DNA from: Clostridiaceae bacterium
Lineage (GTDB): Bacteria > Bacillota > Clostridia > Acetivibrionales > DUMB01
Reading direction: 5' to 3'
Length of the DNA stretch: 57,971 nucleotides
NCBI GenBank assembly: GCA_012840535.1
Contig: DULF01000023.1
Coordinates: 1 to 57,971, forward strand
Positions within the stretch are counted from its first letter, which is position 1; the number at the start of each line of letters is the position of its first letter. This document shows, piece after piece, positions 1-57,971 of this stretch. A model generated the notes under the pieces. The model searched no databases. It saw only the letters and a program-made list of their open reading frames with translations, and had not been told where the DNA came from. The position numbers were made by a program, and so were the translations under genes.

Positions 1-693
1 AAGGTAAGTATGCCCGTTGGAAGCTGCCTGCGAAAGAGCATATTTTATTCCGGAACGCAGCCTGAATTTCGACATTGGGTCAATTCCAAGTTTCATTGCA
101 ATTTTATCAGCCGTTTTAAAACCGATGCCGAATACCTCATCAGCAAGCCTGTAAGGGTTAGCTTTTATTTCATCAATAGTTTTATCTCCGAAAACCCTGT
201 ATACCTTTGCAGAAAAGGCAGGACTAATCCCATGTTCCTGAAAAAACATTACAATGGATTTTAATTCTCTTTGCTCAGCAAACGCTTCTCCAATTTTAAA
301 TGCTTTATCCGGGCTTATGCCTTTTATTTCCGAAAGCAGCTCAGGTTTGGACAGGATAATATCAAAGGTTTTTTCTCCGAACTTTTCAACAATCTTTCTT
401 GCCGTGGCAGGCCCTATTCCCTTGATCACACCGGAAGCAAGGTATTTCTCTATTGCTTCCGATTCCTTTGGGAATACTTTTTCGTAATATTCGGCTTTGA
501 GCTGCTCGCCATAATCAGGATGGGTTGTCCAATTTCCGGTTACCTTTATAGTTTCGCCCACACTGATAAAAGGCATGTATCCGACAACCGTCACAATGTC
601 TTTAGCACACTTTATATCACAGACAACATATCCGTTTTCCTCGTTTGAAAAAATTATCTCCTCAACAATGCCTTCCAGGGTAATCAAAACCAA
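1..693 (-). CDS. recD2: RecD2-type SF1 DNA helicase (RecD/TraA family), N-terminal part only; the ORF runs off the left edge
   Basis: Own minus-strand translation; absent from the ORF track because it has no ATG and is edge-truncated. Sequence LVLITLEGIVEEIIFSNEENGYVVCDIKC...ASGVIKGIGPATARKIVEKFGEKTFDII...NPYRLADEVFGIGFKTADKIA shows the N-domain plus helix-hairpin-helix repeats typical of RecD2. AAGGAG precedes in-frame TTG codons at 693 and 687. Confidence 0.75.
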   Translation of the reverse strand, partial: MVLITLEGIVEEIIFSNEENGYVVCDIKCAKDIVTVVGYMPFISVGETIKVTGNWTTHPDYGEQLKAEYYEKVFPKESEAIEKYLASGVIKGIGPATARKIVEKFGEKTFDIILSKPELLSEIKGISPDKAFKIGEAFAEQRELKSIVMFFQEHGISPAFSAKVYRVFGDKTIDEIKANPYRLADEVFGIGFKTADKIAMKLGIDPMSKFRLRSGIKYALSQAASNGHTYL

Positions 694-745
694 GTCTCCT
701 TGTTTTCATCAGTATTTTAGTTTTTATTGTATTTATTACATTTTA

Positions 746-1183
746 CTACTTTTCTTCCGGAATTTCATCAAAAAAGTCAAACACCTTTTCCTTTTCGCTT
801 TCCTTCAATACTTCAACAGCATCATAATCCCGTTCTATTATTTCAAGAATGTCAAGGGTTCTATCAGTTGAGCCCATATCCACAACTGTCAGGTTCCTGT
901 TTGACATGACCTTCCTTAAAAAATCTCCTATAAATATGTTCCTTATAACTCCTTCAATTACATCCTCACAATTCTTTACAAAAAGAACCGCTTTTATTTT
1001 TATATCCTTTGAATACGACTTCTTATAAAACAAACCGGATATATTTACAACCAGATTGATAAGCCCGTAAATTGCCAATACATATGTAATAAACTGGAAA
1101 ATGATTTCAGCCAAAAAAATCCCCCCTGCATCCTGTGGAAATACTGCGGTTTTCATTTCCATAGTATGCAACTGGGGGATCAT
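746..1183 (-). CDS. Hypothetical membrane-anchored protein with a truncated GT-A (family-2 glycosyltransferase)-like segment
   Basis: 145-aa ORF. It has one hydrophobic helix (IFLAEIIFQFITYVLAIYGLINLVV), then IKAVLFVKNCEDVIEGVIRNI...NLTVVDMGSTDRTLDIL, which resembles the first strands of GT2 enzymes. The protein stops before any DxD region. No clear SD; the start is uncertain (M1 or MEMKT). Confidence 0.45.
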   Translation of the reverse strand: MIPQLHTMEMKTAVFPQDAGGIFLAEIIFQFITYVLAIYGLINLVVNISGLFYKKSYSKDIKIKAVLFVKNCEDVIEGVIRNIFIGDFLRKVMSNRNLTVVDMGSTDRTLDILEIIERDYDAVEVLKESEKEKVFDFFDEIPEEK

Positions 1184-1193
1184 CTGTTACCGC

Positions 1194-2384
1194 TTAAACC
1201 TGCGCATCTTTTTTCAATATCTCGGCTTTGTCGGTCCTCTCCCACGCAAGATCCAGGTCCGTCCTTCCAAAATGTCCATATGCAGCGACCTGCTTGTATA
1301 TTGGCCTTCTTAAATTCAGAGAATTAATGATTGCAGCAGGCCTTAAATCAAAATGCTTTTTTATCAGCTCTGCTATCCTGTCATCAGATATGTTTCCTGT
1401 GCCAAAGGTGTCGATCATAATGGATACAGGCCTGGCCACTCCTATTGCATAGGCAATCTGGACCTCACATTTTTTTGCGAGGCCGGCAGCTACAATATTC
1501 TTAGCGACATAGCGGGCTGCATATGCTGCAGAACGGTCAACCTTGGTAGGGTCTTTACCTGAAAAGGCTCCGCCGCCATGTCTGGCGTAACCTCCGTAAG
1601 TATCAACAATTATTTTCCTGCCTGTCAAACCTGAGTCTCCCATGGGTCCGCCAATGACAAACCTTCCTGTGGGGTTGACAATGAACCTCGTCTTCGCATC
1701 TATAAGATTTTGGGGAATTACAGGAAGGATAACGTGCTCAATAACGTCTTTTTTTATCTTTCCGTGTTCAACCTCAGGGCCATGCTGTGTTGAAACAAGC
1801 ACGGTATCCACCCTTACAGGCTTATCATCCTCATATTCAACTGTGACCTGGGATTTCCCGTCAGGCCTTAAGTAATCAAGTACTCCGTTTTTCCTTACAA
1901 CGCTTAACCTTTTGGCAAGTTTATGCGCTAACGATATAGGCATCGGCATAAGCTCCGGCGTTTCATCACACGCAAAACCAAACATCATTCCCTGATCTCC
2001 GGCTCCAATAGATTCCAGCTGTTCATCCGTCATTTCCCCGGTTTTTGCCTCAAGGGCTTTGTTAACACCCATGGCTATATCAGGCGACTGTTCATCTATC
2101 GAAGTTATTACAGCACATGAATCAGCATCAAAACCGTATTCCGCACTGTTGTATCCAATTTCTTTTATAGTTTTTCTTACGATCTTGGGAATGTCTACGC
2201 TGCAGCGGGTTGATATCTCTCCCATAACCAGCACAAGTCCCGTTGTAACTGCTGTCTCACAAGCTACCCTGGCGTTTGGATCTTCCGTTAGAATTGCGTC
2301 AAGAACGGCATCTGAAATCTGGTCGCAGATCTTATCCGGATGACCCTCGGTTACTGATTCCGAAGTAAATAATCTTTTAGCCAT
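1194..2384 (-). CDS. metK: S-adenosylmethionine synthetase
   Basis: [30 protein letters not shown]...[19 protein letters not shown] are canonical MetK motifs. GGAGAGGAGAG SD lies 7 nt before the ATG at 2384, so the track start at 2414 is probably too long. Confidence 0.97.
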
Positions 2385-2413
2385 TGTATTTCTCTCCTCT
2401 CCATTACATAACA

Positions 2414-2560
2414 TTAAAAAAACCTCTTAATGAAGAGGTTTAAATTACTCCTCATCTCCCAGAATATAACCATATTCTGCAGGAATTGGCACCGATGCTT
2501 TGAAAGCCGGTTGCCGGGTTTCATTGGGCCCAGTCCCTCCACCTCTCTTGATAAGGCAAC
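2414..2560 (-). promoter_or_regulatory. SAM-I (S-box) riboswitch with intrinsic terminator, leader of metK
   Basis: Minus strand reads CTTATCAAGAGAGGTGGAGGGACTGGGCCCAATGAAACCCGGCAACCGG...GGTGCCAATTCCTGCAGA, a good match to the S-box core. It is followed by hairpin AAACCTCTTCATTAAGAGGTTTTTTT (2414-2441). Confidence 0.9.
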
Positions 2561-2583
2561 TTAGTATTAAATTTTATCCAAAT

Positions 2584-2613
2584 TATTCTAGCATATACAC
2601 TTAAGAGAGTCAA
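2584..2613 (-). promoter_or_regulatory. Sigma-A-type promoter for the S-box/metK transcript
   Basis: Minus strand TTGACT, 17 nt, TAGAAT, about 25 nt upstream of the riboswitch. Confidence 0.45.
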
Positions 2614-2639
2614 GCCAAACTGGACAATCTGCAATCCAG

Positions 2640-4454
2640 TCAGGCAGTTGCGAATATTTCTTCGAACTCGCTTCCCTCGATTTTCTCTTTTTCAAGCAAT
2701 ACCTCTGCAACCTTATGGAGTTTGCTCAGGTTTTCCTTAAGGATCGTCAGGGTCCTCGCATATGCCTCATCTATGATATTCTTAACTTCCCTGTCAATTT
2801 CAGCAGCTAGCTCCTCACTGTAATTCCTCGCATGGACAAAATCCCGTCCAAGGAATACCTCTTCATGTTCGCTTGCGAATATCATGTTGCCAAGCCTTTC
2901 GCTCATCCCGTATTTAGTGATCATGTTCCTTGCAATGCTGTTGGCTTGTTTCAAATCGCTGTAAGCACCTGTAGTTATTTCGCCAAATACTATTTCTTCG
3001 GCGGCTTTTCCGCCCAGAGCTTTTATTATTGACTCAATAAGCTGCGACTTGGTACGGTATGCAATATCTTCTTCAGGCTTGAAGGCCGTATATCCTCCTG
3101 CCATGCCTGCCGGTATTATTGACACTCTTTCCACTTTATCCGTTGTGGAAACCACCCTGGCTGCAATTGCGTGCCCTGCTTCATGGTAGGCGGTGATCTT
3201 TTTGTCTTTTTCACTCATTACCCTGCTCTTCTTCTCGGGTCCCATAGTTACTTTGAATATTGCTTCCTTTATATCTTCCATGGTTATCTGCTTTCTGTTA
3301 TTTCTTGCAGCAAGAAGCGCAGCTTCATTCAACAGGTTTTCAAGGTCTGCGCCAGTAAAACCCGGTGTAATCTTGGCAAGCTCATCCAGTTTTACATCTT
3401 CGCTGATGGGCTTTCCTCTCGCATGTACCTTTAATATTTCTTCTCTTCCTTTAATGTCCGGCAACCCGACAAACACCCTTCTGTCAAACCTTCCAGGCCT
3501 TAAAAGAGCCGGGTCAAGAATATCCGGCCTGTTTGTGGCCGCAAGTATAATAACACCCTCGTTTATGCCAAAGCCGTCCATCTCAACAAGAAGCTGGTTC
3601 AGGGTTTGCTCACGTTCATCGTGTCCGCCTCCGAGACCTGCGCCCCTGTGCCGCCCGACGGCATCAATTTCATCAATGAAAACAATACAGGGCGAATTTT
3701 TCTTTGCCTGGTCAAACAAATCTCTAACCCTGGATGCTCCGACACCGACAAACATTTCTACAAAGTCGGACCCGCTTATGCTAAAAAACGGCACTCCAGC
3801 CTCTCCTGAAACAGCCTTGGCAAGAAGCGTTTTTCCTGTACCCGGAGGGCCGACCAGGAGAACACCCTTGGGAATTCTGGCTCCCAGCTCAACAAACTTT
3901 TTCGGGGCCTTCAGAAATTCAACTATCTCTTTCAGCTCCTCTTTTTCCTCATCTGCTCCGGCAACATCTTCAAATGTCACTTTTTTCTTATCGTCAGTGC
4001 TCATTTTTGCCCTGCTCTTGCCGAAGGACATTACCCTGCTGCCTCCGCCGCCTTGTGACTGCTGGAGAAAAAACACCCAGAATAAAACAAAAATAACTAT
4101 CAACCCTATGGTAGGCAGAATTGCAACCCACCATGGAGCTGACGGTGGTGGCTGTGTCCTGAAAGTAATTTCCCCGTTTTTAATAGGTTCGCTTACTTCT
4201 TGCATAAATCCGGTTATATCGGGTATATAAACAGTAAACTTATTGCTCCTTGGGTCAGGACTTTGCTTGAGCTCAACAATGGCTGTGTTGTTTCCCTCAA
4301 GAAAAATTGAGCTTACGTTTTTATTTTCCAATTCTATCAATAAATCCGAATAACCTTTGTCAATCTGTGGTTCCCCGCCTTGATACAGGCTGAGAACAAT
4401 AAGGATTATTACAAAAAGCACTATATAAAAGCTTAATCCTTTGAAATATTTCAA
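2640..4454 (-). CDS. ftsH: ATP-dependent zinc metalloprotease FtsH
   Basis: 604 aa with two N-terminal TM segments, Walker A GPPGTGKT, the AAA second region of homology, and zinc site HEAGHA. Confidence 0.97.
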
Positions 4455-4575
4455 ATATCTCCCTCCTTATTGCGAATTAATGTATGTTTTTTGCCAGCAC
4501 AATACATTAATTCCGCAATATAAATATTAGCATAACCATTTCCAAAACACAACAAACCTTTATGAGCCGCAGAAT

Positions 4576-5118
4576 TTACCGGCGCTCAATCACTTCTTTT
4601 TTCAGCGTACAAACGTCAGGCAAATTCCTGTATTTGCCTGCATAATCCAGTCCGTAACCCACAATGAACTCATCAGGCACAACTATGCCCTGATAATCTA
4701 TTTCAATATCAACCTTCCTTCTTGACGGTTTGTCAAACGCCGTACAAATTTTGACACTCTTAGGACCTCTTGTATTAAAAAGCTGTTTAAGATGGTTAAG
4801 GGTAAGCCCGGTATCTACAAGGTCTTCCACAATAAGCACATGCTTGTTTTCAATATTTACATCGGTATCCTTGATAATCCTTACAACACCTGAAGACTCG
4901 GTCGAATTTCCATAACTTGTTACGGAGATCAAATCCATGTCAACAGGAATTGTTATCTCTCTCATCAAATCGGCGAGAAAAATAAATCCGCCCTTTAAGA
5001 CACCAATCAATATTAAATCTTTACCTTTGTAATCCTCCGAAATTCTTTTCCCAAGTTCTTTGACTTTTTCCCTTATAACTTCCCTGGTTATTAAAACTTT
5101 ATCAATATCTTCTAACAT
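4576..5118 (-). CDS. hpt: Hypoxanthine phosphoribosyltransferase
   Basis: 180 aa with PRPP-binding motif VLIVEDLVDTGLT. Sits in the conserved tilS-hpt-ftsH order. Confidence 0.95.
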   Translation of the reverse strand: MLEDIDKVLITREVIREKVKELGKRISEDYKGKDLILIGVLKGGFIFLADLMREITIPVDMDLISVTSYGNSTESSGVVRIIKDTDVNIENKHVLIVEDLVDTGLTLNHLKQLFNTRGPKSVKICTAFDKPSRRKVDIEIDYQGIVVPDEFIVGYGLDYAGKYRNLPDVCTLKKEVIERR

Positions 5119-5163
5119 AATTTCCCCCTTGCATTTCTTAAAGATGCATTTTATATTATATGA

Positions 5164-6603
5164 CTAAACAGTGCTGCCATTGTTGCCAGTATATTTTAAT
5201 ATCAACACAGATTTAGTATTTTCAGTTACTTTAAATTTATCACTTATTTTATATCCAATAACCCAAACTATTTCGTTTTCCTTTGCAACAAGCGGTATTT
5301 CATCCCTTTTTTCACACGGAATTTTATTATCAATAAAATACTCTTTCAGTTTCTTGGTACCGTTAGACTTCAGCGGTTTGAAAATATCCCCGTTTCTACG
5401 GTTCCTTACATATATTCCCGTATTTAATTTATCATAATCAAAAAACTGTACTAAAGAATTATACCTTAAATTATTGTACTGCTCAATACTTATGAGCTTT
5501 TTTTCTACTACAGATGCTTCTATGGATGCATTCAGAACCGGGACCATGGTTATACCAGGTACATTTATTTCAGCCTCAAACAAGGGAGTCTTTATTTTTT
5601 TTGCGTCAAGGCCAATTCTTAAAATGCCGTAACTCTTTGCGGCCCGGATCCTTCCGGGTAAATGAATTTCAATTCCTGTCCTTCCGCTTTCCATTAAATC
5701 AATTAACATATCAATATGCTTGCTTTCAATTCCCTTTATATTTCCTTTCACATCTTTGATTGCATTTCGCAAAACTCTTTTTACCAAGGAAACATGATTT
5801 TTTTTAAGCTGGGCAATGTCCAATGAAACCGTATCAGGTTGCCTGCTTGCAACACAACTAGTATAAGTTTCTAAAGCAAGCTTTTCAATTAAATCATTAT
5901 CATCCTTTAATAACGCTGCCAGCCTGTATACGCTCTCCACTACGTCCACGTCAAACATCCGTGTAATATATGGTATTAAATCCAAACGCACTTTATTCCG
6001 CGTATACTTGTTCTCCAGATTGGAAAGGTCAATCCTTGGAGAAAGGTTATTTTGGCGGCAATACTCTTCTATATCCTTTCTGTCTATATCCAAAAGAGGC
6101 CTTATTATTCTGCCTCTCATGTAATCTATGCCTGTCAGCCCTTCAAGTCCCGTGCCGCGAATAATATTCATCAGCACTGTCTCAACCAGATCGTTTTTAT
6201 TATGGGCAACAGCTATTTTTGATGCGCCCACATCAGCGGCATACTGTTCAAAAGCTCTGTACCTAATATCCCGTCCCGCTTCTTCAATGGACACCCCGGA
6301 GCTTTTTGAAATTTTATTTATGTCTCTTGCGATTATGCGCAGCGGAACTCCCAAACTTTTGCAGAACTCTTTTACAAAGAGTTCATCGAGGTCCGCATCT
6401 TCGCCCCTCAACATATGGTTTACATGCAGGGCATATAATTTCAAACCATACTCGGGTATAAGCCTGTGAAGAATATGAAGTAGGCATACGGAATCAGGTC
6501 CCCCCGAAATGCCTACAACAATTTTATCTCCATTCTCTATGAGGTTGTATTTTTTTATAGTATTCGACACTCTTTCAATCATAATACCCTTTAAGACTTT
6601 CAA
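5164..6603 (-). CDS. tilS: tRNA(Ile)-lysidine synthetase
   Basis: PP-loop VGISGGPDS, 479 aa, upstream of hpt. The start is either TTG at 6603 (TTGA overlap with the dnaB stop) or ATG at 6582 (MIERVS...). Confidence 0.92.
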   Translation of the reverse strand: MKVLKGIMIERVSNTIKKYNLIENGDKIVVGISGGPDSVCLLHILHRLIPEYGLKLYALHVNHMLRGEDADLDELFVKEFCKSLGVPLRIIARDINKISKSSGVSIEEAGRDIRYRAFEQYAADVGASKIAVAHNKNDLVETVLMNIIRGTGLEGLTGIDYMRGRIIRPLLDIDRKDIEEYCRQNNLSPRIDLSNLENKYTRNKVRLDLIPYITRMFDVDVVESVYRLAALLKDDNDLIEKLALETYTSCVASRQPDTVSLDIAQLKKNHVSLVKRVLRNAIKDVKGNIKGIESKHIDMLIDLMESGRTGIEIHLPGRIRAAKSYGILRIGLDAKKIKTPLFEAEINVPGITMVPVLNASIEASVVEKKLISIEQYNNLRYNSLVQFFDYDKLNTGIYVRNRRNGDIFKPLKSNGTKKLKEYFIDNKIPCEKRDEIPLVAKENEIVWVIGYKISDKFKVTENTKSVLILKYTGNNGSTV

Positions 6604-7931
6604 TCTTTTTTAAGATTTGCAAACTTGGTGTACTCTCCAAACCACCTTAATTCTACCACACCGGTAGGTCCATGCCTGTTTTTAGCTATTATGACCTCAG
6701 CTATATTTTGCTTTTCGCTATCAGGATTATAGTAATCATCTCTATATAGAAACAACACCATATCGGCATCCTGCTCTATGGCACCTGATTCCCTGAGATC
6801 GCTTAACATCGGCCTGTGGTCAGACCTAGATTCAGGAGCCCGGCTTAGCTGGGAAAGGGTAACTACAGGCACGTTTATCTCTTTTGCCAATATTTTCAGC
6901 GAGCGTGAGATTTCCGCCACCTCCTGCTGCCTGTTTTCAGCCCTTCCCCTGCCCTGCATCAACTGAAGGTAATCAATTACAACCAGGCCAAGATTCTTCT
7001 CAAGTTTCAGCCTCCTGCACTTAGCCCGAAGTTCCATGACTGAAGCGCCAGGTGTGTCATCTATAAATATCGGAGCCTCGGACAACGGCCCAAGCGCCAT
7101 GGCCATTTTTTGCCAATCCGAGTCATCCAGCTTGCCTATTCGCATCTTCTGGCTGTCAATCATTACCTCGCTGCACAGTATCCTGTTCACTAGCTGTTCC
7201 TTTGACATTTCCAGACTGAAAATGGCTACGGGAATCTTCTTATGAACAGCCGCATACTGTGCAATATTCAGGGCAAATGACGTCTTACCCATAGACGGAC
7301 GTGCTGCTATCAGTATGAGGTCGGAATTCTGGAATCCCGCAGTTTTATAGTCCAGATCAGTAAATCCTGTAGGCACGCCTGTTACATATCCTTTATTATT
7401 GTAAAGTTCTTCCAGTTTATTAAACGCGTCCACAAGGACATCCTTGATATGTGAAAAGCCCTGGTTGCTTCTTTTCTGCAGTATGTCAAATATCCCTTTT
7501 TCCGCCCTGTCAAGTATAATTGACACTTCATCGGAAGCTTCGTACCCCAGGTTGATTATATCGGAGGAAGTTTTTATGAGTTTTCTTAAAATTGATTTCT
7601 CCTCGACAATTTTTGCATAGTGCCTGGCATTAGCCGTAGTAGGAACTGCAGTGGCTATATTTGTAAGGTATTCAAGCCCGCCGACTTTGTCCAGTGTCCC
7701 TCTTTGCTTCAGCTGCTCTGCCACGGTAATCAGGTCAACAGGATTAGCCCTCTCAAAGAGGTCCAAAATTGCCTCATATATTTCCTTGTGGTCTTCCCTG
7801 TAAAAATCTTCGCTTTTCAGAATTTCGGTGATTACAGGGATAACTTCTTTGTCAAGCAGCATACATCCCAACACGGATTGCTCAGCTTCAATACTCTGAG
7901 GTGGTATCCTTCCTAATGCGCCAATATCCAT
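6600..7931 (-). CDS. dnaB: Replicative DNA helicase (DnaB family)
   Basis: IPPQSIEAEQSVLGCML N-terminal signature, Walker A ARPSMGKTSF, and a RecA-like C-domain. The ATG at 7931 with an AGGAGC SD is preferred over the TTG at 7949. Confidence 0.95.
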   Translation of the reverse strand: MDIGALGRIPPQSIEAEQSVLGCMLLDKEVIPVITEILKSEDFYREDHKEIYEAILDLFERANPVDLITVAEQLKQRGTLDKVGGLEYLTNIATAVPTTANARHYAKIVEEKSILRKLIKTSSDIINLGYEASDEVSIILDRAEKGIFDILQKRSNQGFSHIKDVLVDAFNKLEELYNNKGYVTGVPTGFTDLDYKTAGFQNSDLILIAARPSMGKTSFALNIAQYAAVHKKIPVAIFSLEMSKEQLVNRILCSEVMIDSQKMRIGKLDDSDWQKMAMALGPLSEAPIFIDDTPGASVMELRAKCRRLKLEKNLGLVVIDYLQLMQGRGRAENRQQEVAEISRSLKILAKEINVPVVTLSQLSRAPESRSDHRPMLSDLRESGAIEQDADMVLFLYRDDYYNPDSEKQNIAEVIIAKNRHGPTGVVELRWFGEYTKFANLKKD

Positions 7932-7932
7932 A

Positions 7933-8382
7933 TCACTGCTCCTGCTCAATTTTTACTGTCAATGTTGTACTTATCTCAGGATAAACTTTTACCTCAACCT
8001 CGCTTACACCCAAAGACCTTATCGGCTCCTCAAGATTTATCTTTTTCTTGTCTATATCGATATTAAAATCGCTTTTAAGCTTTTCTGAAATATCCTTGCT
8101 GGTAATTGACCCAAACAGTTTGCCGTTTTCTCCGGCTTTTGCCTTGATTATCACTGCTGTATTCTTAAGCTTTTCGGCTAAAGCTTTTGCAGCTTTATAC
8201 TCTCTTTCTTTTTTTGTTTTTTCGGCTTCTTTTTTTGTTTTCATAATATTCAGATTGGTTTGTGTGGCTTCTACGGCAAAACCTTTAGGCAAGAGAAAAT
8301 TTCTTGCGTAACCATCGCTGACGTCCACAATATCTTCTTTTTTCCCCAAACCTTTTACATCCTGCTTTAATATAACTTTCAT
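7933..8382 (-). CDS. rplI: 50S ribosomal protein L9
   Basis: MKVILKQDVKGLGKKEDIVDVSDGYARNFLLPKG, 149 aa. Confidence 0.95.
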   Translation of the reverse strand: MKVILKQDVKGLGKKEDIVDVSDGYARNFLLPKGFAVEATQTNLNIMKTKKEAEKTKKEREYKAAKALAEKLKNTAVIIKAKAGENGKLFGSITSKDISEKLKSDFNIDIDKKKINLEEPIRSLGVSEVEVKVYPEISTTLTVKIEQEQ

Positions 8383-8419
8383 AGTATCTCCTCCGGAATA
8401 ACGTTTCTGTACCTCTTGG

Positions 8420-10432
8420 CTACGAAGCGGGTGTATTTAAACTGTCCATATATTTAATTATAGCATATTTTAATTTCTCCTTGGCATCCTCCAAAGAATT
8501 TTCCATAAGCTGTGCTCCTGCAACTGTCATATGTCCTCCCCCGCCAAGTTCTTCCAGTATTACCTGCACGTTTATTTCACCTAATGACCTTCCGCTTATA
8601 TAAACTTCATTGTTCACGGAACACAGCACAAATGCCGCTGTAATGCCTGACAGGTTAAGCAGCTCGTCTGCAGCTTTGGCTGCAATTAATTGCGCGTTTT
8701 TCACGTTTGGAGGACATATTGAAATTGCAATGTTATTGTTCAGAAGTTCCGCATCCCTTACGACATTTGATATATTCAGGTAAGTTGTAAAATCATTCTG
8801 GAACAACTGCTTTACTGAAACAGTGTTAACCCCTTGTTTCCTGAGATACGACGCAGCATCAAAAGTCCTTACTCCTGTCTTGAAAGTAAAGTTTTTCGTA
8901 TCCACCACTATGCCCGCATATAAAGCTTCAGCCTCCAAAGGCCTGAGCTTCAGTTTTTCATCTACATACTGGAGAATTTCCGTTACCAGTTCGCAGGTGG
9001 AAGACGCATATGTCTCATGGTATACAAGGACTGCGTCCTGTATAAATTCCACCCCTTTTCTATGGTGGTCAATAACAACAACCTGCTTGGTGCGCTCAAG
9101 TAGTTCAGGAGCCTCAGTAAAGCTGGGTTTGAATGTGTCAACAACAATCAGCAGGGTATTTTGCTTTATCCTTTCCATGGCCTCATATTTTGTCATGAAC
9201 AAACCTTCATACTCGCCGCTTCTCTCAATTTTAGAGATCAAATTGCTTATCATGGGGTTATTTGAACGGCTTAATACAATGCGGACATCCTTCCCCCTGT
9301 CTTTTACCATGCGGTAAAGGCCCAAAGCGGCCCCGAGGGAATCGTTGTCAGCATTTTCATGCCCCATTATAATCACATCAGGCGATTGGTCAACCAATTC
9401 TCTCAAAGCATATGCAATAACCCTGGCTTTTACCCTGGTTCTTCTCTCCAGTTCCCTTGTTTTCCCGCCGAAGAAACTAAAGCTGTCGCCGTTCTTGATA
9501 ACAACCTGGTCCCCTCCTCTTCCTAAGGCAATATCAATTGAAGCGCTTGCATAGTTAAGGTTTTCAACGAGGGAACCACCGTTTATCCCCAATCCTATAC
9601 TAAGGGTTACAGGTATTTTATTACCTACGTTGATCTCCTTTACAGCATCAAGTATTTCAAACTTTTTATCTTCCATTTCCTTAAGGTACTTATATTCAAA
9701 AATAATAAGATACTTATCCCTTTCATACTTTTTAACAATTCCTTCCGTAAAATTAAACCATTGCACAAGTTTCCTTTCTATTTCAGCCAGAATTTGAGGA
9801 CGTGCTGCATCCTCCATACTCTGCATCAGCTCATCATAATTGTCAATAATTATGATACCAGCCGCCACTTTTTCATCATGGTACCTTGCTTTAAGCTCTA
9901 CAAGCTCGGTATTTTCTATAAAATATAAAAGCAAGATAAAATTTTCGGTATCGGCTTTTCCCTCTATTTGTACAAAATTGCCCAAAACATTATAATGCTT
10001 GTCATTTACGCAAACCTGCCTGGAAATCCTTGTGGTTTCATTTACCAAATCATTTGGATCAAGTCCTTCCACCAAAGAATTAATTGCCCTTTCCAACAGG
10101 TTTTCGTCGTCAAATATTTTTCGGAATAAAGAATTATACCAGATTATCGAGCCATCCAGTTCCACTACAACAAGAGGCATCGGAAAGTTTAACAGCGTAT
10201 CCTTTGTAGCAGTATCAATATTCAAAGTCAGATTCTCAATATATCTGGTAAGTTCCTTTTGCTTTTTATAATTCGACCTGAAATTGTAGTATGTAAGAAA
10301 CAATAACAGCGCTATGCCTGGAATGGCAACCCTCCAATCCAGTACGGCAATTACGCCTACCAGCATCAGAATGATCCATAAGTAAAAACCTGCTCTGGGT
10401 AATAGTTTTCCGGAAAATCTCTTACTATCCAT
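8420..10432 (-). CDS. gdpP: GdpP/YybT-type cyclic-di-AMP phosphodiesterase (TM, PAS-like, degenerate GGDEF, DHH/DHHA1)
   Basis: Two N-terminal TM helices, DHH motif VVVIDHHRK, DHHA1 motif LGGGGHMTVAGAQ, and position immediately upstream of rplI-dnaB as in Bacillus. The ATG at 10432 has a GAGGAGAAG SD. Confidence 0.85.
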   Translation of the reverse strand: MDSKRFSGKLLPRAGFYLWIILMLVGVIAVLDWRVAIPGIALLLFLTYYNFRSNYKKQKELTRYIENLTLNIDTATKDTLLNFPMPLVVVELDGSIIWYNSLFRKIFDDENLLERAINSLVEGLDPNDLVNETTRISRQVCVNDKHYNVLGNFVQIEGKADTENFILLLYFIENTELVELKARYHDEKVAAGIIIIDNYDELMQSMEDAARPQILAEIERKLVQWFNFTEGIVKKYERDKYLIIFEYKYLKEMEDKKFEILDAVKEINVGNKIPVTLSIGLGINGGSLVENLNYASASIDIALGRGGDQVVIKNGDSFSFFGGKTRELERRTRVKARVIAYALRELVDQSPDVIIMGHENADNDSLGAALGLYRMVKDRGKDVRIVLSRSNNPMISNLISKIERSGEYEGLFMTKYEAMERIKQNTLLIVVDTFKPSFTEAPELLERTKQVVVIDHHRKGVEFIQDAVLVYHETYASSTCELVTEILQYVDEKLKLRPLEAEALYAGIVVDTKNFTFKTGVRTFDAASYLRKQGVNTVSVKQLFQNDFTTYLNISNVVRDAELLNNNIAISICPPNVKNAQLIAAKAADELLNLSGITAAFVLCSVNNEVYISGRSLGEINVQVILEELGGGGHMTVAGAQLMENSLEDAKEKLKYAIIKYMDSLNTPAS

Positions 10433-10447
10433 TGCACTTCTCCTCAA

Positions 10448-10792
10448 TTAAGATTCCATCTTTTTTAGCCTGGAAAGGTTTAAATGCCTGGACAACTCAG
10501 ATAAATCGCCATAGTGTTTTTCAATGTCATGATTTTCAATAAGCCCTAGTTTTATCTTGTTTTCTATCTTAATTTCAATTGCGTTATAACTGATACCAAG
10601 ACGCTTCCCCAGCAAATAGCTGATTAATATAATATTAGACAAAATCTCAGAAACCGATTCATGAACTTCTTCCTTTATCCCGTTTACAAGGACTTTGAAT
10701 AAATTGGCGACGTCTGTTATCAACTCGCTTTTCAGCCATTCAATGATTTTTATATTCCTCGTAATATCAATTTCTCTATCGAAAAAAGGCAT
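10448..10792 (-). CDS. Small all-helical hypothetical protein (MazG-like family, tentative)
   Basis: 114-aa ORF abutting the gdpP start. Family assignment is from memory of similar clostridial annotations only. Confidence 0.45.
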   Translation of the reverse strand: MPFFDREIDITRNIKIIEWLKSELITDVANLFKVLVNGIKEEVHESVSEILSNIILISYLLGKRLGISYNAIEIKIENKIKLGLIENHDIEKHYGDLSELSRHLNLSRLKKMES

Positions 10793-10886
10793 ATGACCAC
10801 TCCATTGTGTTTACGGCTTTTCAATAATTTGATTATACCACTAAAAAGCACATCTTTGTACGATTTCCCATAAAAACCAACCTTTG

Positions 10887-11729
10887 TCATTCAACTTTCC
10901 ACTTTGGGTAAGAACCCAGGAACTTATAAAAAGAGGTTTTCCTCCTTACCATGGCAAGGGCGTCCCGAACGTCTTCATCATCCCTGTGGCCTTCTATATC
11001 AACAAAAAATATATACCTGCCCAGCTGGTTTTTTTCCGGCCTGGACTCTATCCTTGTCATATTAATATCCCATAAATTGAATATGTCAAGTATCCTGTAC
11101 AAGCTGCCCGGTCTGTCTTCAGTTGAAAAGACAATAGAGGTCTTGTCCGAACCGGTCCTCGGAGAATCCTTCTTTGAAATGACCACAAACCTGGTGAGGT
11201 TGTTGTCTTTATCCTGGATTGAAGAAGCCAGGACGTCCAGTTTATATTCTTCAGCAGCCGCTATTGAACCAATCGCCCCATGATCATTATTTATGCGGGC
11301 GGCAACCTCCTGTGCTGCTTCTGCCGTGCTGTAAACAAACCTTATTTCAGCACGGGAAAGGCTTGAATTAATAAATTTTCTGCATTGGCCGACAGCTTGA
11401 GGGTGGGATAAAATGCATTTAATATCCTCCAACCTCGTCCCTTTTCTTACAAGCAAATTCTGCCTTATTTGTATAGTTAATTCCGCTTTTATCATCAAAT
11501 CGACTTCAAAAGCCATCATATCAAGCGTTACTCCGACACCGCCCTCAATGGAGTTTTCAATTGGAACGACCGCCTCGTCCAAATCTCCGCTCATGACAGC
11601 ATAAAGCATTTCCGGTATTGTATTATAAGCAACAATTTTATACGTATTACGTTCTTTATTACAGCCTATGTATTTGTTCAAGGCCTCCTGTGAAAACGTA
11701 CCCCTCGGACCTAAAAAACCGATCCTCAC
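10887..11729 (-). CDS. pheA: Prephenate dehydratase with C-terminal ACT domain
   Basis: RIGFLGPRGTFSQEAL...VVPIENSIEGGV...ILSHPQAVGQC...DKTSIVFSTEDRPGSLYRILDIF..NMTRIESRP. GTG at 11729 follows a GAGGTGG SD. The track ORF extends upstream through the repeat element and is probably too long. Confidence 0.9.
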   Translation of the reverse strand: MRIGFLGPRGTFSQEALNKYIGCNKERNTYKIVAYNTIPEMLYAVMSGDLDEAVVPIENSIEGGVGVTLDMMAFEVDLMIKAELTIQIRQNLLVRKGTRLEDIKCILSHPQAVGQCRKFINSSLSRAEIRFVYSTAEAAQEVAARINNDHGAIGSIAAAEEYKLDVLASSIQDKDNNLTRFVVISKKDSPRTGSDKTSIVFSTEDRPGSLYRILDIFNLWDINMTRIESRPEKNQLGRYIFFVDIEGHRDDEDVRDALAMVRRKTSFYKFLGSYPKWKVE

Positions 11730-11764
11730 TAAAGCCACCTCAATCCTGCAATATTTAAAAAGGT

Positions 11765-11855
11765 GAGACACGGGGACGGTTCTGTAGACACGGGGACGGT
11801 TCTTGCGGCTCACTCGAAGAATGAGCCACAAGAACCGTCCCCGTGTCCGTGTCTC
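11765..11855 (-). repeat. Compound hairpin element with three copies of GACACGGGGACGGTTCT (two in one orientation, one inverted) around a nested hairpin
   Basis: Copies at 11765-11783 and 11786-11804, and inverted at 11830-11847. Nested stem GGCTCA/TGAGCC lies between them. On the transcribed (minus) strand the last copy is followed by ACCTTTTT. Confidence 0.75.
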
Positions 11856-11866
11856 TATAATATAGT

Positions 11867-12154
11867 TTAATCTGCAGTATATGGCAAAAGTGCAATATGT
11901 CTTGCACGTTTAATAGCTACTGTCATCTGCCTCTGGTGCTTAGCACAATTACCAGATATTCTTCTGGGCAGAATCTTGCCTCTCTCGGATATGAACTTTC
12001 TAAGCCTTGCAACATCTTTATAATCTATTTCAGCAATTTTATCAACACAAAATGAGCAAACCTTTTTCCTGGTTCTTCTCATCTTTATGCCGCCTTTTAC
12101 TTCGCCTTTGTCATATGCGTCCTTGTTAGCCTTATCTTTCTTTTGCCCTGACAT
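11867..12154 (-). CDS. rpsR: 30S ribosomal protein S18
   Basis: [69 protein letters not shown] lies 8 nt before the ATG at 12154. Confidence 0.95.
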
Positions 12155-12239
12155 GCAAAAACCTCCTTCCCTGCAAAATTCCGTTTACTTTCTTTCCCTC
12201 ATATACATACGTCTGAATCTTTTGCTGCAACGGCAATTA

Positions 12240-12656
12240 TCAGAACGGCAATTCGTCATCCTCATCTATAGGATAGAATCCCTCAGCCTGGTCTGCATCT
12301 GTATCCTGAGGCTCCCTGAACTGGGCGTCGTCGCTTCTCTTGCTGTCAGCAAAATATGCTTCTTCAGCTATGACCTCAGTAACATAATGCCTTTTACCTT
12401 CATTATCGTCCCACGTCCTGGTCTGGATTCTCCCTATTATAGCCACCTGACGTCCTTTTAAAAAGTATTTTGCGCAGAATTCCGCCAGCTTGCTCCACGC
12501 AACTATCGGAATAAAATCTGTTTGTCGTTCCTCTCCCTGTCTTGCAAATCTCCTGTCTACAGCGAGGGTAAAGCTGCATACAGGTATGTTGTTGACATTT
12601 GTATACCTTAACTCAGGGTCTCTTGTAAGTCTTCCCATTAGAACGACTTTATTCAT
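12240..12656 (-). CDS. ssb: Single-stranded DNA-binding protein
   Basis: MNKVVLMGRLTRDPELRYT OB-fold start and acidic tail DEDDELPF. Confidence 0.95.
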   Translation of the reverse strand: MNKVVLMGRLTRDPELRYTNVNNIPVCSFTLAVDRRFARQGEERQTDFIPIVAWSKLAEFCAKYFLKGRQVAIIGRIQTRTWDDNEGKRHYVTEVIAEEAYFADSKRSDDAQFREPQDTDADQAEGFYPIDEDDELPF

Positions 12657-12665
12657 AAAATCACC

Positions 12666-12953
12666 CTACTTTTTCTTCTTTATAATAATGTGCTTCATTA
12701 TTCCGTCTGTGATCTTGAAGTTTCTGTCAAGCTCATAGGGAAAATCAGGACCGGCGCTGAAGTTAACCAGAACATAGTAACCTTCGTTCTTGAAGTTAAT
12801 AGGATAGGCAAGCCGCCTTTTACCCCATTCATCAATACTCTCCAACTGAGCTGATGTTTCAATCAAATTTTTAAATTTTTCTACAAGAGCTTTAATATCT
12901 CCCTCTTCAAGGTCAGGATTGATAATAAAAAGCGTTTCATACTTTCTCATCAT
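12666..12953 (-). CDS. rpsF: 30S ribosomal protein S6
   Basis: MRKYETLFIINPDLEE...WGKRRLAYPI, first gene of the rpsF-ssb-rpsR unit. Confidence 0.95.
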   Translation of the reverse strand: MMRKYETLFIINPDLEEGDIKALVEKFKNLIETSAQLESIDEWGKRRLAYPINFKNEGYYVLVNFSAGPDFPYELDRNFKITDGIMKHIIIKKKK

Positions 12954-12982
12954 CTGCTTTCACCTCCTCCCGGACTAAACGG

Positions 12983-13003
12983 CCCTGTAACGCGAGTACA
13001 GGG
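12983..13003 (-). promoter_or_regulatory. Hairpin in the rpsF 5' UTR (candidate S6:S18-binding leader)
   Basis: CCCTGTA-ACGCGAG-TACAGGG stem-loop about 25 nt upstream of the GGAGGAGG SD. An rpsF leader motif is known in Firmicutes, but I cannot verify the consensus from memory. Confidence 0.3.
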
Positions 13004-13552
13004 CAAGGATTGTAAACAAAGTTTATTTTATCATACGGTTTTAAATAATACAAGGGGTTTTTGCACACTGGGCGGCGTCAATTTGCTCCCGGTTTTTAAA
13101 AAGCAGTTCCACCCTTTGTTTTTGTTAACTCATATAATATAGCAACTATCCCTTATACTTTTTTTACATGCTTTGTTTCTACATGTCCACCGCTGCAACA
13201 ATATGCCCTAAGTTCCGCCATAGCTTTAAGGCCATATCTGCTCCGGCCTGATGGCCTGCTTTCAAGCTTACTCGACAATACATGGCTTACATGTCCCTCT
13301 GTACTTTTGAACAGAACCAGCAAATTCTGATTGTTACATTTTGCCTTTATTATTTTTAATTATATTATTTTAATTAATTGTTTGTAACAAATTAAGAAAA
13401 CTTTCCGGTTGTAGAAAAATCTTACGCCGATGAGTTATAATAACAGTAAAGAATACCTGGCAAAACAGGTAAAACTGCCATGTTTCTTTGCAAATTAAAC
13501 CGGAATATATTATATAAAATAACATTATATATCGCAGAGGAGGCGTCGCAAA

Positions 13553-14605
13553 ATGTTATATCCGCTTAAGTTTAAGCCCGTATATAAAGATTATATATGG
13601 GGGGGCAGGAATTTTGAAAAATACGGCAGAATTCTCCCGGACGGAATAGTTGCTGAAAGTTGGGAGATATCCTGTCATCCCAACGGTATAAGCATAGTGT
13701 CAAACGGGGCTTTTGAAGGAATATCGCTTCCCGAGCTTGTGAAAAAACTTGGCCGCAAGTTGATTGGCAATGCCCTTGCGGAAAAAGATTCAGATAGATT
13801 CCCTTTGCTTGTAAAGTTCATTGACGCAAATGAAGACCTGTCAGTACAGGTTCATCCTGACGATAGTTACGCATTTATCCACGAAAACGGTGAATACGGG
13901 AAAAATGAAATGTGGTATATAATATCTGCCGAACCAGGAGCCAGGCTTGTATTTGACCTGATGCCGGGCACATCCAAAAATGATTTTGCCGAGGCGGTTA
14001 AAAACGGGACTTTGGAAAAGTATTTAAGATATATTGAGGTGTATCCCGGCGATGTGCTGAATATTCCTGCCGGACTGGTCCATGCTATTGGAAAAGGCAT
14101 TATTCTCGCCGAAATTCAACAAAATTCCGATGCCACATATAGGATATATGACTTTAACCGCATCGGAAAGGACGGTAAAAAAAGGCCTTTGCATATTGAC
14201 AAAGCCATTGATGTAATTAACTTCAACTCAGAAGTTCCCAAAGAAAAAACGAGAGGAATCAAAATTAAACTTGATTCCACCTCCAGCAAGACTTATCTTG
14301 TGGCAAACAAATATTTTTCGGTAGAGCTTCTTGAAGTAACCGGAAAAATCCCGGGCCTGGCAGACGGAAGCAAATTCCACATTTACTCATTCATTGACGG
14401 TGAAGGTGAGATAATTTACAAAAACGGAAGCATTAACTTTAAAACCCTTGAGTCAGTGCTTGTTCCTGCAGACATGGGTGAATACGAAATTGCCGGCAGG
14501 TTCAAGGCTCTCAAATCTTATGTTCCCGATCTTGAAAACGATGTAATCGCGCCCCTTGAAAAAGAAGGCTACTCGAAGCAGGAAATACTTAATGCACTGT
14601 ACTGA
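13553..14605 (+). CDS. manA: Mannose-6-phosphate isomerase, class I
   Basis: MLYPLKFKPVYKDYIWGG...SWEISCHPNG...LLVKFIDANEDLSVQVHPDD...EMWYI...GLVHAIG, cupin-type PMI motifs. GAGGAGG SD. Confidence 0.85.
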   Translation: MLYPLKFKPVYKDYIWGGRNFEKYGRILPDGIVAESWEISCHPNGISIVSNGAFEGISLPELVKKLGRKLIGNALAEKDSDRFPLLVKFIDANEDLSVQVHPDDSYAFIHENGEYGKNEMWYIISAEPGARLVFDLMPGTSKNDFAEAVKNGTLEKYLRYIEVYPGDVLNIPAGLVHAIGKGIILAEIQQNSDATYRIYDFNRIGKDGKKRPLHIDKAIDVINFNSEVPKEKTRGIKIKLDSTSSKTYLVANKYFSVELLEVTGKIPGLADGSKFHIYSFIDGEGEIIYKNGSINFKTLESVLVPADMGEYEIAGRFKALKSYVPDLENDVIAPLEKEGYSKQEILNALY

Positions 14606-14808
14606 CCGATTATCCTGCCTTCCCCGGTTGGAAAATGCTGTAAACAGCATGCAGGTTTAAAAATTCGTTTTATTATTCATAATATATGTACACATTACAG
14701 TTCAGCAGATATAAGGAGACGTGGTTTTCATACAAAGATGGATATCTTTTTGTTTAGAAGGACGTCTCCTTGCTTTATTTCTTCAAAGGAGTGCATATAT
14801 TTTTTATT

Positions 14809-17055
14809 ATGAATACAACCGCGGACATAAATGATGTATATATGGTAATCAACGGGGAACACAGGGATCCATTTTCCGTGCTTGGCATGCATGTCATCAG
14901 TAAATCCGGTGCCAAGAATCTATGCATTGCAGTCAGGGCTTATCTTCCTAACGCTGAACGAATTAATGTAATAAATTTGCAGGATAACAGCAGTTATACA
15001 ATGGAGAAAATTCACGAAAGCGGGTTTTTTGAAACAGTTATAAGCGGCGTTAATGACCTGTTTCCGTACAAGCTTGAGATAACCGACAACTGCCGGAATG
15101 TTTTTACAATATATGACCCCTACAGTTTCTGGCCTGTATTGTCCGAATACGACCTTTACCTTTTTAATGAGGGAAACCATCATAGGATATTTGAAAAGCT
15201 TGGAGCTCACGTTCTTAACATTAACGGAATCGAAGGTACTTTGTTTGCGGTATGGGCTCCCTGTGCAAAACGGGTGAGCGTGGTAGGCGAATTCAACCAA
15301 TGGGACGGCAGAAGACACCAGATGAGGATGCGGGGAAGCTCAGGAGTCTGGGAGATATTCATACCCGGAGTTAAACACGGGGATATGTACAAGTATGAGA
15401 TAAAAACTCCCTGCAACGAATTATATATTAAATCCGATCCTTACGCCCTTTACTCGGAACTGAGGCCTGGAACCGCCTCTATTGTATACAATTTGGACGG
15501 CTACAAGTGGAATGACAGGGCATGGATTGAAAAGAGGGACAGTTCCAGTATATTTGAAAAGCCCATATCAATTTATGAAGTTCATTTGGGTTCGTGGAAA
15601 CGTGTACCTGAGGAAGGAAACAGGTTTCTCACTTACAGGGAACTTGCAGAGGAACTGGTCAGCTATGTTAAGTATATGGGGTATACCCATATTGAACTTT
15701 TGCCGGTTGCAGAACATCCCTTTGACGGTTCGTGGGGTTACCAGGTTACCGGATACTATTCAGTAACAAGCCGCTATGGCACTCCTGAGGATTTTATGTA
15801 CTTTGTTGACAGGTGCCACCAGGAAGGCATAGGTGTGATAATCGACTGGGTACCTGCACATTTCCCAAAGGATGGGCACGGACTTGCAAGGTTTGATGGA
15901 ACTGCCATTTATGAACATTATAACAGCAGGCAGGGCGAGCATCCGGACTGGGGAACCCATATTTTTAACTACGGAAGAAATGAAGTTATGAATTTTCTTA
16001 TATCAAATGCCGTCTTCTGGTTTGAAAAGTATCATATTGACGGCCTGCGCGTTGATGCGGTGGCATCAATGATTTATCTGGACTACGGAAAGAAAGAGGG
16101 CGAATGGATACCAAACAAATGGGGCGGAAAAGAAAATTTGGAGGCCATAGAATTCTTGCGCCGTTTGAACGCAACAGTTTTCAGGTACTTTCCTGGAGTT
16201 ATGATGATTGCCGAAGAGTCAACTTCCTGGCCGCTTGTATCCAAACCGCCCCACGTGGGAGGATTGGGTTTTTCATTTAAATGGAATATGGGCTGGATGA
16301 ATGATTATATCAGGTATATAAGCATGGACCCCATATACAGAAAGTATCATCATAATAATCTGACGTTCTCAATAATGTACGCTTTCTCTGAAAACTTCAT
16401 TCTTGTACTGTCCCATGATGAAGTTGTCCACGGCAAGTGCTCAATGATAAACAAAATGCCTGGAGACTATTGGCAAAAATTCGCAGGTCTTAGGGTAAGT
16501 TACGGTTATATGTACGGCCATCCCGGGAAAAAACTACTCTTCATGGGTGGAGAATTTGGTCAGTTTATGGAATGGTATTATAAACAAAGCCTTGACTGGC
16601 ACCTTCTTGATTTTGAAATGCACAGGAAGCTGCAAAATTATGTAAGGGACTTAAATACCCTTTATAAAAACGAAAAAGCGCTTCATGAAATTGATTTCAG
16701 CTATGAAGGTTTTGAGTGGATTGACTGCAGCGATGCCGACCACAGTATTGTATCCTTCATACGTAAGGGCAGAAACCACCACGATGTGTTGTTATTTGTG
16801 TGCAACTTTACGCCTGTTGCCCATGAGAATTACCGTATCGGTGTTCCGTATAATGTCTTCTATAAAGAAATACTTAACAGCGATTCTGAAATTTACGGCG
16901 GCAGCAATATAGGAAATTTTGGAGTGATACACGCCGAAGAGTATCCATTCCACAACAGGCCTTATTCAGTAAACCTAAGAATTCCGCCTCTTAGCGTGAT
17001 GATTTTTAAGCCTGAAATGAAAAACAGCAGACAATCTTGTGATTATCTGCCGTGA
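14809..17055 (+). CDS. glgB: 1,4-alpha-glucan branching enzyme
   Basis: [13 protein letters not shown] start, then GH13 motifs [39 protein letters not shown]. The ATG at 14809 is preferred; the track ORF starts at an upstream in-frame TTG. Confidence 0.93.
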
Positions 17056-17062
17056 AAAATTT
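17020..17062. terminator. Bidirectional hairpin terminator lying inside the last codons of glgB and 3' of the convergent tRNA pair
   Basis: CAGACAATC-TTGT-GATTATCTG (17028-17049), 8 of 9 bp. An A-run lies upstream and AAAAATTTT downstream, so a U-run follows the stem on both strands. Confidence 0.5.
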
Positions 17063-17137
17063 TGGTGACCCATAGGGGACTCGAACCCCTGTTACCGCCG
17101 TGAAAGGGCGGTGTCTTAACCGCTTGACCAATGGGCC
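17063..17137 (-). tRNA. tRNA-Glu (anticodon UUC)
   Basis: Minus strand GGCCCATTGGTCAAGCGGTTAAGACACCGCCCTTTCACGGCGGTAACAGGGGTTCGAGTCCCCTATGGGTCACCA folds as a cloverleaf with encoded CCA. Confidence 0.93.
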
Positions 17138-17144
17138 GGATTTG

Positions 17145-17220
17145 TGGTAGCGGCGGTCGGATTCGAACCAACGACACTGCGGGTATGAACCGCATGCTCT
17201 AGCCACCTGAGCTACGCCGC
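17145..17220 (-). tRNA. tRNA-Met, elongator type (anticodon CAU)
   Basis: GCGGCGTAGCTCAGGTGGCTAGAGCATGCGGTTCATACCCGCAGTGTCGTTGGTTCGAATCCGACCGCCGCTACCA. It has a paired 1-72 position and lacks the GGG/CCC anticodon stem of initiators. Promoter TTGACT-18-TACAAT lies at 17249-17278. Confidence 0.85.
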
Positions 17221-17325
17221 CATATAAACACCACCAACATGCCATACCATTGTAGCAGATAGTCAGATATAAAGTCAAGAGCAATTCTTGAAAATTTTAT
17301 GGTAATTTTAAGTGTCATAATGCCG

Positions 17326-18912
17326 TTACATTTCAAAAGTTAAACGACAGTTCCACCTACCGCTTTTGCCTTTTCCTATAACAGACGCACATCCAAAAGT
17401 TGCTTTGCACTGTTTTAATAACTTAAGCATCTCTTCTGCCGGTTCCTGATTTGAAGATTCCTCCTCCACAGGGCTATCGACTATAATGTCATCTTTTTCA
17501 TAACCATATTTCTTTGCTTCATTATATACACTCTCAATAATTGCAGATCTTCGGCATGTTTCTTCAGGAACACCTTTGTTATCAAGGGGACGCAATATAA
17601 ACATGGCTCCATATTTTGTAACGACAGGAAGAAGTTTTTCAATTTTTTCCTTCTCAGCAGAAATTGAATTAACCAAAGCCCTTCCGGGATATATTCTCAG
17701 AGCCGCTTCAAGCGCCTCAGGAGATACCGTGTCAATACAAAGAGGGGTATTAAACCTGGATCCGACAAACTCCACCACGGTTTTCATTAATTTTGCTTCA
17801 TCTGTTCCGGGCAATTTGACATTTATGTTAAGGATATCCGCTCCTTTTTGAACCTGTTCCGCAGCCAACCGCTGAACTTCATAAGTTTCTCCTTCTCTTA
17901 ATTCATCCTGCAGGTTTTTCTCTGTTTCTGGATTTATTCTTTCTCCAATTACAAGGAATTTGTTTTCGGAGTTAATAAGTACGGTTTTTCTTGATGAAGT
18001 TAATGCGCTTATGGCCTTAACTTTCGGCGATACGGGCGCAAGTCCCTCTATGTTTTTCCGTATCTGCTCAATATACTCAGGAGAAGTACCGCAGCATCCT
18101 CCGATCATGTTTGCCCCTGCAGAAACCAGGGGAGCAACAAACATTCCGAATTCCTCAGTTCCCATATCAAATACGGTCCTGCCGTTTACAAGCTTTGGCA
18201 ACCCCGCATTTGGTTTTGCCATAAGTGGCACTTTCGCATAAGGCTTCATTTGCGATATTATCTTTAACATATCTTTGGGGCCTGTGGAACAATTACAGCC
18301 TACGGCATCAGCGCCAAGGCTTTGAAGCGTTATCAACGCAGTCACAGGATCGGTTCCGGTCAACGTTTTTCCATTTTCATCAAAGGTCATGCTTACACAA
18401 ACGGGCAAATCACAGCTTTCCCTGACTGCAATTAATGCCGCTCTTGCCTCCTGTATGTCCATCATGGTCTCAATAACAAAAAAATCTACACCGCCTTCAA
18501 GCAGCCCCGCTACCTGCTCTTTGTATATATCAACTACCTCCTCAAAAGACAGGTCTCCAAAGGGCTCTATAAAATCACCTGTAGGAGCCAGATCACCTGC
18601 AACAAGGGCGCTTTCACCGACAGCTTCCCTCGAAAGCCGGGCAAGTTTTTTATTAAGCTCAATAACCTTATCGCCTAAGCCAAATCCTTCAAGCTTAACC
18701 CTGTTTCCTCCAAATGTGCATGTATAAACAACATTTGAGCCTGATTCGACATATTTCTTCTGCAAATCGATTATGGCCCAGGGATTATCAATGACCCACT
18801 GCTCAGGGCATATACCTCCCGGCATTCCTCTCTTTTGCAGTTCCGTCCCTGTGGCACCGTCAAGTATGAAAAAGCCTTTTTGAATATATTCCTTAAATGA
18901 TTCCCTATTCAT
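17326..18912 (-). CDS. MetH-like protein with homocysteine S-methyltransferase and pterin-binding modules only; aberrant C-terminus, no cobalamin module
   Basis: MNRESFKEYIQKGFFILDGATGTELQKRGM...IGGCCGTSPEYI (Hcy domain), then FLVIGERINP...LCIDTVSPEALEAAL...ALVNSIS (pterin barrel). The ORF ends ...CKATFGCASVIGKGKSGRWNCRLTFEM just before the tRNA promoter. Confidence 0.8.
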   Translation of the reverse strand: MNRESFKEYIQKGFFILDGATGTELQKRGMPGGICPEQWVIDNPWAIIDLQKKYVESGSNVVYTCTFGGNRVKLEGFGLGDKVIELNKKLARLSREAVGESALVAGDLAPTGDFIEPFGDLSFEEVVDIYKEQVAGLLEGGVDFFVIETMMDIQEARAALIAVRESCDLPVCVSMTFDENGKTLTGTDPVTALITLQSLGADAVGCNCSTGPKDMLKIISQMKPYAKVPLMAKPNAGLPKLVNGRTVFDMGTEEFGMFVAPLVSAGANMIGGCCGTSPEYIEQIRKNIEGLAPVSPKVKAISALTSSRKTVLINSENKFLVIGERINPETEKNLQDELREGETYEVQRLAAEQVQKGADILNINVKLPGTDEAKLMKTVVEFVGSRFNTPLCIDTVSPEALEAALRIYPGRALVNSISAEKEKIEKLLPVVTKYGAMFILRPLDNKGVPEETCRRSAIIESVYNEAKKYGYEKDDIIVDSPVEEESSNQEPAEEMLKLLKQCKATFGCASVIGKGKSGRWNCRLTFEM

Positions 18913-19137
18913 CCTGCCCGACTCCCTCCATATATTTTTAAAACACTTCTTATTCAAATAGCATTAAGTATTCATATTCACTTATAGTTATTTATTTGCG
19001 GTTTAATTACCTTTAATTGCATTCTAATTTAAATTAACCGGAGAGTCAATAGGGAAAATAACGTGCGAAAACACTTTTTTATCCTGAAAAACTTAACATA
19101 AAATGTAACCCCTCCTGTTTTTTTTTCATAAAATATA

Positions 19138-19166
19138 TTGTAATGATGGGGCTAAAGTTGTATAAT
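19138..19166 (+). promoter_or_regulatory. Sigma-A promoter with extended -10 for the M-box/corA transcript
   Basis: TTGTAA, 17 nt, TATAAT preceded by TG (TTGTATAAT). Confidence 0.55.
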
Positions 19167-19185
19167 CAAGTTGACAAATAAATAT

Positions 19186-19356
19186 TTGAATCTTCGTTAG
19201 GTGAGGTTACTGTACAGATACACGCTGCTGCCCTGCAACATCGAAAGATGCCAAAGGGTCAACAGGTATTACCGAAATAAGGTTCTACTTAATGTAGCTG
19301 GAACTAGGTATTCCAAAGCTGTACAGTGCCAAAGCTCAACGAGTGAAGGTGAAGAG
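19186..19356 (+). promoter_or_regulatory. M-box (ykoK leader) Mg2+ riboswitch
   Basis: CTTCGTTAGGTGAGGTTACTGTACAGATACACGCTGCTGCCC...GGGTCAACAGG...ATAAGG...TAATGTAGCTGGA...ACAGTGCCAAAGCTCAACGAGTGAAGG closely parallels the B. subtilis mgtE leader as I remember it. A Mg2+ channel gene lies downstream. Confidence 0.9.
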
Positions 19357-19368
19357 TTATATTGCTTT

Positions 19369-19404
19369 AATTCCCTTTGCTTGTTGAAGGGAATTTTTAT
19401 TTTC
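19369..19404 (+). terminator. Intrinsic terminator (expression platform of the M-box)
   Basis: AATTCCCTT-TGCTTGTTG-AAGGGAATT followed by TTTATTTT. Confidence 0.8.
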
Positions 19405-19433
19405 AAAAAACATTAATGCATGGAGGTGGTTTC

Positions 19434-19526
19434 ATGGATAGTGATCCTAATTGTAGTCAAAACATGATACCAATAAACAATGGGTTTACTTATCTGGCCA
19501 TCTCTATGTGTTTTGTGCCGGATTGA
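19434..19526 (+). CDS. Candidate 30-aa leader ORF between the M-box terminator and corA
   Basis: GGAGGTGG SD 4 nt before the ATG (7 nt from the GGAGG core). Translation MDSDPNCSQNMIPINNGFTYLAISMCFVPD-stop. Too short for the ORF track, and there is no homology support. Confidence 0.3.
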   Translation: MDSDPNCSQNMIPINNGFTYLAISMCFVPD

Positions 19527-19598
19527 ATTTTTTATGAAAATATGTAAATAATAAGTAAACCCATACAGCAAAATTTATAAGTGAAAAGGGTGATAAAA

Positions 19599-20531
19599 AT
19601 GCTGGAGATTTTCAAGACTGTAAACGAAGAACTGGTTCGTATGGATCATTTCGAAGATGGTGTATGGGTTAATTTGACCAATCCGACTGAAGAAGAGATA
19701 AAAAGAGTATGTGAAGGATTAAAGGTTGATGTTGAATATATAAGAGCCGCCCTCGACGAAGAGGAACGTGCACGTATTGATTCCAATAACGGTCAAACCC
19801 TTATAATAGTTGACATACCAATTGATGAAAAAGAGGGCGATAATAGCATATATGTAACCATTCCTCTTGGTATTATAGTTATTAAAGAGAATATAATAAC
19901 AGTATGTTTAAGGGAAAACCCGATTATAAAGGACTTTATAAATAACAGGGTAAAATCTTTCTATACTTTCTTTAAAAATAGGTTTATTCTTCAAATACTT
20001 TATAAAAATGCCGCTTACTATTTACATTATTTAAGGTTAATCGACAAGGAAAGCACAAGGATTGAGTATGCCCTGCACAAATCAATGAGAAACAAGGAAC
20101 TTATACAGCTGCTGGACCTTCAAAAGACCCTTGTGTTCTTTTCCACCTCGTTGAAGGCAAATGAACTGGTCCTTGAAAAAATGCTCAGGTTTGACTATAT
20201 AAAAAAGTATCCTGATGACAACGACCTTCTCGAGGATGTCATAATAGAAAACAAGCAGGCAATTGAGATGGCCAACATATACAGTAATATTTTAAGCAGT
20301 ACAATGGACGCTTTTGCCTCAATAATCTCAAACAACTTAAATATAGTGATGAAATTCCTCACATCAGTGACCATCGTAATGTCAATACCTACAATGGTCG
20401 CAAGCTTTTTCGGCATGAATGTTAATTTGCCTTTCAGCAATTTAGGCGGGGCATTTTATATAATACTGTTAATATCGTTAGCACTCTCGGGTATCTCTAT
20501 ATACTTTTTGGCAAAAAGAAAGATGTTCTAG
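19599..20531 (+). CDS. corA: CorA-family magnesium/cobalt transporter
   Basis: Two C-terminal TM helices with the signature FFGMNV (GMN motif). The ATG at 19599 (MLEIFKT) has an AGGGTGA SD. Confidence 0.9.
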   Translation: MLEIFKTVNEELVRMDHFEDGVWVNLTNPTEEEIKRVCEGLKVDVEYIRAALDEEERARIDSNNGQTLIIVDIPIDEKEGDNSIYVTIPLGIIVIKENIITVCLRENPIIKDFINNRVKSFYTFFKNRFILQILYKNAAYYLHYLRLIDKESTRIEYALHKSMRNKELIQLLDLQKTLVFFSTSLKANELVLEKMLRFDYIKKYPDDNDLLEDVIIENKQAIEMANIYSNILSSTMDAFASIISNNLNIVMKFLTSVTIVMSIPTMVASFFGMNVNLPFSNLGGAFYIILLISLALSGISIYFLAKRKMF

Positions 20532-20562
20532 GGGTTGTTCCATATGGGACACCCTTTTTTTT
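20531..20562 (+). terminator. corA terminator, shared with the convergent 74-aa ORF
   Basis: GGGGTTGTTCC-ATAT-GGGACACCC imperfect stem followed by TTTTTTTT. Confidence 0.6.
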
Positions 20563-20785
20563 AACCTTGCCTCAAAAAATCTTTTTTATCATAGAAATTT
20601 TCGCCTGGAATTCTTAAAAATCCTTGACTGTCATAGAAAGGTTCATCAGGTTTCCTTAAAAACCCCTGGTAGTCAAAGTATTCTTCACCGGGTATTCGCA
20701 GAATTCCCTCTGCATCATAATAGCTTTCACCCGGCTTACGCAAATACCCCGCGCCATCATAAAAGTCTTCAGTTTTAGAATACAA
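20561..20785 (-). CDS. 74-aa protein made of five tandem 14-residue repeats (x-F/Y-Y/F-D-x-x-G-F/I/Y-L-R-x-P-G-E)
   Basis: EDFYDGAGYLRKPG / ESYYDAEGILRIPG / EEYFDYQGFLRKPD / EPFYDSQGFLRIPG / ENFYDKKDFLRQG. The repeats are conserved at protein level while the DNA units differ. GAGAGGGA SD 8 nt before the TTG start; upstream TTGCAG-18-TATAAT. Confidence 0.6.
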   Translation of the reverse strand: MYSKTEDFYDGAGYLRKPGESYYDAEGILRIPGEEYFDYQGFLRKPDEPFYDSQGFLRIPGENFYDKKDFLRQG

Positions 20786-20897
20786 TCTTAATATCCCTCT
20801 CTTTTATTATCGCTGCATTTAATGTAGCAATTATATTATAGCATATTGTAACCTATTGCTGCAAATAAAAAGGTCCGATACAAAACCGGACTTTTCG

Positions 20898-21090
20898 ACA
20901 GGAGAAGCTAGGAAACGAGGAATCAGCTAAAGAGGGGCAAGCAAGAGCAAATGAGGGAACGGTTCACCTCTGCTTCCTATAGGGAGCAAAGAGTTCGTCC
21001 CCCCGCTTCGTTTACAGGAAGCATTGAGAGCATCATTACATTTCTTTCCCCTGCCTTCTCTCTGCTTCCCCTGTTCTACTTTTTCACCCC
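20898..21090. repeat. Purine-arm / centre / pyrimidine-arm structured element (degenerate member of the heptad-arm family)
   Basis: Left arm GACAGGAGAAGCTAGGAAACGAGGAATCAGCTAAAGAGGGGCAAGCAAGAGCAAATGAGGGAAC. Right arm CTTTCCCCTGCCTTCTCTCTGCTTCCCCTGTTCTACTTTTTCACCCC. GGGAACGGTTC lies at 20955-20965. Confidence 0.5.
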
Positions 21091-21101
21091 GGTAATTTTC
21101 A

Positions 21102-21548
21102 CTAAACCGCATTATGGACAAACGATACTATACTTGAAATCGGTATATCAGTTACAGATCCAACAGTATATACAGGATAGCCGTTCCATCCGCCTGCGGT
21201 TATTGCGCCAACTTCACTTGCGGGAGCAATGGGACCGCCGAATCCGTCTGTGTATGAGCCATAGCCGCCGCAGCCCTTGCCGTATCCATATCCGTATCCA
21301 GGACCTACATGGAAACCAGTGCAAGCGTTCCCAAGTGAGCATCCCGGTGGCGGACCAATCCTGGTGAGCAGCCTTACAAATACATTGTTAACTGCAAGAA
21401 TTACTCCTGTAAAACCTGCTCCTGACTGGCCTCCACTGTTGGTGAAGATTGTTACGGTTTCACCAATATAGTTGGCGAGCAATGCAGCAAAGCTTCCTCC
21501 GGGGAATGAACCGACACCACCATAAATTCCTCCAACACCATCAGACAT
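21102..21548 (-). CDS. Uncharacterised small protein, paralog A (Gly/Tyr-rich insert)
   Basis: GGAAGGAGAG SD before ATG 21548. MSDGVGGIYGG...LANYIGETVTIFTNSGGQSGAGFTGVILAVNNVFVRLLTRIGPPPGCSLGNAC...GPGYGYGYGKGCGGYGSY...VGSVTDIPISSIVSFVHNAV. Homologous to the ORF at 21746-22222. Confidence 0.7.
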   Translation of the reverse strand: MSDGVGGIYGGVGSFPGGSFAALLANYIGETVTIFTNSGGQSGAGFTGVILAVNNVFVRLLTRIGPPPGCSLGNACTGFHVGPGYGYGYGKGCGGYGSYTDGFGGPIAPASEVGAITAGGWNGYPVYTVGSVTDIPISSIVSFVHNAV

Positions 21549-21745
21549 TATGATCTCTCCTTCCAAATAATTAGTCGTTTACTCTTACTACATATTATGT
21601 TAACTCTTGTACACCTGTTACTTTTGTTTTGAGTTTTATGTTTAATGGTTCATCTAAATTGGAAACATTTCTTTTGAATGTCTATATGATATAACGTAGG
21701 GATATTGAGATTTGCAGAAGGTATAAAAAAAAGGAGTGATTGTAA

Positions 21746-22222
21746 TTGTTTTTCTATAGAAGGCGCACCTCCGGAAAAAGAAAGACGGCTGAAAAAGACA
21801 ACAATGTAAAGTTTTTCGACAATTCAGCCGATAGGAACGCTGAAGCTGACAAAATACAAAATGCAGATTGCGTACATACCGTTCAGGAAATAGAAGGAAA
21901 TAAGTTTGCAATGCATATGGCTAAATATTTAGGCACTACCGTCACTGTTTTCGTAAGCAGCGGAGGAATGTCAGGGGCTGGATTTACAGGGGTATTGCTT
22001 GATTCCAACAGCATTTATATAAAACTGCTTATACATATCGGACCTGCTCCGGCATGTCCTTTAGGTAATTCATGCATATACAGTAACCCCATATTTAGAT
22101 ATGGTTTTGATTTGCATATAAAAAATACAGTGCAATTCTGGAGGCCATTTATTTGTACAGTAGGCACAATTGCCTATATACCGGTTGACAAAATTGCTGC
22201 CTTTGTCCACAATGCCGTATAA
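21746..22222 (+). CDS. Uncharacterised small protein, paralog B (basic N-terminal extension)
   Basis: AAGGAG SD 9 nt before TTG 21746. ...KFAMHMAKYLGTTVTVFVSSGGMSGAGFTGVLLDSNSIYIKLLIHIGPAPACPLGNSC...VGTIAYIPVDKIAAFVHNAV. Similarity to paralog A extends upstream of the internal ATGs, which supports the long form. Confidence 0.65.
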   Translation: MFFYRRRTSGKRKTAEKDNNVKFFDNSADRNAEADKIQNADCVHTVQEIEGNKFAMHMAKYLGTTVTVFVSSGGMSGAGFTGVLLDSNSIYIKLLIHIGPAPACPLGNSCIYSNPIFRYGFDLHIKNTVQFWRPFICTVGTIAYIPVDKIAAFVHNAV

Positions 22223-22355
22223 ACAAGTGAAGCGAAAGAACCGTCCCCCTGATTGTCCTGCTTCTTCCCCTTTAAGTAAATCCTGATGAATAATTAGTAA
22301 CTTTTATTAAATAATATTTTTATGACGTATTAAGGAAATCAGGGGAGGAATTTAT

Positions 22356-22523
22356 ATGGCCGAAAATAATTTTAAAAAGCGCTTTATGGGCAAGCCTGTT
22401 GAAAACCATGAAACGGCGGCATGGGCAAAAATTCACAAGACAAAACCTGTTTCGAACGTTGCAATTCCTGATGAGCTGGAAGTAAGAAATGCCAAGGAAT
22501 GGGTTGATTCAAACCAGAAATAA
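22356..22523 (+). CDS. 55-aa conserved-looking small protein (resembles clostridial DUF3787-type proteins, from memory)
   Basis: AGGGGAGG SD 7 nt before the ATG. MAENNFKKRFMGKPVENHETAAWAKIHKTKPVSNVAIPDELEVRNAKEWVDSNQK. Below the ORF-track size cut-off. Confidence 0.55.
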   Translation: MAENNFKKRFMGKPVENHETAAWAKIHKTKPVSNVAIPDELEVRNAKEWVDSNQK

Positions 22524-22555
22524 TATAGGGGCGGACCTGTCTGTCCTCCCCTATA
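22524..22555. terminator. Bidirectional terminator between the 55-aa ORF and convergent PFOR
   Basis: TATAGGGGCGGAC-CTGTCT-GTCCTCCCCTATA, 12 of 13 bp. It overlaps the PFOR stop codon. Confidence 0.6.
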
Positions 22556-25500
22556 TTTGTTGCGCCAATCTCTTATATGTTTCGTACCTTTCCTTTGCAT
22601 GGTTCTCCGCCGCTTCAAACATTTCTTCCGCAATATCGGGAAATACATTCATCAGCGAAGAGAATCTTACCTCGCCATGCAGGAAATCCTTGAATGATCC
22701 GGAAGGTTCTTTAGAATCCAGAATAAAAGGATTCCTGCCCTCTTTTTTCAGGTCGGGGTTATACCTGTAAAGATGCCAGTATCCTGCTTCCACAGCCTTT
22801 TTTTCCTCCATTATGCTGGTCCCCATACCGGTCTTTATACCATGGTTTATGCACGGAGAATACGCAATTATCAATGAAGGCCCCTTATATCTCTCTGCTT
22901 CCGTTATTGCCTTGATCGTCTGGTTCATGTTTGCTCCCATTGCAATCTGGGCGACATAAACATAGCCATAACTCATGGCCATCAGGCCCAAATCTTTTTT
23001 CCTGATTTTCTTGCCTGATGCTGCGAACTTTGCCACTGCAGCTGTGGGTGTCGATTTGGAAGACTGTCCGCCTGTATTTGAATAAACCTCGGTATCCATT
23101 ACAAACAGGTTTACATCATCACCCGAAGCAATGACATGGTCCAGGCCTCCAAATCCTATATCGTACGCCCAACCGTCCCCTCCAATCATCCAGAAAGATT
23201 TCTTAATTAAAAAGTCCTTCCTTTCCATTATCTCGCGCAATACCAGGTGCTTTTCGTAGTCGATGCCTTTCAGAGCTTCAAGTATTCTGGCAGTAGCCTT
23301 CTTTGAAGCATCAGCGTCGTCCATGCCATTAAGCCACTCCCGGAAAGCTTCCTTTATGTTTTCATCAATGGGCGCATTTAAAGCTTCTTTCATCAGGTCT
23401 GCCAGTTTCTCCCTTATCTGTTTTACTCCTAAATACATGCCATAGCCGTACTCAGCATTGTCCTCAAACAGGGAGTTTGCCCAGGCAGGCCCCTTTCCTT
23501 CCGCATTTGTTGTATAAGCCATGGATGGAGCGCTTGCAGCCCATATGGAAGAACAGCCTGTGGCGTTTGCAATCATCATCCTGTCGCCGAAAAGCTGTGT
23601 CAGAAGCTTGATATATGGGGTTTCACCGCATCCCGGACATGCTCCGTTAAACTCCAGCAGAGGCCTTACAAACTGGCTGCCTTTTAAAGTAAATGGATCC
23701 ATTAAATTGTCCTTTTCGGTTACTGTCATTGCAAATTCCCAGTTTTCAGCTTCGGCTTCAATTTGCTGTTCCGCAGGTTTCATTATAAGTGCCTTGCCCT
23801 TTGCCGGACAGATATCAGCACAGTTGCCACAACCTGTGCAGTCAAGAGGGCTTACCTGTATACGGTACTCCAACCCTTCAAGGCCTTTCCCTATTGCTTT
23901 TTTCGTTTTAAAGGTTTCAGGCGCTCTTTCTTTCTCTTTCTGGTTCAGAAGAAACGGCCTTATTGTAGCGTGCGGACATACATACGAACACTGGTTGCAC
24001 TGTATGCACTTGTCAATCTGCCATTCTGGAATCATAACTGCAATTCCGCGTTTTTCATATGCTGTTGTTCCCAGCGGGAATGTTCCGTCCTCCATTCCGT
24101 TAAAAGCGCTTACAGGCAGCTCATCTCCTTCAAGTTGTGCCATAGGCCTTTGTATCCTTTTGACAAAATCCGGCTCCTCTTTCTCAGGCATTTCCTCATC
24201 AATTGCATCTGCCCATGCTGCGGGAACATCCACCTTCACCAGGTCTTGAATGCCCCTGTCTATTGCGGCTTTATTCATTTCAACAATTTTTTGTCCCTTT
24301 TTGCCGTACATTTTCTCAACAGAATCTTTCAGGTACCTGACCGCATCCTCAACTGGTATGACATTTGCCAATTTGAAGAAGGCAGCCTGCATTATCATAT
24401 TTATCCTGTTGCCAAGCCCAATCTCCGAGGCTATTGATATTGCATCAATTATATAGAAATTTATATTATTCCGTGCAATATACTTCCTTATTGAAGCCGG
24501 TATTTTTTCGTCCAGTTCTTCAGCCTTCCATGGGCAATTGAGTACAAATGTGCCGTTTTGTTTAAGCCCTTTCAAAATATCATACTGGTAAATAAAGGAT
24601 TTATTATGGCATGCAATATAGTCTGAACTGTAAACAAGGTATGGCGATCTTATGGGATTTTTGCCAAACCTCAGATGTGAAATTGTCGTACCTCCCGATT
24701 TTTTGCTGTCGTACGAGAAATAAGCCTGGGCATAAAGTTCGGTATTGTCTCCAATAATTTTCACCGCCGTCTTGTTCGCCCCTACCGTTCCATCGGAGCC
24801 CAAGCCCCAGAATTTGCAGCTTATTGTTCCTTCAGGAGCCGTATCGATGTCTTTCTCTTCAGGAAGCGAAGTATTTGTAACATCGTCCACAATGCCAATT
24901 GTAAAGTTATTCTTCGGCTCGTCTTTTTTCAGATTATTAAATACCGCAAGTATCTGGGACGGTCTTGTGTCTTTTGAGCCAAGGCCATACCTTCCTCCAA
25001 CTATTACAGGAGTTCTGCCGGATCCGTAAAACGCCCTTACAACATCAAGATACAGCGGTTCCCCCGCTGAGCCCGGTTCTTTTGTCCTATCCAATACAGC
25101 TATTTTCTCGACGGTTGGAGGAATAACATCAAGAAGATGCTTTGAAGAGAAAGGCCTGTAAAGGTGAACTCTTACAGCGCCTACCTTTTCGCCCCATTTG
25201 TTGAGATAATCCACTACTTCATCCACAGTATCGCATACTGATCCCATAGCCACAATCACATATTTTGCGTCTTTCGCCCCGTGGTAATCAAAAAGGTGGT
25301 ATTCCCGGCCTGTGATTCTCTTTATTTCACCCATGTAATACTCTACAATTTCGGGAACTTTTTCATAGAATTTATTTGATGCCTCCCGTCCCTGGAAGTA
25401 TATGTCAGGATTCTGGGCAGTTCCCCTGATCACCGGATGTTCAGGATTTAATGCGTTATCCCTGAAAGCTTTGATAGCCTCATAGTCGACTATATCCGCT

Positions 25501-26069
25501 ATTTCGTCATATTCGATGACATTGATTTTCTGATATTCATGGGATGTTCTGAAACCGTCAAAAAAATGGATGAACGGTATCCGTGATTTTATTGCGGACA
25601 AATGCGAAATAAAGCCCAAATCCATAACTTCCTGAACATTGGATGACGCCAGGAGCGCTGCCCCTGTCTGACGGCATGCCATAACATCCTGGTGGTCTCC
25701 GAAAATTGAAAGGGCATGAGTGGCAATTGCGCGGGCGCTTACATGAAATACCCCCGGCAAAAGTTCTCCTGCCATCTTATATATATTCGGAATCATTAAA
25801 AGCAGACCCTGCGAAGCTGTATAAGTCGTGGTCAAAGCTCCCGCAGCCAGCGATCCGTGCATTGCTCCGGCAGCTCCCGCTTCAGACTGCATCTCTACAA
25901 CCTTGACTGGCTGTCCGAATATGTTCTTCATTCCGTGGGAAGACCATTCATCAACTCCTTCAGCCATTGGAGAGGAAGGAGTAATCGGAAAAATTGTCGC
26001 AACTTCCGTCAGCGCATAAGAAGCATAAGCCGCAGCCTGGTTTCCATCCATTGTTTCTATTCTGGCCAT
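22551..26069 (-). CDS. nifJ: Pyruvate:ferredoxin (flavodoxin) oxidoreductase, single-chain
   Basis: 1172 aa. MDGNQAAAYASYA start, two 4Fe-4S motifs CIQCNQCSYVCP and CTGCGNCADICP, and TPP motif GGDGWAYDIG. Confidence 0.97.
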   Translation of the reverse strand: MARIETMDGNQAAAYASYALTEVATIFPITPSSPMAEGVDEWSSHGMKNIFGQPVKVVEMQSEAGAAGAMHGSLAAGALTTTYTASQGLLLMIPNIYKMAGELLPGVFHVSARAIATHALSIFGDHQDVMACRQTGAALLASSNVQEVMDLGFISHLSAIKSRIPFIHFFDGFRTSHEYQKINVIEYDEIADIVDYEAIKAFRDNALNPEHPVIRGTAQNPDIYFQGREASNKFYEKVPEIVEYYMGEIKRITGREYHLFDYHGAKDAKYVIVAMGSVCDTVDEVVDYLNKWGEKVGAVRVHLYRPFSSKHLLDVIPPTVEKIAVLDRTKEPGSAGEPLYLDVVRAFYGSGRTPVIVGGRYGLGSKDTRPSQILAVFNNLKKDEPKNNFTIGIVDDVTNTSLPEEKDIDTAPEGTISCKFWGLGSDGTVGANKTAVKIIGDNTELYAQAYFSYDSKKSGGTTISHLRFGKNPIRSPYLVYSSDYIACHNKSFIYQYDILKGLKQNGTFVLNCPWKAEELDEKIPASIRKYIARNNINFYIIDAISIASEIGLGNRINMIMQAAFFKLANVIPVEDAVRYLKDSVEKMYGKKGQKIVEMNKAAIDRGIQDLVKVDVPAAWADAIDEEMPEKEEPDFVKRIQRPMAQLEGDELPVSAFNGMEDGTFPLGTTAYEKRGIAVMIPEWQIDKCIQCNQCSYVCPHATIRPFLLNQKEKERAPETFKTKKAIGKGLEGLEYRIQVSPLDCTGCGNCADICPAKGKALIMKPAEQQIEAEAENWEFAMTVTEKDNLMDPFTLKGSQFVRPLLEFNGACPGCGETPYIKLLTQLFGDRMMIANATGCSSIWAASAPSMAYTTNAEGKGPAWANSLFEDNAEYGYGMYLGVKQIREKLADLMKEALNAPIDENIKEAFREWLNGMDDADASKKATARILEALKGIDYEKHLVLREIMERKDFLIKKSFWMIGGDGWAYDIGFGGLDHVIASGDDVNLFVMDTEVYSNTGGQSSKSTPTAAVAKFAASGKKIRKKDLGLMAMSYGYVYVAQIAMGANMNQTIKAITEAERYKGPSLIIAYSPCINHGIKTGMGTSIMEEKKAVEAGYWHLYRYNPDLKKEGRNPFILDSKEPSGSFKDFLHGEVRFSSLMNVFPDIAEEMFEAAENHAKERYETYKRLAQQI

Positions 26070-26206
26070 AAAGTGATCTCTCCTTTTCGTATCTTACTGC
26101 TAAACTATTTAAATAAATACAAGGACGTATAATTAAAGCGCCCAAGGATACATCACTTTATATTATTTCTAAGGTGTTGAAATAAAATGCAGAGACGGAA
26201 GATATA

Positions 26207-26995
26207 TTAATTATTTTCCTCATCAAACAGCATTAATTCACATAAGTTGTTAAAGACTTTTGTGGGCTGTATGTTGCTTTTTTTGAGGTCATCAATAGTT
26301 GTAACCCCTGTCAGCACAAGAAAAGACAAAATATTTTGTTTAACTCCGAAATAAATGTCAGTATCCAGCCTGTCCCCCACGACGCAGAACTGTTCTTTTT
26401 TGCACTTAACCCTCCGGGACACTGTGTCCAATAAATAACGCTCTGGTTTCCCGATAACAACGGGTTTTGTCCCTGATGCCGTCTCAATGCTTGCAGCAAT
26501 TGCACCGGTATGGGGAACCAGTTTATTTCCGTCGGGTATCGTGGAATCACCGTTTGTACATATAAAACCGGCACCGTCAAGTATGAACTGGGTTGCCTTT
26601 TTCATTTTTTCGTAGCTGAATTCCGTGTCGTATCCAACCACGACACAGTCAGGACCTTCAGAAACGATGCCGATCCCTCTCCCTGCAATCTTTTCTTTCA
26701 ATGCATCACTTCCTACTACATAAGCCTTTGAGCAAGAAGTGCTGCTGACTAAATAGTCTGCCGTGACATCTGCTGAAGTAATAATATTGCCAGGTCCCAC
26801 GTCAATTCTCATTCCCTGCACCTTTCGGGCCAAAGCACCCGCAGAGTTTAAGGGACAATTCGTCACAAGAAAAAAAATCCTGTTTTTTTGCTGCAGGTAC
26901 CTGATAAATTCTTTCGCATATTCAATCGGACATGTACCACGATATATGGTACCGTCCATATCTATCAGATAAACTAACTTGCTGTAAACCCCCAT
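26207..26995 (-). CDS. HAD-superfamily hydrolase, subfamily IIA (NagD-like sugar-phosphate phosphatase)
   Basis: DMDGTIYRG motif I, LVTN motif II, and C-terminal GDRLDTDI. Confidence 0.85.
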   Translation of the reverse strand: MGVYSKLVYLIDMDGTIYRGTCPIEYAKEFIRYLQQKNRIFFLVTNCPLNSAGALARKVQGMRIDVGPGNIITSADVTADYLVSSTSCSKAYVVGSDALKEKIAGRGIGIVSEGPDCVVVGYDTEFSYEKMKKATQFILDGAGFICTNGDSTIPDGNKLVPHTGAIAASIETASGTKPVVIGKPERYLLDTVSRRVKCKKEQFCVVGDRLDTDIYFGVKQNILSFLVLTGVTTIDDLKKSNIQPTKVFNNLCELMLFDEENN

Positions 26996-27000
26996 TTAAT

Positions 27001-27852
27001 CTAAAACCTCGTTTCGTCAAGAATTTCCGCCATGTTTTCAATATTTTCTACAGCAGTATCATATTTTTTAATTGCAATGCAGGTATATAAACTGTCCAAC
27101 AGCGCAATTTGGGCAATACGGGAAGATACCGCTTCCTTCATAAACCGGGCTTCAGAAGTGGATGTTATGAGCTTGCAATCTGCCAGTTTAGATATTGGAC
27201 TGTCAATAAAACTTGTAATGCCGATAATTGAAGTTCCTTTGCTTTTAGCTATTTCTACAGCCTTCACGGTGTCTTTTGTCCTGCCCGTATGCGATATGCC
27301 GACAGCAACACATTTCTCATCCAGCATGTTGGCTGAAATCCTGCTTATATGCGGGTCTGTGGCAACATGTGCGTTCAGGCCTATCCGCATAAACCTGTAA
27401 TACGCATCCATTGCAATGGGCGCTGAAGTACCCACTCCATAAAATTCAATTCTCCTTGCTTTTAAAAGGAGTTCCACCGCTTTTGAAAACTCAGAAGCTT
27501 CCAGCATTTTCAAACTGTCTTCAAGAGCTTTTATGCTTGATGCAAATACTTTTGACAATATAGTGGCGTAATCGTCGTCCATATTAATATTTTCAAAAAT
27601 CAGCTCACTTGGCTGTACAAGATTTCTTGCAATATTGATTTTCAGCTCCGTAAAACCGTTGAAACCAAGTTTTTGGCAGAACCTTACTATACTTGAATCA
27701 GCAACTCCAACTTTGCGCGAAATTTGAGCAACCGTCATATTTACCACTATCTCCGGATGTTCAAGTATAAAATCGGCTATTTTCTTTTCAGATTCGTGCA
27801 TAGAAGGGTAAAGGCTTCTCATAAGAATCAAACAGTTTTTTATACCTTCCAT
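27001..27852 (-). CDS. RpiR/MurR-family transcriptional regulator (HTH plus SIS domain)
   Basis: N-terminal HTH (MTVAQISRKVGVADSSIVRFCQKLGFNGF) and a SIS phosphosugar-binding domain (GVGTSAPIA...ISHTGRTKDT). Confidence 0.9.
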   Translation of the reverse strand: MEGIKNCLILMRSLYPSMHESEKKIADFILEHPEIVVNMTVAQISRKVGVADSSIVRFCQKLGFNGFTELKINIARNLVQPSELIFENINMDDDYATILSKVFASSIKALEDSLKMLEASEFSKAVELLLKARRIEFYGVGTSAPIAMDAYYRFMRIGLNAHVATDPHISRISANMLDEKCVAVGISHTGRTKDTVKAVEIAKSKGTSIIGITSFIDSPISKLADCKLITSTSEARFMKEAVSSRIAQIALLDSLYTCIAIKKYDTAVENIENMAEILDETRF

Positions 27853-28754
27853 AAGTCCTCCTGCTTCTTAAACCTTTCTTCATCATATATTGGCTGTGTC
27901 CAAAGCATGGCACCGTGTTCACTTACAACCTGCACCCTTACATAAAGCTCGCTGCCATCCATTTTATATTCTCCATATTCACCTGTTTGCTCTTTCAGAA
28001 TTTCCCCGCCTTTTCCAATGAAGATGTATTTGTTTTCCGTGACAAAACCATTATATGAAACAGCACTGGCTCTGATTGTTCCGTCATTGAAAGAGAATTC
28101 TTTCAGAATCATACCTGTAGACACATAGAAGTTTCCACTGCTCAAGGAATTCATTACACTGTCTTTATCTCTTTTTGCGTAAATCATATTCCATGACCTG
28201 GCAATATCATGCCACCTGTGAAAATCATCATTCCCAAAGCCCCATACCAGTTTGCCCTGGGAAAGCAGGAAATCCCAGGCATCTGCCGCAAGCCCTTTTC
28301 CATTCAGCCTGTAAATTACAGAATTGAATATTTCCATTCCCGTATACCCCTTCAGGTCAGCCATGTCCTTCCAGGGCCAGTACTGCATCCTCTGCCAGTT
28401 TGGATGGCAAAGTATTACTAAACCTCGCTGTTTCCTGCATTCATTTATTACATCCTGGTGATTTCCTTTTATAACACCGGTATTACCAATGCATAGCATG
28501 TGTGGATCAGTGCTGAATTCAAAGCCGTTTATAATAACCATTTCATATTTTTCCTGATACTTTTGTACATCAGAAAATAAATCGTGGTTTGATATGGTTA
28601 AAACATCATAACGCGCACCTTTATAAGCAGCAATCACTTCTTCAATCTCATAATGCCCGCAGGTATTTTCCCCCGTTCCCGCATGAGTATGAAAATTTGC
28701 TTTTAACCATTGTCCACCGTCAATATTGTTGTTTTCATAAGGATTTATAAACAT
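27840..28754 (-). CDS. PHP-domain (polymerase/histidinol-phosphatase-like) metal-dependent phosphoesterase
   Basis: LKANFHTHAGTG...LTISNHD...ILCHPNW histidine clusters. ATG at 28754 (MFINPYENN) after a GGGGGTAAG SD. Overlaps the rpiR-like start by 13 nt. Confidence 0.7.
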   Translation of the reverse strand: MFINPYENNNIDGGQWLKANFHTHAGTGENTCGHYEIEEVIAAYKGARYDVLTISNHDLFSDVQKYQEKYEMVIINGFEFSTDPHMLCIGNTGVIKGNHQDVINECRKQRGLVILCHPNWQRMQYWPWKDMADLKGYTGMEIFNSVIYRLNGKGLAADAWDFLLSQGKLVWGFGNDDFHRWHDIARSWNMIYAKRDKDSVMNSLSSGNFYVSTGMILKEFSFNDGTIRASAVSYNGFVTENKYIFIGKGGEILKEQTGEYGEYKMDGSELYVRVQVVSEHGAMLWTQPIYDEERFKKQEDLWKV

Positions 28755-29018
28755 GTTTCTTACCCCCGAAATTAATATATTATTCAGTGCAAAAATAAAC
28801 CTGCCCGCCGGATTTGAATTTCCCGGCAAATATATTATAACGCGTTATGGAATATTATTCAATATTATTTTGTTTACACGGAATTTTGTTCAACATCCTG
28901 CAAATTCATGACTTTTTTTGTTTCTTTTTTGCAGGGTTTTTCCCATAAAAAAACTGCTGCGACGTACAAAAGCCCATCACAGCTGCTTTCTGTCATGGAT
29001 ATATATATACACAAATTC

Positions 29019-29624
29019 TCAATCGCTCTCCCTGGTTTTTATGGGCCAATATCCTGTAAATTTTCCGTCAGAATATTGCAATGTATACCCAAGTCCGTAC
29101 TTAGGCTGCCACTCGTAAAAATTTTTTTCATCCGGAAATATCCTGTCCATAACAGCCGCTATAACACCGCCATGGCAGACAACCGCTGCAGAACCTGCCT
29201 TCCGCTTTTCCGCCTCTTTGATTATTTCCGCAAAGCCCCGGTAAACTCTTTTGTAAAATTCATTTTTGCTTTCCCCGCATGGGCAGCGTACACCGCCTTC
29301 TTCATCAAGTATCCATTTCTGATAGTCATGCCTGTTTGCAAGTTCGTAATAGCTGTGCATTTCAAAGTCGCCAAAATTATACTCCCTCAGGTCATCTATA
29401 ACAACAAAATCCACATCGCCATAAATCAGCCGAAGGGTTTCATCTGTCCTTTTCATACCGCTTGTTATAAACAATTCAGCTTCAGGGTATAACCCCTTCT
29501 TTACATAGTCCAAAATCTCCCTGGCACCGCTTTCCGATAACGGAATATCCGTACTTCCGCAGTAAATGCCTTTCTCATTGGCGCAGGTCCTCCCATGGCG
29601 GATAATGTGAATTTGCATGCTCAT
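29019..29624 (-). CDS. cobC: Histidine-phosphatase family protein, probable alpha-ribazole phosphatase
   Basis: IHIIRHGRTCANEKGIYCGSTDIPLSESG (RHG motif). ATGA start/stop overlap with the upstream ORF. Last gene of the cob salvage operon. Confidence 0.8.
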   Translation of the reverse strand: MSMQIHIIRHGRTCANEKGIYCGSTDIPLSESGAREILDYVKKGLYPEAELFITSGMKRTDETLRLIYGDVDFVVIDDLREYNFGDFEMHSYYELANRHDYQKWILDEEGGVRCPCGESKNEFYKRVYRGFAEIIKEAEKRKAGSAAVVCHGGVIAAVMDRIFPDEKNFYEWQPKYGLGYTLQYSDGKFTGYWPIKTRESD

Positions 29625-29998
29625 TTTATTACCGTCCCTATACCGCAGAAAATTCGGACAATCTTTTGGGCGTTGCGTGAAAGAAGAGCCATGCAGCGTC
29701 CAACTGCTTCCCTCCACTGCCTCATAACCGGGTCTGTTGGGACAACTCCACCTGAAATATCAGTGCAGATAATTATTTTATCCCTGATTTTATCGAGGTT
29801 TTTGTTTACATATACCAGAGGGTCCGCTCCGTCTTTTATAAGGTTCAAAACAAGCTTTTCAAGACCATAAACAACCTTTTTGGAGAAATCGATTTCCCTG
29901 CTGCTATCGCAGTAAAAAATTTCGTTTTCCTGTATCTTATAATTCTCTTTTGCATATTCCAGCTTCCCCTGGTAAGCTCCACCAAAGATCAGTACCAT
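29621..29998 (-). CDS. Mini-CobU-like protein (CobU N- and C-terminal segments, central region absent)
   Basis: MVLIFGGAYQGKLEYA resembles the CobU P-loop but has L in place of S/T. IIICTDISGGVVPTDPVMRQWREAVGRCMALLSRNAQKIVRIFCGIGTVIK resembles the CobU C-terminus. 125 aa, against 187 aa for the cobU two genes upstream. Confidence 0.6.
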   Translation of the reverse strand: MVLIFGGAYQGKLEYAKENYKIQENEIFYCDSSREIDFSKKVVYGLEKLVLNLIKDGADPLVYVNKNLDKIRDKIIICTDISGGVVPTDPVMRQWREAVGRCMALLSRNAQKIVRIFCGIGTVIK

Positions 29999-30011
29999 TT
30001 ATCAAACCTCC

Positions 30012-30767
30012 TTAAACCAGCGCGAGCACAATAAGTCCGCAGGCTTCTGAAACCGTAAGGGCATAACCCGATACATCACCTGAAATACCGCCAAACTGCC
30101 GGTATGCAGACAGGATGGACAGGAAAAAGCCGGCAGCCATTGCCAAAACCACAATCAAGCCTTTTACACTGAACAAGAGGCACAATGCCGCTGCCGCAAA
30201 AAAACCTGCCAAAGCCAGGCTTATCCTGTGAATTGGCTTTATATTCTTTTTGAAATACGAACCGTAACCGCTTTGGGGTATAACCTTCAATGAAAGCAGG
30301 GTCAACCCTGTAAGGCTTCTTGATATCACAGGCAAAAACACAAGATACGGCAGTTTCCCTGTATCGGAAACAACCTCATATGCGCCTGCAAAGCATATAA
30401 CAAACAAAACCAAAACGGAAACAACCGCAAAAGCTCCCGTATGGGGATCTTTCAATATCTTAAGTTTTTCTTCAAGAGGACGGCGCGACAAGATTGCGTC
30501 ACTTGCGTCCATAAACCCGTCAATATGTAAAAATCCCGTTATGACATAAGGAAAAAGCATTAAAAAAGCCGAAAGCATCACGGCGCTCAACCCTGCCAAA
30601 TAGAGAAGCCGGGAAACCCCATACCACAACAATCCAATTAACAACCCGACCATGGGGAAAAACGGAATAACCAGATTTGCGCAACTTTCATTCCACTTTT
30701 TATACGGTACCGGTATCGCGCAAAACATGCCCAAAGACATGAAAAACCCATTAAGAAATCTTTTCAT
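30012..30767 (-). CDS. cobS: Adenosylcobinamide-GDP ribazoletransferase (cobalamin synthase)
   Basis: Polytopic membrane protein. MKRFLNGFFMSLGMFCAIPVP...HIDGFMDASD. The ATG at 30767 overlaps the cobU end by 17 nt. Confidence 0.9.
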   Translation of the reverse strand: MKRFLNGFFMSLGMFCAIPVPYKKWNESCANLVIPFFPMVGLLIGLLWYGVSRLLYLAGLSAVMLSAFLMLFPYVITGFLHIDGFMDASDAILSRRPLEEKLKILKDPHTGAFAVVSVLVLFVICFAGAYEVVSDTGKLPYLVFLPVISRSLTGLTLLSLKVIPQSGYGSYFKKNIKPIHRISLALAGFFAAAALCLLFSVKGLIVVLAMAAGFFLSILSAYRQFGGISGDVSGYALTVSEACGLIVLALV

Positions 30768-31314
30768 AAAGCGGCACAAACACCTCCCTGCCTTTGTGTA
30801 TAACAATGCTGCCAAATGCGGCCTCCAGCACAACATCACATACCGACGCAAGGGTCCTGTCTATGAAAGCAAGACCCTTGCGGTAAGCTTCAGTCAGCTC
30901 ATCATATAGTATTGCGTCGGAATAGATGTAATCGGAAACAATAACTATATTATTTACCTGCTTACACAAGCATTTCAAATCACCGGCAACTTTTTTCGGC
31001 GCATCCAAGTTAATATTACCGTTCTCCGGGAACATTTCATTTGCAAGCAAGGCCGTTGTGCTGTCAAGCAGAAAAGAAGCGTTCGTATCGCATAAATTCA
31101 AACACTGCAGAATATCAACAGGCTGTTCTATGGTTGTAAAACCCCAGCCGTAACGCTCCTGTCTGTGCCGCTCGATTCTTTCATAATCTTCATTGTCACA
31201 CGGACGCATTGTTGCCAGGTAATACATCCTGCCTTCTGATTGTCCCTGCGCCAGCCTCTGGGCAAAATAGGATTTTCCGTTTTTGCAGCCGCCGGATATA
31301 AAGATCCTCAACAT
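30751..31314 (-). CDS. cobU: Bifunctional adenosylcobinamide kinase / adenosylcobinamide-phosphate guanylyltransferase
   Basis: MLRIFISGGCKNGKSYFAQ P-loop and ERIERHRQER region, 187 aa. Confidence 0.9.
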   Translation of the reverse strand: MLRIFISGGCKNGKSYFAQRLAQGQSEGRMYYLATMRPCDNEDYERIERHRQERYGWGFTTIEQPVDILQCLNLCDTNASFLLDSTTALLANEMFPENGNINLDAPKKVAGDLKCLCKQVNNIVIVSDYIYSDAILYDELTEAYRKGLAFIDRTLASVCDVVLEAAFGSIVIHKGREVFVPLYEKIS

Positions 31315-31358
31315 CCCACCCCTTTTTGGCTTTTTCGGCTATTAAACTCCTTTTTCAC

Positions 31359-32471
31359 CTATGGCTGTTTATCTATGGAAAAGCTGTCTTCTCCTTTGAT
31401 ATTTTCCAGATACTCATCGTCTATTGCCGCCTCGGCGAATGTTGCCATGTCACGGATTATTGCACATGCGGCATCAACTACCATGAACATAATCGGACAG
31501 CCGCTTCCTTCTCCCAGGCGCATATTCAGCACAAGCGCCGGTTCAAGTCCAAGTTCCTTGACAGCATAAGCATATCCCGGCTCATATGACGCATGGGAAG
31601 GTATCATATATTCGACAGCAAGATTAGCCAACTTTCCAGCCACAAGCGCAGCTACAGCCGAAATAAACCCGTCTATAACCACAGGCAGCTTATAGTATGC
31701 CGCACCTATGTATACTCCGGCCATGGCGGCAATATCAAATCCTCCGACTTTTGAAACAACGTCAACCGGATCATCAGGATTTGGATTGTGCATTTCTATT
31801 GCGTTCTTAATTATTCGCTTTTTCTTTTCATATCCTTCATTACTAAGTCCTGCTCCCTTTCCGACAGTCAGATCAACATTAATGCCGGTAAGCGCACACA
31901 ATACTGCACTGCTTGTGGTCGTGTTGCCGATGCCCATTTCGCCGACGCCGATTATGTTGTAACCTTTTTTGTAAGCTTCTTCTGCCATTTCAATACCCAC
32001 AAGCATGGCCGCTACCGCTTCATCCCGGCTCATTGCCGGCTGTTTTGCTATATTTGACGTGGATTTCCTGATTTTTCTGTTTATTATATCCGGGTGGTTT
32101 ATTTCTGCGTTTACACCTACGTCCACCACCATCAGGTCCGAGTTGAAACTCTTTGCCAGCACAGCCACTCCGGTTATACCGCGGGTGAAGTTTATAGTTT
32201 GGGCGTATGTAACCGATTGAGGCGCAGACGCAACCCCTTCCTCAACAACACCGTTATCCGCGCACATGATAATAACACAACGCTTGTCCACGGTATTATA
32301 CATTTGTCCTGTTATACCTGCAAGTTTTGCAGCAATGTCTTCAAGCTTGCCCAGGCTTCCGGGAGGTTTTGCAAGGTTGTCAAGCCTCTCTCTTGCAGCG
32401 GCAACCATATCATGATTGATACCGGTTATGCCGGAAATGTACTTTTCAAGGTCCTTTCCATCTTTATGCAT
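31359..32471 (-). CDS. cobT: Nicotinate-nucleotide--dimethylbenzimidazole phosphoribosyltransferase
   Basis: LDNLAKPPGSLGKLEDIA...GEMGIGNTT...GEGSG motifs, 370 aa. Confidence 0.93.
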   Translation of the reverse strand: MHKDGKDLEKYISGITGINHDMVAAARERLDNLAKPPGSLGKLEDIAAKLAGITGQMYNTVDKRCVIIMCADNGVVEEGVASAPQSVTYAQTINFTRGITGVAVLAKSFNSDLMVVDVGVNAEINHPDIINRKIRKSTSNIAKQPAMSRDEAVAAMLVGIEMAEEAYKKGYNIIGVGEMGIGNTTTSSAVLCALTGINVDLTVGKGAGLSNEGYEKKKRIIKNAIEMHNPNPDDPVDVVSKVGGFDIAAMAGVYIGAAYYKLPVVIDGFISAVAALVAGKLANLAVEYMIPSHASYEPGYAYAVKELGLEPALVLNMRLGEGSGCPIMFMVVDAACAIIRDMATFAEAAIDDEYLENIKGEDSFSIDKQP

Positions 32472-32608
32472 ACTTTCACTCCTAACATTAATTGAATTGG
32501 AATTCCTTCACAGAAATGTTGCTTGTGGCAAAATATCTGCAACAATATTTAGAATGCTTCAAAAACTTGTTCAGCATTCTTAAACCATGTGCATAATTTC
32601 CTTGACAT

Positions 32609-32636
32609 TAAAAAACTTCGGTCACAAAACCGAAGT
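32609..32636 (-). terminator. Intrinsic terminator between the cobalamin riboswitch and cobT
   Basis: Minus strand CTTCGGT-TTTGTG-ACCGAAG followed by TTTTTT. Confidence 0.7.
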
Positions 32637-32779
32637 GCCTGAAAAGCCTGTCAAAATTTATAACTGCATCAATTATAAAACGCACATGTGCAATGCCTGA
32701 TGCAAGCGATAAATTTTACGGAACTACGCACCTCATACTCTGTGAAGCTATAGTTCATCTCCATCCGAAATGGATGGAA

Positions 32780-32948
32780 CCGATGCCGGCAGGTTTTCCG
32801 GCTCAGACATCATCGCGTACCTTTCACCTTCCCAGGCATTATGCCCAGTGGCATACAAAAGGCGCTACGTCATCACGGCGGCAGGACCGCTCAGGATTTT
32901 AACCTGATTCCCTTTTACCGTGCAATGCCATTGCACGCACCAGCATCT
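32780..32948 (-). promoter_or_regulatory. Cobalamin (B12) riboswitch
   Basis: Minus strand GGTAAAAGGGAATCAGGTTAAAATCCTGAGCGGTCCTGCCGCCGTGA...GCCACTGGGCATAATGCCTGGGAAGG, with the B12-box GCCACTG at 32843-32852. Upstream of cobTUSC. Confidence 0.87.
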
Positions 32949-33038
32949 TGATATTCAGTTTTTTTAATTATACTATTAATAAGTTTTAAAATTTTGTATT
33001 TTTTTAATAATTATTGTATATTTTTTGTATCCTGCTTT

Positions 33039-35297
33039 TCATTCAATGTACAGTTTCTTGTCAACCCCTTCCAAATAAAGAGGCATTTTGCCTGCATAGT
33101 ATATACGCAATACGTGAAGCGCTCTTGTACATACAGTATAGAACAGCTTTCTTTCCTCTTCAGTATCATAACTGTCGCTGTCTATACAAGCAACCAATAC
33201 TGCATCAAATTCCAGCCCTTTCGCCAGATAGGACGGAATTGCCACAGTACCTGCATAATACTCTTTATCTTCTGCTGTGATCAGCCTGATACTAATATCC
33301 CTCTTAAGTTGCTCATATGTCTTAAGACTTCCCCATGCAGTCCTGCATATTACCGCAATTGACTCATGGCCCTCGGCTTCAAGCTGTTTTACGTCATCCG
33401 CTATAGCCCTGTACAAATCCTCGCTGTTTTCAAATTTTGCAACTTTCGGCTTTTCACCGTCTCTGTTAATATACTCCGAATGTTCACCATCCGGAAGCAA
33501 CGCCCTGCAAAATTCAGTAATTTCCTTTGTAGATCTGTAACTTTTGCTAAGCGTCACCAAAGAGGAATTCTCATTCCCGAAAATTTCGGCAACGTATTCA
33601 AAGCTTCCTGAGCTGATGTACGGATTTATAGATTGGTTCGGATCTCCCAGCATCGTCAAGTTGCTTTGCTTAAAGAGCAATTTTATTATTTCGAACTGAA
33701 GCGGCATGTAATCCTGTACCTCATCAATTATTACATATTTTATGAATGACATATCATGTATGTCCCCCAGAGCTGCTTTAAGAAATATAACAGGCGCAAG
33801 GTCTTCATAGTTAATGTTGTTTAATTCAATATTGTCAATTGTGTCAGCGCAGATTTTTTCAAAATTCTCAGGGAAATGACCTTCTGACAATTCGGCAAAC
33901 AATTCCCTGTCCTTAAAAAGCCTTAAATAAAGGTCGAACAAATTCACGCTGGTCATGCTTTCAATATTTTCTCTTATAGGTCTGAACTCATCCCTTACAA
34001 TAAGCGCACTTCGGGCATTAATCTCTCCTTTGTCGACAAAATCTCCGCTTTCAGCAAGTTCCTGCCTTATCTCTTCCATTCTCCTCTGTTCGTAAGGGCC
34101 CAAAAGGTAAAAAAGCCTCTGCCTTAGTTTGCGCAGGCGTTTTATAACAGGCAGATAAGAAAAATCCTTCCTGAAGAGTTCATTAATTCTCTCTGATGAA
34201 ACTATTATATTATTTTTATATATTACATCGTTAAAATTAATCCCCTTGCTTTCAAGGTATTCCACATAATTTTTCAAAACATCCGCAAATTCCCGGGAAG
34301 ACTTGTACTTAATGCTGTTAATCCTGTCAGCATATTCCGGACGGTTTCTTTTTGACAAAATGTATTCCATCAATTCGTTCATGTCTTCAAGTTTCCAGTC
34401 GCTGCCCAAAACCATTTGCCCATAGTTCAAAAAAGTTATCCTGTTTATGTTTTCTTCTCCCAGTTCGGGAAGAACGCTGGAAATATAATCGCTGAAAACC
34501 TGGCTGGGTGAAAATATCAAAATATTTTCCGCTTTTATGGATTCCCTGTATTTGTAAAGAAGATATGCCGCACGGTGAAGCGCAACCGACGTTTTCCCGC
34601 TTCCCGCAGCTCCCTGCACCAGCAGAAATCTATGGGTGTCGTCCCTTATTACCCTGTTTTGCTCACGCTGTATGGTTGTAACAATAGTTTTCATTTTGCT
34701 GTCGGCGCTTCTGCTCAAAATTTCCTGCAGAATTTCGTCGTCAATTTTAATGCTGCAGTCAAACATGCGCTCAATTTTCCCTTTATAAATGCTGTACTGC
34801 CTCTTTAGGGATATTTCGCCTTTTATAATGCCTTCAGGGCACTTGTACTCAGCCCTGCCCAATTCGTAATCATAGAACATGCTGGAAATCGGGGCTCTCC
34901 AGTCATACACCAAAAATTCCCCTGTATCTTCATCAGTAAAATTGGATATGCCAATATAAATCTTCTCAGCTAAATTTTGGCCGTCTTCCTTAAAGTCAAT
35001 TCTTCCGAAATATGGAGACTCCAACAATTTTTCAAGTTTCATTATCTGTTGGTTAAGAAATCTATATTTTATCCCCAATAAATCAATATCTGTTTGGTAC
35101 TGCCACATGTTGGCCAGGTCATCCAGGTCGGTAGGCGCAAGATGAACATCATTCTGCATTGATTTCTGGGTAGAAATTATTTCATCCCTGAATTTTTTCT
35201 TTATCTCAAGGTTTTTCTCCAGTTTCTCCTTTATACGCTCAATAACAAATGCAAGCCTGTCTTCCTCAAATATGCGTTCGCGTTCATCTATACTCAT
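33039..35297 (-). CDS. helD: HelD-type UvrD-like helicase (RNA polymerase recycling factor / helicase IV family)
   Basis: GRIDFKEDG...YDWRAPISSMFYD...TIQREQNRVIR...VQGAAGSGKTSVALHRAAYLLY. GGGAGGG SD before ATG 35297. Confidence 0.85.
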   Translation of the reverse strand: MSIDERERIFEEDRLAFVIERIKEKLEKNLEIKKKFRDEIISTQKSMQNDVHLAPTDLDDLANMWQYQTDIDLLGIKYRFLNQQIMKLEKLLESPYFGRIDFKEDGQNLAEKIYIGISNFTDEDTGEFLVYDWRAPISSMFYDYELGRAEYKCPEGIIKGEISLKRQYSIYKGKIERMFDCSIKIDDEILQEILSRSADSKMKTIVTTIQREQNRVIRDDTHRFLLVQGAAGSGKTSVALHRAAYLLYKYRESIKAENILIFSPSQVFSDYISSVLPELGEENINRITFLNYGQMVLGSDWKLEDMNELMEYILSKRNRPEYADRINSIKYKSSREFADVLKNYVEYLESKGINFNDVIYKNNIIVSSERINELFRKDFSYLPVIKRLRKLRQRLFYLLGPYEQRRMEEIRQELAESGDFVDKGEINARSALIVRDEFRPIRENIESMTSVNLFDLYLRLFKDRELFAELSEGHFPENFEKICADTIDNIELNNINYEDLAPVIFLKAALGDIHDMSFIKYVIIDEVQDYMPLQFEIIKLLFKQSNLTMLGDPNQSINPYISSGSFEYVAEIFGNENSSLVTLSKSYRSTKEITEFCRALLPDGEHSEYINRDGEKPKVAKFENSEDLYRAIADDVKQLEAEGHESIAVICRTAWGSLKTYEQLKRDISIRLITAEDKEYYAGTVAIPSYLAKGLEFDAVLVACIDSDSYDTEEERKLFYTVCTRALHVLRIYYAGKMPLYLEGVDKKLYIE

Positions 35298-35455
35298 GTT
35301 GTTCCCTCCCATATAGGCAAATAAATAATTCCACTGTCAATTTAGCCTCTCCAAATTATTTGGATATTATATTATTATATAATAAAACAGCAAAATAAAT
35401 AAAGTATCGTCATACACCGGGAGAATATACCAAGATTGCGGGCCCGGCGGAAAAG

Positions 35456-36346
35456 TTATCCAATCCTGTCCGGGTAGATTTTGTTTCTATATGAAGACGG
35501 CGTGCATTTTTTATAATGTTTGAATGCCCTTATAAATGAAGCCAGACTGTTAAAACCACAATCAAAAGCAATTCGGCTTATCGGGTATGTAGCGCTGGAG
35601 ATAAGCATCTCCTCGGCTTTATTTATCCTGTAAAAAGAAAGATATTCCTTAAAAGTCATTCCTGTTGCCCTTTTAAACAACCTGCTGAAATGGGAAATAC
35701 TCAGGTTTGAAGCTTTTGCAGCTTGTTCAAGGCTTAAAGGGAAACTATAATTATTGTCTATCAGTTCAAAGGTGTTTCTAAGCATCTCCTTGGCTTTTTT
35801 AACCTGATAAGGGTGTTTAAGCGTCTTTACATTTGGGCTGAAATTTCTTACCAATATTCCCATCAATTCAAAAATATGTGCTTCAACCAACAATTCAAAA
35901 GCCCTTTCCTTTTTGGAAAATTCATCCTGGATTTTTTTTATACAACAAGCTGCAGATTTCCCTATATCAGTCCTGTCACTGATAGAACCCGGGTAATCAA
36001 TGTATTTGCTGAAATCATCTATAAGACCGGTTGTAGGCGAGGAAATTGAAGAAGACTTAAAATAATCGGCATTAAACTGGAGTACAATTATTTTATTATC
36101 CTCATCTCTTTGGGTATAGGTAGAATGGACTGCATCGCTCCCAATCACGATAATGTCACCCTTTACGGCACTGAATATGTGCTCGTTAATCTGCTGGGTA
36201 GCTGTACCCTCAATTATATACAGGATTTCAACCTCCTGATGCCAGTGCGGATGAACAAAAACATGTTCCTCACTGGATGAGCGCAAAAAAATCCTTACCG
36301 GAAAAGATTTGTCAGGCATATCAACCAATTCACGCAGAGGTTCCAA
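35456..36346 (-). CDS. AraC-family transcriptional regulator (cupin sensor plus HTH)
   Basis: N-terminal cupin (HPHWHQEVEILYIIEG) and C-terminal double HTH (FSRLFKRATGMTFKEYLSFYRINKAEEML...GFNSLASFIRAFK). Confidence 0.9.
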   Translation of the reverse strand: MEPLRELVDMPDKSFPVRIFLRSSSEEHVFVHPHWHQEVEILYIIEGTATQQINEHIFSAVKGDIIVIGSDAVHSTYTQRDEDNKIIVLQFNADYFKSSSISSPTTGLIDDFSKYIDYPGSISDRTDIGKSAACCIKKIQDEFSKKERAFELLVEAHIFELMGILVRNFSPNVKTLKHPYQVKKAKEMLRNTFELIDNNYSFPLSLEQAAKASNLSISHFSRLFKRATGMTFKEYLSFYRINKAEEMLISSATYPISRIAFDCGFNSLASFIRAFKHYKKCTPSSYRNKIYPDRIG

Positions 36347-36520
36347 AAAAATTCCTCCAATAGGTGTTTTTTAATAATAACATGATAATTAATGCAAAGC
36401 AACAAACGCCGCAATTATTGTAAAATATTTTATTAGTAAATATAATAAATATACTCTTATATATTTTTTTATAATGTATAACATTTCAATTATTATACAA
36501 CATTATATAATATTTTTGAC

Positions 36521-37594
36521 ATGGGGGGAATATTTGTGAAAGAGTTTAAACCGGATTTCAATAGACTTAAGAAGGTCCTGCTCAGGCAGGGAGAGCCGGA
36601 TATTGTTCCTTTTTATGAACTTTACGCTGATAAGGAAATAATGGAAGCCGTTACAGGAAAACCTCTGACACCCGAGACCTTAGTAGAGTTTTATTATAAA
36701 TGCGGTTATGATTATGTAACGTCTGACATGAAATTCGGTTACAAGACCTACAGAAATGAAACATCCGATACAGCCAAACTGTCGCGTGGCCAAAGGGACT
36801 TTGTAGAGAACAACCGGGGCATGATAGAGACCAGGAAGGATTTTGACGCTTACGAATGGCCTACGGTAGATGAATCGGTAGCAAGCCATATCAACCAGGT
36901 GATCAAGTATATGCCGCCGGGCATGAAGACAATACTCCACACATGCGGTGGAATACTGGAGCATGTAATGATGCTCATGGGATATGTTCCCTTCTCTTTT
37001 GCATTAATTGAAGATGAACAGCTTGTATGGGATATGTTTGAAAAAATAGGCACCAACCATGTGAAAGCAATAAAGACCTGCCTTGATAATACGGACATAT
37101 CAAAGGTAGGAGCCGTAGTTATGGGAGATGACATGGGCTTTAACCACAGTACCATGATTTCTCCGGAACATTTGAGGAAATATGTCTTCCCATGGCAGAA
37201 AAAAGTCGTCGATTTGGTACACAGCTATGACCTTCCGATGATTCTCCACGCTTGCGGCAATCTTGAAGCAGTAATGGATGACCTTATAGATTATGTTGGA
37301 ATTGACGCCAAGCACTCCTTTGAAGACAAGATTATGCCAGTAACAGAAGCAAAAAGGAAATACGGCAACCGCATAGCCATTCTGGGAGGAGTAGATCTGA
37401 ACTTCCTCTGCACATCAAGCGAAGAAGAGGTAAGGCAGTATACAAGAAAAGTTATTGCCGAATGCGCCCCCGGCGGAGGCTATGCTCTTGGAACCGGCAA
37501 TTCTGTAGCAAACTACGTCCCCCTGGAAAACTACCTTGCAATGCTGGATGAGGGCAGAAAGATGGGAGTATATCCAATAAGAATCGATTCTTAA
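36521..37594 (+). CDS. Uroporphyrinogen-decarboxylase (URO-D) fold family protein, function unknown (copy 1)
   Basis: 357 aa. GEPDIVPFYEL...ILHTCGG...ILHACGN...APGGGYALGTGNSV pattern, typical of URO-D/MtaA-like TIM barrels. Divergent from the AraC gene. The start could be GTG 36536. Confidence 0.8.
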   Translation: MGGIFVKEFKPDFNRLKKVLLRQGEPDIVPFYELYADKEIMEAVTGKPLTPETLVEFYYKCGYDYVTSDMKFGYKTYRNETSDTAKLSRGQRDFVENNRGMIETRKDFDAYEWPTVDESVASHINQVIKYMPPGMKTILHTCGGILEHVMMLMGYVPFSFALIEDEQLVWDMFEKIGTNHVKAIKTCLDNTDISKVGAVVMGDDMGFNHSTMISPEHLRKYVFPWQKKVVDLVHSYDLPMILHACGNLEAVMDDLIDYVGIDAKHSFEDKIMPVTEAKRKYGNRIAILGGVDLNFLCTSSEEEVRQYTRKVIAECAPGGGYALGTGNSVANYVPLENYLAMLDEGRKMGVYPIRIDS

Positions 37595-37739
37595 ATGATA
37601 ACAGCAAGCTGCTAGGCAAGAATAAACCAAGCGCCGCAAATTTCATAATTCAGTAATTTGTTAGGGAAAGCCAAAATTGGAGCACTTAAATAACAAGAAA
37701 TCAAGTAACATCTGAGAAGTTTTAACATTTCCTGTTGTT

Positions 37740-39572
37740 TCATTTTTGGCTTTCCTTAAAATTATGACTGTAGTAATACTCCACGTTCAGGAAATTCTCC
37801 CAGAGTTTTTTATTCTCATCAGACAACTCCTTTTTATACTCTCCGTTTTCCTTGAAGTAAAGGTTATGGACTACATCAAATTTATCCTTTACCTTGAGCA
37901 GGTATTGCATATACTCATTACCTTCCCAGCCAAGATATTGGAAAAGCTCAGCCATAAGGAAATTAGGACTTATGTCGTTGCCTTTCCCGGTAAAATCCTT
38001 ATTGAACATTTTTTTTGCCCCGTCATTTCCCCAGATTATATAGGGAACCTGATAATAATTTTTAAAGCCTTCCACACTGGATAAGTCCAGGTTGATATTC
38101 AGCATGTCATAGCCTACCCGGTCTTTTCCAAGCCAGGGGTTGTGGTCCCCGAATATGACTATTACTACAGGATCTTCCTCATTCCTGAAATAATCAACTA
38201 ATTTCTTAATTGCCTTGTCAGTTTTATATATTCCTGCGAAATAATTGTTGATGATATTATAAGTAGCTTCATCATAACCGCTTTTTTTCTTTAAGTACTC
38301 CTTGTCAGTGTACTTTTCTGTTGAATAAGGGCCATGGTTCTGGTAGGTTACGGTAAAATTAAAATACGGCTGATTGTTTTTCTTGCATTCCTCATATCCT
38401 TCAATTATATAGTCAAAGAATTCCATGTCCTCCAAATACGCTTCCTGTTCAAACCTGTATTTGTTGTCATAGTGGTCGAAGACTTCAAAACCCAGGTATT
38501 CATTAATATTGCGCCTATTGTAAAAAGAACCTGTTATAGGATGCATGGCGTGGGTCTTGTAGCCCTGCTCCCTCAGATACCAGACAAAAGAGTTAGTGTT
38601 CCTGAAGTACCTTGGGTGGGAATTGAATCCTGTAAGAAAGGCTCTCTCGGTATCTACAGTGCCCCCGGCAAAAATATTTGCTATCAGTTTGCCATGTATA
38701 GATTCACTTTCCAACTGGTGGAAATTCTCGTAAATGTCAATACCCAGTTCCACGCTGTCAAATTCTGAAAAGTCGTTGTATGCTTCCAGCATAACAGAAA
38801 TGATATTAACCTTCCTGTCTGACGGAATGTCCTTGTATTCCATTGAAGACAATTCCTCGACAGCCTTTTTCTCATCGTATCCTTCCAGTTCCCTCTCTTT
38901 TGCATCCTTAATGCTGTATATAAAAGGATAGACAAACCCCTTTGACTGGAACTGCTCAGATTGCACCCAAATATTTATTAAAGTTTTATCCCCAACCTCG
39001 TTGTAAATTCTAGGATTAAAGTAGAAATCATTGAAGATAAAAACGCCTGCAATGATTAAAACCACCAAAAGCGCTATCCTGATTTTCCAGGAATTAATTC
39101 TGTATTTTTTAAAGAATATTTTTAAAATAACCGCGATAAAAATTAAACCAATTATAAGCAATACAATCCTGGGGCTCAAACGCAGGGAATACCTTCTGGT
39201 CATCATCAACGATTCCTTAAACAGCTTTATATCTATAAATTGAAAAGGATCGTCCCTATACATGAGTTTAAACTTGTTTATTAACGACATGAGAACAAAT
39301 AAAAACCCTGTTACCGAGTATCCCAACCATAATTTGTTGGATATCAAATATACAAAAGTCATAAGCAGGAAAATCGGTATGAAATTCATCAACAGGAGCC
39401 ATCCCCCTGTAAAATAGCTTTTAAACAGGGGCAGGTTAAGTGTGGCGCTTGAAAATGCAAAAGTCACTGTCATTATCAAGAAACTTAACGCAAATATAAC
39501 AATAAAAGGCAAAATACTTTCAAGAATCCTGCTGCTTTTTAATTGGCGTTTCTTTGTTTGAATCAATTGCAT
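37740..39572 (-). CDS. LTA-synthase / phosphoglycerol-transferase family membrane protein (sulfatase domain)
   Basis: Five N-terminal TM helices, then an extracellular alkaline-phosphatase-superfamily domain (ISVMLEAYNDF...GGTVDTERAFLTG...FGDHNPW). 610 aa. Confidence 0.85.
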   Translation of the reverse strand: MQLIQTKKRQLKSSRILESILPFIVIFALSFLIMTVTFAFSSATLNLPLFKSYFTGGWLLLMNFIPIFLLMTFVYLISNKLWLGYSVTGFLFVLMSLINKFKLMYRDDPFQFIDIKLFKESLMMTRRYSLRLSPRIVLLIIGLIFIAVILKIFFKKYRINSWKIRIALLVVLIIAGVFIFNDFYFNPRIYNEVGDKTLINIWVQSEQFQSKGFVYPFIYSIKDAKERELEGYDEKKAVEELSSMEYKDIPSDRKVNIISVMLEAYNDFSEFDSVELGIDIYENFHQLESESIHGKLIANIFAGGTVDTERAFLTGFNSHPRYFRNTNSFVWYLREQGYKTHAMHPITGSFYNRRNINEYLGFEVFDHYDNKYRFEQEAYLEDMEFFDYIIEGYEECKKNNQPYFNFTVTYQNHGPYSTEKYTDKEYLKKKSGYDEATYNIINNYFAGIYKTDKAIKKLVDYFRNEEDPVVIVIFGDHNPWLGKDRVGYDMLNINLDLSSVEGFKNYYQVPYIIWGNDGAKKMFNKDFTGKGNDISPNFLMAELFQYLGWEGNEYMQYLLKVKDKFDVVHNLYFKENGEYKKELSDENKKLWENFLNVEYYYSHNFKESQK

Positions 39573-39626
39573 GTCTCAACATACCTTCTTTAAGCTGAAT
39601 TTATTCTTAAAAAATCACTAAAAAGT

Positions 39627-39662
39627 ATTATACCATGAATTTATTAAAATTCATGGTATAAT
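39627..39662. repeat. Perfect 16-bp inverted repeat ATTATACCATGAATTT-ATTA-AAATTCATGGTATAAT carrying an extended -10 on each strand
   Basis: Read directly. The minus-strand TGGTATAAT lies about 55 nt upstream of the ltaS-like start. A third TGTGGTATAAT (minus) is at 39758-39768. Confidence 0.7.
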
Positions 39663-39814
39663 CGCGCATGTGCTCTTCGCCGTCAGGCGAAAATTTCCCA
39701 CGCGCACAATTCCGCCGGAGGCGTATAAATATCCTCTCTTTGGATTCCAATGAGGATATTATACCACAAATTGCATGTAATAGATACATGAAAAGACATG
39801 ATGGAATAGCATAG

Positions 39815-41476
39815 CTATTCTTTACTGCTCATATACCGAACACAATCCCCGCCGGCTGCTTTTGCCTCATACATCATATTGTCCGCTTTATTTATCAGTG
39901 TATCAATACTGTCTCCAGGACAGTAAGCGGCCACCCCGAAGCTTGCAGCCACCCTACCTATGTTTGGTATGTCCATTTGCCTTATTAGCCTTTGCAGTTC
40001 TTCCGCCAAAAAAGCAGCTCCTTTAACAGACATGTCCGGAAGCAGTATCACAAATTCTTCTCCGCCCCAGCGGGCAAGTATATCAATTTTACTAATTCTA
40101 CCCTTGATTACTTCAACCAGGCTTTTTAACACTAAATCGCCAACATTATGACCAAAGCGGTCATTGATGCTTTTAAAGTGATCAATATCCAGCAAGATTA
40201 TAGAAAACTCTTTTCCACTTCTGCTGCTGCGCTCTATTTCTTCTTCCAGTTTTTTTATAAAGTAGCGGCGGTTAAAAGTGTTCGTGAGATAGTCGGTTAC
40301 TGACAAGTGGCGCAGCTCATCTTCCATTCTCTTATACTTTGTAACATCAATTGCATAATGAAGAAAGACATTATCACTAAGTGGGGTCCACCAGACATTC
40401 CATGTTTTATCTGATAATTCAACTTCACAATTTACAGGTTGATTTTTGTCAAAAGCTTCCTCCCTTCGGCAGAAATAACATTTCGTCCCCGGCAGCGGAA
40501 AACTGTAACTTCCGGAACTATTCTTGTATTCATCAGCTAAATGGCCTCCGCCAAGTACATTTTCCCAACAGTATTCACCAACTTTCGTCTTAAACAACGA
40601 TTGCGCCATTCTATTTTGCGCTAAAATATGGCGCTCCCCGGAAACCAGCCAGGCAGGGCTTTGAATACCCTCCAGCATCAACCTGCACTGTTCTTCTTTA
40701 TATCTTTTTTCTTCTTCCAGCTTTTCCCTTTCTGTCAGGTCAGCCGCAAGAGCAACACATAACTCTTCACCATCGTAATTGTGAAGCTGCATGTTTACTT
40801 CCACAGGATATAAAGTACCGTCTTTCCGTCGATGTACCGTATTAAATATAATTTTTTCATGCTCTTTGTTGATTAAAATGTTAATGAGTTTTTGAAAACT
40901 TCTTTGGTTTAACTCCTCATTAATATCAAGAGGAGACATATTTCTAAGCTCTTCGGCCGTATAACCCAGATTCTCCCTGGCAACACGGTTTACAGCTACA
41001 AACTTCATGGATTTTAAGTGTAAAATATAGTATTCATTCAAAGAGCTTTCAAAAATCCTTTCAAACATACTGGCATGAGAAATAGCCTGATTGAGCTTCA
41101 AAGCCATTTCAACGGTAGATAATAGCGCGGCTTTATCCGTATTTTTCAACACAAACCCATATGCCTTAACTTTCTTTATCTTATTAACAATTTCCTCGGA
41201 TGTTTGAGCAGTAAGAAATACAACGGGAATATCTCGAATTTTCGCTATCTTGTCAGCGGCCTCTATTCCATTCATTTTCCCTGCTAATTCAATATCCATC
41301 AGGATCAGGTCCGGGGACATGCCACAACTGATTTTTTGTACAGCTTCTTCTCCTGTAGCAATAGTTTCAGTGTCATACCCGTTTTCACCTAAAAGATCCG
41401 TTAAGACCCTGGCAGTCAGCCGGCTATCTTCCACCAGCAATATTTTTTTCTTCCTGGTGGAAACACTTCCAATCAC
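39815..41476 (-). CDS. Response-regulator receiver, PAS, Cys-containing PAS-like and GGDEF diguanylate cyclase
   Basis: KILLVEDS...LILMDIEL receiver, PAS (NEYYILH...TVHRRKDGTLYPVEV), and GGDEF domain with an intact RWGGEEF. Confidence 0.87.
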   Translation of the reverse strand: MIGSVSTRKKKILLVEDSRLTARVLTDLLGENGYDTETIATGEEAVQKISCGMSPDLILMDIELAGKMNGIEAADKIAKIRDIPVVFLTAQTSEEIVNKIKKVKAYGFVLKNTDKAALLSTVEMALKLNQAISHASMFERIFESSLNEYYILHLKSMKFVAVNRVARENLGYTAEELRNMSPLDINEELNQRSFQKLINILINKEHEKIIFNTVHRRKDGTLYPVEVNMQLHNYDGEELCVALAADLTEREKLEEEKRYKEEQCRLMLEGIQSPAWLVSGERHILAQNRMAQSLFKTKVGEYCWENVLGGGHLADEYKNSSGSYSFPLPGTKCYFCRREEAFDKNQPVNCEVELSDKTWNVWWTPLSDNVFLHYAIDVTKYKRMEDELRHLSVTDYLTNTFNRRYFIKKLEEEIERSSRSGKEFSIILLDIDHFKSINDRFGHNVGDLVLKSLVEVIKGRISKIDILARWGGEEFVILLPDMSVKGAAFLAEELQRLIRQMDIPNIGRVAASFGVAAYCPGDSIDTLINKADNMMYEAKAAGGDCVRYMSSKE

Positions 41477-41548
41477 CTTTTATCACCAACCACTTGCTTA
41501 TTTTAATGCTTATATGCTTTGTGCTTAACGGGTTTTATCTTTTGGAAC

Positions 41549-42592
41549 TTAACGGACTTTATCTGTATCAGAAGGCACCAGTACTGCCTTTACAATTCCC
41601 TCATCTCCACTGAAACACTTTCTAATAATTTCCGGAGCTTCTTCAAAAGAGAATGTATGAGTTATAATACTCCCTGCATCAAGAAGTCCTTCCCGTATCA
41701 GCTTGATAGATGTAGGAAAGCTTTGGGCAGGCTCAGCAAAAGTAGAATTTATAGTAATTTTATTGAAAATCAGCTCATTCACATCAATCTCAACTTTGCT
41801 TCTGCCACCAAGGTCAATTCCTGCTATGGAAATAACTCCGCCGTATCTGGCCATTTTAATTGCATCAGGCAATGTTTCAGGAGGAGAGGTCACAATTATG
41901 CTATCTGCACCACCTTTAAAATAGCTCTTTACAGCTTCAACCGCATCAGTCTCACTAGATTCAATTATTTTGTCGGCACCCATCTTTTCTCCTGCCTTAA
42001 AACGCGCGGCGCCCTTTTTGTTTTTGCCTGAAGTGCCTACAAGTGCAACCTTTGCGGCTCCCATAAGTTTTGCTATGCGAACGCACATAAGTCCTATCGG
42101 CCCGTGCCCTAACACAACAACATTGCTGCCAAGCTGAACTTTGGCGTTGAGCACAGCGTTAATTGAAACAGCACATGGCTCTACAAGAGAAGCATTTACG
42201 AAATCAATCCCATCAAAATGATTCAGCATCCTGTAATCCACACAAAGGTATTCGGACATACCCGGCTGCCCGTTAAGTGTCGGGCCGCTGCGGCATTTAT
42301 AAGTAGCTCCGTTTTTACAATCACTGCACACACCGCACTGCGCAACATCCTCTACAATTACTTTATCCCCTGGTTTATAACCGTGTACGCCTTTACCTAC
42401 TTCAACAACTTCTCCTGATATCTCATGTCCCAACGGAGCATAGTCCTCTTTCCAATTCTTCGAAATGTGAAGGTCTGTCCCACATACTCCGCATGCCCTT
42501 ACTTTTACGAGAACTTCCCCTTCTTTAGGTGATGGAACCGGCATTTCACGGATATCAAACTGAAATTCCCCTTTTGCAAATAAGGCCTTCAT
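41549..42592 (-). CDS. Zinc-dependent medium-chain dehydrogenase (sorbitol/threonine dehydrogenase-like)
   Basis: VRACGVCGTDLH, GHEISGEVVEVG, structural-zinc CGVCSDCKNG..C, and Rossmann VVVLGHGPIG. The ATG at 42592 has a GGGGGGAG SD. TGTTATAAT extended -10 lies upstream. Confidence 0.87.
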   Translation of the reverse strand: MKALFAKGEFQFDIREMPVPSPKEGEVLVKVRACGVCGTDLHISKNWKEDYAPLGHEISGEVVEVGKGVHGYKPGDKVIVEDVAQCGVCSDCKNGATYKCRSGPTLNGQPGMSEYLCVDYRMLNHFDGIDFVNASLVEPCAVSINAVLNAKVQLGSNVVVLGHGPIGLMCVRIAKLMGAAKVALVGTSGKNKKGAARFKAGEKMGADKIIESSETDAVEAVKSYFKGGADSIIVTSPPETLPDAIKMARYGGVISIAGIDLGGRSKVEIDVNELIFNKITINSTFAEPAQSFPTSIKLIREGLLDAGSIITHTFSFEEAPEIIRKCFSGDEGIVKAVLVPSDTDKVR

Positions 42593-42773
42593 CATGACTC
42601 CCCCCCGCAAAGCATTATAACAGAAGCCCTGGATAACTATTAAGAATATTTTATCATCTATCAAAACCTCAAACAAGCTATATATTCTTCGTGTATAAAA
42701 ATATTTTATAGCGAAAGGGCCATGTTTGCTTTTGAAATAAGGAAACTTTCCCTAGTTAATTCTTTGTTTGCCC

Positions 42774-43745
42774 TCAATACGCCCTCATCCTCTTCCAGAC
42801 ATCCAGTATGAGCTTGTATCTTTCTGCGGGCAGACCTTTAAACGGAACATTGCTTGTACAAAAAATATATCCTCCTCCCGGCTTTGCATGGGTAAGGCAG
42901 TATTCCGCGCTTTCAATAACCTCTTCATCGGTGCCTGTCTGCATGAGTGCGCAGTTTACATTTCCGCACAAGCATACCTTGTCTCCCACAAGCCTTTTCA
43001 CTTCCTTGATATCCACCCTTGCCATGGGGTCCAACGAATGCAGCCCATGAGGTCTGCATTCAACAAGCTGGTCAAGTATCGGCATGATGTTACCGTCAGT
43101 GTGCTTTATTGTATATAACCCGTCTTTCCTGGCTTCATCTATTATTTTTTTAAGGTAAGGCTGTATATATATGCCAAACATTTCAGGAGATAAAAAAGGC
43201 CCCGAGTTATAGCAGTAGTCAGAACACAGAATTAAACAGTCTATTCCTGCTTCAGCAGCCCGTTTGTTTCTCTCAATAGCGTTTTCCGCTATTTTTAGAG
43301 CTTTTTGTTTCATCCCCTCAGAATCATCCGCTATTGCGTATGCAAATTCATACATTTCGTCGCCATCCGGAATGGAAAATGTACCGTCGCCATGGAAGTG
43401 AATCATGTAGTTATCCCCTGTTATCTGTCTCAAATACTTAATAAAAAGCTTTGTTTCATAGGGAATACCACCAGGTCCGCATGATTCAAAATCGCCGAGA
43501 TAAGCACACGGGAATATGGAATACTCGAGACTGCTATACACCTTGAACCAGCGTTCTGCAAGTTTATAAATCATTTTCTCCTTTTCCCTGGAACTGAGTT
43601 TTGCAAGATTTCCGGCAGAATACTCTTCTGTGATAAGCTTTTCTCCGAACATTTCCTCGTCTAGCTGGAATTCCAGTTCAAATGTGGGCACCATGTCAGG
43701 TTTCCTTAACGTCAATGCTGCAATTGCCCTCTCTTTAGGCGTCAT
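42774..43745 (-). CDS. URO-D fold family protein, function unknown (copy 2)
   Basis: RKPDMVPTFELEF...IKHTDGN...CGNVNC...KPGGGYIFCTSNVP. GAGGGGG SD before ATG 43745. Confidence 0.8.
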   Translation of the reverse strand: MTPKERAIAALTLRKPDMVPTFELEFQLDEEMFGEKLITEEYSAGNLAKLSSREKEKMIYKLAERWFKVYSSLEYSIFPCAYLGDFESCGPGGIPYETKLFIKYLRQITGDNYMIHFHGDGTFSIPDGDEMYEFAYAIADDSEGMKQKALKIAENAIERNKRAAEAGIDCLILCSDYCYNSGPFLSPEMFGIYIQPYLKKIIDEARKDGLYTIKHTDGNIMPILDQLVECRPHGLHSLDPMARVDIKEVKRLVGDKVCLCGNVNCALMQTGTDEEVIESAEYCLTHAKPGGGYIFCTSNVPFKGLPAERYKLILDVWKRMRAY

Positions 43746-43783
43746 ATTAAAATACCCCCTCACAAAATAGCTATTGATATTCT

Positions 43784-43799
43784 ATTCATACGTATGAAT
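43784..43799. promoter_or_regulatory. Perfect 16-bp palindrome ATTCATACGTATGAAT, candidate LacI-family operator upstream of URO-D copy 2
   Basis: Read directly. The CG-centred palindrome sits 39 nt upstream of the start codon. Confidence 0.55.
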
Positions 43800-43848
43800 T
43801 ATTATGTATAATATACTAATAAATCCTGCGCGTCCAAACGTCCTTATA

Positions 43849-44922
43849 TTATGTCTTATGCAGGCTTCCGGAAGCATAATTCCGGCTGTTTCTTAACGTT
43901 GATTCCCTTACTGTAAGATGAGGCATCAGCTCCAGTTTATGGCAGGCTGTATCCCCTTCTATCTTTTCAAGGAGGATATTTACGGCCTTAACCGCAATGT
44001 CATACAAAGGCTCATCCACAGTTGTAAGCGAGGGATACAAAAACGGTGCGAAAAGGTCGTTGTCAAGGGAAATTACACCCAGGCTGTCCGGTACGTTGAT
44101 TCCGGTCCTTGCCGCTGCTTTTAAAAACAAAAAGCACAAATATGACGTGGATATGACGGCATCATATTCATTCGATTTCAAGAAGGCTGTAAATTCACTG
44201 ATGTTTGTTTCTTCGTCAAATGACAGCTTAAGTGGCCCCACCGCGCTAAACTTGATTCCATTGTTCAATGCGGCTTTCAGGCATCCTTCATACCGTTCCC
44301 TTTCTGCATAAACCAAATTGTTTATTTCGTCAAACAATACATAGGCTATATTTTTGTAACCCATTTCTGCAAGATGGTTCACAGCCATTTTGCCGCTTTC
44401 AAGGAAACTGACGTCCACACAGCTTACTCCGGGAATATCCCTGGCTCCAATGACGCAAACAAAAGGTATTTTATAAGATGTCAGTTCCTCAATAACCCCT
44501 TCATAGAGAACGCCTACATATGATACGTACACCAGTCCGTCTATCCTGTTTTGCAGATAGTAGTCAATATAGTCTTTTTTACCGCTTATTCCCGGTTTAC
44601 CTGTGCATATGACCACACCCATGTCCTTTTCGGAGCATACCGCCTGTACCCCCTTGATAACAGGCGGAAAAACAAAAGTATGGGCGTCCCATGATGACAG
44701 AAGGCCTATGGAACCCGCTTTCCTGCTCTTCATGTTCCTGGCGTTGACATTGATCCGGTAGTTCAGCTTCCTGGCTGCCTCAAGGACTTTAGCCCTTGTC
44801 TCCGGTTTTATTTTCTTGTCCTTGACATTGTTGAGCACAAGGGAAACCGTACTCTGTGATACCCCTGCAGCCTTTGCCACATCCCGGCTTGTAACCTTTT
44901 TGTCCAATTTATCACCCAACAT
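43849..44922 (-). CDS. LacI-family transcriptional regulator
   Basis: VTSRDVAKAAGVSQSTVSLVLNN HTH plus a periplasmic-binding-protein-like sugar domain. No SD before ATG 44922; the start may be the downstream TTG (MDKKVTSRDVA). Confidence 0.9.
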   Translation of the reverse strand: MLGDKLDKKVTSRDVAKAAGVSQSTVSLVLNNVKDKKIKPETRAKVLEAARKLNYRINVNARNMKSRKAGSIGLLSSWDAHTFVFPPVIKGVQAVCSEKDMGVVICTGKPGISGKKDYIDYYLQNRIDGLVYVSYVGVLYEGVIEELTSYKIPFVCVIGARDIPGVSCVDVSFLESGKMAVNHLAEMGYKNIAYVLFDEINNLVYAERERYEGCLKAALNNGIKFSAVGPLKLSFDEETNISEFTAFLKSNEYDAVISTSYLCFLFLKAAARTGINVPDSLGVISLDNDLFAPFLYPSLTTVDEPLYDIAVKAVNILLEKIEGDTACHKLELMPHLTVRESTLRNSRNYASGSLHKT

Positions 44923-44927
44923 AAAAA

Positions 44928-44943
44928 ATTCATACGTATTAAT
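44928..44943. promoter_or_regulatory. Second copy of the operator-like palindrome (ATTCATACGTATTAAT, 15/16 identical)
   Basis: Read directly. It lies 6-21 nt upstream of the annotated lacI-type ATG. Confidence 0.5.
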
Positions 44944-45013
44944 AATATATTAAACTGCTTATGCATGGTTGTCAATAGATTAACCAAATTACGGATGAAT
45001 CTGCTGCATTACT

Positions 45014-46222
45014 TTATTTCTTCAGTTGTTTTAAAGGTGGTTCCATGTTATTTGTTATTCCATGGTTCTCCCCCTGTCTCCCGCTTTTTTTAAATATATT
45101 CCCGGCCAAAATCAATGCTGCTGCTGTGCCAATGGCTAAACCAACTGCAATAGAAGCATATGTGCCAAAATTTATAATCATAAATCCGAAAAACGGGGCG
45201 CTGACTACGCCTGAGAGGCCGATTACCGATTCGCCAAGGCCCAGACAGCTTACTTTATACTTTTCAGGCGCCAGTTCATATATATAAGTTTTATACACAG
45301 CTGCAATAAGGCCATAGGCAAGGCCGGATAAAGTGCCCATTAGTATTATTGCCAGGCTGCTGCTGAAAACGAGAATCAGAAGCAGTCTGGCTATTTGCAG
45401 TATTATTGCGGCAAAAATCAAGTTTTTGCTGTGATATTTCCTTAGAAGCCTGGAAGTAAGGAAGAAGGAAATCAACTCGGGTGTAGAATCAAAAAAGTAT
45501 GCAAATCCCAGGCTAAGAGGCCCTCCCCCCGAATCGGAAACAAGCACTCCCAGATAAACATAAATGCCTTTTACTACAAAGAAATACATAAAAAGAATTA
45601 TTAGTATGTACATCAGCGGCCTGATTTTAATAATCTGAGCCAGCCCTTCCTTAACGGAGACATCCCCTTTGTCTCTCTTGCCACCTGCAGCCTTATAAAA
45701 TTTAACCTCTTTGCTTTCAGCTATCCATAATATTGATAACAGAAGAAAACACACACTTATCAGTATATACCAGGCATATATGTCCCATCCAAACTTTTCA
45801 AGCAATAAACCCAGAAGAATTGCGGACAGCGAATACCCAATGGAACCAAATCCGCGTATTGTGCCAAATTTGTTCTGATCTCCGTTTTCTTTTAAAACTT
45901 CAATATACCATGCCTCTGAGAGAGGTACACTTCCGTTGAAAAAAATTCCCCATAACAGTATTATTATATTAATGACCCAGCGATCTTTTGAAAACAACAA
46001 AGCTATTGTCGCAATTGCCCCAATGATTATTGAAATAAAAAGTATTTTTTTGACACTCTTAAAACGGTCGGCCAGATAACCGATTAAGTTCCGTCCGATA
46101 AATGTTGAAAAGGTAAATATTGAAACAGCAATGCTTATTTCCTTTTTTGAGAAACCAGCATCGGCAATATACATGGTATACATGCCTACAGTGCTTACCA
46201 TCATCAGCCAATATATAAACAT
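45014..46222 (-). CDS. MFS transporter
   Basis: 12-TM-like hydrophobic profile with motif A GYLADRFKSVKK after TM2. The first ~47 codons of the track ORF are AT-rich Y/N/F low complexity and probably non-coding. True start is uncertain (46222 to about 46270). Confidence 0.8.
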   Translation of the reverse strand: MFIYWLMMVSTVGMYTMYIADAGFSKKEISIAVSIFTFSTFIGRNLIGYLADRFKSVKKILFISIIIGAIATIALLFSKDRWVINIIILLWGIFFNGSVPLSEAWYIEVLKENGDQNKFGTIRGFGSIGYSLSAILLGLLLEKFGWDIYAWYILISVCFLLLSILWIAESKEVKFYKAAGGKRDKGDVSVKEGLAQIIKIRPLMYILIILFMYFFVVKGIYVYLGVLVSDSGGGPLSLGFAYFFDSTPELISFFLTSRLLRKYHSKNLIFAAIILQIARLLLILVFSSSLAIILMGTLSGLAYGLIAAVYKTYIYELAPEKYKVSCLGLGESVIGLSGVVSAPFFGFMIINFGTYASIAVGLAIGTAAALILAGNIFKKSGRQGENHGITNNMEPPLKQLKK

Positions 46223-46527
46223 GAAAATTTTGAATTTATAATATTCTTTCCTAATTATAATCCCCACCTGATTATAAAAATTCAAGTTAAAATAATCTAG
46301 CCTGCAATAATAATTATATTGTATTGTATAATAGAAATGAAAGAAGTACAATACTGTTGACAACAGCTTAAAAAGATAATAATATTAAAATGCCCGAACT
46401 GATGAGTGTTCTTTAAATACTTTATGTAATGTGTAACTCAAGGAATTTTTTCAAAAAATTTGCATATTGACATTCACTATACAGTATATTATAATGTTAA
46501 AGTCGCTTGAAAATCTCATTTAATGAT

Positions 46528-46616
46528 GCCGGAGTGGCGGAATTGGCAGACGCACAGGACTTAAAATCCTGCGGTCCGTAAGGACTGTACCGGTTCGATC
46601 CCGGTTTCCGGCACCA
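46528..46616 (+). tRNA. tRNA-Leu (anticodon UAA), long variable arm
   Basis: GCCGGAGTGGCGGAATTGGCAGACGCACAGGACTTAAAATCCTGCGGTCCGTAAGGACTGTACCGGTTCGATCCCGGTTTCCGGCACCA. Promoter TTGACA-17-TATAAT upstream. Confidence 0.93.
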
Positions 46617-46734
46617 AATTCAAATTAGAGCATAAAATGGATTATATATAGTTCAAAAAGAATTGCAGAACATACTTGCAAAATTATAAGTTCAGTGTTA
46701 TACTATTATAGCGTCAAGAAAACATAATTAACGC

Positions 46735-46810
<76 letters not shown>

Positions 46811-46942
46811 CAGAGAACCGCTAGGTAGAAGGCTTAGCGGTTTTACTATATTCTTACAACAGTTAACATAAAAGGGTTTTGACTACTTTAGGCGCTGAAA
46901 GTTAATATAGGTTACTAAAAGATATAGATAAATATAAAAAGC

Positions 46943-47220
46943 CTAAGCTTTTTTCGAATCAACTACATCATTCTTTTTGAAAGTAAGGCTTTCCATTATA
47001 TTAGCTGCTTCTTTGTCTGCGTTTTGTAGTGCATGAGAGTAAACTAAAAGGGTAACACTCGGATTGGCATGACCCGTACGAGAAACAACGGCTCTAGCAT
47101 TCAGGCCTGCATGTATCAACATTGTTGCTGCTGTATGTCTAGGATCATGAAGTCTTATATCAGGTAGATTATTTTTTTTAAGAACCTTTTAAAAATATCA
47201 GTAATGCTATCAGGATGCAT
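46943..47220 (-). pseudogene. Tyrosine-recombinase (phage integrase) C-terminal remnant, frameshifted
   Basis: Own translation: MHPDSITDIFKRFLKK, then an A8 tract that shifts the frame, then LPDIRLHDPRHTAATMLIHAGLNARAVVSRTGHANPSVTLLVYSHAL (the HxLRHT...GH...Y catalytic region). There is no N-terminal part upstream. Confidence 0.7.
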
Positions 47221-47411
47221 TTAAATTTATATTTTATGCATAAAATGTTATAAGTTTTTGAAATAATTTAAATAATGGGTTAGGTTGCACTTTTTCCGGA
47301 AATTAATTTTGTGAGGTCTAGCCAGTCCGGTAACGGGAACCGTTTTCTTTGCCCGCTTTCTTTTTCGCAAAAGAAAGCGGGAGCCTTTTAAAGCCGGTAG
47401 AGTCGCTTCAG

Positions 47412-47552
47412 TTACAGGTACTTTTCTACCCGGTCACCAAATAGTATAATCAGTTGACTTAAAACCTGATCCCAATTCTGGTACCTTTGCGTCCACTTCT
47501 TCATTTCATTCATCGATGCCTGATATAGCATCTTCTCAAGCGATGTGTCCTA
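47412..47552 (-). pseudogene. IS256/Mutator-family transposase C-terminal fragment
   Basis: Own translation: DTSLEKMLYQASMNEMKKWTQRYQNWDQVLSQLIILFGDRVEKYL-stop, matching the conserved ...KKWT.PI.NW......L.I.F.DR tail of IS256-type transposases. An in-frame stop lies upstream. The 13-bp hairpin CCCGCTTTCTTTT/AAAAGAAAGCGGG at 47353-47382 lies 3' of it. Confidence 0.55.
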
Positions 47553-47607
47553 ACGAGTAATTTTCATGCTTTTCATACACAACTTTTTTTACATTCTCAA
47601 GCAATTA

Positions 47608-48372
47608 TTACAGATGCAAATCAAACCATTGTATAACTTCCTGTATCATCTCAGAAGTAAATACATGCGAGGTATCTGGATGAATACTCATTTTAATAAG
47701 AGATTTGTCCTGATACAGGCTTCTGGCGTATTCAATCAATTGTTTTAGAGATTCTGTAGGGACAAATACATCTGCGCCCCCGTTGATGTTTAGCAGGGGA
47801 AAATCTCTGAGTGAGCCAAATGAACGGGCCGGTTGAATCTGTTCTGCGAGTTTTAGTTCTGCGTCAATGATTTCATTTGTGTATGTTGGCTTTTTTTCCT
47901 GTAATAACGATATGGCAACAGGATTTCCCAAAATCTCAGTCCAGTACGGTGTTGCAAGCATAGATGCTGCCGCTTTCACTTTTCTGTCCCTGCGTGTAAT
48001 ATAGTTTAGTGTAATCCATCCGCCCATTGAACCACCGGCCAAGCCAATACGCTTACTGTCAATAATTTTATTTTTCGTATAGTACTCAATTAAACCATTT
48101 ATTTCGTCAGTTGTTTTCAGTACTGCCTCAAGAGGTGTAGGAAGATCGCCGGTGGTATTTCTTTCACCATGGCCATATGCATCAATTAACAATGTATAAT
48201 ACCCACTTTCGGCAAACATGGTGCCCCATGGAAGCATTTCATCCTTTTGCCCGGAAAAACCGTGAATTAAAATAACAAGTGGTTTGCTACAAGTCCAGCT
48301 TTCATCAAAGACTTCATACAGACTGACGCCGTTGACATTGTTTGACTGGGTTTTAATACTCATACTGTTCAT
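47608..48372 (-). CDS. Alpha/beta-fold hydrolase (S9/dienelactone-hydrolase-like)
   Basis: VILIHGFSG oxyanion region, nucleophile elbow GGSMGG, C-terminal His (PDTSHVF). Confidence 0.8.
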   Translation of the reverse strand: MNSMSIKTQSNNVNGVSLYEVFDESWTCSKPLVILIHGFSGQKDEMLPWGTMFAESGYYTLLIDAYGHGERNTTGDLPTPLEAVLKTTDEINGLIEYYTKNKIIDSKRIGLAGGSMGGWITLNYITRRDRKVKAAASMLATPYWTEILGNPVAISLLQEKKPTYTNEIIDAELKLAEQIQPARSFGSLRDFPLLNINGGADVFVPTESLKQLIEYARSLYQDKSLIKMSIHPDTSHVFTSEMIQEVIQWFDLHL

Positions 48373-48402
48373 CTCCTATTGTTGCTTTTTTTGTTGAAGT
48401 AA

Positions 48403-48582
<180 letters not shown>

Positions 48583-48620
48583 TAATTGTAAATTCAAATA
48601 TAAAAAAGGAGGATAACTTT

Positions 48621-49382
48621 ATGTTTGTACAAAAAATTTTCAAAGGCCGTATTCTTCTGATTGCTTTTACTGCCATACTGTTATTGGCGTTTTGTGTATC
48701 TGCGCAACCTGACAAAGCTTACGCAGAAGGGGAACAGACCCCGACAAAAAGGACCATGAGCGTTTCAGGCCAGGGTATTGTTTATGCTTCACCTGACATT
48801 GCTTATGTTTCATTGGGAATTGTAACGGAAAATGCGGATGCTAAAGCTGCACAACAGGAAAATGCAGAAATCATGTCCAAAATAGTTGATGCTATAAAGG
48901 CAGAAGGCATAAAAGCGCAGGACATCAAAACAGAGAGATATTACATAAGCCCAAAATATAGTTATGACAAGGATACTGGTGAAAACAAAATAGTTGGCTA
49001 TACAGTTACAAATTCTGTACAGGTTACTATCAGGGACATATCCAAAACAGGGGCAATTATTGACCTGGCGGCCGACAGTGGCGCTAATATATCAACCAAC
49101 ATAAGTTTTGGATTGAGCGATTATGAAAAGTATTATAACGAAGCACTAAAAATTGCTGTTGAGAAAGCGAAGAAAAGAGCCCAAACTATTGCTTCGGTTC
49201 TTGGAGTTACAATTGATGTGCCGGTTTCGGTAAGCGAGAGCGGTGGTTACGAGCCGATATACAGCTACAACTATAATTACAGCTATGATATAAGAGTAGA
49301 TGAAGCAGAAGCAGTCCCTACGCCTATAGAATCAGGGACAATTACCGTGAGGGCAAATGTGCATATGGTTTATGAATATTAA
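48621..49382 (+). CDS. SIMPL-domain (DUF541/BP26-like) secreted protein
   Basis: Signal peptide, then RTMSVSGQGIVYASPDIAYVSLGIVTENADAKAAQQENAE...VGYTVTNSVQVTIRDISKTGAIIDLA...YYNEALKIAVEKAKKRAQ. Confidence 0.8.
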   Translation: MFVQKIFKGRILLIAFTAILLLAFCVSAQPDKAYAEGEQTPTKRTMSVSGQGIVYASPDIAYVSLGIVTENADAKAAQQENAEIMSKIVDAIKAEGIKAQDIKTERYYISPKYSYDKDTGENKIVGYTVTNSVQVTIRDISKTGAIIDLAADSGANISTNISFGLSDYEKYYNEALKIAVEKAKKRAQTIASVLGVTIDVPVSVSESGGYEPIYSYNYNYSYDIRVDEAEAVPTPIESGTITVRANVHMVYEY

Positions 49383-49486
49383 TGCTTGTACAGCCATAGT
49401 CAATTAAATTTCCTGCTATTGTCATAAAATTTCAAACAATTGTAAAACCTAAAAGATAATACATTAATATTTTAGGAGGTTTGACT

Positions 49487-50044
49487 ATGGCTGTTCAAAA
49501 CGACATGACTGCTGATTTTCTACGTTCTGCTTATGGCGGGGAAAGCATGGCCCACATGCGTTATCTTATCTGGGGAGAAATGGCAGGTAAAGAGGGCTTT
49601 GCAAATGTAAAGAGGCTATTTGAGGCAATTGCCTACTCCGAATGGGCGCATGCCAACAACCATTTTCGTGAACTGGGAGAACGAAAAGGCGGTGCAGACG
49701 TTTCGGCCGGGGCAGTATTTGGCGCAGGAAAAACAGTGGACAATTTGCAGGGTGCCATTGATGGGGAACTGCATGAAGTAAACCAAATGTATCCGGTTTT
49801 CTTGGAAGCTGCCCGTTTTCAAAATGAAAAGGGCGCAGAAAGAGCATTTTCATATGCCCTTGAGGCGGAAAAAATTCATGCGAAGCTTTTTAAGGAAGCA
49901 CAAGACCAGGTAAGACAAGGCAGGGACATGGACCTTGGCGCAGTGCATATATGCCCCGTATGCGGTTATACAGGGGTAGGTGAAGCTCCCGATGTATGCC
50001 CCATTTGCAGCGCAAATAAGGATAAGTTCAGGATTTTCGCATGA
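49487..50044 (+). CDS. rbr: Rubrerythrin
   Basis: Di-iron four-helix-bundle motifs (GESMAHMRY, EWAHANNH, EVNQMYP, EAEKIHAKLF) plus C-terminal rubredoxin CPVCGY...CPICS. AGGAGG SD before ATG 49487. Confidence 0.92.
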   Translation: MAVQNDMTADFLRSAYGGESMAHMRYLIWGEMAGKEGFANVKRLFEAIAYSEWAHANNHFRELGERKGGADVSAGAVFGAGKTVDNLQGAIDGELHEVNQMYPVFLEAARFQNEKGAERAFSYALEAEKIHAKLFKEAQDQVRQGRDMDLGAVHICPVCGYTGVGEAPDVCPICSANKDKFRIFA

Positions 50045-50232
50045 TAAATGTTTCAAGTTAATTTTTCACGTTTTAATAAATAATTAATAAAAAAGGGACT
50101 TTAAAGAAAGTTCCTTTTTTATTATAAGACTACCGTGCATAATGCTTCTAAGCTTGTTGATATTTTAGCCGGTATATTGTTAAAATATATTTATATGTGA
50201 ATAATATTTCAGAGTCTAGTGAGGTCTTGAAT

Positions 50233-50901
50233 ATGGAAATTAATGAAATTTTGAGCAAGGTTGACCATACATTGCTGAAGATAACAGCATCATGGGAAGA
50301 AATTAAAAATGTCTGCGATGAAGGAATAGAATACAAAACCGCTTCGGTTTGCATTCCTCCCTCTTTCGTTGTGAAAGCAAAGGAATACGTCGGCGATAAG
50401 TTGACTATTTGTACTGTAGCTGGTTTCCCAAACGGCTATAACACAACCGAAGCAAAAGTGTACGAAGCAAAAAACGCTATAAAAAACGGCGCTGACGAGA
50501 TTGACATGGTAATCAACATAGGGATGCTCAAGTCCGGAAACCTGCAATTTGTTGAAGATGATATCAAAGCAGTGAAAGAGGCTGTGGGAGACAAAATTTT
50601 AAAGGTTATTATTGAAACCGGTGTTCTAACCAATGAAGAAAAAATAGCAATGTGCAAAATAGTTACAAACGCAGGCGCAGATTTTATTAAAACCTCTACG
50701 GGCTTCTCCACTGGCGGAGCTACCAGGGAGGATATAAAGCTGTTTGCCGAAAACGTGGGAAATGGAGTACGTATAAAGGCGGCAGGTGGAATCAAAACGT
50801 TAAAAGACGCGGAGGATTTTATCAGATTAGGAGCTTCCAGGATAGGGTCAAGCTCAATAATAAGTTATGTGAAAAACCGGCAGCACAACTCCGCTTATTA
50901 A
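50233..50901 (+). CDS. deoC: Deoxyribose-phosphate aldolase
   Basis: VDHTLLK...SVCIPPSFV...TVAGFPNG...[11 protein letters not shown]...DFIKTSTGF...IKAAGGI. Confidence 0.92.
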
Positions 50902-50910
50902 GCTATGGAA

Positions 50911-50998
50911 GGAGTGTCCCCTTTTGTATTGCAGCCTGTCTGTGACGGAACTTAGCTGCTGGAGTCTGCTTTATCTCATGCCTTTTTGGGGACACTAC
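50911..50998. repeat. Inverted repeat AGTGTCCCC / GGGGACACT separated by about 66 nt, 3' of deoC
   Basis: Arms at 50913-50921 and 50888-50896 (complement). The spacer contains GACGGAAC, reminiscent of the GGGGACGGTTC motif. Confidence 0.45.
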
Positions 50999-51012
50999 TT
51001 AACGTTTAATCT

Positions 51013-51161
51013 AAATAGAAAAGAAAGGAGTGAGCAAAAGAGGAAACAATATAGTATAGAGACCAGAAAACAGAAGTGAAAAAACTGATCAATAAAGGAT
51101 TTCGAAGAAAAGCCCGGCTTTTAACTCTTCTGTTCTCTGTTCCCTGTTCTCTGTTCTCTGG
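51013..51161. repeat. Heptad-arm element: purine-rich arm, centre with TTCGAAG, then four in-phase CTGTTCY heptamers
   Basis: CTGTTCT CTGTTCC CTGTTCT CTGTTCT at 51130-51157. The degenerate purine arm at 51013-51085 includes AGAAAAG, AGACCAG and AAAACAG. Confidence 0.65.
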
Positions 51162-51183
51162 TATGGAGTTTCCCCTTACCGCT

Positions 51184-52506
51184 ATGCGAATGTACGATAT
51201 TATTAAGAAAAAAAGGGACGGCGGCGTTCTTACCGACGAAGAAATCAAATTTTTCGTTGAAGGCTATACAAATGGCAGAATCCCGGATTATCAAGCAGCT
51301 GCCTTGATGATGGCAATATACTTTAAAGGAATGAACGACCACGAAACCTCCATGCTCACCAAATACATGGCAGAGTCAGGTGACATGGTGGATCTCTCTT
51401 CAATTCCCGGAATCAAGGTTGACAAACACAGTACGGGAGGCGTAGGTGATAAGACTACATTGGTAATTGGGCCTATAGTCGCTTCCTGCGGTGTACCTGT
51501 TGCAAAAATGTCCGGCCGCGGGCTTGGCCATACAGGCGGTACACTGGATAAACTGGAGTCCATACCAAATTTTAAGACTTCCATTTCCACTTCGGATTTT
51601 CTTGAGATTGTAAAAAAAGTGGGATTGAGTGTAGTTGGCCAGACAGGCAATCTTGCACCTGCTGATAAAAAGCTTTATGCACTGAGGGATGTAACTGCCA
51701 CAGTAGATAACATATCCCTGATTGCAGCAAGCATTATGAGTAAAAAAATTGCCGCAGGTTCAGATGCCATCTTATTAGACGTCAAGACAGGCAGCGGAGC
51801 ATTTATGAAAACAATTGACGCTTCCATCGAGCTTGCCCGGACAATGGTAGCCATAGGAGAGCGTGTAGGCAGAAAGACAGTCGCATTAATCACCGACATG
51901 GACAGGCCCTTAGGGAACGCCATAGGCAATTCGCTTGAGGTAATTGAAGCAATAGATACTTTAAATGGACACGGGCCCTCAGACTTCACCGAGATTTGCC
52001 TGTATCTTTCCGCTAACATGCTGTATCTTGCCCAAAAAGGCAGCATAGAGGAGTGTATGAAACTTGCCAAAGATGCCCTTGAAAGCGGTCATGCGCTGGC
52101 AAAATTCAAAGAAATGGTAGCCGCCCAAGGCGGAGATGTGTCCGTCATCGATAACACGAACCTTTTTAAGAAGTCACCTATTGTACATGAGGTTACCGCG
52201 GACCAGGACGGCTGGATTACATCCATGGATACAGAACGCTGCGGTATTGCCTCTGCAATACTGGGAGCAGGCAGAGAAAATAAAGATGACGTCATTGACC
52301 ACAGCGCAGGAATAGTATTAAAAGCAAAAACAGGGGACAGTGTAAGTAAAGGTCAAGTGCTTGCAGAATTGCATACCTCAAGATCAGATGCTGTCAGAAC
52401 CGCTGAAGGCATGTTAAAACAAGCAATCACCATAGGTCCAAACCGTCCTCCGGTTGCTTCTCTAATACATGCAAGAGTCAGCATTGATTCAATAGAAAAA
52501 TATTGA
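51184..52506 (+). CDS. pdp: Pyrimidine-nucleoside (thymidine) phosphorylase
   Basis: MRMYDIIKKKRDGGVLTDEEIKFFV...DKHSTGGVGDKT...SGRGLGHTGGTLDKLE. The upstream part of the track ORF translates the heptamer repeat (LLFSVPCSLFSG) and is rejected. Confidence 0.93.
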   Translation: MRMYDIIKKKRDGGVLTDEEIKFFVEGYTNGRIPDYQAAALMMAIYFKGMNDHETSMLTKYMAESGDMVDLSSIPGIKVDKHSTGGVGDKTTLVIGPIVASCGVPVAKMSGRGLGHTGGTLDKLESIPNFKTSISTSDFLEIVKKVGLSVVGQTGNLAPADKKLYALRDVTATVDNISLIAASIMSKKIAAGSDAILLDVKTGSGAFMKTIDASIELARTMVAIGERVGRKTVALITDMDRPLGNAIGNSLEVIEAIDTLNGHGPSDFTEICLYLSANMLYLAQKGSIEECMKLAKDALESGHALAKFKEMVAAQGGDVSVIDNTNLFKKSPIVHEVTADQDGWITSMDTERCGIASAILGAGRENKDDVIDHSAGIVLKAKTGDSVSKGQVLAELHTSRSDAVRTAEGMLKQAITIGPNRPPVASLIHARVSIDSIEKY

Positions 52507-52537
52507 AATACCTGTATATAGTTTTATTTAAGGCTTG

Positions 52538-52963
52538 TTAATGATATTGAGCAGATCTCCTATAGCTACCGCTACCCCTTTTTGACTCGAAATTCTTTTT
52601 CAGGTCCTGCATTCTTTCGTCGCTGTCTTTCATAAATTTGGCCAGTCTTTCCTCAAATGTCATTTTCTCTGTGTTGGTTTTGCCCCAGTCATATTCATCC
52701 GGCCCTTTTGATTTTGCCACAGAATTGTCCTCCAGAGCCTTTTTTATTGATAGACTGATTTTCCCATTGTTGTCGACTGAAAGAATTTTGACTTTGACCG
52801 ATTGGTTTTCTTTTAGATGTGCTTTAACATCTTTTACATACTCATTTGCAACCTCAGAGATGTGGACTAAACCTACTTTCCCACCAGGTAGTTGAATAAA
52901 GGCTCCAAAACTTGTTATTCCTGAAACCTTTCCTTCAACTATTTTCCCTACCTCAACCAACAT
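52538..52963 (-). CDS. S1 RNA-binding domain protein (YabR-like)
   Basis: VGKIVEGKVSGITSFGAFIQLPGGKVGLVHISEVANEYVKDV S1 fold. Position after divIC as in Bacillus. Confidence 0.85.
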   Translation of the reverse strand: MLVEVGKIVEGKVSGITSFGAFIQLPGGKVGLVHISEVANEYVKDVKAHLKENQSVKVKILSVDNNGKISLSIKKALEDNSVAKSKGPDEYDWGKTNTEKMTFEERLAKFMKDSDERMQDLKKNFESKRGSGSYRRSAQYH

Positions 52964-53097
52964 AAAAAAAGAAATCCTCCTTAAAATTTTCTAAAGTAAT
53001 TCGATTATATAGCATAATAAATATTTCGTCAAGCTAGAAAATATAGGGGTTATAAAGCAATTAGGAAATATTTACAGGATATATTTGATTAACATTT

Positions 53098-53376
53098 TCA
53101 TCTGTTAACATCAACAAAAACTTTCTCCCCGCGTTTTACCATGCCCAGTTTTTCCCTGGCAATTTTTTCGACATATTCATCCGTATTTATCATTTCCTTT
53201 TGTTGTCTCAATTCCTCGTTAAGTCTTTTCTCTTCTGCTATTTTATCCTGCAAGTTTTGCATTTCAAGGGTTTTAGCATTAATTAATTTTTGCTGGTCAA
53301 TAAATACAAACGTAAAGTAAATAAGAGCCCCAATAATTATAAGCAGTCCGATTTTTGAGCTTTTCTTTTTGTTCAT
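53098..53376 (-). CDS. divIC: Septum-formation initiator family protein (DivIC/FtsB)
   Basis: One TM helix, a coiled coil and C-terminal EKIAREKLGMVKRGEKVF. GAGAGGGA SD before ATG 53376. Confidence 0.8.
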   Translation of the reverse strand: MNKKKSSKIGLLIIIGALIYFTFVFIDQQKLINAKTLEMQNLQDKIAEEKRLNEELRQQKEMINTDEYVEKIAREKLGMVKRGEKVFVDVNR

Positions 53377-53480
53377 CAGAATCCCTCTCAAGTAATTCTA
53401 TCTTTTGTAAATGAAAGAATAAAAGCTATATTTATATTATAATATTATTATTCTATAAAAATATGTAAAATCCTTTATTT

Positions 53481-53990
53481 TTAAATTTTTTTCCTCGCGT
53501 TTCTGAACACCTTGTTCCAAAACTTTATTTTTACAGCATTGCCCCGTCCTATGTGTTTTACTCTCCGAAATACTTTTCTTGACAGCTTTATAAAAAATCT
53601 GACAGGGTAGCTCAGCAATTTGAATATTATCCTGAAAGGGTAAGTTAATACCTTCCATATAAACTTAAATATTTTATAAACCGTTCTTAGTATAAACAGA
53701 AATGACTTTATGACAATTCTGCTGAACAGAAGAGTATATAATGTTATTCCTATAGCCGTTCCAATAAAAATATAGCCCCTGATTTCGCCTTCATTGCTAT
53801 AATAAATGACAGCAAACATGATTAGGGCAACAATGACCCAAAAAATCAGATCTTCTATATAAATAAAGATACTGCTTGTCTTTATAGCTCTCCTCTTGAT
53901 TCTAAATAGGTCATAAACAAGTGCTATAATCATTCCTCCGGCAATGGAACACAAAAATATGTAGACCTGGTTTTCTACGGTAATCGGCAA
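53481..53990 (-). CDS. yabQ: Spore cortex biosynthesis protein YabQ
   Basis: Polytopic small membrane protein (GGMIIALVYDLFRIKRR) directly downstream of yabP. Confidence 0.75.
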   Translation of the reverse strand: MPITVENQVYIFLCSIAGGMIIALVYDLFRIKRRAIKTSSIFIYIEDLIFWVIVALIMFAVIYYSNEGEIRGYIFIGTAIGITLYTLLFSRIVIKSFLFILRTVYKIFKFIWKVLTYPFRIIFKLLSYPVRFFIKLSRKVFRRVKHIGRGNAVKIKFWNKVFRNARKKI

Positions 53991-54007
53991 TTTATATCAC
54001 CGATCCT

Positions 54008-54301
54008 TTACTTGAACATCCTGCTGAAAAATCCCATGCCTTTGGATCTGGAACTCTCTCTGTCACTGTATTCGCAACTTATAATGTCTCCCTCAACAAT
54101 TAATTCCGAGCTATCCAGGTTAAGTTTGTTAATATGTAAGTCCTCGCCCCTGATAATTAATACACCCAGTTCAGTGTCTACTATAATGCTTTCATCGTTG
54201 AAACTCTCAACGTCAATTACACCTGAAACACTCATTTTCTCTCTATTTTCAATAATGATGTTCTGTACCTTCGGCTTTGAAATCTTCTTTTCCTCCACCA
54301 T
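54008..54301 (-). CDS. yabP: Sporulation protein YabP
   Basis: IIENREKMSVSGVIDVESFNDESIIVDTELGVLIIRGEDLHINKLNLDSSELIVEGDI. Confidence 0.85.
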   Translation of the reverse strand: MVEEKKISKPKVQNIIIENREKMSVSGVIDVESFNDESIIVDTELGVLIIRGEDLHINKLNLDSSELIVEGDIISCEYSDRESSRSKGMGFFSRMFK

Positions 54302-54436
54302 CCTGCTACCCCCTGATATCCAGATTAAATCATATTAACTGCCAAGCTAGTTTAATGCATACCTATGCCCTGTACATATGCCACACTAAATAATATGCAT
54401 GTACAAACAAAAAAATAACCTATTGTTCTATATTGC

Positions 54437-54476
54437 CTACTGTAATAGGCTTGATAAATCAAGCCCATTACGGTAG
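54437..54476. repeat. 19-bp imperfect hairpin CTACTGTAATAGGCTTGAT / ATCAAGCCCATTACGGTAG
   Basis: Read directly: two non-Watson-Crick positions and a 2-nt centre. Confidence 0.6.
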
Positions 54477-54477
54477 C

Positions 54478-54650
54478 AGGTTAGGGGTTAGAGGTTATAG
54501 GTTAAAATAGGAGATATCTGTGGTCTCCAGATAAATTATTTATTCAGATAAAATGATGTACGGGCGACCAAAGGTCGCCCGTACATTTACCTCTCATCTC
54601 TTACCTCATACCTCTTTTCTCTTACCTCTTACCCTTTTCCTCTTACCTGA
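54478..54650. repeat. Heptad-arm element with central GC-rich perfect hairpin
   Basis: Left arm AGGTTAG GGGTTAG AGGTTAT AGGTTAA (54478-54505). Centre has the 14-bp stem ATGTACGGGCGACC-AAA-GGTCGCCCGTACAT (54556-54586). Right arm has nine in-phase TACCTCT-type heptamers (54588-54650), the last containing the yabO stop codon. Confidence 0.75.
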
Positions 54651-54882
54651 TCCTGTACATCTCTTTTGCTTCAGCTTTTGATACATGTTCGGTAACAGAA
54701 ATGACCTCAACACGGGTAATTGCATTGCCAAACTGTATTTCAATAATATCGCCAGGTTTTACATCCGAACCCGGCTTTGCAACCTTACCGTTAATTTTTA
54801 CCCGGCCCTGATCGCATGCTTCATTTGCCAGTGTGCGCCTTTTAATGAGTCTTGAAACCTTAAGAAATTTATCAATACGCAT
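54643..54882 (-). CDS. S4-domain RNA-binding protein (YabO/Hsp15-like)
   Basis: MRIDKFLKVSRLIKRRTLANEACDQGRVKINGKVAKPGSDVKPGD. AGGGGG SD before ATG 54882. Confidence 0.85.
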   Translation of the reverse strand: MRIDKFLKVSRLIKRRTLANEACDQGRVKINGKVAKPGSDVKPGDIIEIQFGNAITRVEVISVTEHVSKAEAKEMYRIR

Positions 54883-54903
54883 GATTAGACCCCCTGATGC
54901 CAA

Positions 54904-55036
54904 AGAATAGAGAATAGAGAAAAGAGAACAGAAAACAGAGAACAGAGAATAGTTTCTACAAGAACCATAGACATGGCATTGCTTCGAAGCCTTGTATTAA
55001 TCTGTTCTCCCACTTCTGTTCCCTGTTCCCTGTAAC
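54904..55036. repeat. Heptad-arm element filling the hup-yabO intergenic space
   Basis: Seven in-phase purine heptamers AGAATAG AGAATAG AGAAAAG AGAACAG AAAACAG AGAACAG AGAATAG (54904-54952). Centre has GCTTCGAAGC and ACAAGAACC. Pyrimidine arm CTGTTCT CCCACTT CTGTTCC CTGTTCC CTGTAAC (55002-55036). Confidence 0.75.
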
Positions 55037-55312
55037 CTACTTGTTTACTGATTCCTTCAGAGCTTTTCCTACTCTGAAAATAGGTATCTTTGATGCTTTA
55101 ATAGTTATTTCCTCTTTAGTCTGGGGATTTCTTCCCTTCCTCTCAGCTCTTTGACGTACTTCAAAAGAACCAAATCCTACCAGCTGGACTTTTTCACCTC
55201 TTGCCAACGCTTCCTCAATACTGCTAAGTACAGCGTTGAGAGCTTGCTCTGCATCCTTCTTTGACAAATTGCTCTTTTGGGCAATACTTGCAACTAGATC
55301 TGCCTTATTCAT
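55037..55312 (-). CDS. hup: HU-family DNA-binding protein
   Basis: [65 protein letters not shown]. Confidence 0.95.
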
Positions 55313-55358
55313 TAATTTCCCTCCTTTTCCTTTTCACCAAATACTTACAGTCTCATGT

Positions 55359-56165
55359 TTAATTATTTCCATTTACGTCGGAAATATGTATTTTTGCCTT
55401 GTTCCACAGCTCATCCATTTCAGAAAGCTTCATATCTTCCAGTTTCTTCCCCATCTTTGCGCTTTCCCGCTCTATATATTCAAACCTTTTAATAAATTTG
55501 TTAATTGTTCCGGTCAGAGCAAGTTCCGGCTGCACTTTGAGAAACCTAGAAAGATTGACAAGTGCAAAAAATACATCTCCTATTTCATCTGTTATTCTTT
55601 CCACATTTTTACTTTTGTATACATCCTTTAGTTCCTGAAATTCCTCATGTACCTTCGCAATAACATCTTCAATATTATCCCAGTCAAAGCCAACCTGGGC
55701 TGCCTTCTGTTGCACTTTATAACTTCTCATCAATGCAGGAAGGTTCGCCGGTATGTCTTTTAGTACTTCTGTCTGGGTTTTTGCACCTTTCTCCTTCTTT
55801 TTTATTGCTTCCCAGTTGTCAACTACCTGATCAGGAGTGTCAGCCTTGTCCTTCCCAAAAACATGCGTATGTCTTAAAATCATTTTCCTGCAAATACCTG
55901 AAATTACATCATTAATATCAAACATATCGTTCTCTGCAGCAATCTGCGCATGAAAAACAATTTGAAGAAGTAAGTCTCCAAGTTCTTCACATAGCTTGTC
56001 CTTGTCATTCATATCAATTGCTTCAAGTACTTCGTATGTTTCCTCTATAAGATACTTCTTTAAGCTCTCGTGAGTCTGTTCCCTGTCCCACGGACATCCT
56101 TCCTTGCTTCTTAAAAGCTTCATAATTTCAACCAATTCAGAAAACTCATATCTATCCTTCATCAT
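55359..56165 (-). CDS. mazG: Nucleoside triphosphate pyrophosphohydrolase MazG (tandem MazG domains)
   Basis: CPWDREQTHESLKKYLIEETYEVLEAI...EELGDLLLQIVFHAQ and a second EE..E..D repeat. Confidence 0.9.
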   Translation of the reverse strand: MMKDRYEFSELVEIMKLLRSKEGCPWDREQTHESLKKYLIEETYEVLEAIDMNDKDKLCEELGDLLLQIVFHAQIAAENDMFDINDVISGICRKMILRHTHVFGKDKADTPDQVVDNWEAIKKKEKGAKTQTEVLKDIPANLPALMRSYKVQQKAAQVGFDWDNIEDVIAKVHEEFQELKDVYKSKNVERITDEIGDVFFALVNLSRFLKVQPELALTGTINKFIKRFEYIERESAKMGKKLEDMKLSEMDELWNKAKIHISDVNGNN

Positions 56166-56169
56166 TGCT

Positions 56170-57783
56170 TCATCTCCTCTTATGCAGCTTCATCTTCCGA
56201 AATATCCTGTTTACATTCTCTCCAAAAGGAAGCATGGATATTTCTTCCATTTTTACAACACGCAGCACCAACGTCAGTATGCCAAACACAACTGCTGAAA
56301 TCAGTATTGCGCCCACCGTTGAAATAAAGTTGCTGGCAGTCAGCATATACAGGTAATAATATGCAAAGTATGTAAATGCCGCCATAATTACCGTGGCAAC
56401 CACTGGTTTAATTATAAGATTACAGATGTCTAAATTCAACCTGAAATTCCTTTTTAGTGCAACCATGTTTACTACCGTTGATACAATATAGCATGCAAGG
56501 GTTCCATATACAGCGCCTCTAATATTAATAGCAGGTAAAGGCATTAATGAAAAGTTTATAATAAGTTTTACCAATGCACCGGCAAACAAGCCGGCAGTGG
56601 GTACCAGCACCTTGCCAAGCCCCTGGAGAATTCCTGCAAGAGTCTGAGTCATTCCCATGAATACTACGATAAATGCGCTTGTTGACAATAAGAATGCCCC
56701 TTCACTTGACCCAGGAAACAGCATTTTTAAAATCGGATCAGCCAAGATTGCCATTCCTGCAGATGAAGGAAGCCCTATAAGTATTGTCAGTCTTAGCGAA
56801 GCCTGAATTTTGTCCCGAACGGATTTATAATCCCGGCTGGCTTTGGCGCCAGCTATTGTTGGCACAAGACTGGTTGCAAGCGCCGTACTGACTGCTACGG
56901 GAAAGCTGACAAGGACATAGCACTTTCCGGTTAAAATGCCATACAGCCTGTTTGCGAATCCACTGTCGATGCCGGCTTTTGAAAGAAGCGACATTACCGT
57001 TGCAAGGTCAATTATGTTTGCGGCAGTGAGTATTACAGCGCCCAAAGATACCGGAACTGAAACTTTAAATAAGTTTTTGATAATATAGGGTACGGAATCC
57101 TGTTTCTTCCTGGTACAGAATCTTCTGATATTTGACCATAGTTCTTTTTTGCGCTTGTTATACAGGGACATCAGATAAGCGGCTCCTACTGCCGCACCTA
57201 TGGTCGTTCCGAGTGTTGCCCCTGCTGCAGCTATTTCAACCCCATAGGGCAAAAGCAGATACGCAAGGATCACTGTAGCAACGGTCTTGCCTGACTGTTC
57301 AATAATCTGCGAATTAGCCTGTGGGGACATATCCCTCATTCCCTGGAAGTATCCTCTGAAAACCGCCATCAATGAAACAAAGAATATTGTAGGCGAAAGG
57401 GCTATCATTGTGTATACTGTTCTTTCATTTGATATAATTTTCACTATATATCCAGAACACAAAAAGAAAATCAGTGAGAATAAAACACCTGTAACCGAAA
57501 GCAGAACAAGCGAAACCTTAAATACTTTATGAGCGCCGCGCCAGTCGTTTCCTGCCATTTTTTCGGCAACCATTCTGGATATGGCCGCAGGAAAACCTGT
57601 AGTTGATATAGCGTAAAGTATCAGATACACCTGGTATCCCGCTCCATAAATTCCGTTCCCCTCATCCCCGTAGCCAGGAAGGTTTGTTAAAACCACCCTG
57701 TAAACAAACCCGATAAATTTGACTATTATCCCTGCTGCAGTAAGCAGCATGACTCCCTTTAAGAATGACTGTTTTTTCATTAA
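56170..57783 (-). CDS. MOP-superfamily flippase (polysaccharide biosynthesis / SpoVB-YabM-like)
   Basis: About 14 TM segments in 537 aa. Context is upstream of mazG-yabO-yabP-yabQ-divIC as for Bacillus yabM. GAGGGG SD before ATG 57783. Confidence 0.8.
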   Translation of the reverse strand, partial: LMKKQSFLKGVMLLTAAGIIVKFIGFVYRVVLTNLPGYGDEGNGIYGAGYQVYLILYAISTTGFPAAISRMVAEKMAGNDWRGAHKVFKVSLVLLSVTGVLFSLIFFLCSGYIVKIISNERTVYTMIALSPTIFFVSLMAVFRGYFQGMRDMSPQANSQIIEQSGKTVATVILAYLLLPYGVEIAAAGATLGTTIGAAVGAAYLMSLYNKRKKELWSNIRRFCTRKKQDSVPYIIKNLFKVSVPVSLGAVILTAANIIDLATVMSLLSKAGIDSGFANRLYGILTGKCYVLVSFPVAVSTALATSLVPTIAGAKASRDYKSVRDKIQASLRLTILIGLPSSAGMAILADPILKMLFPGSSEGAFLLSTSAFIVVFMGMTQTLAGILQGLGKVLVPTAGLFAGALVKLIINFSLMPLPAINIRGAVYGTLACYIVSTVVNMVALKRNFRLNLDICNLIIKPVVATVIMAAFTYFAYYYLYMLTASNFISTVGAILISAVVFGILTLVLRVVKMEEISMLPFGENVNRIFRKMKLHKRR

Positions 57784-57971
57784 ATACCCCTCAATAAACA
57801 CAAAAGAATTAATATCCAGTGAATTATATTACAAAAAACAGCTTGATAACACAAAAATGCAGAGTATAAATGTGCATAGTGTTTTATTTTCTTTCAAAAA
57901 GGGTATATAATATCGTTGTTGATATTTTCTGCTTATAAAAAATTTTACGCAGGACAGGTGATGGTTATGGT

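Follow-up and report, generated by a model that had tools for sequence, protein, structure and literature searches.

Outside C. difficile and C. sporogenes, the outer layers of clostridial spores are poorly known, and for most coat proteins of Bacillus there is no equivalent in Clostridia. The coat protein GerQ forms nonamer rings, which are stacked into filaments via continuous intersubunit beta sheets (PMC11405398). The paralogous small subunits MnxE and MnxF bind copper and make up an alternating E3F3 hexamer ring in a spore-surface complex (PMC5622069). Other spore surface proteins (CdeC/CdeM, the SPOCS proteins CsxA/CsxC, ExsY/CotY and CotC/CotU) are produced late in the mother cell, self-assemble, and give rise to robust spore layers through Cys or Tyr cross-links (bioRxiv 10.64898/2026.09.03.749163; PMC9610443). 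In this work we describe two small clostridial proteins, A and B, and compare them with these systems.

Genes A and B lie in a contig fragment of 57,971 nucleotides from a Clostridiaceae bacterium, the whole of which is referred to below as the window. The genes and their ribosome-binding sites, which are kept in the loci of two close relatives (L006 and L007), are the following.

21102 to 21548, minus strand: gene A, A-type family member, 148 aa, ATG at 21548 (from the ORF list and the sequence)
21557 to 21561, minus strand: ribosome-binding site of gene A (AGGAG), 8 nt upstream of its ATG start codon
21732 to 21736, plus strand: ribosome-binding site of gene B (AGGAG), 9 nt upstream of its TTG start codon
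21746 to 22222, plus strand: gene B, B-type family member, 158 aa, TTG at 21746 (from the ORF and the sequence)

Both open reading frames, which a preliminary description of this DNA had singled out as a divergent pair, are real genes with these boundaries. The public gene calls are too short for both (P0001, 141 aa; P0121, 122 aa) and their start codons need correction; the longer forms are right because the N-termini are conserved. In L006 gene B starts with ATG at the same position and in L007 with TTG; the N-terminal MFFxRR sequence is retained, also in B-type homologs of other genera. The A and B proteins share 38% identity over 137 residues (BLASTP, E=2e-29), and because of this E-value their paralogy is far beyond chance, whereas at the DNA level a single stretch of 44 nt could be aligned (77% identity). 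The proposed homology between proteins whose DNA has diverged was thus borne out, as was the AT-rich spacer of roughly 200 bp: it measures 197 bp and has a G+C content of 28%, compared with 40.6% for the window.

All sequence motifs quoted in that description (SGGxSGAGFTGV, CxLGNxC and the terminal FVHNAV) were found, and so were the Gly/Tyr-rich insert of A and the basic N-terminal tail of B. Protein A consists of a short neutral N-terminus, a predicted Sm-like core, a Gly/Tyr/Cys-rich disordered insert (residues ~77-105; 17 Gly and 6 Tyr in a stretch of 50 residues) and the conserved PASEVGAITAGGWNGYPVYTVGSVTDIPISSIVSFVHNAV. Protein B starts with a Lys/Arg-rich tail (MFFYRRRTSGKRKTAEK...). 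Its predicted Sm-like core, which shows the variants TVTVFV and YIKLL, is followed by a short linker without Gly/Tyr enrichment and by a C-terminal strand pair that is the same as in A and ends in FVHNAV.

A and B are paralogs within a family of small proteins (~100-250 aa) that is restricted to Clostridia and has not been described before. The family is discrete and multi-copy, and its paralogs are often clustered. Searches returned 423 homologs for A and 48 for B, all annotated as 'hypothetical' and none with a Pfam domain. Among 1.84 billion proteins the family comprised 376 representative clusters at 50% identity (E<=1e-3), with listed lengths of the representatives between 84 and 256 aa. 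Members were seen in Clostridia only, including Acetivibrio, C. thermosuccinogenes, Defluviitalea, Ruminiclostridium, Alkalibaculum sporogenes and Anaerocolumna, as well as C. tetani, C. novyi and C. botulinum group III. Many of these genomes carry 3-6 copies, often in tandem. The homologs are often clustered paralogs and not single copies, the case that the preliminary description had named as counting against a 'system'.

A-type proteins are 70-83% identical across genera. In the family as a whole the glycine-rich loop SGGxSGxGFTG is invariant, the PxCxLGNxC motif with its two cysteines is nearly so, and the C-terminus is formed by the strand pair IPxxxIxxFxHN; C70, C76 and H145 of A are invariant or almost invariant. 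The A-type insert varies in sequence and is constant in character, Gly and Tyr together making up a fraction of 0.3-0.5. No signal peptide was evident by eye in the family sequences inspected.

The earlier statement that neither protein could be assigned to a named family also held: A and B had no significant match in Pfam, NCBIfam or PHROGs, and in the PDB neither the profile nor the B core nor a minimal member retrieved a real match by sequence. When 88 members were compared with Pfam at E<=10, only sub-threshold noise was obtained (RimP_C, DUF2642, tubulin and Shiga-toxin B). The tubulin/FtsZ GTPases were considered on account of a 21-residue likeness to the GGGTGSG signature loop of tubulin (TIFxSSGGqSGaGFTGvll versus iFHSfGGGTGSGFTSLLM), which was put down to chance (whole-chain E=0.37); this fold was rejected because the family proteins are too small for a GTPase domain of ~200 aa or more. 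Literature searches for Cthe_0453/0454 (see below), for a UniProt accession and for C. novyi spore proteomics yielded nothing on the family beyond one transcriptome table, and no proteomic or localisation data on any member came up in the literature searched.

The cores of A and B were predicted by AlphaFold2 to be Sm-like barrels made of one helix and five strands. In the model of A the helix spans residues 20-25 and the strands 31-36, 46-53, 57-62, 131-136 and 140-145; in the model of B residues 48-158, numbered within the modelled segment, the helix is at 4-12 and the strands are at 18-23, 32-40, 44-49, 94-99 and 103-108. The pLDDT values were 87-95 for the core of B and 84-95 for the two cores together, falling to 60 (A) and 74 (B core) over the whole models; the Cys motif and the inserts were modelled with low confidence, and the insert of A had values below 50. 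The variable loop is predicted to sit between strands 3 and 4; in A-type proteins it is Gly/Tyr/Cys-rich and probably disordered. B-type proteins have the basic N-terminal tail in place of such a segment.

Foldseek searches with A and with the B core returned mostly Sm, Lsm, Hfq and Gemin6/7 structures (probability 0.8-1.0, target TM 0.55-0.68), with E-values that were weak, 5e-3 at best and 0.03-1 in most cases. Together with the AlphaFold2 topology these lists agree with the small Sm-like barrel guessed initially from the pattern of hydrophobic residues. The best PDB match of the B core was MnxE (9bxa_E, E=5e-3, target TM 0.65), followed by MnxF (9bxa_B, E=2.8e-2) and GerQ (8zra_A, E=0.11, probability 1.0, target TM 0.66), and then by Gemin6/7, Lsm and Hfq. 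The overall picture was the same for A (8zra_A, E=0.63). In the viral library only uncharacterised Hfq-like phage proteins were matched.

At the sequence level a relationship of the family to GerQ, MnxE/F, LSM or DUF2642 was not detectable. Among the 88 members there was no match to the LSM or Hfq profiles of Pfam, a single one to SM-ATX (E=2.6), none to Spore_GerQ at E<=10, and one, below the cut-off, to DUF2642 (PF10842, Sm-like small proteins of Bacillus; E=0.022). The C-terminal barrel of RimP was matched below threshold in 24 of the 88 (best E=0.0057). The predominance of Sm, Lsm and Hfq structures in the Foldseek lists and the Lys/Arg-rich tail of B, which could aid nucleic-acid binding, would fit Sm/Hfq-like proteins acting on mother-cell or spore RNAs. 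We regard such a role as very improbable: besides the missing LSM/Hfq profile matches, the invariant residues are glycines, cysteines and a histidine and do not coincide with the RNA-contact positions of Sm1 and Sm2, A-type proteins have no basic region, and Gly/Tyr/Cys-rich inserts and tandem multi-copy arrays are atypical of RNA chaperones.

The regulatory elements recognized in and around the spacer are listed below.

20873 to 20891, minus strand: intrinsic-terminator-like hairpin with a T run, at which the gene A transcript would end, ~210 nt past the stop codon of gene A (terminator scan); conserved in L006 and L007
21592 to 21620, minus strand: sigma-K-type promoter of gene A, TAACA with a 17-nt spacer after 'AC', then CATAATAT
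21663 to 21695, plus strand: promoter-like element of B-type genes, AAACATTT...N...TATATGATATAAC; conserved in the window, L006 and L007

A search of the spacer for sporulation promoters, as the preliminary description had suggested, yielded a sigma-K-type promoter for gene A and none of this type for gene B. In C. difficile, sigma-K promoters have a -35 AC and a -10 CATATAAT, whereas sigma-E promoters have a -35 ATA (PMC3789822). The promoter of gene A fits these sigma-K boxes, with the -35 'AC' at 21618-21617, 70 nt upstream of the start codon, and the -10 element at 21599-21592. It lies within a block of 50 nt that is identical in the window, L006 and L007, and the same motif is present upstream of the C. 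thermosuccinogenes and A. thermocellus orthologs of A. Of 74 distinct A-type upstream regions, 57 contain AC-N16-17-CATAnnnT at -57 to -83, where shuffled sequences would give ~2 and a background rate of 0.042 per 160 nt would give ~3. Alignment of 49 distinct sites from many genera gave the consensus aGTAACa-N12-gTTaACATAAnATgtA; the motif AC-N17-CATAAnAT is ~20-fold enriched and fixed in position. In the window the sigma-K-type motif occurs three times (0.34 expected).

Upstream of B-type genes AC-N16-17-CATAnnnT was detected in only one of 16 regions, and gene B itself does not have it. These genes appear to use a different conserved promoter, of the general form (G)TAAC(A/C)ATTTT-N10-12-(C)TATGATATA(T/A), which recurs, as judged by eye, in seven other loci (L004, L012, L019, L027, L030, L036 and L071). 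Comparison by eye with the patterns of sigma-K, -E, -G, -F and extended -10 sigma-A gave no clear fit: the GTAAC box is too far from the TGATATA(T/A) hexamer for sigma-A, and the -10 deviates from CATA. Because gene B has no sigma-K-type motif, A and B may not be co-expressed.

In A. thermocellus the A-type ortholog is Cthe_0453, which follows spoIIGA-sigE-sigG and the cohesin gene Cthe_0452. RNA-seq values for this gene were higher at 37 h than at 12 h by log2 3.3 and 5.6, and those for cotJB, cotJC, two cotS genes, yabG, yunB and spoVFA rose with them (PMC3880215); these values come from one study of bulk cultures and concern an ortholog whose locus tag was assigned by gene order. The promoter and the published expression suggest late transcription of the A-type genes, by the sigma-K RNA polymerase of the sporulating mother cell. 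A sigma-K promoter indicates mother-cell expression, not incorporation into the spore. The proteins could function outside the spore envelope, the likeness of the promoter and the stationary-phase induction reflecting general late-growth expression. To this interpretation, which agrees with the different promoter of B, a sigma-A-like promoter in the neighbourhood (see below) and housekeeping genes on the flanks, we give a small chance only: the A-type motif is too strongly enriched and too fixed in position over ~49 distinct sequences, members of the family turned up in no genomes but those of Clostridia, which include many known spore formers, and the expression of Cthe_0453 specifically parallels that of coat and sporulation genes.

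Two further small genes adjoin the pair in the window.

20561 to 20785, minus strand: 74-aa protein with five 14-residue repeats YDxxGxLRxPGExF (ORF)
22356 to 22523, plus strand: 55-aa protein, PF12655 (CDIF630_02480-like spore surface protein; Pfam match)

The preliminary description had counted these two genes with A and B as an island of four small uncharacterised proteins. This could not be maintained, as the 55-aa protein matches PF12655 over the full 36-position profile (E=2.5e-20; 72.6 bits, cut-off 25). The C. difficile member of PF12655 occurs in exosporium proteomes and affects the thickness of coat and exosporium (PMC9610443). For the 74-aa protein no family was found in Pfam, NCBIfam or PHROGs; its gene has a sigma-A-like promoter of its own (TTGCAG-N18-TATAAT with an upstream TG, conserved in L007), which also speaks against the island as a unit. 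Among all fetched loci the two genes adjoin the pair only in L006 and L007. An Rfam search of 20300-22700 gave no match. The window also encodes the spore protein YabQ.

A B-type gene, with the basic MFFxRRR tail, was located within 4 kb of an A-type gene in at least 16 distinct loci from several genera. The pairs are divergent, convergent or 2 kb apart, so that the divergent arrangement seen in the window is not conserved. Separate Gly/Tyr-rich ORFs neighbour family genes in seven loci, and in C. thermosuccinogenes a gene for a YhcN/YlaJ spore lipoprotein lies ~1.8 kb downstream. Two small, adjacent and divergent genes of unknown function might be suspected of working as a self-contained unit, for example a toxin with its antitoxin, a defence system or the cargo of a mobile element. 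This hardly deserves credence, since A and B are paralogs with one fold, their orientation and copy number vary freely, neither matches a PHROG, and the synteny with the core genes PFOR and CorA is stable. A mobile-element origin was rejected because tblastn of A against phage and plasmid collections found no match.

The neighbourhood also bears on the possibility that A and B are sporulation-specific but not structural, serving instead as Sm-like accessory or scaffold subunits. In this view a metal would be bound by the conserved Cys-x5-Cys together with the C-terminal His, and the proteins would assist an enzyme at the surface or in the interior of the developing spore, much as MnxE3F3 assists the multicopper oxidase MnxG. 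MnxE and MnxF, which head the Foldseek list, are themselves paired copper-binding paralogs (PMC5622069), and both the near-invariance of C70, C76 and H145 and the high overall conservation would fit a precise binding function. In the window, A and B are accompanied by the 74-aa repeat protein and the PF12655 protein and flanked by the housekeeping genes CorA and PFOR; no multicopper oxidase lies beside the pair, and clustering of the recurrent neighbours over ~80 loci recovered no oxidase. Moreover, 3-6 often tandem copies suit a bulk structural material better than a stoichiometric enzyme subunit, there is no sequence similarity to MnxE/F, and the Cys loop was modelled with low confidence. 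We therefore consider the accessory-subunit role unlikely.

Our preferred interpretation, held with moderate confidence, is that A and B are late mother-cell, self-assembling proteins of the coat or the exosporium. The spore-surface role guessed in the preliminary description has thereby gained real but indirect support, namely the sigma-K-type promoter shared across genera, the expression of Cthe_0453 with coat genes, and spore proteins of Bacillus as top structural matches. By analogy with other Sm-like proteins, GerQ and MnxE/MnxF, the beta strands would link neighbouring barrels edge to edge, and the resulting rings or higher-order arrays might be deposited in the coat or in an exosporium-like layer. 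The Gly/Tyr/Cys loop of A would project from the array and be open to dityrosine or disulfide cross-linking, whereas B could serve as an anchoring or nucleating partner through its basic tail, possibly in a mixed A/B ring. The degree of conservation of A-type proteins is unusual for coat proteins, which tend to diverge fast, and could point to another constrained function.

A more elaborate form of the coat or exosporium model, which we put forward as speculation with a rather low chance of being correct, is that A and B co-assemble as mixed Sm-like rings, stacked or tiled into filaments or a lattice that would make up a spore surface layer so far overlooked in Clostridia. The B tail would anchor this layer to the underlying coat and the A loops would be oxidatively cross-linked into an outer mesh; in other genomes the gene set would add a third, uncharacterised family of 120-aa proteins and the separate Gly/Tyr-rich proteins. 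With such a layer Clostridia would have arrived independently at the ring-and-filament principle of GerQ.

The family is a testable candidate for a spore envelope component: it is unnamed, small, highly conserved and multi-copy, with a sigma-K-type promoter and a fold predicted to form rings. Its hosts include the industrial cellulolytic A. thermocellus, C. thermosuccinogenes and Ruminiclostridium, and the pathogens C. tetani, C. novyi and C. botulinum group III. If the proposed role is true, the family would extend spore envelope assembly by a structural component not known before and by a new role of the Sm-like barrel, and a Pfam or NCBIfam model would be justified, giving a name to several hundred 'hypothetical proteins'. 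The 49 distinct A-type promoter sites are a ready training set for sigma-K promoters in these Clostridia.

Among the known systems, the Cys/Tyr-rich envelope proteins (CdeC/CdeM and others) differ from A and B in structure: folds and sequence families are unrelated, and the A/B family has only two conserved cysteines. With Sm, Lsm and Hfq proteins the predicted A/B fold has in common the N-terminal helix, five bent strands and, after strand 3, a variable loop that leads to strand 4. Insertions at this position are known from some Lsm proteins as well, and Sm-like proteins tend to form rings, of 5-9 subunits, in which strand 4 pairs with strand 5. The A/B family differs from them in having neither the Sm1/Sm2 signature residues nor a Pfam LSM/Hfq match, in its invariant glycine-rich loop and Cys motif, which are absent from Sm proteins, and in its context, which is sporulation instead of RNA metabolism.

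GerQ (YwdL of Bacillus; PDB 8zra) is, as proposed for A and B, a small coat protein made in the mother cell. As predicted for the A/B family, it combines a barrel core of helices and five strands with a disordered low-complexity region, which in GerQ is used for cross-linking (PMC11405398). This region is N-terminal in GerQ, whereas A has an internal Gly/Tyr/Cys loop and B a basic N-terminal tail. The GerQ region is rich in Gln and Lys, for cross-linking by transglutaminase. GerQ is single-copy in Bacilli and recruits CwlJ, whereas the A/B family is multi-copy and found in Clostridia only; the two have no detectable sequence similarity, and the structural match has an E-value of only 0.11.

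MnxE and MnxF, from the exosporium Mn oxidase Mnx of Bacillus sp. PL-12 (PDB 9bxa), are the best structural matches of the B core. Their genes adjoin the multicopper oxidase gene mnxG, which is not the case for A and B in the window; sequence similarity is lacking, and shared metal-binding residues are not demonstrable. The A/B family has Gly/Tyr inserts and many tandem copies, neither of which is found in Mnx. Like A and B, MnxE and MnxF are paired, small, paralogous barrel proteins, and they provide a precedent for a mixed A/B ring.

The two open reading frames of the preliminary description were found exactly where they had been placed, and all the motifs quoted for them are present:

21102-21548, minus strand: ORF A, 148 aa, ATG at 21548, AGGAG upstream at 21557-21561
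21746-22222, plus strand: ORF B, 158 aa, TTG start, AGGAG at 21732-21736, 9 nt before the start

Their homology, claimed despite the divergence of the DNA, was borne out by BLASTP (38% identity over 137 residues, E=2e-29); one 44-nt stretch of the DNA is still alignable. The 197 bp spacer has a G+C content of 28% vs 40.6% in the window. The start assignment of B is secure, because the start codon aligns with ATG in the closest relative (locus L006) and with TTG in L007, the other close relative, and because the peptide MFFxRR...K(R)K following it is kept in B-type proteins (the subtype named after B, as A-type is after A) from other genera. In the public gene calls the starts of both genes lie too far downstream (P0001, 141 aa, for A; P0121, 122 aa, for B), and with the start of P0121 the conserved basic N-terminal tail of B is lost from the annotation.

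Database searches returned 423 homologues of A and 48 of B, none with a Pfam domain and all named 'hypothetical protein' in the source. An exhaustive profile search among 1.84 billion representative proteins gave just 376 clusters at E<=1e-3 (84-256 aa among the matches listed); the family is small and discrete. No significant match was obtained in Pfam, NCBIfam, PHROGs or PDB sequence searches, in agreement with the earlier view that neither copy belongs to a named family; the family lacks a name, a Pfam or NCBIfam model and, judged by sequence, any solved relative. When one genome per species was scanned, it was seen only in Clostridia, for example in Acetivibrio thermocellus, A. mesophilus, A. 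straminisolvens, A. alkalicellulosi, Defluviitalea, Ruminiclostridium papyrosolvens, Alkalibaculum sporogenes, Clostridium bovifaecis, C. tetani and Anaerocolumna; it is also present in C. thermosuccinogenes, C. cochlearium, C. novyi and C. botulinum group III. A single match with the label Caulobacteraceae is from a metagenome bin, probably through misbinning. Phage and plasmid collections yielded no family match. The source organism of the window is an endospore former, because YabQ is encoded in it:

53481-53990, minus strand: gene of the spore cortex protein YabQ (PF09578, E=3.6e-25)

In an alignment of 88 sequences G29, T31, T33, F35, G39, G40, G43, G45, F46, T47, G48, P68, G130, I135, P136 and H145 are invariant, and C70, G73, C76 and N146 nearly so. 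A-type proteins have a short, neutral N-terminus (M-S/P-D-G...) and a Gly/Tyr/Cys-rich insert, variable in sequence but constant in character (G+Y 0.3-0.5), which is followed by the strongly conserved PASEVGAITAGGWNGYPVYTVGSVTDIP. B-type proteins start with a basic tail (MFF/MFL-RRRR-K...), show the core variants TVTVFV and YIKLL, and have a short linker that is not Gly/Tyr-rich. In C. tetani, a Glu-rich repetitive ORF (L077:3319-3885, plus strand) lies directly upstream of a family member and resembles the family only in the C-terminal strand pair DIPIDKIVAFIHN, a hint that other proteins can acquire this motif.

In the AF2 model of A, which was built on the alignment, the core is confident (pLDDT 84-90) and the insert disordered (<50); a helix (20-25) is followed by strands 31-36, 46-53, 57-62, 131-136 and 140-145. 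The B core (residues 48-158; mean pLDDT 74, core 87-95) was predicted to have the same topology. Its Foldseek matches in the PDB were MnxE (9bxa_E, E 5e-3, target TM 0.65), MnxF (9bxa_B, E 2.8e-2, TM 0.55) and GerQ (8zra_A, E 0.11, TM 0.66), followed by Gemin6/7, Lsm and Hfq chains; the model of A matched the same proteins at weaker scores. In line with this, 24 of 88 members have Pfam hits below threshold to the RimP C-terminal barrel. Taken together, the topology, the Foldseek list and the RimP hits support an Sm-like fold as a prediction; the earlier guess of an Sm-like barrel holds for the predicted fold, not for membership of any Sm family at the sequence level. In an enzyme complex of the Bacillus exosporium, MnxE and MnxF alternate in a copper-binding E3F3 hexamer (PMC5622069), and a rival reading is that A and B are metal-binding accessory proteins of this kind. 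GerQ, a coat protein of Bacillus, assembles through its core into nonamer rings, and these stack into filaments via continuous intersubunit sheets (PMC11405398). That A and B are RNA-binding proteins, as the Lsm and Hfq chains in the list might suggest, has little support.

The spacer, proposed earlier as a place to search for sigma-E/sigma-K type promoters, includes 50 nt that are identical in the window, L006 and L007, and within this block a sigma-K-type motif was found before A:

21592-21620, minus strand: putative sigma-K-type promoter of A, GTAACA-N16-CATAATAT, 'AC' 70 nt before the A start
21663-21695, plus strand: window copy of a promoter-like element conserved in B-type genes, recurrence judged by eye
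20873-20891, minus strand: terminator hairpin at the end of the A transcript, kept in L006 and L007

Orthologues in C. thermosuccinogenes and A. thermocellus are preceded by the same promoter arrangement as A. Among all fetched loci, AC-N16-17-CATAnnnT is present in 57 of 74 distinct A-type upstream regions, nearly always at -57 to -83, where about 2 would be expected from shuffling and about 3 from the background rate in these loci (0.042 per 160 nt). A consensus, aGTAACa-N12-gTTaACATAAnATgtA, was derived from the 54 sites, 49 of them distinct, whose spacer is 17 nt. In C. difficile the -35 box is AC at sigma-K promoters and ATA at sigma-E promoters (PMC3789822). We infer that A-type promoters are sigma-K dependent, which would mean late mother-cell expression. 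The motif occurs in 1 of 16 B-type upstream regions; by eye, B-type genes have another element in common, (G)TAAC(A/C)ATTTT-N10-12-(C)TATGATATA(T/A).

About 150 nt of the A 3' UTR (window ~20930-21080, minus strand), between stop codon and terminator, have no counterpart in L007 and no Rfam match; L006 has an inserted UPF0236-family transposase gene at the corresponding site. The sigma-K-like pattern TAACA-N14-17-CATAnnAT has two more exact matches in the window. That at 1161-1189 (minus strand) falls at the beginning of a 145-aa membrane-protein ORF (746-1183, minus strand) without Pfam match, just downstream of metK; that at 28472-28499 (plus strand) lies within an ORF of the opposite strand.

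In A. thermocellus the A/B pair follows spoIIGA (Cthe_0446), sigE (0447), sigG (0448), three genes and the cohesin gene Cthe_0452, and by this gene order it corresponds to Cthe_0453 and Cthe_0454. The only literature found on the family is a single row of a transcriptome table. From 12 h to 37 h Cthe_0453 went up by a log2 value of 3.3 with Populus and 5.6 with switchgrass as substrate (RNA-seq and microarray), and cotJB, a cotJC-type catalase gene, two cotS genes, yabG, yunB and spoVFA show the same pattern in that table (PMC3880215). This induction, from one study, agrees indirectly with the A-type promoter. A rival reading is a function unconnected with the spore. A-type identity between genera (70-83%) is unusually high and atypical of coat proteins, which calls for caution.

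The pair had been seen as part of an island of four small uncharacterised proteins, with these neighbours:

22356-22523, plus strand: 55-aa PF12655 protein (CDIF630_02480-like spore surface protein, E=2.5e-20)
20561-20785, minus strand: 74-aa protein, five 14-residue repeats YDxxGxLRxPGExF, sigma-A-like promoter (TTGCAG-N18-TATAAT, upstream TG)

This island is not a conserved unit, since only L006 and L007 share the order PFOR, PF12655, B, A, 74-aa repeat protein, CorA, the 55-aa protein belongs to a known family, and the 74-aa gene has a sigma-A-like promoter. The C. difficile PF12655 member is exosporium-associated and alters coat and exosporium thickness (PMC9610443). The repeat protein matches no Pfam, NCBIfam or PHROGs family, and its conservation is limited to the two closest relatives. 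It is the grouping of paralogs that is conserved: around half of the loci have 2-4 family genes within 4 kb, and at least 16 distinct loci have a B-type gene near an A-type one. These pairs are divergent in the window, L006, L007, L012, L013, L019, L020, L028, L036 and L050, convergent in A. thermocellus, L011 and L027, and about 2 kb apart in L026, L030 and L071. The rival reading of a two-gene system has little support.

Other genes were observed near family members. A third family of about 120 aa (MNY(K/R)EIExLK...G(K/R)IVG(V/I)GFKPYWTNPxDSKIEKLE...), without Pfam match, lies directly upstream of A-type genes on the same strand in 18 distinct loci across genera (L001:5383-5742, plus strand; further L012, L018, L020, L023, L025, L036, L041, L051, L055 and others). 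In 7 loci separate ORFs of about 90 aa, nearly all Gly/Tyr/Asn and coat-protein-like in composition, lie between tandem family members (L035:4564-4860, L051:4455-4772, L054:3954-4241, L055:2797-3075, L059:2410-2721 and L061:2866-3189 among them). A YlbF/YmcA-family gene (PF06133, E=4.6e-20) adjoins family clusters in L013, L028, L050, L051, L055, L057 and L061; in Bacillus subtilis this family is tied to the control of competence, biofilm formation and sporulation. The 58 kb window has none of the three.

The analysis shows the paralogy, the extent of the family, its restriction to Clostridia, the clustering of paralogs and the conserved promoter motif; the fold is a prediction. On this evidence A and B are best read as late mother-cell, self-assembling proteins of the coat or of an exosporium-like layer. 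They would assemble via their Sm-like barrels, and the assemblies would be built into that layer; the Gly/Tyr/Cys loop of A would provide a cross-linkable surface, and the basic tail of B could act as an anchor or nucleator, possibly in mixed rings. As a possible new component of the clostridial spore envelope, the family is well defined and testable. Most likely its members are small sporulation proteins that self-assemble and combine an Sm-like core with a low-complexity segment open to cross-linking; GerQ and MnxE/F are precedents for this.

Follow-up and report, generated by a model that had tools for sequence, protein, structure and literature searches.

Heptad arrays around a putative terminator hairpin between yabO and yabP in a clostridial genome are a variant of known bacterial heptamer repeats

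The heptad arrays that surround a predicted terminator hairpin in the yabO-yabP spacer of a Clostridiaceae genome are a variant of known bacterial heptamer repeats, not a new mobile element. We analysed contig DULF01000023.1 over its whole length of 57,971 nucleotides (hereafter the window; 58 kb) and lean towards reading the focal element (E1) as a fast-evolving 3'-untranslated and terminator region of yabO that was not imported.

To assign the genes of the locus, we scanned ten proteins of the window against Pfam, which backed yabQ, divIC, hup and mazG (all on the minus strand) as well as the two genes that border the element (Table 1). The best YabO match in a collection of species-representative genomes was 86 % identical, and the exact YabP sequence was found solely on one 525-nt metagenome contig. 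An earlier note on this DNA had described an imperfect hairpin, an AGGTTAG-type array, a 14-bp stem, an array of about nine units and a stop codon within its last heptad, and all of these parts were present; the TAA stop of yabO is the complement of 54643-54645 and falls within a heptad of the purine-rich array. A search of positions 54250-55100 against Rfam 15 returned zero matches at the gathering score, and the hits of a permissive search (15-23 bits, against family thresholds of 43-114) included no credible match. The element lies between yabO and yabP, outside any rRNA gene, and no ORF for a four-helix-bundle protein (PF05635) was found in it. A small protein encoded by the element was ruled out as a candidate, the sole ORFs being frames of 42-45 amino acids built from the repeats.

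Table 1. Features of the yabO-yabP spacer and of related loci in the window (RNA-sense motifs are written with U)
Feature	Position	Strand	Description and basis
yabO/rqcP (S4-domain protein)	54643-54882	minus	Pfam S4 (E=2e-14), ORF, sequence
Purine-rich heptad array (upstream arm)	54587-54648	minus	RNA sense GGUAAGA/AGAGGUA type, ~9 units; fills the 63-nt stretch from yabO stop to T1; DNA-sense TTACCTC, period 7, 8.9 copies, 70 % matches (TRF)
T1	54556-54586	minus	Perfect 14-bp GC-rich stem with 3-nt loop, ATGTACGGGCGACC / GGTCGCCCGTACAT; inverted-repeat search
Inner spacer	54505-54555	minus	A/U-rich, with small hairpin GGAGA-N9-UCUCC (54510-54528); sequence, fold
Pyrimidine-rich heptad array (downstream arm)	54478-54504	minus	RNA sense AACCUAU, AACCUCU, AACCCCU, AACCUGC; DNA-sense AGGTTAG, period 7, 3.9 copies, 85 % matches (TRF)
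Hairpin 2	54437-54476	minus	19-bp, imperfect (19-nt arms, 89 % complementary); inside former loop of putative ancestral terminator
T2 remnant	54409-54424	minus	3' stem arm AAUAGGUUA + U7; alignment anchored on conserved box
Conserved TGTACATGCATA box	54394-54405	minus	5' of yabP; downstream limit of variable region
yabP	54008-54301	minus	Pfam match
E2	54904-55035	minus	Second element with same architecture, hup-yabO spacer; AGAGAAC-type arms 54904-54952, 55001-55035
E3	51126-51165	plus	Third heptad array, TCTGTTC, 4.6 copies, just 5' of pdp (TRF)

To trace the downstream arm, we aligned the spacers of relatives, anchored on the TGTACATGCATA box, which precedes yabP in 10 of the 11 lineages compared (L257 with one substitution) and may be a promoter or operator. 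Lineages L088 and L260 carry an intact terminator directly before the box (GTAACCCTAAT-TTATAT-ATTAGAGGTTA followed by seven T), as does L082 (ATAACCTCTAAT-ATGGAAC-ATTAGGTTA followed by six T). At the same place the window has four copies of an AACCTnT unit, hairpin 2 within the old loop, and the retained AATAGGTTA with its seven T. On this alignment the downstream arm arose by tandem amplification from the 5' stem arm of what would be the ancestral terminator of yabO (T2), and since that terminator is still intact in more distant relatives, the arm was not imported. Hairpin 2 is present in L085 and missing from L082 and L088. In the predicted ensemble the remnant of T2 is left single-stranded, as the heptad that would be its partner is taken up by the upstream array.

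The GC-rich hairpin T1 is most likely the intrinsic terminator of yabO, a prediction drawn from its conservation, its single copy and the U-rich stretch behind it. Five metatranscriptome runs were identified and four of them compared with the region; none has contigs that cover the element. It sits 63 nt past the yabO stop and was flagged by a terminator scan (14 pairs, nine of them G-C, tail CATTTTATCT), and it is kept in the three closest lineages (the window, L085/L087 and L082-84). A double compensatory change from A-U to G-C (GCGACC/GGUCGC to GCGGC/GCCGC) separates the window and L085 from L082 in the comparison of these three lineages. UUU follows the stem directly in L085 and L082, and the tails in relatives read UUUACCAUUUU or UUUGUC. 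The stem of the window is lengthened by AUGUAC/GUACAU, and its U-tract begins 3 nt past the stem and is interrupted (CAUCAUUUUAUCU), so that T1 is a weak canonical terminator there. The earlier note had listed a terminator module among its options, and T1 fits that option. The sequence on both sides of T1 differs between L082 and the window, for which a small inserted hairpin as the source of T1 would also fit.

Comparison of the spacer across strains revealed both presence/absence and copy-number polymorphism, for which the earlier note had proposed to look. The downstream arm has lost 7 nt at 54496 in strain X3 and is exactly 7 nt (one unit) shorter in L085; these exact steps would fit slippage. 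The upstream arm of L085 is about three units shorter (alignment gaps of 20 nt and 3 nt), and a different, degenerate array occupies its position in L082. The inner spacer with its small hairpin is conserved in L085 and not in L082. In relatives whose YabO is 82-86 % identical, the spacers are 63-290 nt long, hold plain terminators and no arrays, and lack the whole structure; to judge by this distribution, the heptad structure is recent. Arrays are present in the L082 lineage with the partner arm missing (fold z -0.7), and arm pairing is thus not conserved.

We then compared predicted folds with shuffled controls. The full focal region folds at -87.5 kcal/mol (z -8.5), most of which is supplied by two local hairpins. 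The single long helix of about 170 nt that the earlier note had envisaged is overstated, and the pairing between the arms is weak: shuffling either arm in place costs only 4-5 kcal/mol, with z -1.8 for one arm (13 of 300 shuffles as good) and z -1.0 for the other (52 of 300), and among 500 duplexes of shuffled arms 32 were as good as the arm-arm duplex (z -1.6). Better pairing than shuffled controls had been set beforehand as the test of the arms, and the outcome is borderline: in these models they pair barely better than composition-matched shuffles. About 22 base pairs between the arrays are nevertheless expected from the predicted ensemble, in a helix broken once per heptad; the arms lie 82 nt apart. 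Their units are complementary at 6 of 7 positions, as the earlier note had said; the chance of this is 0.011 if the heptads are random and about 0.10 if they are matched in composition. A stringent scan of the window for arrays with periods of 5-11 returned period-7 arrays only, and none in 50 block shuffles. A laxer scan added weak arrays of periods 5 and 6, and the high-scoring arrays of the window all have period 7.

The layout recurs. E2, in the hup-yabO spacer, has units complementary at 6 of 7 positions and arms 48 nt apart; it folds with z -4.6, and its arm duplex reaches z -4.5, with none of 500 shuffles as good. The core of E2 resembles the hup terminators of relatives, and other repeats take the place of the element in L082, L085 and an X2 strain. 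For E3 the partner is a weak purine-rich stretch at about 51040-51078 (fold z +0.6; arm duplex z -2.1). Beyond the window, L066 (Thermohalobacter berrensis CTT3) has, at about 16040-16150 and just past a 797-aa ORF, a stop codon followed by five CAATTTA units, a GC hairpin and complementary units (z -5.2), another Bacillota MAG (L049) has the same layout (z -4.5), and so have five IMG/VR contigs (L102, L103, L107, L110 and L123). An automatic detector of inverted period-7 pairs found E2 and L049 but not E1 and L066, whose degenerate arrays escaped it, and its counts are lower bounds. Intergenic loci with heptad arrays number three in the 58 kb of the window and two in 1.26 Mb of relatives. The recurrence that the earlier note had anticipated was therefore found, but not the sequence family of which it had made the focal element the archetype: the units (AGAGGTA, AGAGAAC, CAATTTA, GTTAGAA) and the cores differ at every locus, and the other loci with this architecture share no common sequence. 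The recurrence shows an inverted heptad-arm architecture around a hairpin that would arise independently with different units. A special heptad unit was rejected as a candidate, composition-matched control heptads being about as frequent in IMG/VR (7-13 stretches versus 12-22).

We searched metagenomes for further copies of T1 using its 10-bp stem as a query. This yielded 98 stretches, none at a yabO-yabP locus, and most were ordinary terminators with A- and U-tracts or lay after tRNA-like 3' ends; the stem was clearly multi-copy, beside heptad arrays, in one contig set (JAEEG*). Clustering of the ORFs around these hairpins gave no common neighbour gene. Period-7 arrays were 25 times denser near the matching hairpins than elsewhere, a figure on which we do not rely, as five of the eight arrays come from one project and a confound of intergenic with coding sequence brings it down to about 3-fold. 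In the metagenomes that hold the genome of the window, T1 and hairpin 2 are at single-copy depth, and the high-depth unitigs, which may stem from other genomes, were attracted by the arrays only.

The earlier note had suggested a non-autonomous mobile element, which in this setting would be of REP or MITE type, a GC hairpin with GTAC/GTAC feet, with or without heptad flanks, inserted in the 3' region of yabO by a trans-acting transposase, in which case the heptad arms would be terminal inverted repeats or repeats that the element tends to seed. We consider this unlikely. It would account for a T1 common to the L082 and window lineages whose flanks differ on both sides, for the absence of the whole block at 82-86 % YabO identity, and for the stem ACGGGCGACC/GGTCGCCCGT, which is multi-copy in one metagenome project, after stop codons, beside A-rich heptads and near GTAGGGGCGACC..CCCCTAC hairpins. 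The clade also has real small mobile repeats: a 50-nt stretch of the window (50932-50981) matches, at 94 % identity, a portion of a non-orthologous locus, the hup-yabO spacer of L082, and repeat types are swapped between strains in the hup-yabO spacer. Against insertion, relatives without the element do exist, yet the downstream arm runs unbroken into the resident terminator and amplifies its stem; units and cores differ at every locus with the architecture; and T1 and hairpin 2, at single-copy depth, occur once each in the 58-kb window. Neither a target-site duplication nor shared termini were seen, and no direct duplication flanks the block. About 100 matches to one 10-nt stem arm are close to what we estimate by chance among the many hairpins of the collection.

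Selection on RNA structure is improbable to a similar degree as a reading of the arrays. The arm helix, with T1 as its cap, would serve as a substrate of RNase III or a barrier to 3' exonucleases that uncouples the stability of the yabO mRNA (for E2, the hup mRNA) from that of the downstream sporulation genes. The long helices predicted for E2, L066 and L049 (z -4.5 to -5.2 against shuffles), of the nearly uninterrupted kind, 20 bp or so and longer, that RNase III cleaves, are consistent with this, as are the paired arrays of the focal ensemble and the position of all elements between co-directional genes, immediately past a stop codon, and the available parts of one report tie an RNase III-targeted structure to a heptanucleotide SSR in H. 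influenzae (PMC12721329). However, the focal arms beat shuffles only marginally, L082 keeps arrays lacking a partner arm, and termination at T1 would leave the downstream arm rarely co-transcribed with the upstream one. Still less probable, to the point of being hard to credit, is that a protein or the ribosome binds the heptads, by analogy with Shine-Dalgarno sequences, which the GAGG of every upstream unit would mimic, and anti-Shine-Dalgarno sequences, which CCUC units would mimic. Arrays do abut stop or start codons, the pyrimidine-rich ones of E3 and E2 ending just before the ribosome-binding sites of pdp and yabO, and the TAACTGA repeats of Beggiatoaceae offer a precedent (PMC4679880). 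Such sites would nevertheless have to tolerate units that differ by locus and drift inside arrays (70 % matches), and control heptads are about equally common in IMG/VR; no candidate binding protein was identified.

Under the reading that we prefer, a resident 3'-untranslated region of yabO, the following history can be proposed. The ancestral spacer would have been short, with an AT-rich intrinsic terminator (AACCyCUAAU-loop-AUUAGrGGUU and a U-run) directly 5' of the TGTACATGCATA box before yabP. A second, GC-rich hairpin, T1, would have arisen past the stop codon in the lineage of the window genome, and heptad repeats would then have grown on both of its sides, purine-rich ones between the stop codon and T1 and pyrimidine-rich ones from the 5' stem arm of the old terminator. 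The pattern of lengths suggests replication slippage, by which an array would gain or lose 7 nt at a time. The partial complementarity of the arms would follow from the seeding of the arrays by the two sides of a stem, perhaps strengthened by intrastrand template switching at quasi-palindromes. Such arrays plausibly nucleate at stable hairpins, where the polymerase would stall, and this would explain how the same layout arose independently, with unrelated units, at other terminators. The role of T1 would be that of a terminator of yabO and a protector of its 3' end, and the arrays may be largely neutral by-products that at most lengthen the helix or modulate read-through. A bolder extension, to which we give little credence, would see in inverted heptamer arrays nucleated on terminator hairpins a widespread class of terminators, as yet without a name, that extend themselves and tune read-through by their number of repeats. 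At the yabO-yabP locus (AGAGGUA)n is predicted to sequester the AACCUnU 5' arm of T2, and gain or loss of units by slippage would thereby set transcription from yabO into the sporulation and division genes yabP-yabQ-divIC heritably and reversibly.

The element is not new in kind. Xanthomonas genomes contain 70-75 convergent pairs of GGGAATC heptamer repeats each, intergenic, which differ in length from species to species but keep their pair type; their potential to form stem-loops was noted, and their one G-rich unit, used genome-wide, was read as G-quadruplex-forming (Rehm et al. 2015, PMC4692102). E1 and E2 resemble these pairs as two close, convergent, intergenic arrays of units complementary at 6 of 7 positions, but differ from them in having one unit per locus, no G3 tracts, arms that flank a GC-rich terminator-type hairpin, and one arm that can be traced to a terminator stem. 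We found no description of inverted heptad pairs in Clostridia in the literature searched. Heptamers are an over-represented class of long SSRs, for which polymerase slippage was proposed as the cause (Mrazek 2007, as cited in PMC4679880 and PMC4692102). As far as these citing papers describe them, long SSRs and the STRR sequences of cyanobacteria share with our arrays head-to-tail 7-nt units, a mostly intergenic and sporadic distribution and slippage-driven variation in length, but are usually single direct arrays of a few genome-wide units and not complementary pairs around a hairpin. The focal arrays have at least three head-to-tail units beyond chance and vary between strains in whole units, as heptanucleotide SSRs do. 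Elhai and colleagues are said to have found in 2008 that small dispersed repeats of Nostoc sit within heptamer repeats.

Other comparisons are partial. The TAACTGA heptamers of marine Beggiatoaceae form intergenic arrays directly beside start codons, in 169 direct sets versus one indirect, with no known function (MacGregor 2015, PMC4679880); the E3 array 5' of pdp looks similar, although the Beggiatoaceae have a single unit and nearly all of their arrays are direct. Like intrinsic terminators, including those with tandem or clustered hairpins (PMC8355165), the focal element has a GC-rich stem-loop after the stop codon, a U-rich tail and a second hairpin with a U-run downstream, but canonical terminators do not have tandem-repeat flanks of 30-60 nt, and the U-tract of T1 is weak in the window. 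T1 also recalls the REP/REPIN sequences that RAYT transposases mobilise (PMC3116915): both are small, GC-rich palindromes that lie between genes and have GTAs/sTAC-like feet. REPs, however, number tens to hundreds of nearly identical copies, many of them in doublets, and come with a RAYT gene. Within the 58 kb covered T1 does not look like a REP/REPIN (one copy, single-copy depth, a foot of GTAC and not GTAG), nor does the element look like a MITE (no second copy in the window, single-copy depth, no sequence common to similar loci). In Haemophilus influenzae the copy number of a heptanucleotide SSR tunes the expression of hmw1A and hmw2A, with RNA structure and RNase III involved, according to the available parts of PMC8262952 and PMC12721329. 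That repeat is a single direct array in a promoter and 5'-UTR with a demonstrated phenotype, whereas the present arrays lie in a 3'-UTR and terminator setting recognised from sequence.

Heptad arrays of this kind break short-read assemblies, as seen here in the metagenome unitigs, and may be misread as mobile elements or as genes for non-coding RNA. If the proposed history is true, the yabO-yabP spacer would be a traceable case of a long structured spacer arising de novo, with a stem arm amplified in 7-nt steps and complementary arrays formed around a hairpin. It would widen the range of paired heptamer repeats, known from Xanthomonas, to Clostridia and contigs of the IMG/VR viral collection, and would tie together three topics mostly kept apart: the surplus of heptamer SSRs in bacteria, mutagenesis at quasi-palindromes and the evolution of terminators. 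The finding would gain greater weight if the number of repeats proved to tune termination.

The focal element (E1) lies in the 341-nt spacer between yabO and yabP, where every feature listed in the earlier note was recovered from the sequence (see table below), with the yabO stop codon inside the last unit of the TTACCTC array. That observation is confirmed, and the interpretation placed on it is partly supported. The high-scoring tandem arrays of the window have period 7 in every case: a stringent scan over periods 5-11 returned period 7 alone, and no array in shuffled sequence, while a laxer scan also returned weak period-5 and period-6 arrays.

Features of the window bearing on the yabO-yabP element, with other repeats and riboswitches
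Feature	Position	Strand	Remarks
mazG	55359-56165	minus	Pfam-confirmed
hup	55037-55312	minus	Pfam-confirmed
yabO/rqcP	54643-54882	minus	Pfam-confirmed; S4 domain
yabP	54008-54301	minus	Pfam-confirmed
yabQ, divIC		minus	Pfam-confirmed; same neighbourhood
Imperfect hairpin (hairpin 2)	54437-54476		19 bp, 89 % complementary
Period-7 array	54478-54504		AGGTTAG x3.9
GC hairpin (T1)	54556-54586		perfect 14-bp stem, 3-nt loop
Period-7 array	54587-54648		TTACCTC x8.9
hup-yabO spacer element (E2)	54904-55035		AGAGAAC-type arms
Box / TGTAC(A) sites	54394-54405; 54366-54378; 54556-54562; 54652-54660
GC-rich hairpin, rpsR-pheA	11766-11850	minus	29 bp, 93 % complementary
M-box riboswitch	19186-19354		gathering-level score
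Cobalamin riboswitch	32771-32959		gathering-level score
SAM riboswitch	2449-2557		gathering-level score

Among species-representative genomes, the best YabO match (86 %) came from anaerobic-digester MAGs, the named relatives being Acetivibrio-like; the window sequence itself was found in digester, biogas and wastewater metagenomes. Presence or absence of the structure, which the earlier note had proposed to compare between strains, does vary. Three lineages have it, each at a YabO identity of about 91 % or above: a strain of about 94 % DNA identity (run X3) has exactly one heptad fewer, at 54496; L085/L087 keep the order of parts with about three upstream (yabO-side) units and one downstream (yabP-side) unit fewer; and L082-84 retain the stop-codon-proximal GGTAAGAGG, followed by a long degenerate AGAGGTT-type array and the GC hairpin, without downstream array or hairpin 2, and fold no better than shuffles (z -0.7). 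The arrays are absent in the relatives of 82-86 % identity (L002, L003, L088-90, L255, L257, L258, L260 and L263), whose spacers hold an ordinary hairpin and T-run. In L263 (GCA_049325575.1, 85 % identity), an insertion of about 2.9 kb lies between yabO and yabP (10241-13136) and comprises two ORFs, neither with a Pfam match.

Of the 11 lineages checked, 10 have a box, TGTACATGCATA (54394-54405), ahead of yabP, L257 having one substitution, and a terminator sits immediately upstream of the box, reading GTAACCCTAAT-TTATAT-ATTAGAGGTTA+T7 in L088/L260 and ATAACCTCTAAT-ATGGAAC-ATTAGGTTA+T6 in L082. In the window, the 3' half of this terminator, AATAGGTTA+T7 (54409-54424), still stands beside the box, the 5' half is present as four tandem units (AACCTAT AACCTCT AACCCCT AACCTGC), and hairpin 2 occupies the place of the old loop. 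Because of this arrangement the downstream arm is taken as home-grown: it is an in-situ amplification of the resident terminator's stem arm. Ensemble prediction has the upstream array base-paired with the AACCTnT-type downstream units (about 22 expected base pairs) and the old 3' arm without a partner, on which basis the upstream array could, speculatively, act as an antiterminator of the old terminator. Within 300 nt there are four occurrences of the palindrome TGTAC(A), among them those at the feet of T1 and at the end of yabO; box and palindrome may serve as promoter or operator.

T1 is kept in all three close lineages, one pair being changed on both sides (L082 has G-C where the window and L085 have A-U), and is directly followed 3' by UUUACCAUUUU or UUUGUC in relatives; a consensus scan flagged the window copy as terminator-like. 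We take it as a putative yabO terminator. It occurs once in the window and at single-copy depth in metagenomes with this genome, where the arrays form unitigs of 30-37 nt at 20-35 times the local depth. In runs X1, X6, X9 and X15, unitigs of 31-58 nt made of near-perfect TACCTCT-type (54598-54648) and AGAGAAC-type (54911-54949) arrays reach depth 40-75 vs 2-6 for the surrounding genome, and the short-read contigs end at the arrays; the same units are common at other places, be it in this genome or in the rest of these communities. The T1 stem, ACGGGCGACC-NNN-GGTCGCCCGT, was found in 98 metagenome stretches, which cover every GC content; most either are simple terminators bearing A- and U-tracts or lie 3' of tRNA-like ends, and no neighbouring protein family common to them was found. 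Since about 100 matches is close to what a rough estimate gives for a single 10-nt arm, hairpins being so numerous in the collection, this recurrence alone says little.

The earlier note held that the whole ~170-nt unit can fold into a long imperfect helix. The gene-sense RNA of the region is predicted to fold at -87.5 kcal/mol (z -8.5), a signal that comes from the two local hairpins. The duplex of the E1 arms reached z -1.6 against shuffled arms, being equalled by 32 of 500 shuffles, and shuffling either arm within the full sequence weakened the fold by just 4-5 kcal/mol (z -1.8 and -1.0); the arm units are complementary at 6 of 7 positions (chance 0.011 for random heptads, about 0.10 for same-composition units). 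Given these results, the arms are related in sequence, yet the long helix is weak in this copy, and the comparison with shuffled arms, set beforehand as a refuting test, goes partly against it.

The architecture recurs, as the earlier note had supposed, in E2, in two relatives' loci and in some IMG/VR contigs. The E2 arms pair well (duplex z -4.5, equalled by 0 of 500 shuffles), and the E2 core CAAGGCTTCGAAGC resembles relatives' hup terminators. A stringent scan of 1.26 Mb of relatives' loci yielded only two period-7 arrays, both in the heptad-arm layout: L049, a Bacillota MAG, has GTTAGAA x4 and NTCTAAC x3 around a core of ~60 nt (fold z -4.5), and Thermohalobacter berrensis (L066) has a stop codon, CAATTTA x5, the GC hairpin GAACGCGAAC-TGG-GTTCGCGTTC and complementary units (fold z -5.2). 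The latter element (strain CTT3, NZ_MCIB01000003, ~16040-16150, directly 3' of a 797-aa ORF's stop codon) is, among heptad-arm elements built on a GC hairpin, the cleanest from a cultured organism and would be a good experimental model. Scanning IMG/VR contigs (GC 27-65 %) with three-unit seeds yielded 12 stretches for GAGGTAA and 22 for GAGAACA, a complementary array lying just downstream in 1 of 9 and 4 or 5 of 18 distinct arrays, respectively, and in 2 of 40 control arrays, both dubious, the numbers being small throughout. As same-composition control heptads were about as frequent (7-13 stretches), a special heptad unit was ruled out. In L106, L114 and L122 (IMG/VR), GAGAACA arrays of 5-9 units lie in a seemingly conserved coding region common to the three contigs and, read in frame, would yield a 21-nt (7-residue) repeat.

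The hup-yabO spacer of sister strains carries quite different repeats. In L085 (95-345) and L082 (170-290, 545-640), hairpin units of type GGGGACAC...GGAGTGTC, ~62 nt long and in tandem runs of two to four, stand where the window has its AGAGAAC element, so the kind of repeat found in this spacer changes from strain to strain. A palindromic insertion of ~230 nt in the hup-yabO spacer of L082 (290-520) is in part 94 % identical to the inner 50 nt (50932-50981) of an 88-nt MITE-like unit in the deoC-pdp spacer of the window (50911-50998, between inverted motifs GGAGTGTCCCC and GGGGACACT); the two loci are non-orthologous, which points to a small repeat that is genuinely dispersed in the clade. 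The third window array, upstream of pdp, has only a weak partner. The rpsR-pheA hairpin contains a perfect 20-nt tandem duplication (AGACACGGGGACGGTTCTGT x2), has an RNA fold z of -10 and a T-run 3' on the minus strand, and is probably an oversized rpsR terminator. Four tRNA genes and the riboswitches are ordinary features.

Heptamers are the over-represented class among bacterial long simple-sequence repeats, with polymerase slippage proposed as the cause (Mrazek 2007, in the summaries of PMC4679880 and PMC4692102). Cyanobacterial STRR, in the summary accounts, and the TAACTGA repeats of Beggiatoaceae (PMC4679880) are direct arrays. The closest precedent is Xanthomonas, with 70-75 cases per genome of two convergent GGGAATC arrays, whose length differs from one species to another, with the type of pair unchanged (Rehm et al., PMC4692102). 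The literature searched held no account of inverted heptamer pairs in Clostridia, of such pairs with locus-specific units, or of a heptamer arm derived from a terminator stem.

An insertion of REP- or MITE-like type, close to the mobile element suggested in the earlier note, is unlikely. One project (contigs JAEEG*) is exceptional in that a T1-type hairpin is clearly multi-copy there; it follows stop codons and adjoins A-rich heptads (AAGAATA/AAGAATT), and GC-rich blocks and GTAGGGGCGACC..CCCCTAC-type hairpins are close by, so that a REP-like origin of T1 stays a minority view. Against an insertion, the downstream arm is not an imported terminal repeat but was amplified from the resident terminator stem. 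Several JAEEG* contigs (L157, L166/L184/L187, L190/L207/L237, L197, L226) share a composite multi-copy intergenic element of a ~50 % GC organism, combining the hairpin ACGGrCGACC-NNN-GGTCGCCCsT in up to three tandem copies, the same A-rich heptads, and GC-rich blocks of GTAGGGGCGACC..CCCGTAG hairpins and GATTTCAT-plus-mini-hairpin units.

A helix selected for RNase III or as a stabiliser, for which E2 pairs well and E1 weakly, is equally improbable, and repeats bound by a protein or the ribosome are very improbable. We lean towards a terminator region whose heptanucleotide repeats would have grown in situ, by slippage, on both sides of the conserved GC hairpin T1, the complementarity of the arms being inherited from the terminator stem.
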